Positions 1 through 64,000 of a stretch of 64,000 nucleotides of DNA are shown here, in pieces. The translations under genes and the position numbers were made by a program. Every line of letters begins with the position of its first letter. Position 1 is the first letter of the stretch. The stretch covers positions 24,213 through 88,212 of the forward strand of contig NZ_JBKEAA010000021.1 of the NCBI RefSeq assembly GCF_047971665.1, given 5' to 3'. Below the pieces are notes generated by a model, which ran no database searches, had not been told where the DNA came from, and saw only the letters and a program-made list of their open reading frames with translations. Source of the stretch: Castellaniella sp. Lineage in GTDB: Bacteria; Pseudomonadota; Gammaproteobacteria; Burkholderiales; Burkholderiaceae_B.

Positions 1-1649
1 CGCTCGATGTGGTGGCCGATGGCCGTGTGAAATTCGTTCCCGAAAACTGGACCACCACCTATCACCAGTGGCTGGAAAAAATCCAGGACTGGTGCATTTC
101 CCGTCAGCTGTGGTGGGGCCACCAGATTCCCGCCTGGCACGCCCCGGACGGACGCATTTTCGTTGCCCGCAGTGCCGAGGAGGCCGAGCGTCAGGCCCGC
201 GCGGCGGGTGTCGAAGGCCCGCTGACACGCGATCCCGATGTGCTCGACACCTGGTTCTCGTCGGCCCTGGTGCCCTTTACCGACCTGGGCTGGCCGGACC
301 AGACGCCCGATCTGGCGCGCTACCTGCCGTCCAGCGTGCTGGTCACGGGCTTCGACATCATTTTCTTCTGGGTGGCACGCATGATCATGATGAGCATGCA
401 CCACACGGGCGAAGTGCCCTTCCATACGGTCTATGTTCACGGCCTGGTCTGCGACATGGAAGGCAAGAAAATGTCCAAGTCCAAGGGCAACATCATCGAC
501 CCGGTGGACCTCATCGACGGCATCGAGCTCGATCCGCTGGTCGCCAAGCGCACCGCCGGCCTGATGAACCCGAAACAGGCCGAGGCCATCCGCAAGCGCA
601 CTCGCAAGGACTATGCCGACGGCATCCCCGCCTACGGCGCCGACGCGCTGCGCTTTACCATGGCGGCCTACGCCACGCTGGGGCGCAACATCAATTTCGA
701 TCTCAAGCGCTGCGAGGGCTACCGGAATTTCTGCAACAAGCTCTGGAACGCCACCCGCTTTGTGCTGATGAACGTCGAAGGCCATGACCTGGGCCGGCCC
801 ACGCCCGGCGACCTGTCCTTCGCCGACCGCTGGATCATCGATGGCCTGCAGGGCCTGATCGACGATGTCGACGCCGGTTTCGAGCAGTATCGTTTCGATC
901 AGGTCGCCGACCGCCTGTATCACTTCATCTGGGATGAATACTGCGACTGGTATGTGGAGCTGGCCAAGGTCCGCCTGCAAACGGGGGACGCTACCCAGCA
1001 GGCCGCCGCGCGCCGCACCCTGATCCATGTACTGGAAACCCTGCTGCGCCTGATTCACCCGATCATGCCCTTCATCACCGAGGAGCTCTGGCAGAAAGTC
1101 TCGGTGGCGGCCGGGGTGCGGGACGCCGACACCGAGGCCAGCATCAGCGCTCAGCCCTGGCCGACGATCCGTGACGACCTGCGCGACGCCGCGGCGGCCG
1201 ACCGCATGAACGAACTGAAAGCGCTCACGGACGCGATTCGCGCGCTCCGCGGAGAAATGAACCTGGCGCCGGGCCTGCGCGTGCCGCTGCGGGTTCAGGA
1301 CGCACGGACTGGCCTGGACGAACTGGCCCCCTATCTGATGGCGCTGGCTCGGCTGGAAAGCGTCCAGATCATGGATCGCCTGCCCGACCTGGGCGCCCCC
1401 GTCCAGGTGGTCGGCACCACGCAGCTGATGCTGCACGTTGAGATCGATCCGCAGGCTGAACGCATCCGCCTGGACAAGGAGATCGGCCGCCTGGAAAAGG
1501 AGATCACCAAAGCGTCCGGCAAGCTGTCCAACGCCAGCTTCGTGGAACGCGCGCCGGCCACCGTCGTCGAACAGGAAAAGGCCCGGCTGGCCCAATTCGG
1601 CGAGACACTGGAACGGATCCGGGCGCAACGGGCGCGGCTCGGGGACTGA
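1..1649 (+). CDS. valS: Valine--tRNA ligase (5' truncated by window edge)
   Basis: [33 protein letters not shown] and KMSKS motifs; C-terminal coiled-coil arm. Confidence 0.98.
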
Positions 1650-1796
1650 CGCGTCTGCGGGCCACTGACGCGCATCCGGGCGAGCGGATGCGTCTCTCGG
1701 AGCCCTGACGCGCATCGCCCGGCCACGCCCCGCTCCGGCGCGGCCATGATCGGCACGGCGACCATGGCCCGCCGACACATCATGTAAAATGCGGCG

Positions 1797-1856
1797 TTCA
1801 GGGTGTCAGCCGCATCGGGCGGCGGGACAGGACAACGCGCAGGTCGGGCCGCCTCG
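1797..1856 (+). ncRNA. Probable nhaA-I motif (Li+-I riboswitch)
   Basis: GGGTGTC-[GCCGC/GCGGC stem]-GACAGG...GGTCGGGCCGCC lies just after a TAAAAT -10 (1785-1790) and just before the nhaA RBS. Matches my recollection of the nhaA-I consensus and its typical gene context. Confidence 0.75.
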
Positions 1857-1866
1857 CAAGGAACCC

Positions 1867-3216
1867 ATGCCCATGCCCAGAGCCCCCTCGCACGAGATTC
1901 CGCGCCCCCAACTGCTCGCCGAACGCGCCTTCGCTTCACTCGAACGCTTTCTCCACATCGAGGCTGTCAGTGGCGCCTTTCTTCTGCTGGCCGCCGCCGG
2001 GGCCTTGATCTGGGCCAACTCGCCCTACGCTTCCAGTTATGCCGCGCTCTGGCATGCACCGCTGTCCGTCGGACTGGGCGACCGGGTCTTTTCGCAATCG
2101 CTGCATTTCTGGATCAACGATGCCCTGATGACCGTGTTCTTCCTGGTCGTCGGCATGGAAATCCGGCGCGAGATCCACGAAGGCGCCCTCAGCGACTTGC
2201 GTCAGGCGGGCTTGCCACTGGCCGCCGCCCTCGGCGGCGTGGTCGTCCCGGCGCTCATCTACACGGCCCTGAACGCTGACCCGGCCAGCCGCGCGGGCTG
2301 GGCGGTCCCCACCGCTACCGACATCGCCTTCGCCGTCGGGGTGCTGGCACTGCTGGGCCGGTCGATTCCCGGCAATATCCGCGTATTCCTGCTGGCGCTG
2401 GCGATCATCGACGATATCGCCGCCGTGCTGATCATCGCCTTCTTCTATTCCGACGGACTCCAGTACAGTGGTTTCCTGGTAGCCTTGCTGGGCATCCTCA
2501 TGGTCGTCGGCCTGCAACGCATCGGCATCGGCTCGGCTCTGGTCTACGTGGCGCCGGGGGCGGTCATCTGGAGCGGGCTGCTCATGACCGGCGCCCACCC
2601 CACCCTGGCCGGCGTGATCCTGGGCATGATGACGCCGGTGCGCTCGGTTCCCATGCGCGAACAGCCGCTGGATGCCCTGTCACGCGCCATCGGCGATCTG
2701 CTTGGCCGCAAGGCCGAATCCAATCTGGATGTCGGCCAGCTGGCCGGGCCGCTCAGGCAGCTCCGCCTGGCCCAGCGCGAAATGCGCCCGCCCGTCGTGC
2801 GGGTGCAGACGGCGCTGCACCCCTGGGTCGCCTACGGGATCATGCCGCTATTCGCGCTGGCCAATGCCGGGGTCGCCCTGGATGGCGTGGATCTGTCCAT
2901 GCCGGGCCCGCAATGGGTCATGGTCGGCGTGGCCGTGGCGCTGGTGGCCGGCAAGGCCATCGGCGTAATCGGCGCAAGCTGGCTGGTGGTCCGCCTTGGC
3001 TGGTGCCGTCTGCCGCCCGGCGTGAGCTGGAATGGCGTCTGCCTGATCGGCCTGCTGGCGGGAATCGGATTCACGATGTCGATTTTCATCGCCATGCTGG
3101 CCTTCACCGACGAAAGCCTGCTGGCGGCGGCCAAGCTCGGGGTGCTGCTGGGCTCGTTGACGGCCGCGATCCTGGGCCTGGCCTGGGGCGTGGCGCTGGT
3201 GCGGCGGCGCGCCTGA
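1867..3216 (+). CDS. nhaA: Na+(Li+)/H+ antiporter NhaA
   Basis: [25 protein letters not shown] and GIGFTMSIF motifs; AAGGAA RBS before ATG 1867. Confidence 0.96.
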
Positions 3217-3314
3217 CCCTCGATGCGCCGGTCCCGGCGAGACGCCGGGACTGCCTCAGGAGATCGAGCCGGTCGCGCGCCGGATGCGCCGCGCGACCGG
3301 GGACACTGCGGGCC

Positions 3315-3512
3315 TCAATCCCGGGAATTCAGCGGGCACGTATGGATGCCCAACACGGCATACAGCGGGCAAAAGCGGAACAGGGCCGTCGCCACGGCCA
3401 CCAGCCCCAGCCAGCCCCACCAGCCGATGGTATCGCTGGCGGCCAGCACGATCAGGATGAGGCCGAGGACCAGCCGCAGAATGCGGTCGATCGTACCGAT
3501 ATTGAATTTCAT
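3315..3512 (-). CDS. DUF2892/YgaP-like small membrane protein
   Basis: N-x-G-x-x-D-R-x-x-R N-terminus, two TM segments, FCPLY..LGI.TC. Confidence 0.88.
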   Translation of the reverse strand: MKFNIGTIDRILRLVLGLILIVLAASDTIGWWGWLGLVAVATALFRFCPLYAVLGIHTCPLNSRD

Positions 3513-3589
3513 CAGGACTCCTTTGCAAGCAAGCAGGGCGCAAGGCCACTGCGGGAATCGCATCCCGGCGCCTGCGGAGCCGGGATGCA

Positions 3590-3910
3590 TCAAGGACAGA
3601 AGATCTGCTTCAGGGTCGCAATCAGCCGCTCGACATCGGCGTTGGCGATCCGGTAGTGCAAGGTCTGCGATTCGCGCCGATAGGTCACCAGCCCCTCGTC
3701 GCGCATGCGCGCCAGGTGCTGGGACAGCGCCGACTGGCTGAGCGGCAGCCGATCCAGCAAGGCCCCCACGGGCAGTTCTCCCCATTCGATCAACAGGCAC
3801 AGAATCAGCAGACGGTGCTCGTTGCCCGCGGTGCGCAACAGCGCAGCCGCGCGCGCCGCGCCCGCCTGCATGAAATCCTGATTCTGCGTTTCTTGTAGCA
3901 TGGCCGCCAT
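3590..3910 (-). CDS. ArsR/SmtB repressor, BigR/SqrR/YgaV-like persulfide sensor
   Basis: HTH LSQSALSQHLARMR; Cys in helix 2 (LILC) and at the C-terminus (IFCP). Confidence 0.88.
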   Translation of the reverse strand: MAAMLQETQNQDFMQAGAARAAALLRTAGNEHRLLILCLLIEWGELPVGALLDRLPLSQSALSQHLARMRDEGLVTYRRESQTLHYRIANADVERLIATLKQIFCP

Positions 3911-3923
3911 GCGGATTCCTTGT

Positions 3924-3966
3924 TCTATATCAGTTTTATCTAATTTAGATTCTTCTTGATTATAGA
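3924..3966 (-). promoter_or_regulatory. Promoter and putative ArsR autoregulatory operator
   Basis: Perfect TATAAT on the minus strand (3959-3964) followed by palindrome ATCTAA-T-TTAGAT (3938-3950) in an AT-rich patch. Confidence 0.6.
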
Positions 3967-4049
3967 CCGGGGCATGCCGCATCCAGGCACGGCCCGTCCA
4001 GAAAGCCGGGGCGCGCGACCTGCCCGGGAAATCGAAGCGCGATACCCGC

Positions 4050-4214
4050 TCAGAAAGTCGAGGCGCAATGCCCGCCGCTGGGCGCCACGCCGGAGCCGAC
4101 CGCGATCAGCGGCGGCTCGGCGCGCACATTGACCGGAGCGCTGCTGGTCCAGTCCCAGGCGAAAAAGCCGACCAGCGTCAGCCAGAAAACAACCGCCAGC
4201 ATCCTGAATCTCAT
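4050..4214 (-). CDS. 54-aa single-pass membrane protein with C-terminal GGHC
   Basis: Strong AAGGAGG RBS, 10 nt downstream of the yeeE stop; N-terminal hydrophobic helix. Confidence 0.65.
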   Translation of the reverse strand: MRFRMLAVVFWLTLVGFFAWDWTSSAPVNVRAEPPLIAVGSGVAPSGGHCASTF

Positions 4215-4224
4215 GGTGCCTCCT

Positions 4225-5304
4225 TCAGAAAGCACAACGACGGCGCACGCGCACACCGACCAGGGAACCCAGGAACGCCATGGGCACCCAGATCCAGCCA
4301 TGCAGACTGCCAGTCGAAATCCCGCTGACCATGGCGCCGATGTTGCAGCCAAACGCCAGTCTCGAGCTATAGCCCAGCAGCAGGCCCGCAGCCAGCCCCA
4401 CCGCCCACTGGACGCCGGTCAGAGGCTTGACGGCAGAGGCCGGCTTGCCTGCCGCGATCCACAGGGCGCCGGCCAGGATGCCGATATTGGTGATCGAAGT
4501 GACATCCAGAAAGACCGATTGCGACAGCGTCGTCACATTGACCGGTTCGCTCCAGAACGCATTGACCGACGGGTCGAACCAGTGCGCCGCCGTGGCGAGC
4601 TTGGCCGCCCACAGGCCAAAGCCGTAGACGATTCCCCAGGGCTGGCCGGCAATGACGAGATTCAGCACCGCCAGGACCGCCAGCAGCAGTGCGCCCCACA
4701 ACAGCGTGCGATCCCACAGCGGGGTCATGCGGCCCGTCCATCGCACCACACCGACACCCACCAGGGCGAGGCCGGCCAGCGTCACCAGCAGCGCGACCGG
4801 CGCGCCGAAATGCGCCACCAGTCCATAGGGCGGCAAGGCGCCCAGGGCCAGCCAGCGGTCCAGCGTGGCCGACCCCAGAAAGCTGCCGGCGGCGAACAGC
4901 GGCAGAATCGCCATGTTCAGGGGAATGCCCAACCCTGCCTTGTACAACGTGCCCGAGCCGCAGCCATCGGCCACCTGCATGCAGGCGCCAAAGACAAAAG
5001 CGCCTACGATCAGACTGACGCTGGGCGGCCCGAGCGCGGCGCCCAGATCGGTCGGATAGACGGCCAGCAGGGGCATGGACACCGCCGCCGCGATCGCCAG
5101 CAGCACCAGCTGCGCCAGCACTCCGGAGGGATCGCGCTGCTCGATCAGCCGGCGCCAGCCCGTGGTGAATCCAAAACGCGCGCCCGCCAGGACCGCCCCC
5201 AGGCCAACCCCTACCAGAAACAGCAGCGCCTGGCGCAACGCCACGGACCAGGCCAAAAAGACACAGAAAGCGGCGATGGGCACCGCCAGAGAAAGTCGTT
5301 TCAT
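4225..5304 (-). CDS. YeeE/YedE family sulfur-compound (thiosulfate) transporter
   Basis: Multi-TM; GCGSGTL and SRLAFGCNIGA Cys motifs; next to a rhodanese. Confidence 0.9.
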   Translation of the reverse strand: MKRLSLAVPIAAFCVFLAWSVALRQALLFLVGVGLGAVLAGARFGFTTGWRRLIEQRDPSGVLAQLVLLAIAAAVSMPLLAVYPTDLGAALGPPSVSLIVGAFVFGACMQVADGCGSGTLYKAGLGIPLNMAILPLFAAGSFLGSATLDRWLALGALPPYGLVAHFGAPVALLVTLAGLALVGVGVVRWTGRMTPLWDRTLLWGALLLAVLAVLNLVIAGQPWGIVYGFGLWAAKLATAAHWFDPSVNAFWSEPVNVTTLSQSVFLDVTSITNIGILAGALWIAAGKPASAVKPLTGVQWAVGLAAGLLLGYSSRLAFGCNIGAMVSGISTGSLHGWIWVPMAFLGSLVGVRVRRRCAF

Positions 5305-5376
5305 GATCCGTTGCGATCAGGGTCGCCCGCCGTCATCAGAAAAATGCGATCCGGGTGGTCGGGATCCCGGGGCCCG

Positions 5377-6315
5377 CTAGCCGAACACCCCCTTGATCTT
5401 GTCCAGGATCTGGCTGCCGCGGCCGGGCACATGATCCATTGGCCGGTTCGGATCCTGAGACCATTCGGCCAGGGATTCGGGATACAGCCGCACGTTTTTC
5501 CGCCCCACCACCTCGGAGAGAGCGAACCAGTCGGTAGCCGCCCAATGCCCTGTATTGCAGAACGAGATCGTCTCCGATTTCGGATCGGGCAGGAGCCGGG
5601 CGGCGAGTTCGCGCGCCTCGTCGGTCGAGACGAAGACGGAGGTGCCGGGCTTGAACCAGCGGGCATTTTCCACATTGACCGCACCCTGGATCGTCCCGGG
5701 CACCTGCGCCGTTGGCGCCTTGACCTTGCCGAGATAGAAATCCGAGGGACGGGCATCCACCAATTGAACCTGCGCATTGCCGACCCGGGCGGCCACCTGT
5801 TGAGTCGTGACGATGATGGACTCGTTCAGCGTCGGCTCGAACGTGGTCGTGGAGACCGACGGTGCGGCCTGATCCTGAGGCAATCCGGCATCGGCCCAGG
5901 CCTTGAGCCCGCCATTCAGAATCGACAGGTTCTCCAGGCCCAGATACTTCAAGGTCCAGTACACCCGCGCGGAAGCGCCGAAATCGGAACTGTCGGCGCC
6001 GGAGGACACCACCACCGCCTGCGTGCCCCGATCAACCCCCAGGTCACGCACCAGCTGCGTCAGGGTGTCCAGGGCCGGCAGCTGGCCGGGGTTGGCGGCC
6101 GGACCGCGCCAGCGCGGGTAAGGCGCCGATACGGCCCCCGGAATGTGGCCGGCGGCATAGGCTTCGGCCGGCCGGATATCAATCACCCGCACCGAGGGCT
6201 GCTGCCTGACGCCATCGAGCTCGGGCGGCGTCAGGAGCGGCTGGGCCGCCCAGGCGACCGAGGAAGCCTCGAGCGTCAGGAAAACCGCCCCCAGAAAAAA
6301 AGACTGGAATCTCAT
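5377..6315 (-). CDS. Exported tandem-domain rhodanese/sulfurtransferase
   Basis: Signal peptide (AWA|AQP), GHIPGA, LNGG, LVDARP; active loop FCNTGHWAA. Confidence 0.9.
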   Translation of the reverse strand: MRFQSFFLGAVFLTLEASSVAWAAQPLLTPPELDGVRQQPSVRVIDIRPAEAYAAGHIPGAVSAPYPRWRGPAANPGQLPALDTLTQLVRDLGVDRGTQAVVVSSGADSSDFGASARVYWTLKYLGLENLSILNGGLKAWADAGLPQDQAAPSVSTTTFEPTLNESIIVTTQQVAARVGNAQVQLVDARPSDFYLGKVKAPTAQVPGTIQGAVNVENARWFKPGTSVFVSTDEARELAARLLPDPKSETISFCNTGHWAATDWFALSEVVGRKNVRLYPESLAEWSQDPNRPMDHVPGRGSQILDKIKGVFG

Positions 6316-6496
6316 GATGGAGCCTTTGGAAAAGAGGGAATCAATCATGCATTCTCCCAGATTCGATCACGCTTCCAGCGATACTCATAAAGCTTAAAGT
6401 AATATGCGCGACCCGCGCCTGGACGCCCGGGCCAAGACCCAGGCCCGACCTGCCCCACCCCGGACAAAGCACGGGCCGACGCGCGCCCGCCTGGGC

Positions 6497-7396
6497 TCAG
6501 GTCCGCAGCGGCCCGGCCAGATTGGCGGGAATCCCCTGGATCACCCGGGCGGCGCTTTCGGTGGCGGCGGTTAGCGCCGCCTGAGGCGCCGCACCGCTGG
6601 CCCAGGCATGAACGAAAGCCGACGCAAAGGCATCGCCCGCGCCTATCGTGGAGAGTGGCTCGACGATCCTGGCGGGATGGAAGTGGCCCTGTCCGCCGTC
6701 ATGAAACAGCGCGCCGCCCTGCCCCAGCGTCACCAGGACGGACTGGCCGGGCCGGCGCAACAGCCGCCGAGCAAGATCCCGGGCGATCTCCGGCGAAGGC
6801 GCATCGGTATCCAGGGAGCCGTCATCGCACAGCCGGGCCGCCTCGCGCGCATTGACGCACAACAGGTCAGCGCGATCCCAGAGACCACGCAGCGCCTGGG
6901 GGTCAGCCAGCTGGCGCGCCCCGGGCGTCACCGCCAGGCGATGGCGCGAGACGGTCAGGCGCGCCAGCGCCTGCTCCAGCCAGGCCTGGGATTCCAGAGA
7001 CAGTCCGGTGACATACACGACATCCGCCGCCTCCAGGCCGGGAAAGCCCTGTTCCCCGACCCAGGCGCTGGCGCCGCGCTGCGCATAGGCGCGCGCCGCA
7101 CCGGTCTCGTCCACCATGACCACGGCCTTGCCCGTGGGCAGCGCATGGTCGGCAATGGCGGTCTGGATACCATGACGGCGCAGCAGATCGCGCAACAGAT
7201 CGCCCTCGAGGTCGTGACCGACGCAGGCATGCACGGTGACGTGGACGCCGCGCGCGGCCACGTTCAGCGCCGCATTGACCGCCCCGCCCCCTGCGTACAG
7301 GCCGATGTGCTCGACATCCTGCTTGGCGGCGCGCATGGGCTGGACGCGGGAGACGACGATGTCGACAACCGCCGCGCCGATGGTCGTGAATTGCAT
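6497..7396 (-). CDS. PfkB family carbohydrate kinase
   Basis: GGGAVNAA N-terminal signature, NAREA, VTLGQGG, TIGAGDAF. Confidence 0.88.
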   Translation of the reverse strand: MQFTTIGAAVVDIVVSRVQPMRAAKQDVEHIGLYAGGGAVNAALNVAARGVHVTVHACVGHDLEGDLLRDLLRRHGIQTAIADHALPTGKAVVMVDETGAARAYAQRGASAWVGEQGFPGLEAADVVYVTGLSLESQAWLEQALARLTVSRHRLAVTPGARQLADPQALRGLWDRADLLCVNAREAARLCDDGSLDTDAPSPEIARDLARRLLRRPGQSVLVTLGQGGALFHDGGQGHFHPARIVEPLSTIGAGDAFASAFVHAWASGAAPQAALTAATESAARVIQGIPANLAGPLRT

Positions 7397-7398
7397 GA

Positions 7399-8265
7399 TC
7401 AGGCGATCTTGTCCTGGGTCCGCGTGTCGAAATCCGACGCGTCGTGGCGCTCCCGGAGCTGTTGCGCCGAATCGCCGGACAACCGGTTCACCATCCGGCC
7501 GCGCTGGACCGCCGGACGCTCGCCGATGGCCTGAGCCCAGCACAGCGCATGACGGTAGTCGCGGGTCGACAGGAATTCTTCCGCGCCATAGACTTGATGC
7601 AGCAGCAGCCCGCCATACCAGGGCCAGATCGCCATGTCGGCGATGGTATAGGTATCCCCCGCCACAAACGCATGATCGGCCAGACGCTTGTCGAGCACAT
7701 CCAGCTGACGCTTGACCTCCATGGCGAAACGGTTGATGGCGTACTCGATCTTCACAGGCGCATAGGCGTAGAAATGCCCGAACCCGCCACCCAGATACGG
7801 CGTACTGCCGACCTGCCAGAACAGCCACGACAGACATTCGGCCCGGGCGGCCGGCGCGGTCGGCAAAAAGACACCGAATTTTTCCGCCAGATACGTCAGG
7901 ATCGCGCCGGACTCGAACACCCGGACGGGCGCCGGACCGCTGCGGTCCACCAGCGCGGGGATCTTGGAATTGGGATTGACGTCGACAAAGCCGCTGCCGA
8001 ACTGGTCGCCTTCGCCGATACGGATCAGCCAGGCATCGTACTCCGCCTGCGCATGCCCTTGCGCCAGCAATTCTTCGAGCATGATCGTGACCTTGACCCC
8101 GTTGGGCGTGCCCTGCGAATAAAGCTGCAGCGGATGCTTGCCGACCGGAAGCTCACGCTCGTGCGTGGGGCCGGAAACGGGACGATTGATGTTGGCAAAC
8201 CGGCCTCCGCTGGGCTGATCCCAGGTCCAGACCCTGGGCGGTTGGTATTCGGGTATCTGACTCAT
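7399..8265 (-). CDS. yghU: Glutathione-dependent disulfide-bond oxidoreductase (Nu-class GST)
   Basis: 288 aa; INRPVSG, TPNGVKV, NPNSKIPAL, FESGAIL, QLRERHDASDF. Confidence 0.95.
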   Translation of the reverse strand: MSQIPEYQPPRVWTWDQPSGGRFANINRPVSGPTHERELPVGKHPLQLYSQGTPNGVKVTIMLEELLAQGHAQAEYDAWLIRIGEGDQFGSGFVDVNPNSKIPALVDRSGPAPVRVFESGAILTYLAEKFGVFLPTAPAARAECLSWLFWQVGSTPYLGGGFGHFYAYAPVKIEYAINRFAMEVKRQLDVLDKRLADHAFVAGDTYTIADMAIWPWYGGLLLHQVYGAEEFLSTRDYRHALCWAQAIGERPAVQRGRMVNRLSGDSAQQLRERHDASDFDTRTQDKIA

Positions 8266-8464
8266 GCGGCATGCTCCTGATGGCCTCCCAGACGGGGCGG
8301 CGCGATCAAAGTTTACAGTAACCCCACCGGGCCGACGGCACTCGATGCCGCCGGGCATCAGGCCCCGCAACGACAGGGACATGCCGGCTTTCGCTGGACG
8401 AACCCCCTGGACGGCCCTATGATCTGCCTTACCTCAACTATCGAATACTTCAAAGGAGCAGAGG

Positions 8465-8713
8465 ATGGGCATCATCAGCATGATTGTCGTCGGATTCATC
8501 ATCGGTCTGATCGCGCGGGCGATCATGCCCGGCGATCAGAAGCTGGGCTTGATCCTGACCACGGTCCTGGGCATTGTCGGCTCGGTCGTGGCCGGCTACC
8601 TGGGCGGCGCGATGGGCATCTATCAACCCGGCCAGGGGGCGGGCTGGATCGGCTCCATCGTCGGCGCCCTGATCGTGCTGTTCGTCTACACCAAGTTCAT
8701 CCAGAAGGGCTGA
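8465..8713 (+). CDS. GlsB/YeaQ/YmgE family stress-response membrane protein
   Basis: GxIxGLIARxIMPG and LGIVGS motifs; three TM segments. Confidence 0.9.
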   Translation: MGIISMIVVGFIIGLIARAIMPGDQKLGLILTTVLGIVGSVVAGYLGGAMGIYQPGQGAGWIGSIVGALIVLFVYTKFIQKG

Positions 8714-8725
8714 GCGGTCGCACCG

Positions 8726-8959
8726 TCAGTAGTGCGGCGGCCGCTCATCGGCGCCGCCGCCCGGTCCGGGCGCGCTGCCCGCCGCGAGCTGCTGGCGCAA
8801 TGCCAGCAGCTCGCGCGCCAGTGACTCGATCTGCTGTTGCTGGCGAAAGACCGTACGGTTCAGCTGATCCAGCAGGTCGTCGGCATAGGCCGCCTTGACC
8901 TCCAGATCCATCAGGCGTTTTTCCTGGGCAACGGCGAGATCGGCGTCGGTTTGATTCAT
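8726..8959 (-). CDS. slyX: SlyX family protein
   Basis: RLxDLEVK, coiled coil, C-terminal ERPPHY. Confidence 0.92.
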   Translation of the reverse strand: MNQTDADLAVAQEKRLMDLEVKAAYADDLLDQLNRTVFRQQQQIESLARELLALRQQLAAGSAPGPGGGADERPPHY

Positions 8960-8980
8960 CGTGTGTGTCCTACCGGAATG

Positions 8981-10258
8981 TCAGGATTCAGGCGCGGCCG
9001 GGACCAGGAAATCAGCCAGCAGACTGGCCATCACCTGCGTGGCGCCGCGCAGATCATCCAGCATAACGTGTTCGTCGGCCTGTTTGGCGCGCGACTCCAG
9101 GACGGTGCGCGGCCCGGCCCCGTACATGACCGTCGGCACGCCGTGCTCGGCATACAGGCGGGCGTCGGCGTACAACGGTGTGCCCAGGGCGGGAATGTCC
9201 TCGCCGAACACTGCACGCGCATGCGTGCGCAGGCTGGCGACCAGCCTTTCGTGACCGGGCAGCGGTCGCAGCGCCCGCGCCAGCAGGAGGCGGCGCACCG
9301 CCACAGTGATCCCGGGCGAGCCGGCCACCGCAGCGCCGATGAAGGCGCGCACCCCGGCTTCGACCCTCTCGGGGTCCTCCTCGGGGATCAGGCGGCGATC
9401 CAGCTTCAGCACCACCCTGCCCGGCACCACATTGATATGCGTGCCGCCCTCGATGCGACCCACGATCATGGTGGAATGCGTGATGCCCTCGATGCGCGAC
9501 ACGATGCCGTCGAGCCTGTCGGCCTGACGATAGATCTCGTCCAGGATGCGGCTGGCCGCCCGCAGGGCATCATGCCCGGTCCGGGGTGCGGAACCGTGCG
9601 TGGCCTTGCCCTGGACAGTGATCTCGAACTGCAGGCAGCCATTGTGCGCCGTGACCACGGCATGGCTGAAACTGGCGCAGATCGCATAGTCCGGTTTTGT
9701 CAGGCCATGCGCCAGCAGCCAGCCCGGCCCCTTGAGTCCGCTAAATTCCTCGTCATGGGTGAAATGCAATTCCACGCTGCCCTCGAGGGACGCGCCGCAG
9801 GTCTCCAGCGCACGCACCGCCTGCAGATAGGTCGTGAAATCACTCTTGGACACCGCCGAGGCCCGGCCGTAGAGACGGCCGTCCACGACTGCGCCGCCAT
9901 AGGGGTCATGGGTCCATCCCTCGCCCGGCGGCACCACATCGCCATGGGCGTTGAGCGCCAGCACAGGTCCTCCCGCGCCATAGCGACGGCGCGCGATCAG
10001 ATTGGTGATGCTGCGCATGCCATAGGCCTGCGTCTCCTCGTCCGGCACCGGGTGGCGCTCGACATCCCAGCCCCATCCTTCCAGAATCGCAGCCACGGCC
10101 TCGGCATGCGGGGCGTTGTCGCCCGGCGGCGTGTCGGTGGGCACAGCGATCAGGCGCTGCAGCAGCGCCACCTGCGCATCGAAATGGGCGTCCACCCAGG
10201 CATGCAGGGCCGCATGCAGGGCGCGGGGGGCGGAGGACGGCGAGGTGTTCATGCGCAC
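8981..10258 (-). CDS. M20 family (ArgE/DapE-like) metallo-amidohydrolase, atypical ligands
   Basis: NAHGDVVP, HDEE, GGTHINVVP; 3 nt downstream of alc. Confidence 0.85.
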   Translation of the reverse strand: MRMNTSPSSAPRALHAALHAWVDAHFDAQVALLQRLIAVPTDTPPGDNAPHAEAVAAILEGWGWDVERHPVPDEETQAYGMRSITNLIARRRYGAGGPVLALNAHGDVVPPGEGWTHDPYGGAVVDGRLYGRASAVSKSDFTTYLQAVRALETCGASLEGSVELHFTHDEEFSGLKGPGWLLAHGLTKPDYAICASFSHAVVTAHNGCLQFEITVQGKATHGSAPRTGHDALRAASRILDEIYRQADRLDGIVSRIEGITHSTMIVGRIEGGTHINVVPGRVVLKLDRRLIPEEDPERVEAGVRAFIGAAVAGSPGITVAVRRLLLARALRPLPGHERLVASLRTHARAVFGEDIPALGTPLYADARLYAEHGVPTVMYGAGPRTVLESRAKQADEHVMLDDLRGATQVMASLLADFLVPAAPES

Positions 10259-10261
10259 GGA

Positions 10262-11302
10262 TCAGCGGGACAGGCGGCCCCAGATGCGGATACGGCTGAT
10301 GCCGCCATCGGGGAACATGTTCACGCGCACATGCGAGACCGGGCCGACGGCCTGGATGGCATCACCTTCGTAGAAGTGCTGCTTGTCCATCTCGGTCTTC
10401 TGCTCGCCCAGCAGCACGGGCCAGAACATGGCCTGGGTCACCAGGGACTGGTCGGTCGATTCGGCCACCAGAGCGCCCTGCACCGACACGCGGTCGGGGT
10501 AGTTGCCCTTGAAGTGCGCCGTGTCGATTTCAATCTTTTGCACCTCGACGGGGTGGCCCAGTTCGAGGATCAGCCAATCATTGCCGGGCTCACGGCGGCG
10601 GCGGGTTTCCCAGCCATCGCCCATGTTGACGCCCCGGCCCGCCTTGATGACACAGGTCGGCATGCCGAAATGGGCGTCGCTGTAGGCGACGACGCGCCCG
10701 CCGCTGGCCAGGGCCGAAACCTCGTGCAACGCGTCCGGATCGCGCCGATTCCAATCGCAGGCAGGCTGGCCGTAGACGCGCAGGCGGGCCACTCCGCCAT
10801 CCGGGAAGATATTCACGCGCAGGTGCGTCCAGACCCGGTCATCCCCGATCTCGACGAAATGGTGGGAATGGCCTTGCAGGGATTTGGCCGCGACAATCTC
10901 CATCCACGGGGTCTTCGCGTCGGGCTCGCCTTCGCAGCAGGCCGCCTGAACGGAGGCCGCAGGTGGAAAATTGCCGGTGAAATGACTGGTGTTGATGTCC
11001 AGCCCCCTGATCGTGCCCGGCAGGCCCAGCTTGACGATGGCATGGTCGTGGCCGCCATTGCGGCGGCGGCGGGTTTCCCAGCCATCCATCCATTTGCCGT
11101 GATCATCGAACTTGCCGACGATGAAGACCGGCTCGGCATCCTGCAGCATGCGCTGCGCTGCGGCGAAAAACTCGTCGGAACAGGACAGCACCTTGGCGCC
11201 CAGGCTTTCGCTGGCGAGGTTCGGATGGCGGATGGCGAAGTCGGGCAGATCGACGGCGGGGGCATCGATGACGGTCCCGACGGGCAGATTGGATGAGGCC
11301 AT
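10262..11302 (-). CDS. alc: Allantoicase
   Basis: Two DGWETRRRR repeats, TxHFxGN, PDGGxxRxR. Confidence 0.96.
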
Positions 11303-11411
11303 GGAAATAAGCTCCGGATAGTCAGAGAAAGCCGCCGGGCCGAATCCTGGCGCCGGGCGGCGGGACCGGGCGTGAAGCCCGGTCGGGGGTTGGCAAGCCT
11401 CCCGCCTGGAA

Positions 11412-12341
11412 TCAGGCGGGCTGGCAGGGGTGCTCCTTGACCCAGTGACGGGCAATGTCGGCGCGGGTGGCGATCCAGACACGGTCATGTTTCTGGATAT
11501 GGTCCAGAAAGCGCTGCAAGCCGGCAAAACGTCCGGGCCGGCCAATCAGGCGGCAGTGCAGGCCGACCGACATCATCTTCGGCGTGGTCTCGCCTTCGGC
11601 GTAAAGCACATCGAAGGCATCGCGCAGATAGGTGAAGAAATGATCGGCGGTGTTGAAGCCCTGCGGCGAGGCAAAGCGCATGTCGTTCGTGTCCAGGGTA
11701 TAGGGCACGATGAGCTGGGGATGGGTCTTGCCGTTGCCCAGATCCACCTCGCTCCAGAACGGCAGGTCGTCGCCATAGTAGTCGGCGTCATACAGAAAAC
11801 AGCCTTCTTCGGCGACGATCCGCAAGGTGTTGGGGCTGTCGCGCCCGGTGTACCAGCCGTCGGGGTGGCGGCCCAGCAGCCGGGTGACGATCTCCACGCA
11901 GCGCTGAAAATGCTCGCGCTCGACTGCTTCGGACACGGACTGGTAGTGGATCCAGCGGTATCCATGGCAGGCAACCTCGTGGCCCAGTTCGACAAAAGCG
12001 CGCGCGACCTCGGGGTTGCGTTCCAGCGCCATGCCCACCCCGAACACCGTCAGCGGCAGACCGCGGCGCTCGAACTCGCGCAGAATGCGCCAGACTCCCG
12101 CGCGCGAGCCGTATTCGTAAATCGACTCCATCGACATGTGGCGCCCGGCGTAGGCCTCGGCGCCGATGATTTCGGACAGGAACTGTTCCGATCCCGCATC
12201 GCCGTGCAGGACGCAGTTCTCCCCGCCTTCTTCGTAGTTGATGACGAATTGCACCGCGACCCGGGCGCGGTCCGGCCAGTTGGCTTGCAGAGGGGTCCGG
12301 CCATAGCCGGCCATGTCCCGGGGATAGTGCTTGTCTGCCAT
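11412..12341 (-). CDS. puuE: Allantoinase PuuE (polysaccharide deacetylase fold)
   Basis: YPRDMx[42 protein letters not shown]. Confidence 0.96.
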
Positions 12342-12367
12342 GAAAGAATCTCCAGATGAATGAGCGG

Positions 12368-13144
12368 TCAGCGCAATGAAGACATGCGCTGGCGCTGAAA
12401 TGTGGACCAGGGATCGGCGCCGGCGTCCGGCGCGACATCCATCCGTTCCTCGCAGTCCTCGAGGTGATGCTCCATGGCCTCGCGCGCGCTGCGGGCATCG
12501 CGCCGCGCGAGGCAGTCCAGGATGTCCTGATGCTCGTGATACGAGCAGGCGCTGCCTTCGGCGGTATCGCCCAGCGCGATGATCAGCGTGGTGCGCGCGC
12601 ACAGGCCGGCCAGCATGTCCGTCAGCACCTGGTTGTCCAGCAGGCGGGCGAGTTCGACATGGAACGCGTTGGACAGGCGCAGCCAGCTGATGCGGTCCCC
12701 CTGCTCGAAAGCCTGCTGTTCACGCTCGGCCATCGCGCGCAGCGGCGCCAGCCGGTCGGCCACGTCGTCCAGCGCCGTCAGCATGTCGATCACGATGCAT
12801 TCCAGCGCGCGGCGCATGGCGAACACATCGCGCACCTCCTTGGCGTCGGCCCGCCAGACATAGGCGCCGCGGTTGTGCTCGATGCCCACAAGCCTGTCGT
12901 GCGCCAGGCGCGCCAGCGCGGCGCGCACCGTCCCTCGCGAGCACTCGAAGGCCGCGCACAGCGCGGATTCGGTCAGCTTGGTTCCCGGCAACAAGCGCCG
13001 GTCCATGGCGGCGTCGAAGATTTCCCCATAGACGCGATCGACATCCGACGGCTCACCGGCCGGCTCGGCCTCGCGCAGGGTCGAGGCGCGCGGCGCCTTG
13101 GGGTTCCGCGCAGGGCGGGAGGACTTCAGTTGAAGCATGACCAT
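12368..13144 (-). CDS. GntR (FadR/FCD) family regulator of purine catabolism
   Basis: PGTKLTE..SRGTVRAAL wHTH plus FCD domain (FH..L, EH..I). Confidence 0.9.
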   Translation of the reverse strand: MVMLQLKSSRPARNPKAPRASTLREAEPAGEPSDVDRVYGEIFDAAMDRRLLPGTKLTESALCAAFECSRGTVRAALARLAHDRLVGIEHNRGAYVWRADAKEVRDVFAMRRALECIVIDMLTALDDVADRLAPLRAMAEREQQAFEQGDRISWLRLSNAFHVELARLLDNQVLTDMLAGLCARTTLIIALGDTAEGSACSYHEHQDILDCLARRDARSAREAMEHHLEDCEERMDVAPDAGADPWSTFQRQRMSSLR

Positions 13145-13160
13145 AGGTGAAAACGATAGG

Positions 13161-13233
13161 ATCGATTGACAACATGAATTGTTGACAATTATTGTTCACT
13201 AAGCCAAAATCGTCAACACAAATTGTTTACAAT
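13161..13233. promoter_or_regulatory. Divergent promoter with repeated ATTGTnnACAAT operators
   Basis: AATTGTTGACAATT (13177-13190), AATTGTTTACAAT (13221-13233) and weaker copies near 13161, 13191 and 13209; GntR-type palindromes. Confidence 0.75.
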
Positions 13234-13357
13234 AATTTGAACCCATCCTGTCCCGAAGTCAACCGGCCTGCTCCGGCACTTCGCGAATCGGCGAACCGCT
13301 CGCCGAGTCCGGCCATACCGGGGGCCGATTGGCAGGATACTGACCGGCGTGAATCCC

Positions 13358-13711
13358 ATGGGAAAACTCTCCACCCATGTCCTGGACACCGTCCACGGTG
13401 TACCAGCCCGGGGCGTCGCCCTCGAACTCTATCGTCTCGACGGCGATTCCCGCACGCTGCTCGCGCAGGCCGTCACCAACCAGGACGGTCGCTGTGACGC
13501 CCCCCTGCTCAGCGGCTCCGCGCTGACCCGGGGCGTCTACGAGTTGGTCTTCCATGCCGGCAATTACTTCACCCGCAAAGGCGTGTCGCTCCCCGAGCCC
13601 CGGTTCGTCGATCAGGTCGTGTTGCGCTTCGGCGTGGCCAACCCGGACGAGAACTACCACGTCCCCCTGGTCGTGACACCGTGGACCTGGTCCACCTATC
13701 GCGGCAGTTGA
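13358..13711 (+). CDS. uraH: 5-hydroxyisourate hydrolase
   Basis: LSTHVLDT, TNxDGR, YHVPL, C-terminal YRGS. Confidence 0.96.
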   Translation: MGKLSTHVLDTVHGVPARGVALELYRLDGDSRTLLAQAVTNQDGRCDAPLLSGSALTRGVYELVFHAGNYFTRKGVSLPEPRFVDQVVLRFGVANPDENYHVPLVVTPWTWSTYRGS

Positions 13712-13766
13712 GCCACGCGACCGGCCCGACACACGACACGACCGAAAAAATCACGAGGAGACTCTC

Positions 13767-15026
13767 ATGGAAGGATTTTTCCTTGAGTACGGCAATCTGC
13801 TGCTGCGCTGGCTGCACGTCATCGCCGGCATCGCCTGGATCGGCGAATCCATTTATTTCGTCATGCTCGACCTGAGCCTGCACACCCCCAAGGGCGAGCA
13901 CGCCAAGAAACTGGGCGTCTATGGCGAAATGTGGGCCGTGCATGGCGGCGGCTTCTATCACAACCAGAAATACCTCACCAATCCGGCCGAGCTGCCCGAC
14001 GACCTGCACTGGTCGTTCTGGAAGTCCTACACCACCTGGCTGTCGGGCTTTGCCCTGTTCATGCTGCTGTACCTCATGCGCGCCGATATTTACCTGGTCA
14101 ATCCCGCCAGCCCCTGGGAATGGGCGCGCAACATGAACGGCACCGAGGCCGGCATCCTGGCCGTGGCGTTCCTGGTGATCGGCTATAACGTCTACTCGCG
14201 GCTGTGCCGCATCATCAGCCCCTCCGTCGAGCACGACGGCCTGCTGAGCGTGGCCGTGGGCGTGATGATGGTGATCGTCGCCTGGCTGACTACGCAGATC
14301 TTCCCGGGCCGCGCCGCATTCCTGATCACCGGCGCGCTCATGGCGACCTGTATGTCGGCCAGCGTGTTCTTCTGGATCATTCCCGGCCAGCGCCGGATGG
14401 TCAAGGCCCTGAAGGCCGGCGAAAAGCCGAATCCGCTGGACGGCGCCCTGGGCAAGCAGCGCTCGGTGCACAACACCTACTTCACCCTGCCGGTGATCTT
14501 CCTGATGCTCAGCAACCACTATTCGTTCACCTACACGAACGAATACGCCTGGATCATCATGAGCCTGTTCATCTTCGCCGGCGCCGTGATCCGCCAATAC
14601 TTCGTGCTGCGCCACACCGGCAAGAACGACCTGCGCTATCCGCTGGCCGGCATCGCGATGCTGGCGATCATCGGCTGGATCGCCGCGCCGTCGCCCGCGC
14701 CAGCCACCCCTGCCCCGACACCTGTCGCGCAGGCCAGCCAGGCGGGCGGCGCAGCCCCGGCGGCAGCCTCCGCGCAGGCCGGGGTAACGCTGGAACAGGT
14801 CCACGGCATCATGACGGCCCGCTGCACGGAATGCCACTCGGCCAAGCCCACGCAGGCCGGCTTCGCTGCCGCGCCGGCCGGCATCATGCTCGACACCAAC
14901 GCGCAGACCTTGCAGCACGCCGAGCAGATCAAGCAGGTCGTCGCCAGCAAATACATGCCGCTGGCCAACCTGACGCAGATGACGGACGCGGAACGCGCCG
15001 TGATCGCCGCCTGGAACGGCAAGTAA
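13767..15026 (+). CDS. puuD: Membrane urate hydroxylase PuuD with C-terminal cytochrome c domain
   Basis: RWLHVIAGIAWIG, WAVHGGGFY, KQRSVHNTYFTLPV, CTECH heme motif. Confidence 0.93.
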   Translation: MEGFFLEYGNLLLRWLHVIAGIAWIGESIYFVMLDLSLHTPKGEHAKKLGVYGEMWAVHGGGFYHNQKYLTNPAELPDDLHWSFWKSYTTWLSGFALFMLLYLMRADIYLVNPASPWEWARNMNGTEAGILAVAFLVIGYNVYSRLCRIISPSVEHDGLLSVAVGVMMVIVAWLTTQIFPGRAAFLITGALMATCMSASVFFWIIPGQRRMVKALKAGEKPNPLDGALGKQRSVHNTYFTLPVIFLMLSNHYSFTYTNEYAWIIMSLFIFAGAVIRQYFVLRHTGKNDLRYPLAGIAMLAIIGWIAAPSPAPATPAPTPVAQASQAGGAAPAAASAQAGVTLEQVHGIMTARCTECHSAKPTQAGFAAAPAGIMLDTNAQTLQHAEQIKQVVASKYMPLANLTQMTDAERAVIAAWNGK

Positions 15027-15174
15027 GGTCGCGCGGGGCGGTCTTCCCGGAGCCGCCCCGCGTCCGTCTGCCCTCACGGACCGCGGGGCGGATGACCCGG
15101 CAGGACCCGCGCGACAGTAGAATGGGCGACATTGTCCCCAACCCCTCTGTCGCGCACATGGCGCACCCTGCCCG

Positions 15175-16659
15175 ATGCACAAAAGATTTCTTTTCCTGCT
15201 GGCCGCGCTGATCGGCCTTTTCTGCTCGCTGGGCGCCTACGCGCAATACTCGGTCGAATCGGTCCCCAACCCGAAAAGCCAGGGCGACGCCTATTACGTC
15301 AGTGACCCGGATCATCACCTGCGCAGCGACACGCGTGCCGAACTCAACACCATCAGCGCGGGCATCGAAGCGGCCAACGGCAGCGAATTCGCCATCGTCA
15401 TCGTCGACGACTATCAAGGCGGCAGCGACTTCCAGTTCGCGCTGGACCTGTTCAACCACTGGGGCATCGGCAAGCAAGGCAGCGAGAACGGCCTGCTGCT
15501 GTTCCTGTCCATGGACCGGCGGGAATACCGATTCATCAGCGGCTATGGTCTCGAAGGCATTTTCCCAGACATCCTGCTCAAGCAGATCGGCGAGAACTAC
15601 CTGGTCCCCTACCTGAAGGACAGCGACACCGACAAGGCGGTGCTGTCCACGGCCAAGGCCGTCGAAAGCGTCTTCCTCTCGCCCGAACACAAACTCGAAC
15701 TGAGCGATCTGCAGGCCTACCAGCCCACCTTCTGGAACCGGCATGCGCAGACCCTGGAGCGGACCGGCTATGTGCTGGCGCTGTTCGTGCTGGCATGCGG
15801 CTGGATCAGCCTGGCACGCAGGCGCATCCTGAAAAAACAGGGCATCAAGCCAAAGCGCTACAAGTACCATGCCTTCTGGTTCGCCCTGTTCGTCTTCCTG
15901 TTCTTCCTGTTCATCAGCGTGTTCCCGTTCGCCTTCATGGAAATCATCGAACGCGTCTACCAGCTCAAGAACCTGCCCTATTTCGGCGCCGTCTTCGGAA
16001 TGCTCCTGCTGGGTTACCACTATCGCGGCAGCAGCGAATTCCTCAAGGACAGCACCAGGGACAAGCAAACAGGACTGAGCATGCAGGCCGCGCTCACCCG
16101 CCTGAGCCTGCTCCCCCTGCTGCTTTCACCCTTCGCCTACGGGGCCTATCACGGCCTGAAGAAAAACAGCGGCCTGGCCCGCCTTCGGGCCACGCCACCC
16201 GCCGAGCCCGGACAATGGACCCGCTTGAATCGCGACACCCTCAAGCCAGCCGAACTGAAGCAATACCTGAGTGACTCACAACGGCGGGAAGAAAAACTCG
16301 ACGTCAAGTCCTACGAAATCTGGCGCGACACCCGCACCGGCGCCCTCCGGCTCAAGGATTTCCCTGGCCAGGATTTCGACGATTACACGGAATGTCCGCA
16401 ATGCCATGGCCAAACCCTGATGGAACCGAGCATCGAGGTGCGCGAGCGAGCCACCTACTCCCGGACAGGAAAGGGCGAGCGGATCCAGTCGTGCGCCTTT
16501 TGCAGCTATGAGATATCTCTAGGGATGGTGGTGCTGCCCAAGCGGACCAGGAGCTCCAGTTCCGGGAGTTCCGGCAGTAGCGGAGGCGGCGGGGGAGGCG
16601 GTGGCGGCAGTTTCGGCGGCGGCTCCAGCGGCGGCGGCGGCGCGGGCGGCCGCTGGTAG
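15175..16659 (+). CDS. TPM-domain membrane protein with Zn-ribbon and Gly-rich tail
   Basis: Signal peptide, LFNHWGIG..NGLLL..GYGLEG (TPM), several TM segments, CPQC/CAFC, FGGGSSGGGGAGGRW. Confidence 0.85.
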   Translation: MHKRFLFLLAALIGLFCSLGAYAQYSVESVPNPKSQGDAYYVSDPDHHLRSDTRAELNTISAGIEAANGSEFAIVIVDDYQGGSDFQFALDLFNHWGIGKQGSENGLLLFLSMDRREYRFISGYGLEGIFPDILLKQIGENYLVPYLKDSDTDKAVLSTAKAVESVFLSPEHKLELSDLQAYQPTFWNRHAQTLERTGYVLALFVLACGWISLARRRILKKQGIKPKRYKYHAFWFALFVFLFFLFISVFPFAFMEIIERVYQLKNLPYFGAVFGMLLLGYHYRGSSEFLKDSTRDKQTGLSMQAALTRLSLLPLLLSPFAYGAYHGLKKNSGLARLRATPPAEPGQWTRLNRDTLKPAELKQYLSDSQRREEKLDVKSYEIWRDTRTGALRLKDFPGQDFDDYTECPQCHGQTLMEPSIEVRERATYSRTGKGERIQSCAFCSYEISLGMVVLPKRTRSSSSGSSGSSGGGGGGGGGSFGGGSSGGGGAGGRW

Positions 16660-16685
16660 CGGCCGGGCCACGGCGCCCGCTGTGA

Positions 16686-17873
16686 TCAGTCCCCGATGGC
16701 CGCCATGGGCGCCGGATGCACCACGCCCGTCATCAGGCGGCGCGCACTGCGACTGGTGACGACCTTCGAGATCCGCCAGCCGCCATCGGTGCACCGCGCC
16801 TCAGCGCCCGCTGTCAGAATGCCGGAGGCATGCCCGATCCGGATGCGGTCATGCGCGCCCGGCTGCCGCAACCGCGCCACCAGACTCCCGGGAATGGCGG
16901 CCGCCGCCGCGATCGCGACCGCCCCGGTTCCGGTCATGGCGTGATGCAGCTTGCCCATCGACAGGATCCGGGCCAGCAGGTCGATCTCACCGGCCATGAC
17001 CCGCCGCCCGCCCGCCGCCGTGAAATCTGCGGGCGGCGCCAGAAAGGCCAGCTTCGGGGTGTGCGGCCGATCGCGCGTCGCCGTCCGGGCATCCGGCACC
17101 AGCCCCATGGCCACCGCGCCATGCGAACGGACGGTTTCGAGCCGGGCCAGCAGCCCGGCATCCGCATTGACATCGGCCTGAGTCTCGTCGCCGCGCAACC
17201 CCAGGCTGGCGGCGGCGACGAAGATCGACGGAATCCCCGCATCGATCAATGTCGCCTCGATCCGGCCCAGGCCCGGCACATTCAGCTCATCCAGCACGCG
17301 CCCGGTCGGCAACAGCGCATCGCCCACGCCGGGATCGATGAACTCGAGGCGGATCTCCGCCCCCGGAAAAGTGACCCCGTCCAGCATGAACGCGCCCTCC
17401 TCGACGACCCGACCGCGCGATACGGGCACCTGCGCGATGATCCGCTTGCCGATATTGGCCTGCCAGATCCGCACCACGGCCATGCCTTCGGCGGGCGCGT
17501 CCACCAGCCCCCGCGCCAGGGCAAAGGGCCCCACGGCGGCGGTCAGGTTGCCGCAATTGCCGCTCCAGTCGATCATTGGCGTGCCGATGGACACCGCCCC
17601 GTACAGGTAGTCGACATCGCAATCAGCGCGCGCGCTGCGCGACACCAGCACGACCTTGCTGGTGCTGGACGTGCCATTGCCCATGCCGTCGATCTGCTGG
17701 CCATAGGGATCGGGGCTGCCGATCACGCGCAACAGCAACTGGTCGCGCGCGGCGCCCGGCACACGCGCCGCCGGGGGCAGGTCGTCGCGCACGAAGAACA
17801 CCCCCTTGCTGGTGCCCCCGCGCATGTGGGTGGCCTGGATCGGGGCGCAGGCGTCAAAGGCATCGCTCATCAT
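16686..17873 (-). CDS. prpF: 2-methylaconitate cis-trans isomerase (PrpF family)
   Basis: MRGGTSKG, GSPDPYGxQIDG, GNCGNL, SMGKLHHAM, RSARRLM. Confidence 0.92.
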   Translation of the reverse strand: MMSDAFDACAPIQATHMRGGTSKGVFFVRDDLPPAARVPGAARDQLLLRVIGSPDPYGQQIDGMGNGTSSTSKVVLVSRSARADCDVDYLYGAVSIGTPMIDWSGNCGNLTAAVGPFALARGLVDAPAEGMAVVRIWQANIGKRIIAQVPVSRGRVVEEGAFMLDGVTFPGAEIRLEFIDPGVGDALLPTGRVLDELNVPGLGRIEATLIDAGIPSIFVAAASLGLRGDETQADVNADAGLLARLETVRSHGAVAMGLVPDARTATRDRPHTPKLAFLAPPADFTAAGGRRVMAGEIDLLARILSMGKLHHAMTGTGAVAIAAAAAIPGSLVARLRQPGAHDRIRIGHASGILTAGAEARCTDGGWRISKVVTSRSARRLMTGVVHPAPMAAIGD

Positions 17874-18124
17874 GGAACTCCATGGAATCTGGGCTGGAAC
17901 CGGGGGCCGGTCCGGCAGACCATTCTACTGCGCCCGGCGGCATGGTCATCTGGCAGCCTCGACGCCTCGGGGCCCGAGACCGGCGCGGCTTCGATCTGGT
18001 CACTGACATGAAAGCGCTGTCCGGATATGGCGCTGTTGTTGGAACAAATGGCAATCCCCCCCTTTCAGCGATTGCCAGAAGATGACCGTCATTGCTGGAT
18101 GACCATTTCATACGATCGCCCGAT

Positions 18125-19222
18125 TCACTGCTGCGGCACACACAGATACCCCACACTCAGGCCCTCCGGCGCCGTGAGCGATCCGCTCTCGGCCACCTGC
18201 ACCATGGCGTATCCGCTCGGACACGCGCACTTGCCAGTCGCCGGGTTGGCCGACGTCCCGCCCATGATGTTGTGGCAGCCTCGCCGGCTATTGATCATGT
18301 AGCCACCGCCGGCAGGACGCGCCACCAGCGACCAGAGCCCCCGCCGGCAGGCCAGCACACCAATGCCGACGCTGGCACGGCCCAAGGCGCCCTCGGGCGC
18401 GCATGCCTGACCGACGCCCCAGCTGCGTTCCAGCAGCAGACTGTCGCGCGCGGCCAGATGCATGCCGCTACGGACCACCCCCTGAACCGTGGCACTCCCC
18501 TGAAAATCCGGATCGCGGGCATCCCGAACCCGGAGATAGGCATCGGTCTGCCCGGCCCCGGTCTCTTCCCCTCGCCCCGAGCCCGTCCGGGCAACCAGCG
18601 CCACGGCACCTGGCCCCCACTCAACGGCGTCCGCCTCCGGTACCGGAATCTTCAGGCCGGCACCGCTCAGAAATCCAGGCTGATGCGGCCAAATCACCAA
18701 CCCCCTCCCTTTGGCCGCCTGCAGCCATTCGGCCACCAACGCTTCGTCCACCCCACCCGCAGGCGTGCGCAAGGCGGGCCGCGCATGCACCAGCGCCCAC
18801 ACGCGGCAGGAAGCCCCCGGGCATGGGCCTTCGCGCATGATGCGCAAGCCCAGCGTCCGGCGCAACGGCCCGCCGGGCTGCCAGCCTCCGGTCAGCAGTC
18901 CCTGTGACCGCAGCTCGCTCCAGCGCGGCGCCGTCCAGTCGGCAAAGCCCTGTCCGGCCAGCGCATCGACCTCCCCGGCCGTGGCCAGATCGGCGGCATG
19001 GCGCGTCAGAAAAGCCTCGGCCCCATCGCGGGCGACCTCCATCCACGCGGCCAGCGCTTGCGCCTGCAACCGCTGGGCGCGCTGTGTCCATGCATGGCTG
19101 GCCCAGACCGCCAGCACCAGGCTCAAAGCCGCAACGGCCATGAACTCCAGCAGCAGAGAGCCTTGCTGCCGCGCGCGCCAGCCTGCACGGTCCTTGCGTC
19201 TGCCGGTTCGATGCGCGGTCAT
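18125..19222 (-). CDS. PilV-like minor pilin/tip adhesin
   Basis: Class III signal QQG|SLLLE; Cys-rich C-terminus (NPATGKCACPSGY); last gene of the pil operon. Confidence 0.75.
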   Translation of the reverse strand: MTAHRTGRRKDRAGWRARQQGSLLLEFMAVAALSLVLAVWASHAWTQRAQRLQAQALAAWMEVARDGAEAFLTRHAADLATAGEVDALAGQGFADWTAPRWSELRSQGLLTGGWQPGGPLRRTLGLRIMREGPCPGASCRVWALVHARPALRTPAGGVDEALVAEWLQAAKGRGLVIWPHQPGFLSGAGLKIPVPEADAVEWGPGAVALVARTGSGRGEETGAGQTDAYLRVRDARDPDFQGSATVQGVVRSGMHLAARDSLLLERSWGVGQACAPEGALGRASVGIGVLACRRGLWSLVARPAGGGYMINSRRGCHNIMGGTSANPATGKCACPSGYAMVQVAESGSLTAPEGLSVGYLCVPQQ

Positions 19223-19234
19223 GGCACGGTCCGC

Positions 19235-19810
19235 TCAACTGACATGAAACTCGAACTGATTGACATCGCCCTTGGCGCACGCCGATTCCGCCGACAGCGC
19301 GTTATAGGTCGTGGCATCGTCCTTGACTGTGACCGCAGCGGCGCCATCGGCCTCCACGGTGATGCGGTCCGCCACTCGCTGCAGCACGGAGGCGATCGCC
19401 GGGCAGGCCACATGATTGACCTGGTTCAGACGCACCAGAAACGCCGCGCCCGCGTCCGCCGATTCGACTTCGACCGTCCCGCCACTGCCCAGCCCGTGCA
19501 GCACCGAACCGCCGGTCGCCACGGTCAGCACAGTGGAGTCCGCCACCATCGCCGCCAGATTGGCCGTGCCGATATTCTCATAGGGCGTATCCCCGGACGT
19601 TCCGGCGTTGACACGCATGTGCATCACGAAACGGGCCAGCTCCTGCCCGACCTTGGGCACCTTGTTTTCCATGACGTAACCGCCGATCGCGGGAATCCCG
19701 ATGACCGCGATCAGCAGCACGATGGCCGTGACGATCGAGACTTCGATCAGGGAGAACCCCGCCTGCCCGCAGCGGCGGCGCGCCAGGCGCGATTGTGTGA
19801 ATGCATGCAT
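19235..19810 (-). CDS. Major type IV prepilin (PilS-like)
   Basis: Basic leader, QAG|FSLIE, C-terminal Cys pair, AAGGAG RBS. Confidence 0.88.
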   Translation of the reverse strand: MHAFTQSRLARRRCGQAGFSLIEVSIVTAIVLLIAVIGIPAIGGYVMENKVPKVGQELARFVMHMRVNAGTSGDTPYENIGTANLAAMVADSTVLTVATGGSVLHGLGSGGTVEVESADAGAAFLVRLNQVNHVACPAIASVLQRVADRITVEADGAAAVTVKDDATTYNALSAESACAKGDVNQFEFHVS

Positions 19811-19854
19811 GAAAGCTCCTTTGCCGGTGACCCGGCCCATGAATGAACCGGCCC

Positions 19855-20979
19855 TCAAGCGCCGGCATGAAAAATCATCCAGCCTCGCCGCAGCTCGTCG
19901 AGCGCGGCGTAATGCCATAAGCCAATACTCAGCACGACCGCAACGCCCAGCAGCAGCGCCGTCCAGCGCAATACCAGGGCCTGATGGCGGACGCGATCCA
20001 GCCAGCGGCCCGCCATCCGCTGGTGCACAGCCTGCAAACCGGCCTGCAAGCCGCGCGCGTCCACCATGTCCTCCAGATACCAATACAGGTCGCGATCCAG
20101 CAATCCCGTATCAAAGGCCGCCGCGCCGGCCAGCCCCTGGTCGATGCGATGCGCGAGACTGCCCAGGTGGGCGCCCAGCCAGGGGCCGGCATCCTCCAGG
20201 AACAACAGGATGACCGGCCGCAGTTGAGTCGAACCGCCCGCCCCTGGCTGCAACAGAATCGACACCAGAGCCAGCAATCGCAGCGCCTGCACCTGGCGGT
20301 ACAGCCGCCAGGGACCGAAGCGGTCCAGCCTGTCGCGCAGCGGCCCATGCCAACGCGGCAAGGCATACAGGCCGCCCGCCAGCAGCACGACGATCCCCGT
20401 CGGCAACCAGAGTCCCCAGGCGCGCAGCCAATCGGCGCTGGCGAACAGCGCTTGCGACCATGCGCCCAGGTAAGCCGCGGGCAACCCCTGAAAAGCCTGC
20501 CGCAACGCCGGAACCGTCCACTGCGGCAAAGCCAGCAACAGCAGGCTTGCCACCAGCAGCGCCCCGGCCGCCGAACCCAGCATGGCCCAGAGCATGCGCC
20601 GCGCCTGAATCAGGAGTGCCAGATGGCTGGACAAGGCCTGGAAACACGCCAGCAGCCGGGCATTGCCATAGACCTGCGCCGCGCGCACCAACGCCAGCTC
20701 ATCGGCTGGGAAGCAGCCCAGCCAGGTCGCATGGAGGTCGCCGCCGCTGGCCTCGCAGGCGCGCGCCCAGGTCCTCGACAAGCGCCCGCGCACCGTGCCG
20801 GCACCATGCCGCGCCGCATCCCGGTCGAAAAGCTCACGCATGGTCAGCCGCCCTTGCGCCCCTCGCAACACCGCCTGGAGGTAATCGAAATAATCCGCCC
20901 GCCCCTCAGAAAACCGCCAGGCATCCAGGCGCAGGCGCCCCCGCGTCAGCCACGTCTGCATCCGCAGCATCCACATCAT
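19855..20979 (-). CDS. Pilus inner-membrane platform protein (PilR/GspF-like)
   Basis: Follows the ATPase with ATGA overlap; GspF-like TM arrangement. Confidence 0.78.
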   Translation of the reverse strand: MMWMLRMQTWLTRGRLRLDAWRFSEGRADYFDYLQAVLRGAQGRLTMRELFDRDAARHGAGTVRGRLSRTWARACEASGGDLHATWLGCFPADELALVRAAQVYGNARLLACFQALSSHLALLIQARRMLWAMLGSAAGALLVASLLLLALPQWTVPALRQAFQGLPAAYLGAWSQALFASADWLRAWGLWLPTGIVVLLAGGLYALPRWHGPLRDRLDRFGPWRLYRQVQALRLLALVSILLQPGAGGSTQLRPVILLFLEDAGPWLGAHLGSLAHRIDQGLAGAAAFDTGLLDRDLYWYLEDMVDARGLQAGLQAVHQRMAGRWLDRVRHQALVLRWTALLLGVAVVLSIGLWHYAALDELRRGWMIFHAGA

Positions 20980-22667
20980 CCTCGTCCTCCCGGAGGCGGC
21001 ATCGCGCGGCCGGCCGGCAACCGTCCCTGGCGCAGCAGCTGTGTCTCGAACGCCATGAAGCGCACCTCGACGTCACGCGGGTCGACTTGTCCAGCAACGG
21101 CCTTCTCCATGGCATGCGCCATGGCGCTGGCGTGCGGATCCGGCACGTGCCTATCGCCCTCCTCTGCGCCGGGCAGGCCAGGCTCGAGGCATTCTGCGGC
21201 CACGGTCCGACCGTCGTAGCCGAACAATTCCGGCAGCGCGGCACGACGGCAGCGCGCGCAGCCCTCCGGGTCGCGCAGCCGCAGTCCGACTGGATTGAGC
21301 GGCCAGGCCAGACCGATCCAGCCGAGCCACCGGCGCCAATGATCAAAGTCGCTGCCGGGCCGCTGGCGCGTCAGCTCGGCCGGGCTCGCCGGCAGCGCGC
21401 AATCGGGGCACAGGCGAGGCAGCAGCGCCTGATAGACCAGCAGCTTGAGGATGCCGGGCGTCGTCAGAAAATCACGCGGCACGGCAATGAAATCCGAAGC
21501 CAGCCGGTCCACGATGGCACGCGCCGAAGGCGCGTGCACGGTGGTGTAGACATTGACGCCCGAGCCGGCCAGATCCATAAAGGCCCGCCCGCTCTCGGCA
21601 TCGCGGATCTCTCCCAGCAGCACATCGGTCATGGCCGATCGTTTCAGGGTACGCAGCTTGGCGGCATAACGGCCATGCGCCTGCTGATCCAGATCGCGGC
21701 CTATGGTGTTCTGCACGGCACGGTCGATCCGGTATTCCACCGGTTCTTCCAGGGTAATGATCTTGCGGTGCGCCGGCAGGCTGCGGATCAAGGTCGCCAG
21801 CGTCGTCGATTTGCCCGAGCCCACGGTGCCCGCGAATACCAGGGCGCCGCCTTCGGATGTCAGCACCCGCTCGAAACAGGCCATCTGATCGGCCCGATAG
21901 CCCAGTTCGGCCAGAGAGGCGGCATCGGCGCCGGCATCCCGCGCAAGAAATCGCAGGCAGACGCTGGGCCCCCGATCGGCGGCCAGGGACGCCCAGCGCA
22001 AGGTGTAGGCCCGTCCATCCACACTGCGCAGGAGACTGCCCTGCTGCTCCAGCAGAGGATCGAAAACCGCGCCATTGCCGCCCTGGATGTCCATCCAGGC
22101 GACCGCCAGGACATCGCGCAGCAATCCGGTCGGCATATGGCGAAAGCGCCCGGGCGCAACGTAACGGCCGGCCACGGTATAGCGGACTTCGGATTCGGCC
22201 GCGTCGCGATGAAGGTTCAGGTGCAGGTCGGTCGCTCCCTGGCGCACGCCCCATTCGACCAGGTCCTGGAACACCCCGGCCAATGCCGTCGGTATCCGGT
22301 CCCCGGCCCGGGTCAGGACCGCCTCGCCGCCTTCGCGCGACAAGGCCAGCAGCAGCGCGGCCGGGAGAACATAACGGGCCGGTTCGGACAGGCGACGCCC
22401 GGTTGCCTGCAAGCGCCGCACCAGCGCATCGGCCTGATCGCTGCCGACATATTCGGCCCGGGCCAGCAACGTGACGCTGCCATCGGCCCGCTCCACGGGA
22501 CAGATCCGGTCCGCCAGCGACTGGATGCCCAACTCCTGCGCCAGCAGGCGTCTGACTTCCGGCTGCAACGCCGACAATTGCGCGGGCTGTTCGATCACGC
22601 CCGCATGCGCAGGGTCGAAGGGCTGCGGCGGTTCGGCCAGCGCCAAAGCGGAAGTCCAGGGCTTCAT
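20976..22667 (-). CDS. Pilus assembly ATPase (PilQ/GspE family)
   Basis: ATDLHL, Walker A GTVGSGKST, TLEEPVE Asp box, LLGEIRD, TTVHA His box. Confidence 0.92.
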   Translation of the reverse strand: MKPWTSALALAEPPQPFDPAHAGVIEQPAQLSALQPEVRRLLAQELGIQSLADRICPVERADGSVTLLARAEYVGSDQADALVRRLQATGRRLSEPARYVLPAALLLALSREGGEAVLTRAGDRIPTALAGVFQDLVEWGVRQGATDLHLNLHRDAAESEVRYTVAGRYVAPGRFRHMPTGLLRDVLAVAWMDIQGGNGAVFDPLLEQQGSLLRSVDGRAYTLRWASLAADRGPSVCLRFLARDAGADAASLAELGYRADQMACFERVLTSEGGALVFAGTVGSGKSTTLATLIRSLPAHRKIITLEEPVEYRIDRAVQNTIGRDLDQQAHGRYAAKLRTLKRSAMTDVLLGEIRDAESGRAFMDLAGSGVNVYTTVHAPSARAIVDRLASDFIAVPRDFLTTPGILKLLVYQALLPRLCPDCALPASPAELTRQRPGSDFDHWRRWLGWIGLAWPLNPVGLRLRDPEGCARCRRAALPELFGYDGRTVAAECLEPGLPGAEEGDRHVPDPHASAMAHAMEKAVAGQVDPRDVEVRFMAFETQLLRQGRLPAGRAMPPPGGRG

Positions 22668-23311
22668 GGCCGCGTCTCGCCCAGCAGCATGCGCAGGCAC
22701 AGGGAATGCCGGTCCTTGCCACGTTCGAGCTGCACGCAGCCGCCGTTCATGCCGCGCAACTGATAGACGCCCCGATCCCCGACATGCCCTGCCGGCCAGG
22801 CCTGACCGCGCACATACAGATACGCCCGGCGTCCCACCTGAACCTCGGCCATCAGGGCGCGGCCGACACCGTACAAGGCCACCAGACGGGGTTCGAGCAC
22901 GGGCCGCGCGAGGCTCTCCGGACCGGTCCGCTGACGGCTGGCGGATGAACCCGAAGCCGTCTGCTGCGCCTCGCGCAGGTCCAGTTGCATCAGTTCACGG
23001 ACCGACCGAGTTTCCCAGCGGGCCTGGGGATCGTCCGGAGCCGCTGCCGCTGGCGGTCTCTCCCCGGTATCATCGACCTCATCGACCTCATCGACCTTGG
23101 AGGGGGCCGTGACCGGGGATGCCGCCGGGGCCGACGACGCGGCGACGGGGCCGGTCTGCTGTGCTGGTCCGGGTGCAGGGATGTCTGCCCCGACGCGTTG
23201 CGGCGCACTCATGATCGGCACCAGGGCGAGGGTCAGCGTCAGGATCAGGACTGGCATCCGGCGTCGCCCAGCCGCGCCGGGAACACCTGCGCGCTCATGA
23301 TCGATTTTCAT
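22664..23311 (-). CDS. PilP-like pilus biogenesis protein
   Basis: Hydrophobic N-region, Pro/Ala linker, PRLVALYGVG; sits between pilO and the ATPase. Confidence 0.65.
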   Translation of the reverse strand: MKIDHERAGVPGAAGRRRMPVLILTLTLALVPIMSAPQRVGADIPAPGPAQQTGPVAASSAPAASPVTAPSKVDEVDEVDDTGERPPAAAAPDDPQARWETRSVRELMQLDLREAQQTASGSSASRQRTGPESLARPVLEPRLVALYGVGRALMAEVQVGRRAYLYVRGQAWPAGHVGDRGVYQLRGMNGGCVQLERGKDRHSLCLRMLLGETRP

Positions 23312-24566
23312 AAACGGTTCCTTCGAGATACAGGGTCAGCCGGCTGGCGCGCACATCGGGCCGGATCCCCGGCGCCAGCGTCAGCGTTGCCTCATGCCAG
23401 GACACGGCCCCGGCCAGCGGCGCCAGCAACATGCCCGAGCGCAACGGCCCCTTGACCCGCAGAATGCGGGTGGCCAGCGCGGGGAAATCCTCGGGAGGCA
23501 GCTGTTTGCGGCCCTGATCATCGAGCGGCGCCGGGACGATCAAAGGGCGGGCCGAGTCGAGCCGCAACATGGAGAAGGCCGGCAGCACAGCCTGGAGCGC
23601 ACTGACCCAGTCGCGGGCCAGCAATCCCGTGCGCGGCAGACGGTGCGGCTCGGGTCGCTGGCCCGGCAGAGACAGCGTCCAGGCGGCGCGGGCCACATCC
23701 AGAGAAGGAAAATCCAGGCGCCAACCAGCGGGAACCGCCCGCAGCAACGCGCGGTTATCGGCCCGGGGTGCCTGACGGCGGTATTCGCTCACGCACTGCC
23801 AGCGCGCGCCGTCCGCCCGGGGCGTGCAGCGCAGATCGTGCAGCACCCAGCCACCAAGCCGCGCGGGCTGGCGATAAAGCATGTCCAGCAAGGCCCGGGT
23901 GCCGGTCTGTCCATGCACCGGTCGCCGGGCCAGCGTGCGCGCCAGCGCCGCATGCCAGTCGGACTGCGCCTCGGGATCGGGCGCGGCAACGGCATCTCCC
24001 CCGTTGTGCCAACGCATCCAGCCGATGGCGCTCAGACATGCGACCAGACCCAGCAAGGCCAGCCGCGCACCGCGCCGCCGAATCGGTTCCAGTGGATGGC
24101 AAGCGGCTGCCTGTCGCGCCAGCAAGGCCAGCGTCTGCGCAGCCTGTGGCCCGGAGGACGCTGCGCGCAGTTCCTCCAGTTTTGGATGCGACTGACGCAA
24201 CACCTGGATGGCCTGGCGGGCCAGTGCCGCGTCAGGGTAACTGCGGTCGGCCCGCGCCAGGGCGACCCCCTCGTGCGCAGCGAGCACATGCCAGGCGTCA
24301 GCCCCGATTTCAAGCACGCAGGCCACGGTCCCGCGCGGATGGCTGCGAGCCAGCAGATCCGCCGCCGACCAGCAGATCAGGCGGGCCGAAAGTCCCCGCG
24401 CCATGCCCAACGCCGCCGGAGGATCGCCTGACACGACCCGATGAGAAGCCCCCTGGCGGCGCGCCCGGGCCCGGGCCGTATCCGGATCACCCAGCAGCGG
24501 CACCCAGTCCAGCCCGAAGACCAGCGGCACCCGGTCCACCCAGACGAGACGAGCGGTCCGCGCCAT
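23295..24566 (-). CDS. PilO2-like pilin accessory protein
   Basis: LVFGLDW N-terminus, central TM, GGWxL..C; follows the secretin. Confidence 0.72.
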   Translation of the reverse strand: MARTARLVWVDRVPLVFGLDWVPLLGDPDTARARARRQGASHRVVSGDPPAALGMARGLSARLICWSAADLLARSHPRGTVACVLEIGADAWHVLAAHEGVALARADRSYPDAALARQAIQVLRQSHPKLEELRAASSGPQAAQTLALLARQAAACHPLEPIRRRGARLALLGLVACLSAIGWMRWHNGGDAVAAPDPEAQSDWHAALARTLARRPVHGQTGTRALLDMLYRQPARLGGWVLHDLRCTPRADGARWQCVSEYRRQAPRADNRALLRAVPAGWRLDFPSLDVARAAWTLSLPGQRPEPHRLPRTGLLARDWVSALQAVLPAFSMLRLDSARPLIVPAPLDDQGRKQLPPEDFPALATRILRVKGPLRSGMLLAPLAGAVSWHEATLTLAPGIRPDVRASRLTLYLEGTVYENRS

Positions 24567-24567
24567 G

Positions 24568-26160
24568 TCAGAGCCCCTCCTCGACCTGGGCGGTGATGAT
24601 CAGCACCGTGGTCAGCCGTTGGGAGGCCAACCGATTGCCGCCGCCGAAAATCGCGGGAACCCCGGGATTCAGGCGGCGTTCGGTGGATTCGGCCATCTGC
24701 CGGTCGAATCCCGACACCACCAGCGGCTGGCCCGGTTGCAGGGCCAGCTGTTGCACGGTTCCGTTGCCCTCGATGGTCAGTTGCTGCAACTGGAGAGGGT
24801 GCGCCTTGTCGCCGAAGGTCACGGTCTTGAGCGGCTGGGCCACCGTGTTGTCATATGCCAGCGACAGCAGAATCTGGCCGTCTTCCTGGATATCGGGCAC
24901 CAGCGTCAGCAGGGAGCCAACCGTCTCGGCTTTCTGATTGACAGACACGGCCGGCAGCGCCAGCCCCGCATCGCCCGAAACCGGCGTGGTTTCGATCCGG
25001 TCGATATATGAGAACGTCGTGCGCACCGCATGCGACACAGGCCGCCGGTTCAGTCCCAGGATCGGCACGCTGCTGCGCCGCACCAGCCGGACGGACTCGC
25101 CCAGCGCGCGAATGACGGCCTCGCTGCCCGAGAAAGAGCCCTGGACGATATCCATCCCGAGCTGTCCGCTGGTGCCTTTCGCGAGCGCCGGCACCGCCAG
25201 GCCGGCAGCCAGCCGGGCACTGGAAAAGATCAGATTCCAGTCGATGCTGGCCTGGGCCTGCTCGCTGAGGGCCACGGTCAATTCCTCGAACACCAGGCGC
25301 ACGCGCCGCGTCAGCGCCCGATTCTCCTTATCCAGATAATGCGCGATGCGATCCAGGACATCGGGCGTATCGGTGACCACGATCGAGGCCCTGGCGCCCG
25401 GTTCGGCAACCAGTACCCCGGCGCGGGACAGGAACGGCTCGATCCGCGCGCGAAGGGTCTGCATCACCTCCTGATCGCCGCTGCTCAGGCGGGTGCCGGA
25501 GGTGCTGACGAAACCGCCCTCGGCACTCTCCCGCCCCTGGCCCAACGAGGCCTGGACACGGGCATCCAGCGTCAGCGCCCGCACGTCGAAAACCCGGGTC
25601 GCGGTGCGAAAGAATTCGATGCGGCCGTGCTCGTAGCGCCAGCGTACACCCAGGGAAGCGCTCAGGCGGTCGAGAATCTGCGGCAGGGGCGCCGGGCCGG
25701 AAGCCAGATCGAAGGGAGCGACCGGATCAGCGAGCGCCGCACCCTGCCCGACACCACCGCCCAATCGAGGCAGGAAAAATCCGGCGGGCAGCAGCGCATC
25801 GGGACGCACGTGAACCGGAATGCCCGTGACCGCGGCGATCCGACGGGCGATCCGGCGCAAATCGCCGCTGCCGTTGGCGAACAAGAGGGTCGTGCGCACC
25901 CGGGCCCGCAAAGGCGCGGGCAGCGTCAGTTCGCGCGCCAGCGGCTGCGCCCGCCCCACCACCCAGGGCCGATCGACATCCTGAGCGGCCCGGCGAGCGT
26001 CGGCGTCGGTCGCGGCCTGGACAAATCGGTCGTGCTCACTGGACACGGTCGTATCGGCCTGGCGAAAGTCGCGCGCCGCCTGACGCAGACGTTCGGAAAA
26101 GGCGCACCCGGACATGCCCAGGCACAGGGCGGCCAGTGCCAGCCAGTGACGGCGGATCAC
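24568..26160 (-). CDS. Type IVb pilus secretin lipoprotein (PilN/BfpB family)
   Basis: Lipobox MSGC, secretin features (VVTDTP..L, SIDWN, PGQPLVVSG); GTG start overlaps the upstream TGA. Confidence 0.88.
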   Translation of the reverse strand: MIRRHWLALAALCLGMSGCAFSERLRQAARDFRQADTTVSSEHDRFVQAATDADARRAAQDVDRPWVVGRAQPLARELTLPAPLRARVRTTLLFANGSGDLRRIARRIAAVTGIPVHVRPDALLPAGFFLPRLGGGVGQGAALADPVAPFDLASGPAPLPQILDRLSASLGVRWRYEHGRIEFFRTATRVFDVRALTLDARVQASLGQGRESAEGGFVSTSGTRLSSGDQEVMQTLRARIEPFLSRAGVLVAEPGARASIVVTDTPDVLDRIAHYLDKENRALTRRVRLVFEELTVALSEQAQASIDWNLIFSSARLAAGLAVPALAKGTSGQLGMDIVQGSFSGSEAVIRALGESVRLVRRSSVPILGLNRRPVSHAVRTTFSYIDRIETTPVSGDAGLALPAVSVNQKAETVGSLLTLVPDIQEDGQILLSLAYDNTVAQPLKTVTFGDKAHPLQLQQLTIEGNGTVQQLALQPGQPLVVSGFDRQMAESTERRLNPGVPAIFGGGNRLASQRLTTVLIITAQVEEGL

Positions 26161-27116
26161 GCGTCCGCTCCCGGCGTCCGTGTCCGGTCGCAGCGCTGGG
26201 CCAGCGGGACGACACGCAGGACGCGATTGGCGTAGAAGCATGGCTGGACCGGCCGGTCTCCAAGCTCGGTGGCGGACAGCAGTCCGCGCACGGCCGCGCG
26301 GAACGAATCGCCGAAGACGGCGGAACCCGCCAGCGGGATGTCGGCATCGACGTTCCAGAGTTCGGGGCCGAAGGTCCATCCCGCGGCGCGTGCCCAGCGA
26401 CCCAGTGCCCGCCGGATGTTGCCATCGGCCGGGGTCACCTCGAACGAAAGCGGATTCGCCCTGCCCGGCCTGCGGGCGGACGCTGCCACAGCCGCCCGGC
26501 CGGATTTGCCGCTGCCGGCCTGAACCGGCGGCGCGGGCGGGATGGGCGGGACCGGCGCGGCCGGAGGCGATGCCGGCCCCGGAGGCGGCGCCGGCATCGG
26601 CAGATGCGCCACCGGCGTCACCCTCACGGCCTCCGATACCGGGGGCGTTCCCGGACGGGCGGGATGCGCCGTCATGGCAGGCGCGACCGCCGCCGATCCG
26701 GCCCTCTCGGGCGTCGTGACTGGCGCGGACAGATCGGCTTCGAGAGAGGATGTCTCGATCGGGCGCCAGGCCTCGGCTTGCGACAGGCCGCCGCGCAGCA
26801 CGATCCGTTGCGGCACGCCACGCAGAATCAGGAAATCCCCGTCCCGCCGGGGCCGCAGCAGCCGGTCGCCCCCGGTCAAGCGCTCGAACACGGCGGGCAC
26901 GGGCTGGCCGGCGGGATACTGCAGCCAGGTCTCGCGCCCATCGTCAAAGACCTGCTGCGGCGCCAGCGCCGGATCGCCTGCGATGCGCCAGTCGAAACGA
27001 TAGGCGCCGGGCGCCGACGACAACCCCATCAGATCGCGCCACCAGGCGCCGCCCGTCGGCGCCGCGCACCCTACCAATCCCGCCAGCAGCAAGATTGCAC
27101 CCAAGATCCTGATCAT
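26157..27116 (-). CDS. PilL/TcpQ-domain lipoprotein
   Basis: Lipobox LVGC; PxQVFDDGxxTWLQ (VirB9/TrbG-like); Pro-rich linker; RxALxRWA..AGW TcpQ domain. Confidence 0.82.
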   Translation of the reverse strand: MIRILGAILLLAGLVGCAAPTGGAWWRDLMGLSSAPGAYRFDWRIAGDPALAPQQVFDDGRETWLQYPAGQPVPAVFERLTGGDRLLRPRRDGDFLILRGVPQRIVLRGGLSQAEAWRPIETSSLEADLSAPVTTPERAGSAAVAPAMTAHPARPGTPPVSEAVRVTPVAHLPMPAPPPGPASPPAAPVPPIPPAPPVQAGSGKSGRAAVAASARRPGRANPLSFEVTPADGNIRRALGRWARAAGWTFGPELWNVDADIPLAGSAVFGDSFRAAVRGLLSATELGDRPVQPCFYANRVLRVVPLAQRCDRTRTPGADA

Positions 27117-27303
27117 GTTCTCCCCCGGCGACACCCTGGTCGTGAATCATGGTGTCCATGGTGGCGCGCCCGGACGGCGCCCGCCAGACTGGGAAATACG
27201 ATCGGATGAAAAGATCCGTCTCGAGACCGCGCCACTCAGGCGCGGCGCGAAGGCCGGCAACGGGCGTTCCCCTCAGCCCATGGCAAGGCCGGGGCGCTCC
27301 CGT

Positions 27304-28272
27304 TCAACGGACGAGCATCAGCCGCCCCTCAGCGTCCATGGTCCGCGTGGACATGCTCTGACGGTCGCTGCCGATCAGCGTGCAGAACAAATCCCGGGTA
27401 AAAATCCGGTTACCGAAATACCAGGAGTGCGAGCGCATGCCCACGATGCCTTCAGGCTCGTCCTGCTGCTGAATCGCGGCATCGGTCTCCAGTTGCTCAT
27501 AGTAGGCGGTGCAATCGATGTTGACGGCCTTGGCGCTGGCCCCCTGCGGCAGACCGACCCGCCCCACGCGCGGGGCGGTCCCGATACGCTTGACGTTGGA
27601 CAGGTCGAGCGCCTGATCCCGCTTGCTTGAATAGTTGGTGACCCGCACGCAATGCCGGTAGATCGATTGGGCGCCCGACTCCCCCGCCGACATCGAATGG
27701 CTCGATACATCCCCCGCCGCAAAGACAACCTGGCTGACACTCCAGGCCCCATTCTCGAGACTGGTGTCATCGGCGTCATCGAACGCTTCACGGATGACAA
27801 AAGCGCCCGTCGAATGACCCAGCACATGGATATTGGTCGGACAATCGGGTCGCTGGCTGGCGGAAAGATAGGCAATGCCATCGGACATCAGTTTCATCGC
27901 TGTCATCTTGGCATTGTGACGATCCGACAGATAGGCCAGCGCCTTGTCGTCGCTGGGCCAATCAAAAGAAACCACGACCCCCTTGAAACCGCAAAAGGTC
28001 AGTCCGTCCGCGAGGCGCCGATGTCGCTCGATGACTTCGGCGCTGCTCATGTTGTAGCCATGCACGGAAAACAGCAGATCCCCCCGCCGCTCACCCTGGG
28101 CGTTTTTCCAGACGGCTGCCTTGGAGATAGCGGCAAACCACCTTTTCGGTGTGACCGCATGGGACGGACCGGGGTCTTTTCCGTCCGGCACGACAAGATA
28201 CCGGGTCTCGCCAACATGCGCCGTAAAGGCATTGTCCCGCACCGCCCGCACCGACATGACATAGGAAGACAT
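27304..28272 (-). CDS. Alpha/beta hydrolase (DUF900-like)
   Basis: VHGYN, SFDWPS, nucleophile elbow GHSTG, C-terminal HSWY. Confidence 0.82.
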   Translation of the reverse strand: MSSYVMSVRAVRDNAFTAHVGETRYLVVPDGKDPGPSHAVTPKRWFAAISKAAVWKNAQGERRGDLLFSVHGYNMSSAEVIERHRRLADGLTFCGFKGVVVSFDWPSDDKALAYLSDRHNAKMTAMKLMSDGIAYLSASQRPDCPTNIHVLGHSTGAFVIREAFDDADDTSLENGAWSVSQVVFAAGDVSSHSMSAGESGAQSIYRHCVRVTNYSSKRDQALDLSNVKRIGTAPRVGRVGLPQGASAKAVNIDCTAYYEQLETDAAIQQQDEPEGIVGMRSHSWYFGNRIFTRDLFCTLIGSDRQSMSTRTMDAEGRLMLVR

Positions 28273-28401
28273 CACAACCTCCGCGAGAACCCGTACAACA
28301 GGCATTCTGACGCGGTTCCCGCGGGCCGGCCATTTCGCTTGGTGTGATTGTGTGAGCGAACATGGAACCGGGCCGGAAAACCGGCCCGGCATGACGCGAC
28401 A

Positions 28402-29715
28402 TCAGGGCTGGCGCACCAGTCTGTTGGCCTCGGCCGACGCCGCGTTCAGGGCGGTGACCGCAGGCTGCTGGCCGCTCAGCGCGGAATCCAGGATTTTCTG
28501 GAAGCGGGTTCGGATGGCAGGGTAATTGTGGATGCGGAACCCCTGGGCCGTCAGGGCAGCCTTGTTGCTGTAGACGGCCACCAGATCGCGCCATTGGCCC
28601 AGCTTGGCATAGTAGCTCGAGGGGGTGGCGTCAAAGGCCGCCTGGGTCAGCGGCAGGAAACCGGTCTGCTGGTACCAGCGCGCCGCCTGTTCGGGCTGCG
28701 ACAGCCAGCCCAGGAAGGCGACCGTGGCGTCGGTGACGGATTTTTCGGATTTCATGACCCACAGGCCGGCGCCGCTGATGAAGGGGTTGCCGGGTTTGCG
28801 CGTGACCTCGGGGTAATACGGCAGGCCGGAAACCGCGTAACGCAAGCTGCGCCGGGTCAGGAATTCACCGATGTGGCCGGAGCTGGACATCAGCACTGCG
28901 CATTCGCCCTGGGCAAAGCGGCTGATGGACTTGGTGCCGGCATCCGGGCGCACCATGATCTCGGAGCGGACCCAGCTGATCATCAGAGACAGGTGGCGCA
29001 CGTAGGTGGAGTCAAAGGAAAAGCTGGGCAGCCCCTTGGCCTTGAGTCCGTTATCCGCACTGGCGTAGAGCTGATTGTTGACCGCCGCCAGATTTTCCAG
29101 GTTGATCGAGACCGGCAGATCGGACGTCAGCGGACACTTGCGCGAGCCGTTGTTGGCCAGGGTGACGAGCTGGCCCTGCAGCTCCATCCAGGTGCGCTGC
29201 GGCACGGCGGGCACCAGCCTGGCCTGTTTGAAAGCGTCCTGGTTGTAGTACATGACGGGAATTTCCAGCATGTACGGGAAAGCCATCAGCCGGCCCCGGG
29301 CGTCATGGATGAAGGCATTGTCCGAGGACACGAACCAGCGCGTGTTTTTCAGTGCCGAGGATTTCTGCAACGCGTAGAACGGCTGCACGTAACTGCGCTG
29401 GGCGACGTCTTTGAGGGTATGGCTGTCGCCGATCTGCGCCAGGGCGGGCAGGTTCTTGGATTTGGCCGCCGAGCCCAGCGCCTGATCGAGCGCCTCCGGG
29501 GTGTCGAAGGCGCGTTCCACGACCTTGACGTTGGATTGACTGCTGTTGTAGGCCCTGACCAGGCTCTGGAAAGCCTCGGCGTTATGCCCTTTGAGGGTGT
29601 GCCAGACCGGCACTTCGGTCGCTGCCCAGACAGGCGCGACCGCAACGGCGGCTGCAAGCGTCAAGATGATACGCATCCCTGGACGCAACTTGCAGGAGCC
29701 AGAAGGAAAATTCAT
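28402..29715 (-). CDS. ABC extracellular solute-binding protein (UgpB-like)
   Basis: Signal peptide, VWH, PVMYYNxDAF, SGAGLW, WYQQTGFLP. Confidence 0.85.
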   Translation of the reverse strand: MNFPSGSCKLRPGMRIILTLAAAVAVAPVWAATEVPVWHTLKGHNAEAFQSLVRAYNSSQSNVKVVERAFDTPEALDQALGSAAKSKNLPALAQIGDSHTLKDVAQRSYVQPFYALQKSSALKNTRWFVSSDNAFIHDARGRLMAFPYMLEIPVMYYNQDAFKQARLVPAVPQRTWMELQGQLVTLANNGSRKCPLTSDLPVSINLENLAAVNNQLYASADNGLKAKGLPSFSFDSTYVRHLSLMISWVRSEIMVRPDAGTKSISRFAQGECAVLMSSSGHIGEFLTRRSLRYAVSGLPYYPEVTRKPGNPFISGAGLWVMKSEKSVTDATVAFLGWLSQPEQAARWYQQTGFLPLTQAAFDATPSSYYAKLGQWRDLVAVYSNKAALTAQGFRIHNYPAIRTRFQKILDSALSGQQPAVTALNAASAEANRLVRQP

Positions 29716-29721
29716 GATGGA

Positions 29722-30975
29722 TCAATCCAAAAAAGGAAAGTCGATATCCGGTGTCCGGCCGGACACCAGATCAGCCAGAACCCTGCCCGAACCGGCACCC
29801 ATGGTCCAACCCAGACTGCCATGGCCCGTGTTCAGGTAGAGATTACGTATTCGGGTACGGCCGATGAGGGGGACGTTGGAAGGCGTCGCCGGTCGCAGGC
29901 CGGACCAAAATTGCACGTTAGCAAAATCAAGCGCGCTTGGGAACAGGGCGCGGGCATGCTCGACCAGCTGATTGCACCGGCCAGTATCCAGAACGCGCGC
30001 ATAACCGCCGATCTCGGCGGTCCCCGCCATCCGCAACCGGTCTCCCAGGCGAGAAAAGACGATCTTGGCCTCCTGGTCGATCAGGCTGACCGTGGGCGCC
30101 GCCTCCGGGTCCCTCAGAGAAAACGTGGCCGAATAGCCCTTGGCCGGCCAGACCGGGCAGGACAGGCCCAGCGGCGCAGTCAGTTCCGGCGTGAAACTGC
30201 CCAGCGCCAGCACATAGGCATCCGCCTGCAATGGCCGGAAATAACCATCGGGCTCGATCAGTTCGGCCACGGAAATGCGCCCGTCCACGGGCACCAGCCG
30301 GTTCACCCGGGTGCCATACCGGAAAGTGACACCCGCCGCCTGCGCCCGTTCGGCCAACGCGCGCGTGAACAGATGCACATCGCCGGACTCGTCGTCCGCC
30401 GTGAAATCGCCGCCGACGACCGGTTGGCCGGACGCCGTCAGCGCGGGCTCGATGCGCAGGACCTCGTCGGCATCGACGATGCGCCGGTCCACGCCCAGCG
30501 CGCGCATCTGCTCGGCGCTGGTCCGGGCATGCTCGAACTCGCGCGGATCGCGGTAGAACGCCAGGATGCCGCGTTCCAGATGGTCGTATTCGATCCCCTG
30601 GTCGGCCCGCAGTTCGCGCAGCGTGGCGCGGCTGTATTGCGCCAGCGTCACCATGGCGCGCAGGTTCGCCGCGAAGCGCGGCGCGCGGCATTCATTGAGA
30701 AAACGCGCGCACCACAGCCACTGCCGGGGCTCCAGACGCGGCGAGACGCGCAGCGGCGCATTGGATCGTCCGATCCAGCGCAGCACCTTGCGCAGCGTGT
30801 GCGCGCTGGCCCAGGGCTCGGCATAGCACACGGAAATCTGCCCGCCATTGGCCCGGCTGGTCTCCAGCGCCGCGCCCGGATGTCGCTCGATGACCTCGAC
30901 CTCGTGGCCGGCGCGGGCCAGCCACCAGGCGCTCGATACACCGATGATGCCGGCGCCGAAAACCGCGATTTTCAT
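29722..30975 (-). CDS. dadA: D-amino acid dehydrogenase
   Basis: GAGIIG, ETSRANGGQIS, AKGYS, WSGLRPATP, NTGHGSLGWT. Confidence 0.9.
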   Translation of the reverse strand: MKIAVFGAGIIGVSSAWWLARAGHEVEVIERHPGAALETSRANGGQISVCYAEPWASAHTLRKVLRWIGRSNAPLRVSPRLEPRQWLWCARFLNECRAPRFAANLRAMVTLAQYSRATLRELRADQGIEYDHLERGILAFYRDPREFEHARTSAEQMRALGVDRRIVDADEVLRIEPALTASGQPVVGGDFTADDESGDVHLFTRALAERAQAAGVTFRYGTRVNRLVPVDGRISVAELIEPDGYFRPLQADAYVLALGSFTPELTAPLGLSCPVWPAKGYSATFSLRDPEAAPTVSLIDQEAKIVFSRLGDRLRMAGTAEIGGYARVLDTGRCNQLVEHARALFPSALDFANVQFWSGLRPATPSNVPLIGRTRIRNLYLNTGHGSLGWTMGAGSGRVLADLVSGRTPDIDFPFLD

Positions 30976-32018
30976 GCTTCGACTCCGGCGCGATCCGCAG
31001 CGGACGTAAAGGCGTCCGCATGGAAGGATTCGGGTGACAGCCCGCACTGCCCGACGAAATCTCGGCGCGCCGCCTCGACCATCACCGGCGCGCCACAGGC
31101 ATAGACCTGATGACCGGACAGATCGGGCAGGTCTGCCATGACGGCCCGATGCACCAGGCCCTCACGGCCTGTCCACGCATCCTCCGGCCGGGCCTCGGAC
31201 AGGACGGGCACGAAACGGAAGCCCGGCAGGCGCTCGCGCCATTCCAGCGCCAGGGCCTGCCGGTAGAGGTCGGCGGGGCGCCGCCCGCCCCAGTACAGGG
31301 TCGCCGAACGGGTGTCGCTGCGGGCCAGCATGCCTTCGATCATGGCCTGGATGGGCGCAAACCCCGTGCCACTGGCCAGAAAGACGATGGGCCGCGCGTC
31401 GTCGGGATCCAGGAAAAAGGAACCCAGCGGCCCCTCGATGCGCAGGATCTCGCGCGGTTTGAGCGGCTCCTCGCTGGCGCCGAAGACCCGGCTGGTGAAC
31501 ACGCCGCCCGGCATGTGGCGCACATGCAGACGCACCCGATGATCGTCGGTCTGGCCGCACGCCATGGAATAGCTGCGCCGGCTGCCGTCCTTGAGGATGA
31601 ATTCCAGATACTGTCCCGGCTGGAAACGGAACGCCTCGGCCGAGGGCAGCTGCAACGCGATCTCCATCACATCGGGCGCCAGCCGTTCCAGGGACAGCAC
31701 CCGCACGGGCATCTTGCGCACCACGATATCGTCGGCCATGCGGATCTCCCGGGCCTCGATCACCAGATCAGAGATCGGCCGCGCCTGACAGAACAGGGTA
31801 TGCCCCCGGGCCAGATCGGCGGCATCGAGGATGCGGGCTGGCGCCGGACCGGCATCGTATTCCCCCGAAACCACCCGGCCCTCGCACGTCGAGCAGGTGC
31901 CGTTGCGGCAGCTGTAAGGCAGAACGATGCCGGCCGCCAGCGCGGCATCCAGGACCGTCTGCCCCGGCTCAACCACAAATTCCCGGTTGGCCGGCAGCAC
32001 CGTGACCTTGAAACTCAT
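30972..32018 (-). CDS. 2Fe-2S/FAD/NAD(P)H oxidoreductase (family usually annotated CDP-6-deoxy-3,4-glucoseen reductase)
   Basis: CRNGTCSTC..C ferredoxin domain, RSYS, ASGTGFAP, YACG. Confidence 0.88.
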   Translation of the reverse strand: MSFKVTVLPANREFVVEPGQTVLDAALAAGIVLPYSCRNGTCSTCEGRVVSGEYDAGPAPARILDAADLARGHTLFCQARPISDLVIEAREIRMADDIVVRKMPVRVLSLERLAPDVMEIALQLPSAEAFRFQPGQYLEFILKDGSRRSYSMACGQTDDHRVRLHVRHMPGGVFTSRVFGASEEPLKPREILRIEGPLGSFFLDPDDARPIVFLASGTGFAPIQAMIEGMLARSDTRSATLYWGGRRPADLYRQALALEWRERLPGFRFVPVLSEARPEDAWTGREGLVHRAVMADLPDLSGHQVYACGAPVMVEAARRDFVGQCGLSPESFHADAFTSAADRAGVEA

Positions 32019-32055
32019 GTTGTCGATTCCATCGGCATGTTGCAGGAGCCCTATT

Positions 32056-34374
32056 CTAGTCCGCCGCCTGGCCTCCCGTGGCCGGCCAGAGACTGGGCTG
32101 CTTGATCTTGACATCCAGCAGGCGTCCCTTGCGGGCGCGCCGGCCGGCGTACGGCGCCAATTCCTCGGGACTCAGGATCAGCTCCGTGTCGCGCGCCCGA
32201 TAGACGCCGCGCAGCGCCACGCCCGCCGACCCGACACCGGCCCACTGCTCGATCCGGTCATCATCGTCCAGTCCCATCAGGATGGTGCCTCGGCCGCCGC
32301 TGGCCAGCGTCTTGAGCTCATCGAGCGCCACCACCAGGAATTTTCCCTTGCGACTGAGCAGGGCCACGGCCGTGTCGTCCTGCCGCAACAACAGCGGCTT
32401 GAGCAAGGCATCACCCTTGTCCAGCGTGATGAACTGCTTGCCGGCATTCTGGCGGGTGGACAGATCGCCGATCCGCGTCAGGAAACCATAGCCCGACGCC
32501 ACGCCCAACAACACCCGGCGATCGGGCGCGCCCGCCAGCATGTGGGCGATGCGGCTACCCGGCTCCAGGCCGATCATCGAGGTCACCGGCTGCCCATCGC
32601 CGCGCGCCGATGGCAGGCTGGCGACCGCGATACTGTAGCTGCGGCCGTTATCGGACAGCGCCATCAGTTCCTGCGTGCTGCGGCATTCGATCGCATCGTA
32701 CAGGGCATCGCCGGTCTTGAAGCTGAACTGCGCCGCATCATGGCCATGACCCTGACGGGCGCGCAGCCAGCCCTTCTGGGAAATCACCACCGTGACAGGC
32801 TCATCCACCACCTGCGTCTCGAGGACGGCGCGCTCGGCCGTCTCAATCAGCGTGCGGCGATCGTCGCCATACTGTTTGGCGTCGGCCTCGATCTCGCGGA
32901 TCATCAGGCGCCGGAATGCCGCCGGATCGTCCAGTAATTCCTGCAACGCCACCTGGTCCTCGCGCTTCTGGGCCAGTTCCTGCTCGATGCGGATGCCCTC
33001 CAGCCGGGCCAGCTGGCGCAGGCGCATTTCCAGGATATCGTCGGCCTGGCGCTCGCTGAGGCGGAACCACTCCATGAGCGCCGCCCGGGGCTCCTCGGCC
33101 TCGCGGATGACGCGGACGACCTCGTCCACATTCAGATAGACGATGCTGCGGCCTTCCAGGATGTGGATGCGATCGAGCACCTTGTCCAGCCGATGGCGGG
33201 TGCGCCGCGTGACCGTCTGCGCCCGGAAGGCCAGCCAGGACTCCAGGGTCTGACGCAGGCTGCGCTGACCGGGACGCCCGTCAGTGTCGATGCACACCAG
33301 ATTGACGGAGACATTGCCTTCCAGACCGGTGCGCACCAGCAGCATGTTGACGAATTCGTCACGATCGATCCGGCTGGTCTTGGGTTCGAAGACCAGCCGC
33401 ACGGGGTCCTGCCTGCCGGACTCGTCGCGCACCGAATCGAGCATGCCCAGCACCAGCGCCCGGGTCTGCTGCTGCTCGGCCGACAGGGATTTCTTGCCGG
33501 CGCGCGGCTTGGGATTGGTGAGTTCTTCGATGGTTTCCAGGATCTTCTGGGCCGAGGTGCCGGGCGGCAGCTCGGTGACGACCAATTGCCACTGCCCGCG
33601 CGCCATGTCCTCGAACACCCAGCGGGCGCGCGCCTTCAGGGATCCCCGGCCGCTGGTGTAGATCTGGGCGATATCCTCGACCGGCGTGATGATCTGGCCA
33701 CCACCGGGGAAATCCGGCCCCGGCGCCAGCGCGAACAGGTCCTCGTCGGCCATGGCGGGTTTGCGCAGCAGCGCCACACAGGCGCGCGCGATTTCCCGCA
33801 GATTGTGCGAGGGAATCTCTGTGGCCATGCCCACGGCGATGCCCGACGCGCCGTTGAGCAGCATGATCGGCAGACGAGCCGGCAGGCAGACGGGTTCCTG
33901 CTGGCTGCCGTCGTAGTTGGGCGTGAAATCGACTGTCCCCTCATCCAGCTCGTCGAGCAGCAGTCGGGAAAACGGCGTCAGGCGGGCCTCGGTATAGCGC
34001 ATGGCGGCCGCATTGTCGCCATCCCGGGAGCCAAAATTGCCCTGCCCGTCGATCAGGGGATAACGCAGCGCGAAATCCTGCGCCATGCGCACCATGGCAT
34101 CATAGGCCGCCTGATCGCCATGCGGATGATATTTGCCCAGCACATCGCCCACCACCCGGGCGGATTTGACGGGCCGGGCCTGGGGTCCCAGGCCCATCGC
34201 GTCCATGGCGTACAGAATCCGGCGCTGCACCGGTTTCTGTCCATCGGAGACCTCCGGCAACGCGCGGCCGCGCACCACCGACACGGCATAGTCCAGGTAG
34301 GCCTGCTCGGCATAACGCGCCAGCACCAGGCCGCCATCCTCATTTTCCTGCAATTCAGTCTGATTCAGATCCAT
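32056..34374 (-). CDS. parC: DNA topoisomerase IV subunit A
   Basis: [24 protein letters not shown]; no GyrA box; paired with parE. Confidence 0.96.
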
Positions 34375-34383
34375 CCCGATTCC

Positions 34384-36345
34384 TCAAACATCCACGTCGG
34401 CCAGATTGCCTTTTTCTTCCAGCCAGCCACGCCGCTGGGCCGCCTCGCCCCGCGCCATCAGCATGTCGAACATGCGCGCCGAGGCCGTCAGCCCCTCGCC
34501 GCCATGACGCACCTGCGCCAGACGGCGGGTATCCGGGTTCAGGGTCGTGTCCCAGAGCTGTTCCGCATTCATTTCGCCCAGACCCTTGAAGCGGCTGATG
34601 CGCCAGCCGCCCTCGCGCAGGCCCTCGCCGCGCAGCTTGTCCAGCACGGCATCCAGTTCTGCCTGATCCAGGCAGTAGAGCTTGCGCGCCGGGCGCTTGC
34701 CGGCCGCCGGCACATCCACGCGGAACAGGGGCGGCCGGGCGATATAGACATGCCCGGCCTCGATGAGGCGCGGAAAATGACGCAGGAACAGGGTCAGCAG
34801 CAGCACCTGGATGTGCGCACCGTCCACATCCGCATCGGACAGGATGCAGATGCGGCCGTAGCGCAGCCCCGACAGGTCGGCCTCCTGGCCGGGACCGTGT
34901 GGATCGACGCCGATGGCCACGGCGATGTCGTGGATTTCCTGATTGCCGAACAAACGGTCACGCTCGACCTCCCAGGCGTTCAGGATCTTGCCGCGCAACG
35001 GCAGGATGGCCTGGAATTCCTTGTCCCGGCCCATCTTGGCGGAACCGCCCGCCGAGTCCCCCTCGACCAGGAAGACCTCGGTGCGGCTCACATCCGTCGA
35101 TTCGCAATCGGTCAGCTTGCCCGGCAGGACGGCCACCCCCGAGCCCTTGCGCTTTTCGACCTTGCGCGCGGCCCGCGACCGGGCCTGGGCCTGGCCGATG
35201 GCCAGTTCGGCGATCTTCTTGCCGTCCTCCACGTTGGCATGCAGCCAGAGTTCCAGCGCATTGCGCAAGAATCCGCCTACCAGGCGCACCGCATCCCGGC
35301 TGTTCAGGCGCTCCTTGATCTGCCCCTGGAACTGCGGGTCCAGGATCTTGGCCGACAGGATGAAGCTGGCGCGGGCAAAGACATCCTCGGGCAGCAGACG
35401 AATGCCCTTGGGCAGCAGATTGTGCAGTTCGGCAAACGATTTGACGGCGTTGAACAGCCCCTCCCGCAACCCCGATTCGTGGGTGCCGCCGGCCGGCGTG
35501 GCGATCAGGTTGACGTAAGACTCTCGCACCACCGGGCCTTCATCGGTCCAGGCGACGACCCATTGCGCGCCCTCGCCCGGCGCATATTGCTCGTCGTCGC
35601 GGTCCGCATACTGACCGCCTTCGAACAGCGGCGCGAGGGTCTGCGCATCGCCCAGGGCCTCGCTCAGATAACCGCGCAGGCCGGATTCGTAGTGCCATTC
35701 ACGCCGCTGGCCGGATTTTTCCAGGGTCAGCGTCACCCGCGTGCCCGGCAGCAGCACGGCCTTGCTGCGCAGGGCGTGCTCCAGCTCTCCCAGCGGCACC
35801 TGCGCCTGATCGAAATAGCGCGCATCGGGCCAGACCCGCACCCGGGTTCCGGAACGTCGCCGCCCGACGCTGCCCACCTGCGCCAGGGCCTCGACCACAT
35901 GGCCGTCGGCAAAGACGATGCGCCACTCTCCGCCATCGCGCCAGACAGTGACCTCGAGCCGCGTGGACAGGGCATTCGTGACCGACACCCCCACCCCGTG
36001 CAGCCCGCCCGAGAAGGCATACGCACCACCGTCGGCCTTGTTGAACTTGCCCCCCGCGTGCAGGCGGGTAAAGACCAGTTCGACCACAGGGGCATGCTCT
36101 TCGGGGTGCTCACCCACAGGAATGCCGCGCCCGTCGTCCTCGATCGTCAGGCTGCCGTCCGTGTGCAGCGTGACCCCGATGTTGCGGGCAAATCCGGCCA
36201 GCGCCTCGTCAGCGGCATTGTCGACGACCTCCTGGATGATGTGCAGCGGATTGTCGGTGCGCGTGTACATGCCGGGGCGCTGACGCACAGGCTCCAGCCC
36301 CTTGAGGACACGGATCGACGATTCATCGTAGCGTACGGTGCTCAA
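34384..36345 (-). CDS. parE: DNA topoisomerase IV subunit B (TTG start)
   Basis: GLEPVRxRPGMY, EVVDNA, GGLHGVG, EGDSAGG, PLRGKILN, DADVDG. Confidence 0.96.
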   Translation of the reverse strand: MSTVRYDESSIRVLKGLEPVRQRPGMYTRTDNPLHIIQEVVDNAADEALAGFARNIGVTLHTDGSLTIEDDGRGIPVGEHPEEHAPVVELVFTRLHAGGKFNKADGGAYAFSGGLHGVGVSVTNALSTRLEVTVWRDGGEWRIVFADGHVVEALAQVGSVGRRRSGTRVRVWPDARYFDQAQVPLGELEHALRSKAVLLPGTRVTLTLEKSGQRREWHYESGLRGYLSEALGDAQTLAPLFEGGQYADRDDEQYAPGEGAQWVVAWTDEGPVVRESYVNLIATPAGGTHESGLREGLFNAVKSFAELHNLLPKGIRLLPEDVFARASFILSAKILDPQFQGQIKERLNSRDAVRLVGGFLRNALELWLHANVEDGKKIAELAIGQAQARSRAARKVEKRKGSGVAVLPGKLTDCESTDVSRTEVFLVEGDSAGGSAKMGRDKEFQAILPLRGKILNAWEVERDRLFGNQEIHDIAVAIGVDPHGPGQEADLSGLRYGRICILSDADVDGAHIQVLLLTLFLRHFPRLIEAGHVYIARPPLFRVDVPAAGKRPARKLYCLDQAELDAVLDKLRGEGLREGGWRISRFKGLGEMNAEQLWDTTLNPDTRRLAQVRHGGEGLTASARMFDMLMARGEAAQRRGWLEEKGNLADVDV

Positions 36346-36476
36346 TTTTTTTATCCATCGGAAAAACGACTATTTTACGGAGATAATGGTATGCTTATCG
36401 ACATTGGTCCGATGCGCCCTTTTCTGCGGGCGGTTTCTTTTCCGGTCCGCCGCCTTCTCTTATCCGCACACACGAC

Positions 36477-36803
36477 ATGAGTGACTCCATCAAGCACGTC
36501 AGCGACGCGTCCTTCCCGGGCGACGTGCTCCAATCCGCCCTGCCCGTCCTGGTCGACTACTGGGCCGAATGGTGTGGCCCCTGCAAAATGGTCGCCCCCC
36601 TGCTCGACGAAGCCGCCGCCCAATACAAGGGCCGCGTCACCATCGTCAAGCTCAACGTCGACGAAAACCCCGATACCGCGGCCCGATACGGCATCCGCGG
36701 CATCCCCACCCTGATGCTGTTCAAGGACGGCAAGGTCGCCACCACCAAGGTCGGCGCCCTGTCCCGCACCCAGCTTCAGGCTTTCCTCGACGACGCGCTC
36801 TGA
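36477..36803 (+). CDS. trxA: Thioredoxin 1
   Basis: WCGPC, GIPTL; upstream of rho. Confidence 0.97.
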
Positions 36804-36905
36804 CACATTCCATTCACCCATTCCATTCATCCGTTTTGATTCCGCGCGCGAACCCGGTTCCGGGTTCGCCGAACCTCTCACGACTCTCCCTCTTCCTTCT
36901 TTCCC
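36804..36905 (+). promoter_or_regulatory. rho leader, putative rut-type autoregulatory attenuator
   Basis: C-rich/G-poor tracts, duplicated CATTCCATTCA (36806, 36819), hairpin 36848-36869. Confidence 0.5.
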
Positions 36906-38162
36906 ATGCACCTGAACGAACTCAAAGCGCTGCACGTTTCGCAGCTGCTCGAAATGGCCGCCGGTCTCGAGATCGAAAACGCCAATCGGCTGCGCAAACA
37001 GGAACTGATGTTTGCCATCATGAAACGGCGGGCCAAGCAGGGCGAACAGATCTTCGGCGACGGTGTCCTGGAAGTCCTGCCCGATGGTTTCGGTTTCCTG
37101 CGATCGCCGGAAACGTCCTACCTGGCCAGCACCGATGACATCTATATCTCGCCCTCCCAGATCCGGCGCTTCAACCTGCATACCGGCGACTCCATCGAAG
37201 GCGAGGTCCGCACGCCCAAGGATGGCGAGCGCTATTTCGCCCTGGTAAAAGTCGACAAAGTCAACGGCACGGTCCCGGAAGCCATCAAGCACCGGATCAT
37301 GTTCGAGAACCTGACGCCGCTGCATCCCGACGAACCGATGGTGCTGGAACGCGACATCAAGAGCAAGGAAAACGTCACCGGGCGCATCATGGACATCTTC
37401 GCGCCCATCGGCAAGGGCCAGCGCGCGCTGATCGTCGCCAGTCCCAAATCCGGCAAGACCGTGATGATGCAGCACATCGCCCACGCCATCACCACCAATT
37501 ACCCCGATGCCGTGATGATCGTGCTGCTGGTGGACGAGCGCCCCGAAGAAGTCACCGAAATGCAGCGCACCGTGCGCGGCGAGGTCGTGGCCTCCACTTT
37601 CGACGAACCGGCCACGCGCCACGTCCAGGTCGCCGAGATGGTCATCGAAAAGGCCAAGCGCCTAGTCGAACTGAAAAAGGATGTGGTCATCCTGCTGGAC
37701 TCGATCACCCGTCTGGCGCGCGCCTACAACACCGTCGTGCCCGCTTCGGGCAAGGTGCTGACCGGCGGGGTGGACGCCAACGCCCTGCAGCGCCCCAAGC
37801 GCTTCTTCGGCGCCGCGCGCAACCTCGAAGAAGGCGGCTCCCTGACGATCATCGGCACGGCCCTGATCGAGACCGGCAGCCGCATGGACGAAGTGATCTA
37901 CGAAGAATTCAAGGGCACCGGCAATTCCGAGGTGCACCTGGAGCGCCGTCTGGCCGAGAAACGCATCTATCCGGCCATCAATCTGAACAAATCCGGCACG
38001 CGTCGCGAAGAGCTCCTGATCAAACCAGAACTTCTACAAAAGATCTGGGTCCTGCGTAAGTTCATTCATGACATGGACGACGTGGAGTCAATGGAATTCA
38101 TCCTGGACAAAATCCGCGCAACCAAGAACAACGCCGAATTCTTTGACATGATGAAAAAATAA
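36906..38162 (+). CDS. rho: Transcription termination factor Rho
   Basis: [42 protein letters not shown]. Confidence 0.99.
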
Positions 38163-38175
38163 GCGAGCCCATTTG

Positions 38176-39516
38176 ATGACACTTCCTTCCATCGATCAGT
38201 TTCTTGACAGAGTCAAGTCCCGGGATCCGAACCAACCCGAGTTCATGCAGGCGGTCAAAGAAGTCACGCACAGCCTGTGGCCGTTCATCAAGCAGAACCC
38301 GCGCTACGCCAGCCAGGCGTTGCTCGAACGCCTCGTCGAACCCGAACGCGCCCTGCAGTTCCGCATCAGCTGGATGGACGATGCCGGTCAGATCCAGGTC
38401 AACCGGGGATTTCGCATCCAGCACAGTTCGGCCATCGGTCCCTACAAGGGCGGCATGCGGTTCCACCCCTCGGTGAATCTCTCGATCCTCAAGTTCCTGG
38501 CTTTCGAGCAGACTTTCAAGAACGCCCTGACCACCCTGCCCATGGGCGGTGGCAAAGGCGGCTCCGACTTCGACCCCAAGGGCAAGTCCGACGCCGAGGT
38601 CATGCGTTTCTGCCAGGCCCTGATCATGGAACTGCACCGCCACCTGGGACCGGACACGGATGTGCCGGCCGGCGACATCGGGGTGGGCGCGCGTGAGGTC
38701 GGCTTCATGGCCGGCATGATGAAAAAACTCTCCAACCAGAGCGCCTGCATCTTCACCGGCAAGGGCCTGTCCTTCGGCGGCAGCCTGATCCGCCCCGAAG
38801 CCACCGGTTACGGCACCGTGTATTTCGCCGAAGAAATGCTCAAGCACGCCGGCCAGTCTCTCGAGGGCTATTCGATCTCGGTGTCCGGCTCGGGCAACGT
38901 GGCGCAATACACCATCGAAAAATGCCTGCAACTGGGCGCCAAGGTCGTCACGGTCTCGGACTCCCATGGTTGCGTGGTGGACCCGGCGGGCTTCACACCG
39001 GAAAAACTGGCGGCCCTGATCGAGATCAAGAACGAAAAGCGCGGTCGCGTCGAGGAATACGCCAGGCAATTCGGCCTGACCTACGAGATCGGCAAGCGCC
39101 CCTGGCATGTCCCCGTGGACGTGGCCCTGCCCTGCGCGACGCAGAACGAACTCGAAATCGAGGACGCCCGCACCCTGATCGCCAATGGCGTGCGCTGCGT
39201 CGCCGAAGGCGCCAACATGCCCTCCAGCATCGAGGCGGCCGAGGCCTTCATCGAGGCCGGCGTGCTGTATGCGCCCGGCAAGGCCAGCAATGCCGGCGGC
39301 GTGGCCGTCTCCGGCCTGGAAATGAGCCAGAACGCCCAGCGCCTGAACTGGACCCGCGAAGAAGTCGATGCCAAGCTGCACGCCATCATGCGCGACATCC
39401 ACGAAAACTGCGTGCGCCATGGCACGACAGGCAAGACCGTCAACTATCTGAACGGGGCCAACATCGCCGGCTTCGTCAAAGTGGCCGACGCCATGCTGGC
39501 CCAAGGGGTGTACTGA
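38176..39516 (+). CDS. gdhA: NADP-specific glutamate dehydrogenase
   Basis: GPYKGG, GGGKGG, DVPAGDIGVG, RPEATGYG, SGSGNV, EGANMP. Confidence 0.97.
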   Translation: MTLPSIDQFLDRVKSRDPNQPEFMQAVKEVTHSLWPFIKQNPRYASQALLERLVEPERALQFRISWMDDAGQIQVNRGFRIQHSSAIGPYKGGMRFHPSVNLSILKFLAFEQTFKNALTTLPMGGGKGGSDFDPKGKSDAEVMRFCQALIMELHRHLGPDTDVPAGDIGVGAREVGFMAGMMKKLSNQSACIFTGKGLSFGGSLIRPEATGYGTVYFAEEMLKHAGQSLEGYSISVSGSGNVAQYTIEKCLQLGAKVVTVSDSHGCVVDPAGFTPEKLAALIEIKNEKRGRVEEYARQFGLTYEIGKRPWHVPVDVALPCATQNELEIEDARTLIANGVRCVAEGANMPSSIEAAEAFIEAGVLYAPGKASNAGGVAVSGLEMSQNAQRLNWTREEVDAKLHAIMRDIHENCVRHGTTGKTVNYLNGANIAGFVKVADAMLAQGVY

Positions 39517-39539
39517 GACGGGCCGCACCGCCACCGCCT

Positions 39540-39569
39540 CGAAAAAAGCGCCTGCGGGCGCTTTTTTCG
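39540..39569. terminator. Bidirectional intrinsic terminator between gdhA and yhdP
   Basis: AAAAAAGCGCC-TGCG-GGCGCTTTTTT. Confidence 0.9.
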
Positions 39570-39597
39570 TCAGGGACGGAGGATTCTCGGCGTCGCC

Positions 39598-42500
39598 TTA
39601 TCTGATGGTCGTCACGGGTTCAGGCTCGGGTTCTCGTGTCACAGCCACCGGAATCTCTTCGACCTTGGGGTCGTCCCAGTCGCCTGTGATCCGATAGCGC
39701 ACCGACATGCTCCTGGCCAACGGCTCCTTCAGCAGCCATTGGGTCACGAAGGCACCCAGGCCGATCAGCGGATTGATGGCGATTCCGGCTGCCAGTGCCG
39801 CCCCGCTGACATCCAGATTGGGCACGACAACAGCCTGCAGGGCCAGGGTGCTGTTGACGATGTTCGTGTCGCCTTCGAGCAGAATGGTACCCACCGGCCC
39901 GATCACTTTGTAGTCGTGAACCTTCACCTGTCCACGATCCATGTCCAGTTTTCCGCGCAACTGATCAAAAGGGAAACCGTCCTTGGACAAGCCGGACAGG
40001 CCGCTGTCGAGCTTTGTCAGCCGGGTAATGGACTGCAGCGACAGGAATTCCAGCAGTTTGGCCGAACGCGAGCCCAGTTTCTGGAACCGTCCCTGATCCA
40101 GTTCGATCTCCAGAGTGCCGCTCAGATTCGCCTTTTCGCGCGTCCAGGGCAGATCGTCCCAGCGGAACCGGCCCTTGAGCGCGCCCTTGCCGCCGGACAT
40201 GACGTCCTGCCATCCGGCCCGCTGCATCCAGGCGCCAAGGTTGACCGCCTGGACCGAGGCAGTCAACGCCAGGCCGCGATCCGCGCCACGCAGCCGCCAG
40301 AGGCCCGAGCCGCGCAGATAGGCATTCTTGTCGCCCAGGCGCAGGTCGTTGAGCATCCAGACATGGCGGACGCCGTCGCGCACGCCTTCGAGCGCCAGAG
40401 CCCCCAGGGAGCGGCCATACAATCGCAGCTCATCGGCCCGCAGGTCGATGCCCGGAATCTCGAGATCGTCATCGAAAGAAGCCTCCTCGTCGGGCTCGGC
40501 GTCAGGCAGCAAGGACTGAAAGTTCGCCGGATCATCCCCCAGGCTCAAGCGGGAGAAACGGGCCTCCATCCTGCCCACCACGCGGCCATCGCGTTCCTGC
40601 CATTTGAGAGTGCCGCTGGTCTGTTTCGACTGCAATTGCGTCGACCAGCGCTCATCGGGCGTGCGGGAGGCTCGCAGCACCGCCTGATCCAGGCGGGTTC
40701 CGAACAACCGCAACTGGTCGGCCCGGGCATTCAGCTGGCGCAGGTCCGGCAGCAGCAGCCGTGCCGCGGGACGCCGCGAGCTGGCGCCGCGTCTGCGGAT
40801 GGAAAACTCATCGACGATCTGGTTCCACAGGTCCAGGTCGAACAGCGGATAGCCCACCTCGACCCGCAGGCCGTCCGCGCGAGCGTCGGCGGCAAGCCCG
40901 ATCCCGATTCCGGCACCCTGAAAATAAGGTCCTTTGCGGGTTTTCCGGTCATGCCGCAGGGCGAGACGCAGCGCATCTCCATACTGCGCCTCCAGCCGAT
41001 CCGCGCTGGAATCGGCATCCGTCCACTGCACATGCAGAGGCCGGGCCTGCCGGGCGGACTTGGCCAGCGGCGCGGGAAAATCCAGTCCCAGCCCCCGGGT
41101 ATCCGAATCCAGCACGAAAACCGTATGGCGGCCCTGCATCCTGACCGTGGCGCGATAGTCCAACGCACCGGTGATCCGCCGCATCCCCGGCACATCCAGA
41201 TAATTCGCCAGCGCCCGGGCGCCGATCCGGCCCCGCAGCGCCAGGCCGGTGTCTTTTTCCCCGCCCAGGCTGCCATCGATGCGCACCTTGCCACCGAGCA
41301 GCTGTGCGCTCAACGGCTGTGCAATCCGCACGCCCTGTTCGCTGAAATACAGTTGCCCGTCGATGTCGTCGAAGACGGGCGCATGCGGCAAAAACCGCAA
41401 ACTGCCCTGGCGCAGATCCACACGCCCCTGGACCCGGGTATCCTCACTGTGCAGCAGCGGGATGGTCAGAGACAGCGGCACGGCCCAATAGCCGCCGGCC
41501 TGCGCCTCATCGAACACCCCCTCGAGCATCTCGGCCAGGGGCGAATGCCGGATCAGCGACATATAGGTTTTCCCCGAAGCGAGGGTCTGGCCGGACACTT
41601 GCAGGGTGGCATTATGCTCCAGGTCGGGAATCCGCGCCTTCAGCCCGGACAGGGCGATCTCGAGCCCCGGCTCGGGGCGCATGCGCGCGGTGGAGGCCGT
41701 CAGCCTCAGGTCCGTGCGATGCAGGTCGGCCGTGCCCGTGACGTTCTCCAGCAAGGGCCAGACATCCGCCGGCCTGGCCCCGGGCACGAACTCGATGCGC
41801 GCCTCACGAAAAGCGCCCTGAATACGAAAATCCCCCGCCTGCGGCCGCTCTCCAAAGGGGAACGCCTCCAGGTCGCCTTGCAACCGCCAGTGCGCATTGA
41901 CGACTTCACCGGCATGCAACCCGCCCGCCAGCCAATCCCGGGCATCCGGATTGACCTCGAGGGGCAAGTAGCGATGAATGGCGCCCAGGCGGGCGCGGGC
42001 AATCGTGCCCTGGAAATCGGCCTTGCCGGCCAGACCGCCGGACTGCCAGGCGCCCGCGCCCTGCAAGTCGATATCGGCATTGCGCCAACTCAGCTCATCC
42101 AGCTTCAGCGCCCAGGCGCCGGTGTGCCGCAGACGGCCACGCGCGGCCAGACGCCCCGGAGACAGGGATTGAGCGAACACCGCCGGCATGGTCACTTGCC
42201 CGCCCTCGATGCGGAACTGCACCTCCAGGCCGTCCGGCATCGGATCGCCCTGCGCCAGCGCCTGCCATTGATCCAGAAAGCCCTCGGCCCAGACACCCGC
42301 CTCGGGCATATCGAGCGACAGACCGGCACGGTCCGACCAGCGAACGTCATCGGTCTCCAGCAGCAGCGTCAGACGAGGCCGGTCATCCCGGGTCTGCACC
42401 CAGGCCTGCGCCCGCCCCCGGCCTTGTTGCAAGGCGCACGGCATATCCACCCAGGTTCGCCAGACCTGCGACCGGACCGGACCGACCTGCAGCCAGGCCT

Positions 42501-43209
42501 GCCAGTCCGAAGGCAGGCGCCCCTGCGCCAGCGTGTCGGGATCGGCCAGCCGCGCACGCAAATCCAGCCGGGCATCCCCCCCATCCAGCACCCGCGCACT
42601 GAACGAGACGCCCAGGGCGCCATGATCCTGCGCCAGGAGCACCTGGACATCGTCCAGGCGCAACTCGGGCGCCACGCGCATCCGATCCACCCAGCGCACC
42701 GTCGTATCGTGAATGGTGATCCTGGGTTGAGCCAGCAGCCAGCGCACCGCAGGCAGATCGGCCGAGCCTTGCGCGCCGGTCAGGCCAAAGGTCTGCCCCA
42801 GCAGGCTGAGCCGGCCATCCGGCAGGCGCTCGAGCGTCAGATCCATCCCCTCGACCCGCAGGTCCAGCAGCCCTCGGCCGCCCGGCAGCAGGGCCCGCCA
42901 ATCCAGCCGCGCACGCGCATCCGGTATGGTCAACAGCGTGCGCCCGTCATCGGCCCGCAAACGGACATCCCGCACCTCGAACTCCGGGTTCCAGCCATGC
43001 CAGCGAATCTCGATGGGCCCCAGCTCGACCAGCGTGCCCAAGGCGGTGGACAGTTGCGCGGCAATGCGTGGGCGCCAGCCATCGATCTGCGGCAACACGG
43101 CATAGCGCAAGACCAGCAAGGCGATTCCGATGCAGAAATACAGGACGACTGCGACCGCGAGAAGTCGGCGACCCCAGGTAGAACCATGGCGTGAAATGGT
43201 TTGGCGCAT
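39598..43209 (-). CDS. yhdP: YhdP (AsmA-like) phospholipid transport protein
   Basis: 1203 aa, N-terminal TM, beta-rich, C-terminal NP..GLG..YxITGxWDDP; divergent from glnE. Confidence 0.9.
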   Translation of the reverse strand: MRQTISRHGSTWGRRLLAVAVVLYFCIGIALLVLRYAVLPQIDGWRPRIAAQLSTALGTLVELGPIEIRWHGWNPEFEVRDVRLRADDGRTLLTIPDARARLDWRALLPGGRGLLDLRVEGMDLTLERLPDGRLSLLGQTFGLTGAQGSADLPAVRWLLAQPRITIHDTTVRWVDRMRVAPELRLDDVQVLLAQDHGALGVSFSARVLDGGDARLDLRARLADPDTLAQGRLPSDWQAWLQVGPVRSQVWRTWVDMPCALQQGRGRAQAWVQTRDDRPRLTLLLETDDVRWSDRAGLSLDMPEAGVWAEGFLDQWQALAQGDPMPDGLEVQFRIEGGQVTMPAVFAQSLSPGRLAARGRLRHTGAWALKLDELSWRNADIDLQGAGAWQSGGLAGKADFQGTIARARLGAIHRYLPLEVNPDARDWLAGGLHAGEVVNAHWRLQGDLEAFPFGERPQAGDFRIQGAFREARIEFVPGARPADVWPLLENVTGTADLHRTDLRLTASTARMRPEPGLEIALSGLKARIPDLEHNATLQVSGQTLASGKTYMSLIRHSPLAEMLEGVFDEAQAGGYWAVPLSLTIPLLHSEDTRVQGRVDLRQGSLRFLPHAPVFDDIDGQLYFSEQGVRIAQPLSAQLLGGKVRIDGSLGGEKDTGLALRGRIGARALANYLDVPGMRRITGALDYRATVRMQGRHTVFVLDSDTRGLGLDFPAPLAKSARQARPLHVQWTDADSSADRLEAQYGDALRLALRHDRKTRKGPYFQGAGIGIGLAADARADGLRVEVGYPLFDLDLWNQIVDEFSIRRRGASSRRPAARLLLPDLRQLNARADQLRLFGTRLDQAVLRASRTPDERWSTQLQSKQTSGTLKWQERDGRVVGRMEARFSRLSLGDDPANFQSLLPDAEPDEEASFDDDLEIPGIDLRADELRLYGRSLGALALEGVRDGVRHVWMLNDLRLGDKNAYLRGSGLWRLRGADRGLALTASVQAVNLGAWMQRAGWQDVMSGGKGALKGRFRWDDLPWTREKANLSGTLEIELDQGRFQKLGSRSAKLLEFLSLQSITRLTKLDSGLSGLSKDGFPFDQLRGKLDMDRGQVKVHDYKVIGPVGTILLEGDTNIVNSTLALQAVVVPNLDVSGAALAAGIAINPLIGLGAFVTQWLLKEPLARSMSVRYRITGDWDDPKVEEIPVAVTREPEPEPVTTIR

Positions 43210-43279
43210 GCCACCTTTTGCAGTATGTTAGGGGTCCTCTGAACAAGCCATCAGAATCCGCTCTTCACAGGCAGCCCCC

Positions 43280-46033
43280 ATGTCCGAGACCATTATATTC
43301 AAGCCCGCCCAGCAATGGTCCGGCGCCCTGCGGCGCTACCTCACAGCCCATCCCGATCTGGAGGAGCGCCTGGCGGCCGATGCCGACCGGCCCGTCACCC
43401 GCAAGACGCTGACCGACTGGTATGCCGACCTGCTCGGCCCCGACACGCTCCGCCCCGTTCCCCAGCCCGACCTGCGGCGCGCCCTGCGCCGGCTGCGGGC
43501 CCGGGTCTTCGCCACGCTGATGGTGCGCGACAGCGCCGGGCTGGCCCCCCTGCACGAAGTCGTGTCGGCCATGTCGCATCTGGCCGATCTGGCCGTGAGC
43601 GAGGCCTATGCCTGCGCCATGCATACCCTGATGGCGATCCACGGGATGCCCCGCCACCCGGACACCGGCGCGCCCCAGGACATGCTGATCCTGGGCATGG
43701 GCAAGCTGGGCGGCAAAGAACTGAACGTCTCGTCGGACATCGACCTGATCATGCTGTACGACGAGGAAGGCGAAACCGACGGACGCAAGCGCATCAGCCA
43801 TCACGAGTTCTATGGCAAGGTCTGCCGGCTGATGATGCCGATCCTGTCCGAGCCCGATGCCGACGGCATCGTCTTTCGCACCGACCTGCGCCTGCGCCCG
43901 GATGGCGACAGCGGACCACTGGCCTGGAGCCTCGCCGCCCTGGAGAACTATCTGGTCGTCCAGGGCCGCGAATGGGAACGCTACGCCTGGCTCAAGGCCC
44001 GACTGATCCCCTGCCCGCTGTTCGATGAGGCGGCCTTCGCCGCCCAGGCGCGCAACATGGAATCCCTGCGCCAGCCCTTTGTCTACCGCAAATATTTCGA
44101 TTTCGACGCGCTGGCGGCGTTGCGCGGCCTGCGCGAACGCATCCGTACGGACTGGCAGCGCCGCGCCCAGGCCCGCAAAGGGCTGGACACCCGCCACAAC
44201 ATCAAACTGGGCGAAGGCGGCATCCGCGAAATCGAGTTCGTCATTCAGCTCAATCAACTGATCCGGGCGGGCCGCCAGCCCTCCCTGCAACAGCGCAATC
44301 TGCTGGCGGCTCTGCACAAGCAGCGCCGCGCCGGCATCCTGAACGACGACCAGGCAGCCGGCCTGGAGGCGGCCTACATCCACCTGCGGCGGGTCGAGCA
44401 CATGCTGCAATACCGCGAGGACGAACAGACCCATCTGCTGCCTCGCACCGACGAAGGCATGGCGGCGCTGGCCCGCGCCATGGGTCACGCCGACACGGCC
44501 GGATTCCTGACGGAACTGGAACAGCACCGCGCATGCGTCTCGCAATGCTTTCGCGATGCCTTTCGCATCGCCGGCATGGGCGGCGACACCCAGGAGCCGG
44601 CCCCTTCCCAGGAAGGCTCCCCCGCCGAACCGTTGCCGGACACCCTGGCCGACACCATGCAGCCACGCATCGACGCGCTGCTCGACAGCCACCGGGTCCG
44701 CAGCCTGCCGCGCTCCAGCCTGAAACGCCTGCACGCCCTGCTGCCGGGCCTGACCCGGGCGGCGGCCCGCACGGACAATCCGCCCGTTGCGCTGCAACGC
44801 CTGCTCAGCTTGGTCGAAAACATCGCCCAGCGCAGCGCCTACCTGGCCCTGCTGGCCGAATACCCGGAGACCCTCGCCCGGGTGGCGCGTATCGTCCAGG
44901 CCAGTCCCTGGGCCTCGGAATATCTGACCCGCTATCCTCTGCTGCTCGACAGCCTGATCGAATGGCGCAGCCTGATGCAGGCGCCCGATTTTCAGACCCT
45001 GGCCGAGCAATTGCGCAGCGACCTGGACGCCTGCCTGCTGCCCGACGGTCAGCCGGATGTGGAACAGCAGATGAACCTGATGCGCGACGTCCAGCATCAG
45101 ATCACCTTCCAGCTCCTGGCCCAGGATCTGGAAAACGTCATCAGCGTCGAAGGACTGGCCGACCTCCTGTCGGCCCTGGCCGACCTGATGCTGGCCGAGG
45201 CCATCCGCCGGGTCTGGCCCCAGGTGCTGCCTCGTGAACGCCGGGCCGATCCCGGCGAACCGCGCTTTGCCATCATTGCCTATGGCAAGCTGGGCGGCAA
45301 GGAGATCGGCTACGCCTCGGACCTGGATCTGGTCTTCCTCTATGACGATCCGGACCAGGAGGCCAGCGAACGCTACGCCAAACTGGGCCGCCGGGTCGCC
45401 TCCTGGCTGTCCACCCTGACTTCGTCGGGCCGGCTGTACGAGATCGACCTGCGCCTGCGCCCGGACGGCGACGCCGGGCTGCTGGCCCTGCCGATCGACG
45501 CCTTCGAGCACTACCAGCTGGCGCAGGCCTGGCCCTGGGAGCACCAGGCTCTGACCCGGGCGCGCTTCGTGGCCGGCGACCCGGCCATCGGCGCCCGATT
45601 CGAGGACATCCGCCAGCGCATCCTGCTGCTGCCGCGCGACCCCGAGGCCCTGCGCCAGGAGGTCCGCTCCATGCGGGACAAGATTTCCCAGGGACACCCC
45701 AACCGCAGCGGCGACTTTGATCTGAAACACGACCGGGGCGGCATGGTGGATATCGAGTTCATCACGCAGTTCCTAGTGCTCAGCCAGTCCGGCGCGCATC
45801 CCGAGCTGCTGGGCAACCTGGGCAACATCGCCCTGCTGGGGCTGGCGGCCCGCGCCGGCCTGATCCCCGGCCCATTGGCCGCCGAGGCCGCGGATGCCTA
45901 CCGCGTCTTTCGCCGTCGCCAGCACAAATTGCGCCTCCAGGGCGCCGACAAGGCGCGCATCCCGCAGACGGAGTTCAAACGCGAGCGCGAAGCCGTGGGC
46001 GAACTCTGGGAATACGTACTGGGCACCGCCTGA
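43280..46033 (+). CDS. glnE: Glutamine synthetase adenylyltransferase/removing enzyme
   Basis: Two NT domains GKLGGxE..SDx[10 protein letters not shown] twice, K..GGxxxIEF twice. Confidence 0.97.
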
Positions 46034-46165
46034 GCCGCGCCATGGGTTGAGCGTCCCCCACGCCCGCCCTGCCTCCAATCCCCGGCGGATTCTGCCTGAC
46101 GCAGTCGATTCGTTCTCCCCCTGCCATCGCGGCGCCGCGCATGCGCGCCATCCATGAAAACAAGG

Positions 46166-46211
46166 TTTACAAATCGCCAATCTATCGCTATATTGTAATA
46201 TATATAACGAA
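46166..46211 (+). promoter_or_regulatory. Sigma70 promoter overlapped by a ModE-like operator
   Basis: TTTACA(46166-71)-N17-TATATT(46189-94); palindrome atCGCTATAT-N8-ATATAACGa (core 46186-46209). Confidence 0.8.
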
Positions 46212-46248
46212 AAAAACGGATCGACACTCATGTTCACTTCGGTACACC

Positions 46249-47007
46249 ATGGAATTCAATCAAAGCGAACAGGTCTACCTGATCGGTATCGACGATACCG
46301 ATAATCTCTACACGCCCGGGACCGGTCGCCATGCTCGTCAATTGGGCGCCCGGCTGATGCGCGAAGGCGCCGTGCGCCTGCTCGATATCACCCGCCACCA
46401 ACTTCTGTTTGACCCCCGGGTCCGCTATACCTCCCACAACAGCTCCCTCTGCATGCGCGTGGTGATCGCAACGTGTCAGCCCGAGGCCGCCGCGTCGATT
46501 TGCCGCGACTACCTGTTGACACACAGCGCGCCAGATTCGGATGCCGGCCTGTGCATCGCTGCGTGGCATGCGGTGCCACCGGCCATTCAGAGGTATGGCC
46601 GGCGCGCCAAGCAGGAACTCCTGGACATCGATCAGGCCCGCGCCACCGCACAGCAGCACACCATCCAGCTCGAAGGCCTGACGGGCGATCACGGCGGCAT
46701 CATCGGCGCGCTGGCGGCCGTCGGCCTGCGGCGTACAGGTATGGACGGCCGCATCGCCTGGCTGCCCAATCTGCGCGAAACCACCGGCGTGGTGACGGCA
46801 GGCCATCTGCGCCAATCCGCCGGCATCGACCTCATCCGCGAATACCAAGGCAATGCGACGGTTGCCGAGGACGACCTCATCGATGCGGGGCGGTGGCCCA
46901 GGCCCATCCTGCAAGAGGATCAAGCTGTATTACTGATCGAAAAAGGAGGCCCCGACCATGGCGTTCAGTGGAAGCCCGTATCCAAGCAAGTACTCAGACA
47001 GTTCTGA
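46249..47007 (+). CDS. Stand-alone TiaS N-terminal (kinase)-like 'IGIDDTD' protein, function unknown
   Basis: LIGIDDTD..GTG, RHQL, YTSHNSS, SDAGLC, GIIGALAAVG resemble TiaS catalytic-domain motifs; 252 aa, too short to include the OB and Zn-ribbon tRNA-binding domains. Confidence 0.75.
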   Translation: MEFNQSEQVYLIGIDDTDNLYTPGTGRHARQLGARLMREGAVRLLDITRHQLLFDPRVRYTSHNSSLCMRVVIATCQPEAAASICRDYLLTHSAPDSDAGLCIAAWHAVPPAIQRYGRRAKQELLDIDQARATAQQHTIQLEGLTGDHGGIIGALAAVGLRRTGMDGRIAWLPNLRETTGVVTAGHLRQSAGIDLIREYQGNATVAEDDLIDAGRWPRPILQEDQAVLLIEKGGPDHGVQWKPVSKQVLRQF

Positions 47008-47509
47008 TCGCGCGCCGGCGCGCTGGCCGGCGTTTATCTTCTGCGCGGGCATCGGCATGGCGCTCGTGCTGGCGGAACAATGGCTGCGCCTGCCCTTGCA
47101 CTTGCCGGGCTGGCGAGGAGGAATCACTATCGCCTTGCTGGTGGCCGCGCACCGTCTGGGACCTCCGGCATTCGCCTGCGCGGGCGCGGCCGCCGTTGCC
47201 CTGGCCTTCAGCGTCAGCCTCGGCAGCGCCTTGTTGCCAGGCGTATTCCATTATCTGCTGCCCGCGCTCGTGCTCGACCTGTGCCTGCGGCGTCCACGTC
47301 CCGGCATCCTGGGCGCTGCCCTGGTGGGCGGCCTGGCCAATATCGCGCGGCTGCTACCCGTCCTCGCCGGCAGCCGGGTTCCAGGGGTCAGCGACGGCAT
47401 GCTCTGGTTCCCCTTCTCCACACACTTTCTGTCCGGCGCCTGCGGCGGCCTGATCGCAAGCCTGGCGCTGCATTTCCTGCACACACAAAAGCACGGGCCG
47501 CATTCATGA
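46958..47509 (+). CDS. Small polytopic membrane protein, ECF S-component-like
   Basis: AAAGGAGG RBS; 183 aa with about 5-6 hydrophobic segments; LHLPGWRG loop; overlaps both neighbours. Confidence 0.65.
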   Translation: MAFSGSPYPSKYSDSSDRAPARWPAFIFCAGIGMALVLAEQWLRLPLHLPGWRGGITIALLVAAHRLGPPAFACAGAAAVALAFSVSLGSALLPGVFHYLLPALVLDLCLRRPRPGILGAALVGGLANIARLLPVLAGSRVPGVSDGMLWFPFSTHFLSGACGGLIASLALHFLHTQKHGPHS

Positions 47510-49569
47510 AGCCCTCCTCCGTCAGCCTGCTGGCGGGCGCCTCCGCGCTCGCTGCCTCCTCGCTCGCCCTCGCCGCAGTCACAGATGCGCCGAACAACCC
47601 GCCCTATACCCTCGGTTCAGTCGTGGTGCATGCCAATGCGGCACAAACCGCCGGCGAGAATGTCGAATCCGTCGATGCCGGACTGATCGATGAACTCGGT
47701 GCGCGGACGCTCAACGAGGCGCTGCGCACCACGCCAGGACTCACTATCAATCCTGGCGCGCAAGGCATTCCACGGATCATGATGCGCGGCCTGCCGCCAC
47801 GCCAGACCCAGTTGTACCTGAATGGCGTGCCGCTGAACGCGGCCTCCGACGGACAGTTCGACCCCTCGCTGATCGCCACCGAACCCATCGCCAGGATCGA
47901 CGTCCTGGAGGGCGCCAGCTCCGTACTCTACGGCCCAGGCACCAACGCCGGGGTCATCAACGTGATCACGCAACGCGGCGCGCAGGGCCTGCATGGCGGG
48001 GCCGGCGTGGAAATCGGCTCGGGCCACTCGCGCCGTGTCACCGGCGACTTGTCCGGCGGCAACGACAGTGCCGATTTCCTGATCAGTGCCAGCCATACGC
48101 GCAGCGATGGCTATCCCGTGCCTGACGAGGGCCTGCGCGCCAACAGCGATGCGCGGCGGTCGAATTTCTTTGCCAACGTCGGCCTGCGTCTGGGCGACTG
48201 GCGAATCGGCCTGACCGGAACGGCCGTCGAAGGCCATGAGGGCCTGCCACCGAACACCATTGCCTCCACCGCCTCGAATGTCTACACCAATGGCCAGCAG
48301 TTTCAACGGCTGAACGATATTTCAGGCCAATCACTCCAGATCGACGCGGCCTATACCCCGGCCAACCCGCTGAGCTTGCGCTTGAGCGGCTACCTCAATC
48401 ATCTGTACACGGTGCGGGACCGGTATGACGACGAAAACTATTCAAGCATGGCGGACCCGAAAGTCCAGACCTATCACCAGGTCGATGACATGACGGTTAG
48501 TGGCGGCCGTGCGCAAATGGAGTATGACTTCGGCGCCGCCGGCCGCCTGACCGGGGCATTCAGCTTCCGCCAGGAACAGGACGAACTGACCGGCTTCATC
48601 CGGAACATCTCCATTGCGGGCGCCGCCGGCAGTAGTGGTGGTGGCGGAGGCGGCGGCGGTGGCGGCGGTGGCGGCGGTGGCGGCGGTGGCGGCGGTGGCG
48701 GCGGCGGCGGCGGCGGCGGTGGCGGCCAGGGATATGCGTTCGGCGATCTCGACCAGCGCCACACGGCGCGTACCTACTCGACCGCGCTCGAATATCAGGT
48801 CAACCCGACCCGACGGCTGCGCCTGACGGCCGGTCTGAGCCATGAAATTTTCGATACCGCTTCGGTGCGGCACAACGGCACGCAATGGATGTTGGGCGCG
48901 ACCTACGATCTCACCCCCCAGGTCCAGCCCTACCTCTCCTATTCACGCAAAATCCGCTTCCCGACGCTCGATCAATTGTTCGACCCGGTACAGGGCAACC
49001 CGCACCTTGCGCCCGAACGCTCCACCAATCTGGAGGGCGGGATTGTCTGGGCCCCCTCGACGACCAGCCGCATCAGGGTCGGCGGATTCAACAACCGCAT
49101 CGACCATTTCATCCAGAACGACCGGTCATCGCAACAATATTTCAATAGCGACGTCATCAGCCGTGGTTTCCAGATCAGCGGCGCCTTCAAACCTGTCCGG
49201 ACCGTGACGGTCCGCGCCGGCTATACCTTGATGGACATCTATTCCCGACAGACCGATACCCGCCAGAATTACCGGCCAAAACAGGTGCTGAGCCTGAGCG
49301 CAGCCTGGCGCTTCCTGCCGACATGGCGTCTGTCGGGCGACCTGTACGGCCAATTCGGCGGCATCGTGACGAGCCGCGTGAACGCAGCCGACCAGGTCGA
49401 TTTCGGCAATTACGTGCTGGCCAACATGCAGATTCAAAAATCCTTCCCGGCCTATGGCGCCCGCGTCTACCTGCGGGTGAACAACCTGTTCGACCACGCA
49501 TACGAATACGCCGTCGGTTACCCGGCGCGAGGCCGTGAAATATTCGTGGGCGCCAGTTTCCGGTTCTGA
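47506..49569 (+). CDS. TonB-dependent outer-membrane receptor
   Basis: Signal peptide, TonB-box-like SVVVHA, plug (EAL..PG, MRG, RIDVLEGASSVLYG..GVINVIT), GNPHLAPE, NLFD, C-terminal Phe. Confidence 0.95.
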   Translation: MKPSSVSLLAGASALAASSLALAAVTDAPNNPPYTLGSVVVHANAAQTAGENVESVDAGLIDELGARTLNEALRTTPGLTINPGAQGIPRIMMRGLPPRQTQLYLNGVPLNAASDGQFDPSLIATEPIARIDVLEGASSVLYGPGTNAGVINVITQRGAQGLHGGAGVEIGSGHSRRVTGDLSGGNDSADFLISASHTRSDGYPVPDEGLRANSDARRSNFFANVGLRLGDWRIGLTGTAVEGHEGLPPNTIASTASNVYTNGQQFQRLNDISGQSLQIDAAYTPANPLSLRLSGYLNHLYTVRDRYDDENYSSMADPKVQTYHQVDDMTVSGGRAQMEYDFGAAGRLTGAFSFRQEQDELTGFIRNISIAGAAGSSGGGGGGGGGGGGGGGGGGGGGGGGGGGGGGQGYAFGDLDQRHTARTYSTALEYQVNPTRRLRLTAGLSHEIFDTASVRHNGTQWMLGATYDLTPQVQPYLSYSRKIRFPTLDQLFDPVQGNPHLAPERSTNLEGGIVWAPSTTSRIRVGGFNNRIDHFIQNDRSSQQYFNSDVISRGFQISGAFKPVRTVTVRAGYTLMDIYSRQTDTRQNYRPKQVLSLSAAWRFLPTWRLSGDLYGQFGGIVTSRVNAADQVDFGNYVLANMQIQKSFPAYGARVYLRVNNLFDHAYEYAVGYPARGREIFVGASFRF
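48637..48726 (+). repeat. In-frame (GGN)30 tract incl. (GGCGGCGGT)5, encoding 30 Gly
   Basis: Read directly from the sequence, inside the TBDR barrel region. Confidence 0.95.
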
Positions 49570-49671
49570 GTCTCTTCATCCGCACCGGACCGCACCGCCC
49601 CCGGTTCGTTTTACTATGTCACGGACCACGCAAACCGACCTGCTCTCGGAACGGACGCGTCCCCGGCCCAT

Positions 49672-49717
49672 GCAAACCGACCGCCGCACCTATGAACGGG
49701 CGAGGCGGCCGGTTTGC
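49672..49717. terminator. Hairpin between convergent TBDR and clpB
   Basis: GCAAACCGACCGCC pairs with GGCGGCCGGTTTGC (one mismatch); no clear U tract. Confidence 0.4.
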
Positions 49718-49755
49718 GCCGTCCGGCAAGCAATGGAACCGGACGAAACGGGCGT

Positions 49756-52347
<2,592 letters not shown>

Positions 52348-52396
52348 GGGTGGTTCCCCTGAAATGGGCGGGGGGCGTCTTGCCCCGATGTTCGCT

Positions 52397-52424
52397 ACAT
52401 GCGGGCTAAAAGCGGATTTTCAAG
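52397..52424 (-). promoter_or_regulatory. Sigma32 (RpoH) promoter of clpB
   Basis: CTTGAAA-N13-CCGCATGT on the minus strand. Confidence 0.8.
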
Positions 52425-52702
52425 CCGCTGTCAAGCCGACCCGGCGATCAGACGGTCGGGTCGGGCGGCCCGAGGCCGGCGCAGCGCCACGCGCGTCTCG
52501 CCGAGCGGAGGCCCTGGCCGTTGGACGACCATGCCCGGCTCTCCGGATATCCTGCGCCGGCCTGGACTTCATTGCGGAAAATCAAGAAACCGCCAGATAA
52601 CTCCGTCTCCGGGGAGACGATGCCCTCTCATGGGCGTACCCTTGAGTCCGACCTGTAACAGCCTGAAATCAGGCCGTTTTCGCATTGCCAGAAAGGAACA
52701 CC

Positions 52703-53857
52703 ATGAACGCACCTCAGGACTGGGACCCACGCGCACCCGAAGTCCTCGCCGACCCGATCGCCGCCTACGACAACATGCGCCAACGCTGCCCGGTCGCCCA
52801 CAGCGACTATCTGCATTATTCCGTCTTCCGCCACACCGACGTCACCCGGATCCTGCTGGACCACGAGACCTTCAGCAACAAGGCTTCGCGCCATGTCTCC
52901 GTGCCCAACAGCATGGATCCTCCCGAGCACAAGGCCTATCGCAAACTGATCGAGCCCTACTTCAGCCCGGACCGGATCGCGGCTTTCGAGCCGGTCTGTC
53001 ACCGGCTCTGTGCCGAACTGGTCGCCGCGCTGCCGCGCGAAGCCTGTGTCGAAATCATGTCCGGTCTGGCGAACCCTTTCGCGCTGCGCATGCAGTGCGC
53101 CTTCCTGGGCTGGCCCGACTGTCTGCACGAACCACTGCGGCAATGGATCGACAAAAAGAACGCCGCCACGCTCTCGGGCGAGCCCAAGGCGCTCGCCGCC
53201 GTGGCCACCGAATTCGACGCGACCATCCGCGCCCTGCTCAAAGTCCGCCGCGACGCAGGCGAACAGGCGCCCGACGACGCCACCACGCGGCTGTTGCGCG
53301 AGACTGTGAGCGGTCGGCCCCTGACCGAGGACGAAATCGTCAGTATCCTGCGCAACTGGGCTGTCGGCGAACTCGGCACCATGGCCTCGAGCATCGGCAT
53401 CATCGCGCACTACCTGGCCACCCACTCCGAACTGCAGGACCAATTGCGCCAGCAACCGGAACTGATCCGGCCAGCCAATGACGAGATCCTGCGCATCCAC
53501 GCGCCGCTCATCTCCAACCGCCGCGCCACCACCTGTCCGGTGCGACTGGGCGATGCGCAGATTCAGGCCGGCGAGCGGATCACGCTGATCTGGGCCTCAG
53601 CCAACCGCGATGAAGAGGTCTTCGGCGATCCCGACGAATTCCGCCTCGACCGTGATCCATCCCTGAACCTGCTCTACGGCGCGGGAATCCATGTCTGTCC
53701 GGGGGCGCCGCTGGCGCGACTCGAAATCGAAGCCATGATCCGCGCGCTGCTGAAGCACACGCGCACGCTGGCGCCGGTGGCCGACCAGCCCCCGATCCCG
53801 GCCATCTATCCCGCCAGCGGCTATCGGCAGGTCACGTTGCAATTACACAACGCTTGA
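52703..53857 (+). CDS. Cytochrome P450
   Basis: MDPPEH, EILR (ExxR), SANRDE..F.DP, YGAGIHVCPG heme Cys; AAAGGA RBS. Confidence 0.93.
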   Translation: MNAPQDWDPRAPEVLADPIAAYDNMRQRCPVAHSDYLHYSVFRHTDVTRILLDHETFSNKASRHVSVPNSMDPPEHKAYRKLIEPYFSPDRIAAFEPVCHRLCAELVAALPREACVEIMSGLANPFALRMQCAFLGWPDCLHEPLRQWIDKKNAATLSGEPKALAAVATEFDATIRALLKVRRDAGEQAPDDATTRLLRETVSGRPLTEDEIVSILRNWAVGELGTMASSIGIIAHYLATHSELQDQLRQQPELIRPANDEILRIHAPLISNRRATTCPVRLGDAQIQAGERITLIWASANRDEEVFGDPDEFRLDRDPSLNLLYGAGIHVCPGAPLARLEIEAMIRALLKHTRTLAPVADQPPIPAIYPASGYRQVTLQLHNA

Positions 53858-54007
53858 GGCGCTGAGCGCCCCGATCAGCGGGTTTCCGCGCCCGATGGGC
53901 GGCCTGTCCACGGGCCGACGCGCCCATTCTCTGTAGCAAGGTCTACAATTAAGTCATAAACAATCAGGGTCCATATTGCCCTGGCCTATCGGAGAGACCT
54001 GCCTGCC

Positions 54008-54850
54008 ATGTGTCAGTTATTGGGCATGAATTGCGCCACGCCCACGGACATCACGTTTTCCTTCACTGGATTTGCCGCCCGCGGCGGCGGGACTGACCAT
54101 CACGCAGACGGCTTCGGCATCGCCTTCTACGAAAATCGCGGCTCACGCTGCTTCCTGGACAATGCGCCCTGCTGCCGCTCCCCAGTCGCCGACCTGATCA
54201 AGCACTACCCGATCAAGTCCCGCAACGTCATCGCACACATTCGCAAGGCCACCCAGGGCTCGCTGGAACTGGAAAACTGCCATCCCTTCATGCGCGAGCT
54301 GTGGGGGCGGCACTGGCTGTTCGCCCACAATGGCGACCTGAAGGATTTCGATCCCGATCTGCGCGGCACCCATATGCCGATCGGCCAGACCGACAGCGAA
54401 CGGGCCTTCTGCACCATGATGGACGGGTTGCGCGAGCGCTTCGTCGCCCACGAGCCGGAAGACACGGAATTATTCGCTGCCGTGGCCGAGATGACGGCCG
54501 AGCTCACCTGCTACGGGGTGTTCAATTTCCTGCTGTCCAATGGGCGCTGCATGCTGGCGCATTGCTCCACGCACCTGTACTATATCGTCCGCGCCTGGCC
54601 CTTCCAGGTGGCGCACCTGGTCGATACCGACATGTCTGTCGATTTTTCCCGGACCAACGCCCGCGCCGACTGCGTCTCGGTCATCACGACCAAGCCCTTG
54701 ACGGACAACGAGACCTGGACCGTGTTCAACCCGGGCGAACTGGTGATGTTCGTCGATGGCCGGCCTCAAGCCAGCCAGATCATCGAGATCCCTGAAGACG
54801 TCCAGCGCCGCAACCTGGCCAATCGGGCCTGTGCCGACGCGGCGGCATGA
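54008..54850 (+). CDS. Class II glutamine amidotransferase (YafJ-like)
   Basis: N-terminal MCQLLG, DGFG, AHIRKAT, NCHPF, AHNG, TDSE. Confidence 0.92.
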   Translation: MCQLLGMNCATPTDITFSFTGFAARGGGTDHHADGFGIAFYENRGSRCFLDNAPCCRSPVADLIKHYPIKSRNVIAHIRKATQGSLELENCHPFMRELWGRHWLFAHNGDLKDFDPDLRGTHMPIGQTDSERAFCTMMDGLRERFVAHEPEDTELFAAVAEMTAELTCYGVFNFLLSNGRCMLAHCSTHLYYIVRAWPFQVAHLVDTDMSVDFSRTNARADCVSVITTKPLTDNETWTVFNPGELVMFVDGRPQASQIIEIPEDVQRRNLANRACADAAA

Positions 54851-55077
54851 ACAGGGCGGACCTGCCCCCCATGAGAGAGATGAACGCTTTTCGTGACCCT
54901 CTGGACGATCCCCGGCCCGAGGAGCCCGTCGAGCCTGATCTCAACGAATGCTGCGGCAACGGCTGCGAGCCCTGCGTGTTCGACACCTACGCCGAAGAAA
55001 GGCGGGTCTGGCAGCAGGCCGTGAAAGCATGGGAAGCACGGCATCCGGACCAGGCCGACACAGAGCAGTCCTCCTGA
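54847..55077 (+). CDS. Oxidoreductase-like domain small Cys protein
   Basis: P..P.EP...ECCGNGCEPCVFD.Y; start could also be 54871 or 54880. Confidence 0.82.
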   Translation: MNRADLPPMREMNAFRDPLDDPRPEEPVEPDLNECCGNGCEPCVFDTYAEERRVWQQAVKAWEARHPDQADTEQSS

Positions 55078-55245
55078 ATCAGGCTCCACGGATCAAGCCC
55101 GAGGACGCGAAACACCCCTCTCCCGGCGCAATGCCGCAGCGCGCAGCGGCCGGACAACCTTGCTGGGCATAGGGTTCCCGGCGGTTTTCCCGCACGGCGT
55201 TTCTATAATTCAAAGCTCGATCCACCTCTCCAGGAATGACGTACC

Positions 55246-55506
55246 GTGGCTTCCGACGCTATCCCCATGTTCGCTGAAAACACCTACCCCCTCGATGCGC
55301 GCGGCATCGCCAAACGCTTCCGACACGCGGCCATCTTCGGCGCGTTGTCAGCGCTGCAACCGGGGGAGACCATGCGCTTCTGTAATGATCATGATCCCCT
55401 GCCGCTGCTGCAGCAACTGAAAAATCATTTCGGTGAAAATATCCAGTTCGAATATCTGGCCCGCAATCCTGGCGAAATCGTCATCGACTTTCACATCGTG
55501 CCCTGA
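55246..55506 (+). CDS. DUF2249 domain protein
   Basis: LDAR....RH..IF..L..LxPGE...NDHDP.PL. Confidence 0.85.
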   Translation: MASDAIPMFAENTYPLDARGIAKRFRHAAIFGALSALQPGETMRFCNDHDPLPLLQQLKNHFGENIQFEYLARNPGEIVIDFHIVP

Positions 55507-55595
55507 TCGCGTCAGGCGCAAGCGCCTGTCAGAAACCGCTCACTGGGCGCCTTCCGGCAAGAAGTGAGCGCCCTCTGAAAAAAACCAAGCGGATC

Positions 55596-55647
55596 AAAAA
55601 AACACCCCAAGGGTTGGATCGATGTCCAACCCTTGGGGTGCAGTTCA
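55596..55647 (-). mobile_element. Isolated IS3-family (IS150-like) terminal inverted repeat remnant forming a terminator hairpin
   Basis: Minus strand reads TGAACTGCACCCCAAGGGTTGGACA-TCGA-TCCAACCCTTGGGGTG-TTTTTTT; 16-bp perfect stem; no transposase nearby. Confidence 0.6.
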
Positions 55648-55681
55648 TCCCGGGGTGGCTTTTATTGTAGAGGGCCCGTGC

Positions 55682-56362
55682 TCACTGTGGAGGCAGTCCC
55701 AGCGGGATCTGGCTCAGGTCCGGCGACGGTGGCGCCGGCATGTCCAGAGTGCCAGGCGCGGGCGGGGTGGTTTTCAGCAGCTCCACACGGAACTGATCAC
55801 CGTAGGCAAGCAGGCCGGCGTCGCGTTCATGCAGCGCATCGACCACCTGCTGCACTGCAGCCTGGGGTTGGCCGGCGGCGGCCTGGAACAGGAGCGCCAG
55901 CTGGCCCAGGATCTCGGTCAGGTCCTGCACCTCGGGCTGCGTCCCCAGAACCGCCCGCCCCGTGTGCTCACGCCCCTGCTCATCTCGATAGGCGGCCTCA
56001 TAGACCTGACCCGGAAAACCGGCGACCGTCTCTTTAGGGCCGACCGGTTCGAGCCGGATCAGTGAGCCGATCATGTCCGGAGACCCTTGAGCTTTCGCGC
56101 GTCGGCTCATCATCCGGGTCAGCATGGCGCCATCCATGACCAGTGGCTGACCGGCAACCTGCATGACCATATACAAGCGGCCGCCGCGCATCAGCAGATA
56201 GCCCGGGGATGTGCCGGGCATGTCGACGCGCGCGTCCTGCCCGACAAAGGACACCGTCACGGTCTGTCCGCCGATCTTGACGGTCGCGACCCCCGCCGCC
56301 AGGGCGTCCACCTGGACGGCCCAGCCCAACACCAGTAGCACGCATGCGAACCACCGCTTCAT
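55682..56362 (-). CDS. Secreted hypothetical protein (DUF4412-like)
   Basis: Signal peptide ALA|A; G.KETVAG..G.VY motif; GAGAGG RBS. Confidence 0.7.
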   Translation of the reverse strand: MKRWFACVLLVLGWAVQVDALAAGVATVKIGGQTVTVSFVGQDARVDMPGTSPGYLLMRGGRLYMVMQVAGQPLVMDGAMLTRMMSRRAKAQGSPDMIGSLIRLEPVGPKETVAGFPGQVYEAAYRDEQGREHTGRAVLGTQPEVQDLTEILGQLALLFQAAAGQPQAAVQQVVDALHERDAGLLAYGDQFRVELLKTTPPAPGTLDMPAPPSPDLSQIPLGLPPQ

Positions 56363-56498
56363 GATTTCACCTCTCATGGATCCGAAGAATGGAGGACACG
56401 ATAGCGGCTTTGCCCGGCATCGAACAGGAGGTGACGCTGCGCAAGTGTGTCAGAACATTGCCCGCCTCGCTCACAGAGTTGTCCCACCATGGCCATCC

Positions 56499-56512
56499 TT
56501 GACCCCCATCAA
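56499..56512 (+). promoter_or_regulatory. FNR/ANR box upstream of nrdD
   Basis: TTGAC-CCCC-ATCAA versus consensus TTGAT-N4-ATCAA. Confidence 0.8.
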
Positions 56513-56545
56513 GCCTGATGAAAAAAAATGAAGATTTGCTTGATG

Positions 56546-56592
56546 GTACTATATATTGTGTTTACGATTTAAAAACACACAATATATAGAGG
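56546..56592 (+). promoter_or_regulatory. Tandem NrdR boxes
   Basis: GTACTATATATTGTGT (56546-61) and ACACAATATATAGAGG (56577-92), 31 bp apart. Confidence 0.88.
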
Positions 56593-56600
56593 TAACGAGG

Positions 56601-58385
56601 ATGTCCTTCTCTCAGCATCAAACCCCGTCAGGCTCTCCGACCGAGCGCCCCGTCCCCAACGTGGACGTGATCCGCTCCATCGACGAATACCTGCGACAGC
56701 AGGACTGGCGCGTCAATGCCAACGCCAATCAGGGGTACTCGCTGGGCGGTCTGATCCTGAACACCTCGGGCAAGATGATTGCCAATTACTGGCTCAGCCA
56801 CGTCTATCCGGAAACCATCGGCCAGGCGCATCGTCAGGGCGACCTCCACATTCACGACCTGGACATGCTGTCGGGCTACTGCGCCGGCTGGTCGCTGCGC
56901 ACCCTGCTCGAGGAAGGACTGAACGGCGTGCCCGGCAAGATCGAATCCGCGCCGCCGCGCCATATGTCCAGCGCGGTCGGCCAGATCGTCAATTTCCTGG
57001 GCACGCTGCAGAACGAATGGGCCGGCGCCCAGGCATTCAGCTCTTTCGACACCTACATGGCGCCCTTCATCCGCAAGGACGACATGTCTTATGCCGAGGT
57101 GCGCCAGTACATCCAGGAACTGATCTTCAACCTCAACGTGCCGTCGCGCTGGGGCACGCAGACCCCCTTCACCAATCTGACCTTCGACTGGGTCTGCCCA
57201 GAGGATCTGCGCAGTCAGACCCCGCGGATCGGCGGCCAGGCCATGGCCTTCACCTACGGTGAGCTGCAGGCCGAGATGGACATGATCAACCGCGCCTATA
57301 TCGAGGTCATGATGGCGGGCGACGCGCGCGGTCGCGCCTTCACCTTTCCCATCCCGACCTACAACATCACTCCCGATTTCGACTGGCACAGCCCCAACGC
57401 CGAACGGCTGTTCGAGATGACCGCCAGGTACGGACTGCCCTACTTCCAGAATTTCATCAATTCGGAACTCAAGCCGAACATGATCCGCTCCATGTGCTGC
57501 CGCCTGCAACTGGATCTGCGCGAACTGCTCAAACGCGGCAACGGGCTGTTCGGCTCGGCCGAGCAGACCGGGTCCCTGGGAGTCGTGACGATCAATTGCG
57601 CGCGTCTGGGCTATCTGTACGCCGGTGACGAGGCGGGTCTGTTCGCCCGCCTGGACGCGCTGCTGGACCTGGGCCGCGACAGCCTGGAGATCAAGCGCCG
57701 CGTGATCCAGGAGCACATGGACAACGGTCTGTTCCCCTACACGCGCCGCTACCTGGGCACCCTGGGCAATCACTTCTCCACGCTGGGGGTCAACGGCATC
57801 AACGAAATGATCCGCAATTTCACCGCAGACGAACACGACCTGACCAGCCCCTGGGGTCATGCCTGCGCGGTCCGCCTGCTGGACCACGTGCGCGCCCGCA
57901 TGATCGAATTCCAGGAGGCCACCGGTCATCTGTACAACCTGGAGGCCACGCCCGCCGAGGGCACGACCTACCGCTTCGCCAAAGAAGACCGCGCCCGCTG
58001 GCCGGACATCCTGCAGGCCGGGACGGACGACATGCCCTACTACACCAACTCGTCCCAGCTGCCGGTGGGCTTCACGGACGATCCCTTCGAAGCCCTGGAA
58101 CGCCAGGACGAGCTCCAGCGCAAGTACACCGGCGGCACCGTGCTGCACCTGTACATGACCGAACCGCTGTCCTCGACCGACGCCTGCCGCGAACTGGTAC
58201 GGCGCACCCTCGGGCGTTTTTCCCTGCCCTACATCACGATCACGCCCACCTTCTCCATCTGCCCGAAACACGGCTACCTGCCGGGCCGGCACGACTTCTG
58301 CCCGCACTGCGACGACGAACTCATCGCCCGCAAGCGGCAAGCGGCGGCACAGACAGACGCCCCTGCGCAACAAGCCGCCGCCTGA
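56601..58385 (+). CDS. nrdD: Class III anaerobic ribonucleoside-triphosphate reductase, catalytic subunit lacking the Gly-radical loop
   Basis: HIHDL, GYCAG, FTFPIPT, SMCCRL, EATPAE, YTGGTVLH, CxxH..CxxC; no RVxGY motif. Confidence 0.93.
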   Translation: MSFSQHQTPSGSPTERPVPNVDVIRSIDEYLRQQDWRVNANANQGYSLGGLILNTSGKMIANYWLSHVYPETIGQAHRQGDLHIHDLDMLSGYCAGWSLRTLLEEGLNGVPGKIESAPPRHMSSAVGQIVNFLGTLQNEWAGAQAFSSFDTYMAPFIRKDDMSYAEVRQYIQELIFNLNVPSRWGTQTPFTNLTFDWVCPEDLRSQTPRIGGQAMAFTYGELQAEMDMINRAYIEVMMAGDARGRAFTFPIPTYNITPDFDWHSPNAERLFEMTARYGLPYFQNFINSELKPNMIRSMCCRLQLDLRELLKRGNGLFGSAEQTGSLGVVTINCARLGYLYAGDEAGLFARLDALLDLGRDSLEIKRRVIQEHMDNGLFPYTRRYLGTLGNHFSTLGVNGINEMIRNFTADEHDLTSPWGHACAVRLLDHVRARMIEFQEATGHLYNLEATPAEGTTYRFAKEDRARWPDILQAGTDDMPYYTNSSQLPVGFTDDPFEALERQDELQRKYTGGTVLHLYMTEPLSSTDACRELVRRTLGRFSLPYITITPTFSICPKHGYLPGRHDFCPHCDDELIARKRQAAAQTDAPAQQAAA

Positions 58386-58480
58386 CCGGACGCCCCGCGA
58401 CGCCGTGCCCGCTTTCCCATCCGGCCTTGCGATCCGCCGTTCTCATCCGTTTTTACACCCACGTTCAAAAGGAGCATTTC

Positions 58481-58663
58481 ATGCAATCGACCCCCATCAC
58501 CCTGGACAACGCCGAACGCCAACCCTGCGAAATCTGGACCCGCGTCATGGGCTATCACCGGCCCATGTCGTCCTTCAACATCGGCAAGAAAGGCGAATTC
58601 CACGAGCGCCGCTTCTTCGTTGAACGACACGCCGGACAGGCGCCCGCCCGCCAGCCGGCCTGA
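58481..58663 (+). CDS. Autonomous glycyl-radical domain of class III RNR (60 aa)
   Basis: CEIWTRVMGYHRP...FNxGKxxEFxER; AAGGAG RBS. Confidence 0.9.
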   Translation: MQSTPITLDNAERQPCEIWTRVMGYHRPMSSFNIGKKGEFHERRFFVERHAGQAPARQPA

Positions 58664-58705
58664 TCCTCTCACATGGCTCCTTCCGTCGGGCGGGAGCCTT
58701 TCGAC

Positions 58706-59476
58706 ATGCACACAACGCTGACATCTCCCTCATCCACCCCTCTCGTGCGCATCCGGCCTGGTCGCGCGTCCAGCGCCCGCCTGAAAACCGGTGGGCTGGT
58801 GCCGTTCACCGCCACGGACTATCCCGGGCTGCTGGCGGCCGTCGTCTTCGTGCAAGGCTGCCCCTGGCGCTGCGGCTATTGCCATAATCTGCACCTGCAG
58901 CCGCGCACGGCCGACAGCCCGCTGGACTGGAACGACGTCCTGGCGTTTCTGACCCGCCGGGTCGGCCTGATTGACGGCGTGGTCTTCAGCGGCGGCGAAC
59001 CCACCATGGACCCGGGACTTGGCGACGCCATCCGGAAGGTCCGCGCGCTGGGCTACCGCATCGGCCTGCACACCGGCGGCACCCACCCGCGCCGCCTGGC
59101 GCAGGTGCTGCCCGACATCGACTGGGTGGGGCTCGACATCAAGGCCGCATTCCAGGACTATGCCCGCGTCACGCAGGTGGCCGGCAGCGGCGAGCCCGCG
59201 CGCGCCAGCTTGCAGGCCGTGCTGGACAGCGGAGTCGATTTCGAATGCCGCACCACCGCCCACCCCGACCTGATCGATGCCGAAGGTCTGCTGTCGCTGG
59301 GCCGCACGCTGGCCGGCCTGGGCGTCCGGCACTACGCGGTGCAGGTATTCCGCCCGCAGGGCTGCGAGGACGCGGTCCTGAACGCGCACGGCCAGTCGCT
59401 GCGGAACTGGCCGGGCTCGGCCGTGCGCGACACGCTGACGTCCCTGTTCGATTCATTCGAATTGCGGCATGGTTGA
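58706..59476 (+). CDS. nrdG: Anaerobic RNR activating radical SAM enzyme
   Basis: [36 protein letters not shown]. Confidence 0.92.
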
Positions 59477-59485
59477 CGACGGACA

Positions 59486-60079
59486 TCAGCCCTGCATGGC
59501 ATCCAGCAGCAGGCGCACGGTGTAATCGGCAAAACTGCGCCGCACGATCAGCTCCCAGTCCTCGCCGCGCTCGTCCAGCGGACGCAGCAGCACGCCGGCC
59601 TTGAAAAAATGGGACTGGGCGCACTGGCCAGGCGTCAGGACGCGCGGATGCAAGTCGAGCGGACATCCCGCGTTCAACACGTCACGCGCCCCCGGTCCAT
59701 GCAGCCGCACCACCGCATAACCGCTGCTCTGATCCGTCACGGCAAACCAATGCCCCGCCAGCGCCCGACCGATACGCCCGGCCAGATCGACCGCAGCCTC
59801 GGCCTGCGTCTGCAGCAACCATTCGTCTGGGCCCAGCCACAGCGCCAGCACATCCCGCTCCTGCGCCACGGTATTGGGGATGACCGGCAGTTCCAGCCCC
59901 AGGTCCGCGCGCAAGGCGTTCTGGATCGCCCCATGACCGGGATCGGCGCGCAGGTTCACCAGGCCGATCAGGGGCTGCTCGCTCAGGAGGACATGCGCCG
60001 GCGTGCCCTGCCGCAACGGCGCATCAGCGTCCGTGCGCAGGCCCGCCAGCGGTGTCTGCGGCTTGATTTCAATCGACAT
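59486..60079 (-). CDS. soxG: Sarcosine oxidase gamma subunit
   Basis: WLGPDEWL, CPLDL, VRRSFADY. Confidence 0.93.
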   Translation of the reverse strand: MSIEIKPQTPLAGLRTDADAPLRQGTPAHVLLSEQPLIGLVNLRADPGHGAIQNALRADLGLELPVIPNTVAQERDVLALWLGPDEWLLQTQAEAAVDLAGRIGRALAGHWFAVTDQSSGYAVVRLHGPGARDVLNAGCPLDLHPRVLTPGQCAQSHFFKAGVLLRPLDERGEDWELIVRRSFADYTVRLLLDAMQG

Positions 60080-63000
60080 GCTGACGGGCTCCCTCGGGAT
60101 CATAGAAGACCGGACTGCAGACGCGCGCCGGCATGAATTGTCCATCGGCCGTGGCGACGGTGACCGGCTGGCCCATCCGCGTCCGGCCGTCCTTGAGCAA
60201 GGCCAGCGCGATCGAACGGCCCAGGACCGGACTCATGTAGCTCGACGTCACATGGCCGAACATGGGGACGATCGCGTCCTGCGCAGGCCCTTGCAGGATC
60301 TGACCGCCTTCGGGCAGGACGCAGGCCGGGTCGTCGGCCAGCAGGCCGACGAACTGCTTGCGGCCAGCCCCCTGGGTATGACTGCGCATGAGCGAGCGCT
60401 TGCCCAGGCAGTCCTTGTGCCTGGCAATCATGCCGTCCAGGCCCAGATCCACCGGGCTGACCGAACCGTCCGTATCCTGACCCACGATGAGGTAGCCTTT
60501 TTCGCCGCGCAGGACATGCATGGCCTCGGTCCCGTACGGCGTGATTCCACAGGGTCCACCCGCCTGCATCAGCCGTTCTGCGACAGGGCGGCCCATGTTG
60601 GCCGGCATGTAGATCTCGTAGGACAGTTCGCCCGAAAAACTGACCCGCAGCACGCGGACGGGCACCCCGTCGATTGTGCCTTCTCTGAAGCTCATGAAGG
60701 GAAAGGCCGCCTGATCGAAATCGATGTCCTGGCACACGGCGCTTAACACCTTGCGTGCCTGCGGGCCCGCCACGGTAGTGACCGCGTACTGGTCGGTCAC
60801 CGACGTCAGATAGACCCGCAGGTCCGGCCATTCCGTCTGCAGCCAGCGCTCCATCCAGCTCATGACGCGCGCCGCGCCACCGGTGGTGGTGGTCAGCAGA
60901 AACTGATCCTCGGCCAGCCGGATGCCGACACCGTCGTCCATGACCATGCCGTTCTCGTCGAGCATCACGCCATAGCGGCAGCGGCCAGGCGCCAGCCCGG
61001 TCCAGGCATTGATATACAGGCGGTTGAGGAATTCCGCCGCGTCGGGACCGCGCACATCGATCTTGCCAAGTGTGCTGTAGTCCAGCAGGCCGACCGCGTG
61101 ACGCACGGCCAGGCATTCGCGCCGCACGGCGGCGTCGATATCCTCGCCCGGCCGCGGGTAGTAATGGGCCCGTTTCCAGTGGCCAGCGTCCTCGAACACG
61201 GCGCCCTGCTCGACATGCCAGTCGTGCAGGCAGGTCTTGCGGATCGGATCGAAATAATCCCCCAGTTCGCGTCCGGCGATGGCGCCGAAACTGACCGGAG
61301 TGTAGTTGGGGCGGAAGGTGGTAGTGCCGGTCTCGGAGAGGCGCCGGCCGAGCGCCTCGGCCAGCACCGCCATGCCGTTGATGTTGCCCAGTTTGCCCTG
61401 ATCGGTGCCGAACCCCATCGAGGTGTAGCGCTTGACATGCTCGACCGAACGGTAGCCCTCGCGCACCGCCAGGAGGATGTCGGATACCGCGACATCATTC
61501 TGGTAGTCGATGAATTGCTTGGGACCGTGGCCGGCCCGCCGGCCCTGCCGGCCCTTGGCAACCGACCACAGCGGCATCAGGGGCGCCGTCAGGACGGGAC
61601 GCGCGGTCCAGACCGGCGGCGCATCGACCGGACGGGCCGACGGCAACCCGGCGACCGCATTCAGGCCGGCCCGCACACCGCCCTCGAGCGCCGCCTGCAA
61701 ATCGAAATCCCCCTGGGCGGCCCCCGCGCTGCTTTGCGGCTGGACCGGTGCATCGGGCACGAAGCAGGCGCGCGCGTCGCACCAGCGCGGCCTGCCGCGC
61801 GACTGCGCATACAGATGGATCACCGGATTCCAGCCGCCGGACATCGCCAACAGGTCGCACGCCAGCGTATCCGTATCGTTGATCAGGCGCGCGCCCAGGC
61901 CACGCAGGCGTACGCAGGCCACATGCCTGTCACCACGCGCCTCGGCAACCACAGCCTGATAGATCACGGGAATCCCCAGCCGGATCGCCTCGCCCGGCAG
62001 CGTGCCATCGCTCATCACCCTTGGATCGACGACGGTGACCTGGGCGCCATGGTGTTTGAGGTCGATGGCGCACTGGTAGGCGCTGTCATTGTTGGTGAAC
62101 ACGACCGCGTGGCGGCCGGGCAGGACGCCGTAGCGATGAATATAGGTGGACACGGCGCCGGCCAGCATGACGCCAGGCACGTCGTTGTGCCCGAAAGCCA
62201 GCGGGCGCTCGTGAGCGCCAGTGGCCAGCACGACGTGACGCGCGCGGATTTTCCAGACCCGTTCACGCGTTCCCGTGCGTTGACCGATGGGCAAATGGTC
62301 ATGCAGTCGCTCGCAGGCCGTGACCAGATTGTGATCCTGGTAACCGAAGGCTGTCGTGCGCAACAGCACCCGCGCCTCCGGATGCGCGGACAGTTCGGTC
62401 ATCCGTTGCGCCACCCAGGCAAGCGCGGGTTCCGCGTCGATGGTCTCATCGGCGCTCAGCAGGCGGCCACCGGCTTCGCTGTCACCGTCCACGAGGAGGA
62501 CGCGCGCCCCGGCGCGCGCGGCCACGCAAGCGGCGGCCAGACCCGCCGGCCCCGCCCCCACGACCAGCACATCGCAATGCGCGTAGCGTTTTTCGTAACG
62601 GCTGGGGTCGGGCGACTCAGGAACCGATCCCAGGCCGGCGGCCGCGCGGATCCGCGCCTCGTACCGGCCCCACCAGCGGCGCGGCCACATGAAGGTCTTG
62701 TAGTAGAAACCTGCGGGAATGAAACGCGCGATGTGCCGCATGAGGGCCATGCGGTCACGCTCGAGGCTGGGGCTGGCGTTCACACTGGTGGCGCGCAGGC
62801 CCTCGTAGAGCTCGACCTCGGTGGCCCGGGCGTTGGGCACGGTGTAGGGGCCGCTTTCGAGCTGCACCAGGGCGTTGGGCTCCTCGACGCCGGCCGTCAT
62901 GATGCCGCGCGGCCGGTGATACTTGAAACTGCGCGCCACGAAATGCACGCCATGCGCCAGCAGGGCCGAGGCCAGGGTATCCCCCTCGAAGCCGGTGTAC

Positions 63001-63080
63001 GCTCTGCCGTTAAAGGTGAAATTCAGCGCCACGCCGCGGCGCACACGCCCACCTTGGGGCAGGCGGCAGAACGGATTCAT
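60069..63080 (-). CDS. soxA: Sarcosine oxidase alpha subunit
   Basis: GDTLASAL, RSFKYHRPRG, GAGPAG, EHVKRYT, C-terminal GcvT-like domain. Confidence 0.96.
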   Translation of the reverse strand: MNPFCRLPQGGRVRRGVALNFTFNGRAYTGFEGDTLASALLAHGVHFVARSFKYHRPRGIMTAGVEEPNALVQLESGPYTVPNARATEVELYEGLRATSVNASPSLERDRMALMRHIARFIPAGFYYKTFMWPRRWWGRYEARIRAAAGLGSVPESPDPSRYEKRYAHCDVLVVGAGPAGLAAACVAARAGARVLLVDGDSEAGGRLLSADETIDAEPALAWVAQRMTELSAHPEARVLLRTTAFGYQDHNLVTACERLHDHLPIGQRTGTRERVWKIRARHVVLATGAHERPLAFGHNDVPGVMLAGAVSTYIHRYGVLPGRHAVVFTNNDSAYQCAIDLKHHGAQVTVVDPRVMSDGTLPGEAIRLGIPVIYQAVVAEARGDRHVACVRLRGLGARLINDTDTLACDLLAMSGGWNPVIHLYAQSRGRPRWCDARACFVPDAPVQPQSSAGAAQGDFDLQAALEGGVRAGLNAVAGLPSARPVDAPPVWTARPVLTAPLMPLWSVAKGRQGRRAGHGPKQFIDYQNDVAVSDILLAVREGYRSVEHVKRYTSMGFGTDQGKLGNINGMAVLAEALGRRLSETGTTTFRPNYTPVSFGAIAGRELGDYFDPIRKTCLHDWHVEQGAVFEDAGHWKRAHYYPRPGEDIDAAVRRECLAVRHAVGLLDYSTLGKIDVRGPDAAEFLNRLYINAWTGLAPGRCRYGVMLDENGMVMDDGVGIRLAEDQFLLTTTTGGAARVMSWMERWLQTEWPDLRVYLTSVTDQYAVTTVAGPQARKVLSAVCQDIDFDQAAFPFMSFREGTIDGVPVRVLRVSFSGELSYEIYMPANMGRPVAERLMQAGGPCGITPYGTEAMHVLRGEKGYLIVGQDTDGSVSPVDLGLDGMIARHKDCLGKRSLMRSHTQGAGRKQFVGLLADDPACVLPEGGQILQGPAQDAIVPMFGHVTSSYMSPVLGRSIALALLKDGRTRMGQPVTVATADGQFMPARVCSPVFYDPEGARQHVD

Positions 63081-63352
63081 GTCGTCTCCTCATGGCGGCC
63101 AACGCATTCTTCACGCCGGAATTCGTAGGTGCGGGTATCGCGCTCGGCCACGAACCAGCGACGGCAGCCGTGGGCATGCACCCACTGTTCGCGCAACGGG
63201 CCGCAGGGATTGCGGCGCATGAACACATAGTCACCCCACTGACGGTCGTCCAGCGACTCACTGTCCACGGGCCGGACGATGCCGGCCTCTCCGCCATAAC
63301 TGAATTCGCTTTCGGCGCGGTCGCCGCACCAGGGGCATTTGATCAGCAACAT
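63077..63352 (-). CDS. soxD: Sarcosine oxidase delta subunit
   Basis: CPWCG.R.E.EF.YGGE, W.H..GC..W. Confidence 0.95.
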   Translation of the reverse strand: MLLIKCPWCGDRAESEFSYGGEAGIVRPVDSESLDDRQWGDYVFMRRNPCGPLREQWVHAHGCRRWFVAERDTRTYEFRREECVGRHEETT

Positions 63353-63361
63353 GGCGGCTCC

Positions 63362-64000
63362 TCAGTGGGCCACGGCCGCGGCGCCGTGCTCGTCGATCAG
63401 ATGGCCGCTGTAGAAGCGGTCGATGGAAAACGCCCGGTTCAAGGCGTGGGGCTCGTCGTGCGCCACCGTGTGGGCGAACACCCAGCCGGAGCCCGGCGTC
63501 GCCTTGAATCCGCCCGTGCCCCAGCCGCAATTGAAATACAGCCCCTTGATGCCGGTCTTGCTGATGATCGGGCAGGCATCGGGCGAGACGTCGACGATGC
63601 CGCCCCATTGACGATTCATGCGCACACGGCCCAACGACGGGAACATCTCGACGATGGCCTGCAGCGTATGCTCGATACTCTGAAAGCTGCCGCGCTGGCC
63701 GTATCCCAGGTACTGATCGATTCCGGCGCCGATCACCAGATCGCCCTTGTCGGACTGGCTGATGTAGGCATGCACGGCATTGGACATGACCACGGTATGA
63801 ATGCAGGGCTTGACCGGCTCGGACACCAGCGCCTGCAACGGATGGCTTTCGATGGGCAGCCGGATGCCGGCCATGTCGGCCAGGACGCTGGAATGCCCTG
63901 CCACCGCCACGGCGACTTTTTTGGCCCTGATGAATCCCTTGCCGGTCTCCACCCCCTCGACCGCGCCATCCCGCGTGCGGATGTTGGTGACGGGACAGTG
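63362..64000 (-). CDS. soxB: Sarcosine oxidase beta subunit (5' part outside window)
   Basis: [23 protein letters not shown]-terminal [10 protein letters not shown]. Confidence 0.95.

Follow-up and report, generated by a model that had tools for sequence, protein, structure and literature searches.

Three co-oriented genes (A, B and C) between glnE and clpB in a Castellaniella genome are apparently switched on by molybdenum/tungsten (Mo/W) starvation, a tie well supported by sequence comparison, and we put at roughly 55% the probability that they form an acquired, putatively ModE-repressed operon that scavenges molybdenum or tungsten under scarcity. Mo/W enzymes drive nitrogen fixation, nitrate/nitrite turnover, and formate/CO2 conversion, and the acquisition of these metals at nanomolar concentrations, including their passage through the outer membrane, is understood only in part. 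The locus points to a widespread A–B module with thousands of homologues, embedded in Mo/W regulons and linked in Gram-negative bacteria to a dedicated receptor whose poly-Gly loop is unusual. The module provides concrete genes for studying high-affinity acquisition of Mo/W or of their cofactors, and it hints that the TiaS kinase fold may have a second function in biology.

Operon structure, promoter, and acquisition

All positions refer to the window, the whole 64,000-nucleotide stretch of DNA that was analyzed. The open reading frames of the window place gene A (46249-47007, 252 aa), gene B (46958-47509, 183 aa), and gene C (47506-49569, 687 aa) on the forward strand, downstream of glnE (43280-46033, forward strand) and followed by clpB (49756-52347, reverse strand). 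The most likely start of gene A, judging by the sequence, is ATG 46249 (MEFNQSEQVYLIGIDDTDN), preferred because it matches the N-termini of the closest homologues; the longer ORF from 46141 extends through the promoter. The ATG of gene B (46958) follows a strong Shine-Dalgarno sequence inside gene A (AAGGAGG, 46943-46949, forward strand, as read from the sequence) by 8 nt, so B overlaps A by 50 nt, while the ATG of C lies over the TGA of B (ATGA). These coordinates confirm the three overlapping, same-strand genes of the preliminary description. An alternative start of B at residue 34, chosen by another gene caller, was rejected because it cuts the first predicted transmembrane helix (H22-42) and because homologues begin no more than 1–2 residues from the ATG 46958 start.

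The region 45900-49900 contains one sigma-70-like site in all, TTTACA-17-TATATT (46166-46194, forward strand; 10 of 12 matches in a consensus scan), and its -10 element (TATATT, 46189-46194) thus falls within the left half-site of a perfect palindrome, CGCTATAT-N8-ATATAACG (46186-46209; full site CGCTATATTGTAATATATATAACG). The placement of the -10 inside the palindrome had been described before and stands; the accompanying proposal that the palindrome is a ModE operator gains support from the modA sites, the encoded ModE, and the boxes at related loci. The palindrome was found once in the window, against 0.01 matches expected, and is the sole site without mismatches in the 2.83-Mb genome. Genome-wide, CGNTATAT-N8-ATATANCG has 21 sites with three or fewer mismatches, 18 of which carry three, and the top three are the A–B–C operon (0 mismatches) and the sites upstream of the genome's two modA genes, modA-2 (C13, 1 mismatch) and modA (C3, 2 mismatches). 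A full-length ModE is encoded by a 297-aa ORF adjoining modABC, with HTH_1 and two TOBE stretches and a score against the ModE_repress profile (97.5 bits) just under the 98.5 cut-off. Alpha-, beta-, and gammaproteobacterial loci repeatedly carry similar boxes 5' of A or of the receptor gene. The 80 related loci have 10 boxes with two or fewer mismatches in all; five of them precede A by at most 175 nt, four sit in the interval from B to the receptor gene, and the last lies elsewhere. No riboswitch of any type was found in 12 scanned loci or in 45500-50000 of the window; the Moco riboswitch RF01055, absent from that region and those loci, occurs at other sites in 13 of 50 of the genomes.

The glnE-clpB gap is 80 and 116 bp in two same-genus genomes, which confirms the earlier claim that the genes are inserted there. 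Gene A was found in none of the 33 other genomes of the genus and none of 60 other genomes of the family, and the A–B–C operon was likewise not found among the 33 same-genus genomes. We regard the operon as horizontally acquired.

Predicted products of the three genes

The label of TiaS-like kinase first given to A is supported by structure and profile comparisons. The predicted structure (pLDDT 88.9) aligns with TiaS chain 3amt_A at Z 21.4, with an rmsd of 1.9 Å over 151 residues and 21% identity, and TiaS is matched at E 1e-9 both by Foldseek with the model and by the profile of A against the PDB. Like TiaS, the archaeal tRNA(Ile2) 2-agmatinylcytidine synthetase (3AMT, 3U02), A keeps the TCKD fold over ~150 residues (approximately residues 7-166) with the DDTD, PY-T-N, and G-IGALAAVG motifs; profile alignment places the DDTD of A on that of TiaS and T25 on TiaS Thr18, which presumably has an autophosphorylation-type role. 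Residues D15, D16, T17, D18, and T25 are invariant in the homologue alignment, as are W216 and R218 (WPRP motif) in the C-terminal beta-rich domain of ~85 aa. The motifs singled out in the preliminary description, IGIDDTD and YTSHNS in A and LPGxxG in B, proved to be invariant or nearly so within their families. Unlike TiaS, A has only 252 aa and lacks the tRNA-holding OB fold and zinc ribbon, and it is bacterial, translationally coupled to a membrane protein gene, and situated in Mo/W uptake clusters. Assignments of A as a full TiaS (equivalog score of 22.6 bits, cut-off 600, with matches spanning only the first 150-165 residues) and as methanogenesis marker protein 11 (TIGR03280; 44.8 against 255.8 bits, with only profile positions 136-283 matched) were rejected. 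To our knowledge this type of kinase has so far been known only from archaeal tRNA modification, and the more ambitious reading given below, if true, would be the first case of the TiaS kinase fold acting beyond it.

The sequence family of B has no Pfam or NCBIfam match, and its homologues are all annotated as hypothetical and carry no Pfam domain except for one unrelated match to PF12399. The predicted structure (pLDDT 86.5) is that of a six-helix inner-membrane protein, and its 14 best structural matches are all ECF S-components (Z 8.3-15.3; first unrelated row Z 7.7), which supports the earlier ECF-S-like label. The best is 5edl (Z 15.3, rmsd 3.3 Å, 164 residues), and ThiT, RibU, FolT, PanT, BioY, NikM, and BtuM are also among the 14; nearly all of these proteins transport vitamins or cofactors and two transport metal ions. 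We know of no characterized S-component that transports an oxyanion, and the modeled fold by itself proves no function. EcfT (PF02361) was not found in the genome (91.7% complete), and no EcfT, EcfA, or EcfA' energizing genes occur among the recurrent neighbors of A–B loci, where the nearby ABC genes are Tup/Mod-like. The closest parallel among S-components is the solitary BtuM, which is paired with the TonB-dependent receptor BtuB; the likeness extends to the six-helix fold, the layout of a receptor with a small S-type protein, and the lack of a detected EcfT. B differs in having no described sequence family and in its own motifs (an invariant LPGxxG at the start of helix 2, an invariant D107, and a nearly invariant H156), in its coupling to a TiaS-type enzyme in place of EcfAA'T, and in being under putative ModE control rather than a riboswitch.

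Gene C encodes a TonB-dependent outer-membrane receptor with a signal peptide, a plug (Pfam Plug, 78.4 bits), and a 22-strand-type barrel (TonB_dep_Rec_b-barrel, 121.8 bits). BtuB is the closest solved chain (E 1.5e-18) and shares the plug-and-barrel architecture, and the best NCBIfam match is TonB-B12, yet an assignment of C as BtuB was rejected, as the B12-receptor equivalog scores are far under their cut-offs (140 against 599.7 bits, and 111 against 836) and no cobalamin riboswitch occurs in 45500-50000. In contrast to BtuB and other small TonB-dependent receptors, C bears a tract of 30 Gly codons (48637-48726, forward strand; residues 378-407), with 8-26 Gly in relatives. A Gly-rich tract occupies the same alignment position in 11 of 12 aligned homologues, 10 of them with pure runs of 8-22 Gly and the L007 receptor with an interrupted tract, and a run of at least 8 Gly occurs in 21 of 50 receptor-cluster ORFs. 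On these alignments the tract is a conserved hallmark of the receptor family of C, and we know of no described receptor with a comparable one.

The A–B pair across bacteria

The family of A has 3571 matches at E <= 0.001 and 558 genomic relatives, and A–B homologues occur in Pseudomonadota, Bacteroidota, Chloroflexota, Cyanobacteria, Acidobacteriota, and further phyla. No description of the pair was found in the literature searched. The neighborhood check that had been suggested at the outset, run on 80 A loci, returned a B-like ORF at 72, nearly always overlapping the end of A, and a receptor gene at 49, in addition to the 10 ModE boxes; loci of Chloroflexota and others have A–B but no receptor gene. 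Recurrent neighbors are a TupA-like binding protein (16 loci), an HTH + PF12727 regulator (15), an ABC permease and an ABC ATPase (14 each), and a small ModE-N regulator (9). At least one independent Mo/W marker is present at 40 of the 80 loci, which supports the earlier claim of a Mo/W link for the module as a whole; none is present in the 6-kb flanks of 37 loci, several of which are incomplete. Individual loci illustrate the association: L077 has a WtpA above its cut-off, L039 has an anion porin together with binding proteins of the oxyanion type 3' of the receptor gene, and in L078 the genes for receptor, A, B, and a binding protein form a cluster of four. In Anaerolineae the operon that contains A–B also encodes a complete TupABC transporter.

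Proposed function and alternatives

The sequence features, the folds, the conserved A–B pairing, and its Mo/W gene surroundings are observations; ModE repression in vivo, transport and its direction, the cargo, and any catalysis by A are inferred from them. When molybdate or tungstate suffices, ModE would occupy the palindrome over the -10 and close the promoter; when the metal is lacking, A, B, and C would be expressed as translationally coupled genes. Receptor C, with its long conserved poly-Gly loop, would bring a scarce Mo/W species through the outer membrane, and B would move it over the inner membrane without a classical ECF energizing module. A, a cytoplasmic protein with the TiaS catalytic kinase core but none of the tRNA-binding domains, would spend ATP on the cargo, trapping or activating it chemically as it enters, or else on driving B. 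Molybdate or tungstate, as the bare oxyanion or in a simple complex, is the most likely cargo, and a pterin cofactor is less likely. The TiaS kinase domain phosphorylates a base carbonyl, a chemistry that offers no obvious reaction of A with molybdate and counts against an oxyanion cargo.

As with the ModABC, TupABC, and WtpABC importers, A–B–C belongs to the same apparent regulon here, and its homologues to the same gene clusters elsewhere, but its three proteins are not homologous to Mod, Tup, or Wtp components and would add an outer-membrane step and a kinase-like enzyme. The coupling of a small membrane carrier gene to a gene for a cytoplasmic ATP-using enzyme resembles facilitated entry with kinase trapping of the PnuC-NadR type, although A and B are both unrelated to those proteins and trapping by A is conjectural. 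A more ambitious and tentative reading, which we hold to be clearly less probable than the general one, combines these elements: A–B would be a new inner-membrane uptake device in which a solitary S-component-like carrier works with a TiaS-type enzyme (a type that yields AMP and PPi) instead of ABC ATPases, either to drive transport or to trap the cargo chemically. With C, molybdenum/tungsten would have its first dedicated outer-membrane gate, the poly-Gly loop of C forming a backbone-amide 'nest' for the oxyanion. If, most boldly, the cargo is a Mo/W pterin cofactor, this would be the first bacterial Moco uptake system.

The preliminary description had favored a Moco/molybdopterin cargo re-phosphorylated by A, reasoning that molybdate needs no TonB-dependent receptor. 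That argument is weak, as small ions, among them Ni, Zn, and Cu, are known to have TonB-dependent receptors, and neither the cargo nor the re-phosphorylation is supported as stated. Salvage in a broader form, in which C and B import Moco, the tungsten cofactor, molybdopterin, or cPMP and A phosphorylates or activates it, is unlikely, though it draws on the vitamin and cofactor carriers matched by B and on BtuB as the closest solved receptor to C. A–B also terminates formate-dehydrogenase-like operons at 7 of the 80 loci, and in 16 Bacteroidota loci a lipoprotein gene (u6), whose product we take to resemble cofactor-capture lipoproteins, lies directly 5' of the receptor gene. A further lipoprotein (u5; Sec-type, non-twin-arginine signal) precedes A in 17 Chloroflexota loci and resembles the sulfite-oxidase Moco-binding domain (hhalign P 1.4e-4 over 96 columns, controls P 0.2-0.6). 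Two of the 17 members match Oxidored_molyb at E 0.18, and a three-repeat relative matches soxC at E 4.7e-8. However, the u5 domain has no segment aligning with the cysteine loop and is also fused to TupA-like oxyanion-binding proteins. The similarity of A to the pterin pyrophosphokinase HPPK (Z 6.3-7.0) is weak and non-specific, a level shared by many ferredoxin-like folds. The genome encodes moaA, moeA, and four molybdopterin oxidoreductases and so does not depend on salvage; the regulators respond to the oxyanion, the recurrent neighbors are oxyanion-binding proteins, RF01055 is absent from the 12 loci scanned though present in 13 of 50 of the genomes, and Moco is very labile outside proteins.

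It is rather improbable that A–B is not an importer at all and serves Mo/W storage, metal discrimination, cofactor maturation, or signaling, with C merely co-regulated. Beside a complete TupABC, as in Anaerolineae, a second oxyanion importer seems redundant, which suggests a different cargo or a non-transport role, and A–B also shares an operon with Wtp transporter genes. At L009 and L036, A adjoins molybdenum-storage-protein genes without B (at L009 a beta homologue directly after A, E 3.7e-76; at L036 a similar protein), and A retains the presumed autophosphorylation-type Thr. Against this stand the S-component fold of B and the tight linkage of the receptor to A–B at 49 of 80 loci, with boxes before both units.

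Import of a molybdate- or tungstate-chelator complex (a catecholate or other 'molybdophore') by C, with internalization by B and modification of the chelator by A to free the metal, is very unlikely. Metal-chelate import is a classic task of TonB-dependent receptors, ModE control would fit, and a large Mo requirement is common among the carriers (Bradyrhizobium, Nitrobacter, Beijerinckia, heterocystous cyanobacteria), but the NCBIfam siderophore-receptor subfamily score of C (126 bits) is under the 223.5 cut-off, no chelator-biosynthesis genes recur among the neighbors of the 80 loci, and A–B exists without a receptor in Chloroflexota and others. Lastly, a chance or unrelated palindrome before an operon importing some non-Mo/W cargo such as a vitamin, as the B12-receptor family matches of C and the vitamin S-component likeness of B might suggest, is extremely improbable given the scanned regions free of riboswitches, the Mo/W neighbors at half of the loci, and a site that ranks first genome-wide, ahead of both modA sites.

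Layout and predicted regulation of the operon

Three genes, designated here A (a TiaS-type kinase-core protein), B (an ECF S-component-like membrane protein) and C (a TonB-dependent receptor), lie on one strand between glnE (43280–46033, forward) and clpB (49756–52347, reverse) in a coupled layout. Gene A (46249–47007, forward) encodes 252 residues from an ATG giving MEFNQSEQVYLIGIDDTDN; this start was adopted because the N-termini of the nearest homologues agree with it and because a longer ORF from 46141 crosses the promoter. Gene B (46958–47509, forward; 183 residues) begins at an ATG 8 nt downstream of AAGGAGG (46943–46949, forward), and therefore overlaps gene A by 50 nt. Public collections carry a shorter call for gene B beginning at residue 34, a start that would truncate the first predicted helix, and homologue starts fall within 1–2 residues of the 46958 start. 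Gene C (47506–49569, forward; 687 residues) shares an ATGA overlap with the stop of gene B. Around the operon, the strand opposite glnE carries an ORF of 1203 aa upstream of that gene (39598–43209, reverse), and the spacer between gene C and clpB holds a sub-threshold Rfam match to the Hfq-regulated sRNA Hrs13 (49670–49756, reverse; 21.4 bits, gathering score 52, E 0.052) that is probably due to chance.

Upstream of gene A is a perfect 8+8 palindrome, CGCTATATTGTAATATATATAACG (46186–46209), found once in the window against 0.01 matches expected. The sole promoter-like site between 45900 and 49900, TTTACA-17-TATATT (46166–46194), has its -10 element within this palindrome. All of the elements reported in the preliminary description, namely the three-gene layout, the overlaps, the palindrome and the enclosed -10, were located in the window sequence. 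That description had also likened the palindrome to the ModE operator of modABC, a likeness borne out when the whole genome (2.83 Mb, 43 contigs, 64.7% GC) was scanned for CGNTATAT-N8-ATATANCG. The scan returned 21 sites with three or fewer mismatches, among which the sole site with no mismatch is the palindrome of the A-B-C operon, the sole site with one (contig C13:16691) is just upstream of a second modA, modA-2 (82.2 bits; cut-off 62.5), and the sole site with two (contig C3:8744) lies ~160 bp before modA, which is clustered with modB and a ModE gene in convergent orientation. The protein encoded by this ModE gene is 297 aa long, combines an HTH with two TOBE stretches and scores 97.5 bits to ModE_repress, slightly below the 98.5 cut-off.

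Similar boxes occur in other genomes. Within the best 80 loci of 558 confirmed genomic relatives of gene A, for which naive ORFs were clustered, there are ten sites with two or fewer mismatches to the ModE-type box. Half of these are no more than 175 nt upstream of gene A, in Nitrobacter (L008), an alphaproteobacterial MAG (L025), Methylophilaceae (L039), Methylophaga (L071) and Oxalicibacterium (L081), while four fall in the interval from gene B to the receptor gene (L039, L067, L068 and L071) and one elsewhere (L033). Searches against Rfam revealed no riboswitch of any kind in window positions 45500–50000 or in the 12 loci scanned. Combined, the genome-wide ranking of the palindrome, the boxes at related loci and the absence of a riboswitch make membership of the A-B-C operon in the ModE regulon, with the palindrome as its predicted operator, a well-supported reading of the sequence. 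The modA-2 gene itself (C13:15899–16690) is preceded by a ModE box of its own and adjoined by a permease-like ORF, and a second, weaker ModE-like HTH (38.5 bits; C18:158172–158417) is encoded near a 959-aa molybdopterin oxidoreductase.

Protein A, protein B and the receptor

Sequence profiles barely reach protein A. The Pfam TiaS_TCKD domain scores 14.9 bits, and neither methanogenesis marker 11, matched over its C-terminal half (44.8 bits), nor TiaS (22.6 bits) comes near its cut-off. The fold is clearer, as the protein A model (pLDDT 88.9) superposes on the TiaS kinase domain with Z 21.4 and an rmsd of 1.9 Å over 151 residues, Foldseek links the two at E 1e-9, and a profile of the A family retrieves TiaS chains with E-values between 1e-9 and 3e-7. 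In the family-profile alignment the invariant D15-D16-T17-D18 corresponds to the DDTD of TiaS, and the invariant T25 is aligned to a TiaS threonine which we take to be the autophosphorylated Thr18. The kinase likeness proposed from sequence alone thus holds in the fold, in the retained DDTD and threonine, and in the profile match. The OB and zinc-ribbon domains with which TiaS binds tRNA are missing from protein A, which was therefore rejected as a TiaS. Its last ~85 residues (about 170–252) are predicted to form a beta-rich domain with invariant W216 and R218 in a WPRP motif.

Protein B belongs to no Pfam or NCBIfam family, and to none of the families of described S-components. Its model (pLDDT 86.5) has six helices in the ECF S-component fold, an assignment based on VIA-align, with Foldseek returning nothing at E <= 0.001. 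The best 14 of 48,161 chains in the VIA-align comparison are all S-components, as the earlier ‘ECF-S-like’ label had anticipated, led by the YkoE-type 5edl (Z 15.3) and followed by ThiT, RibU, FolT, PanT, BioY, NikM and BtuM; the first unrelated entry has Z 7.7. Residues G33, P50, G51, G54 and D107 are invariant in the family and H156 nearly so, and the LPG(H/W/R)(H/R/Q)G motif is placed at the junction of loop 1 and helix 2. EcfT (PF02361) was not found in the genome (91.7% complete), and the operon differs from ECF transporters in carrying no ECF module; presumably protein B operates without a classical one. No fused form of B was found among longer proteins, which is weak evidence, and prediction of an A-B complex gave scores of 0.16 and 0.00 against a mark of 0.32, which argue neither for nor against such a complex.

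Protein C has the plug and barrel domains of a TonB-dependent receptor. The B12 receptors are its nearest relatives, yet its scores are far under the B12-receptor cut-offs, and it was rejected as one of them. It contains a tract of 30 consecutive glycines (48637–48726; residues 378–407) that is not a private repeat: a glycine-rich tract occupies the same alignment position in 11 of the 12 homologues aligned (alpha-, beta- and gammaproteobacteria and Gemmatimonadales), ten of them pure with 8–22 glycines and one (L007) interrupted. Across the receptor cluster, 21 of 50 ORFs have a run of at least eight glycines (8–26 in L013, L015, L018, L025, L032, L035, L038, L058, L072, L081 and others), the remainder being mostly fragments or of the Bacteroidota type. 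The tract is missing from the Bacteroidota receptors, whose genes are preceded by the gene for u6, a ~310-aa lipoprotein (16 loci) with no Pfam or NCBIfam family and no match by PDB profile search. The tract in C starts just ahead of the stretch aligned to BtuB residue 324, a region that we tentatively take to be near an extracellular loop, and we infer that it forms such a loop with a role in ligand capture. A glycine loop of this kind is not known to us from any described TonB-dependent receptor.

Molybdenum and tungsten neighbours and the probable cargo

The A family has 3571 matches at E <= 0.001, every one unnamed or ‘hypothetical’, and a full-text literature search found no paper that deals with the A-B pair, with a TonB receptor of the C type under ModE control or with methanogenesis marker 11. 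The pairing is conserved, with A in 78, a B-like ORF in 72 and a receptor in 49 of the best 80 loci, and with B nearly always overlapping the end of A (in L082 the two are 2.7 kb apart). Around the pair are a TupA-like binding protein (16 loci; TupA the sole match, 231.6 bits), a TupB/ModB-like permease (14), an ABC ATPase (14), an HTH + PF12727 regulator (15; 223 bits to the C-terminal domain of a MoeA-fusion protein), a small ModE-N regulator (9; 68–95 bits to ModE_repress) and, in seven loci, a formate-dehydrogenase-like operon of a TorD-type chaperone, a 961-aa catalytic subunit, a 4Fe-4S subunit and cytochrome b. At least one independent Mo/W marker is present in 40 of the best 80 loci, and 37 showed none of the markers within the flanks examined, several of these loci being incomplete.

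Gene order varies among lineages, running regulator, u5 (a lipoprotein gene), A, B, tupA, tupB, tupC in Anaerolineae; modE-N, A, B, u6, receptor in Bacteroidota; modE-N, A, B, receptor, binding-protein genes in methylotrophic beta- and gammaproteobacteria; and receptor, A, B, binding protein, unrelated genes in a Pseudomonadales MAG (L078). In the Methylophilaceae Mo/W cluster (L039), an anion porin of the phosphate-selective Porin_O_P family (10376–11884) is flanked by two genes for oxyanion-type binding proteins, immediately after the receptor. The order in L077 is A, a three-repeat lipoprotein and WtpA, the last scoring above its cut-off. A molybdenum-storage-protein beta homologue directly follows A in L009 (904–1731; E 3.7e-76 to 2OGX_B), and a like gene lies beside A in L036 (8109–8933); these two loci come from Thermoflexales and Ardenticatenaceae MAGs without an adjoining gene B.

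The u5 lipoprotein gene is found in 17 loci, directly upstream of A in L011, L021, L029, L048, L049 and others, and the sequences inspected have a lipobox cysteine and no twin-arginine motif. Across the whole mature domain, hhalign aligns u5 to the Moco-binding domain of sulfite-oxidase-family proteins (probability 52%, P 1.4e-4, 96 columns; reversed and unrelated controls P 0.2–0.6). Pfam Oxidored_molyb appears in two of the 17 members at E 0.18, a 504-aa relative (L077:6793–8304) matches the u5 profile (E 7e-9) as well as soxC (E 4.7e-8), and matches of the u5 profile to PDB sequences were confined to the signal-peptide region. A gap in u5 lies opposite the segment matching the enzymes' cysteine loop, and L053, L082 and L083 encode fusions of the domain with TupA-like tungstate-binding proteins. 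With these features u5 can be read either way, as a putative pterin binder or as a putative accessory in oxyanion capture. The ~100-aa domain occurs alone, as three repeats in ~500-aa lipoproteins and in the TupA-like fusions, and each form lies in Mo/W uptake clusters, in Chloroflexota among other phyla.

An oxyanion, or a simple complex of it, is the favoured cargo because oxyanion-type binding proteins, a porin and oxyanion-sensing regulators surround the module. The cargo may instead be a metallophore complex, or the module may have a non-transport role. Salvage of a pterin cofactor, the idea of the preliminary description, may also apply, but the genome encodes moaA, moeA and four molybdopterin oxidoreductases and is predicted to make its own Moco. 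Of that interpretation, the ModE operator, the TiaS-like A, the S-component-like B and the link to Mo/W stand, while Moco gives way to an oxyanion as the favoured cargo.

In the mechanism considered most likely, ModE with bound molybdate or tungstate would repress the operon and scarcity would derepress it; C, powered by TonB, would bring the scarce Mo/W species into the periplasm; B would move it across the inner membrane; and A, at the cytoplasmic face, would spend ATP and either trap or activate the cargo or drive B. Receptor-plus-S-component uptake routes are represented by the BtuB-BtuM type, which the operon resembles, but here the route would be under a metal regulator. There is a fair chance that an S-component-like carrier coupled to a TiaS-type enzyme constitutes a new mechanism.

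Origin of the operon

The GC content of the island (0.575–0.705, against 0.647 for the genome) is AT-rich in the promoter region only and, not being clearly atypical, argues neither for nor against recent transfer. Gene A was found in none of 33 other genomes of the genus and none of 60 other genomes of the family. The glnE-clpB junction (46034–49755 in the window) was compared with that of five congeners (G036, G061, G062, G064 and G066), where the intervening distance is 80 bp in one, 116 bp in another, 746 bp in a third and ~9 and 16.7 kb in the remaining two. Together, the differing gaps and the absence of gene A from congeners mark the junction as a variable spot and the 3.7-kb A-B-C operon as an acquired island.
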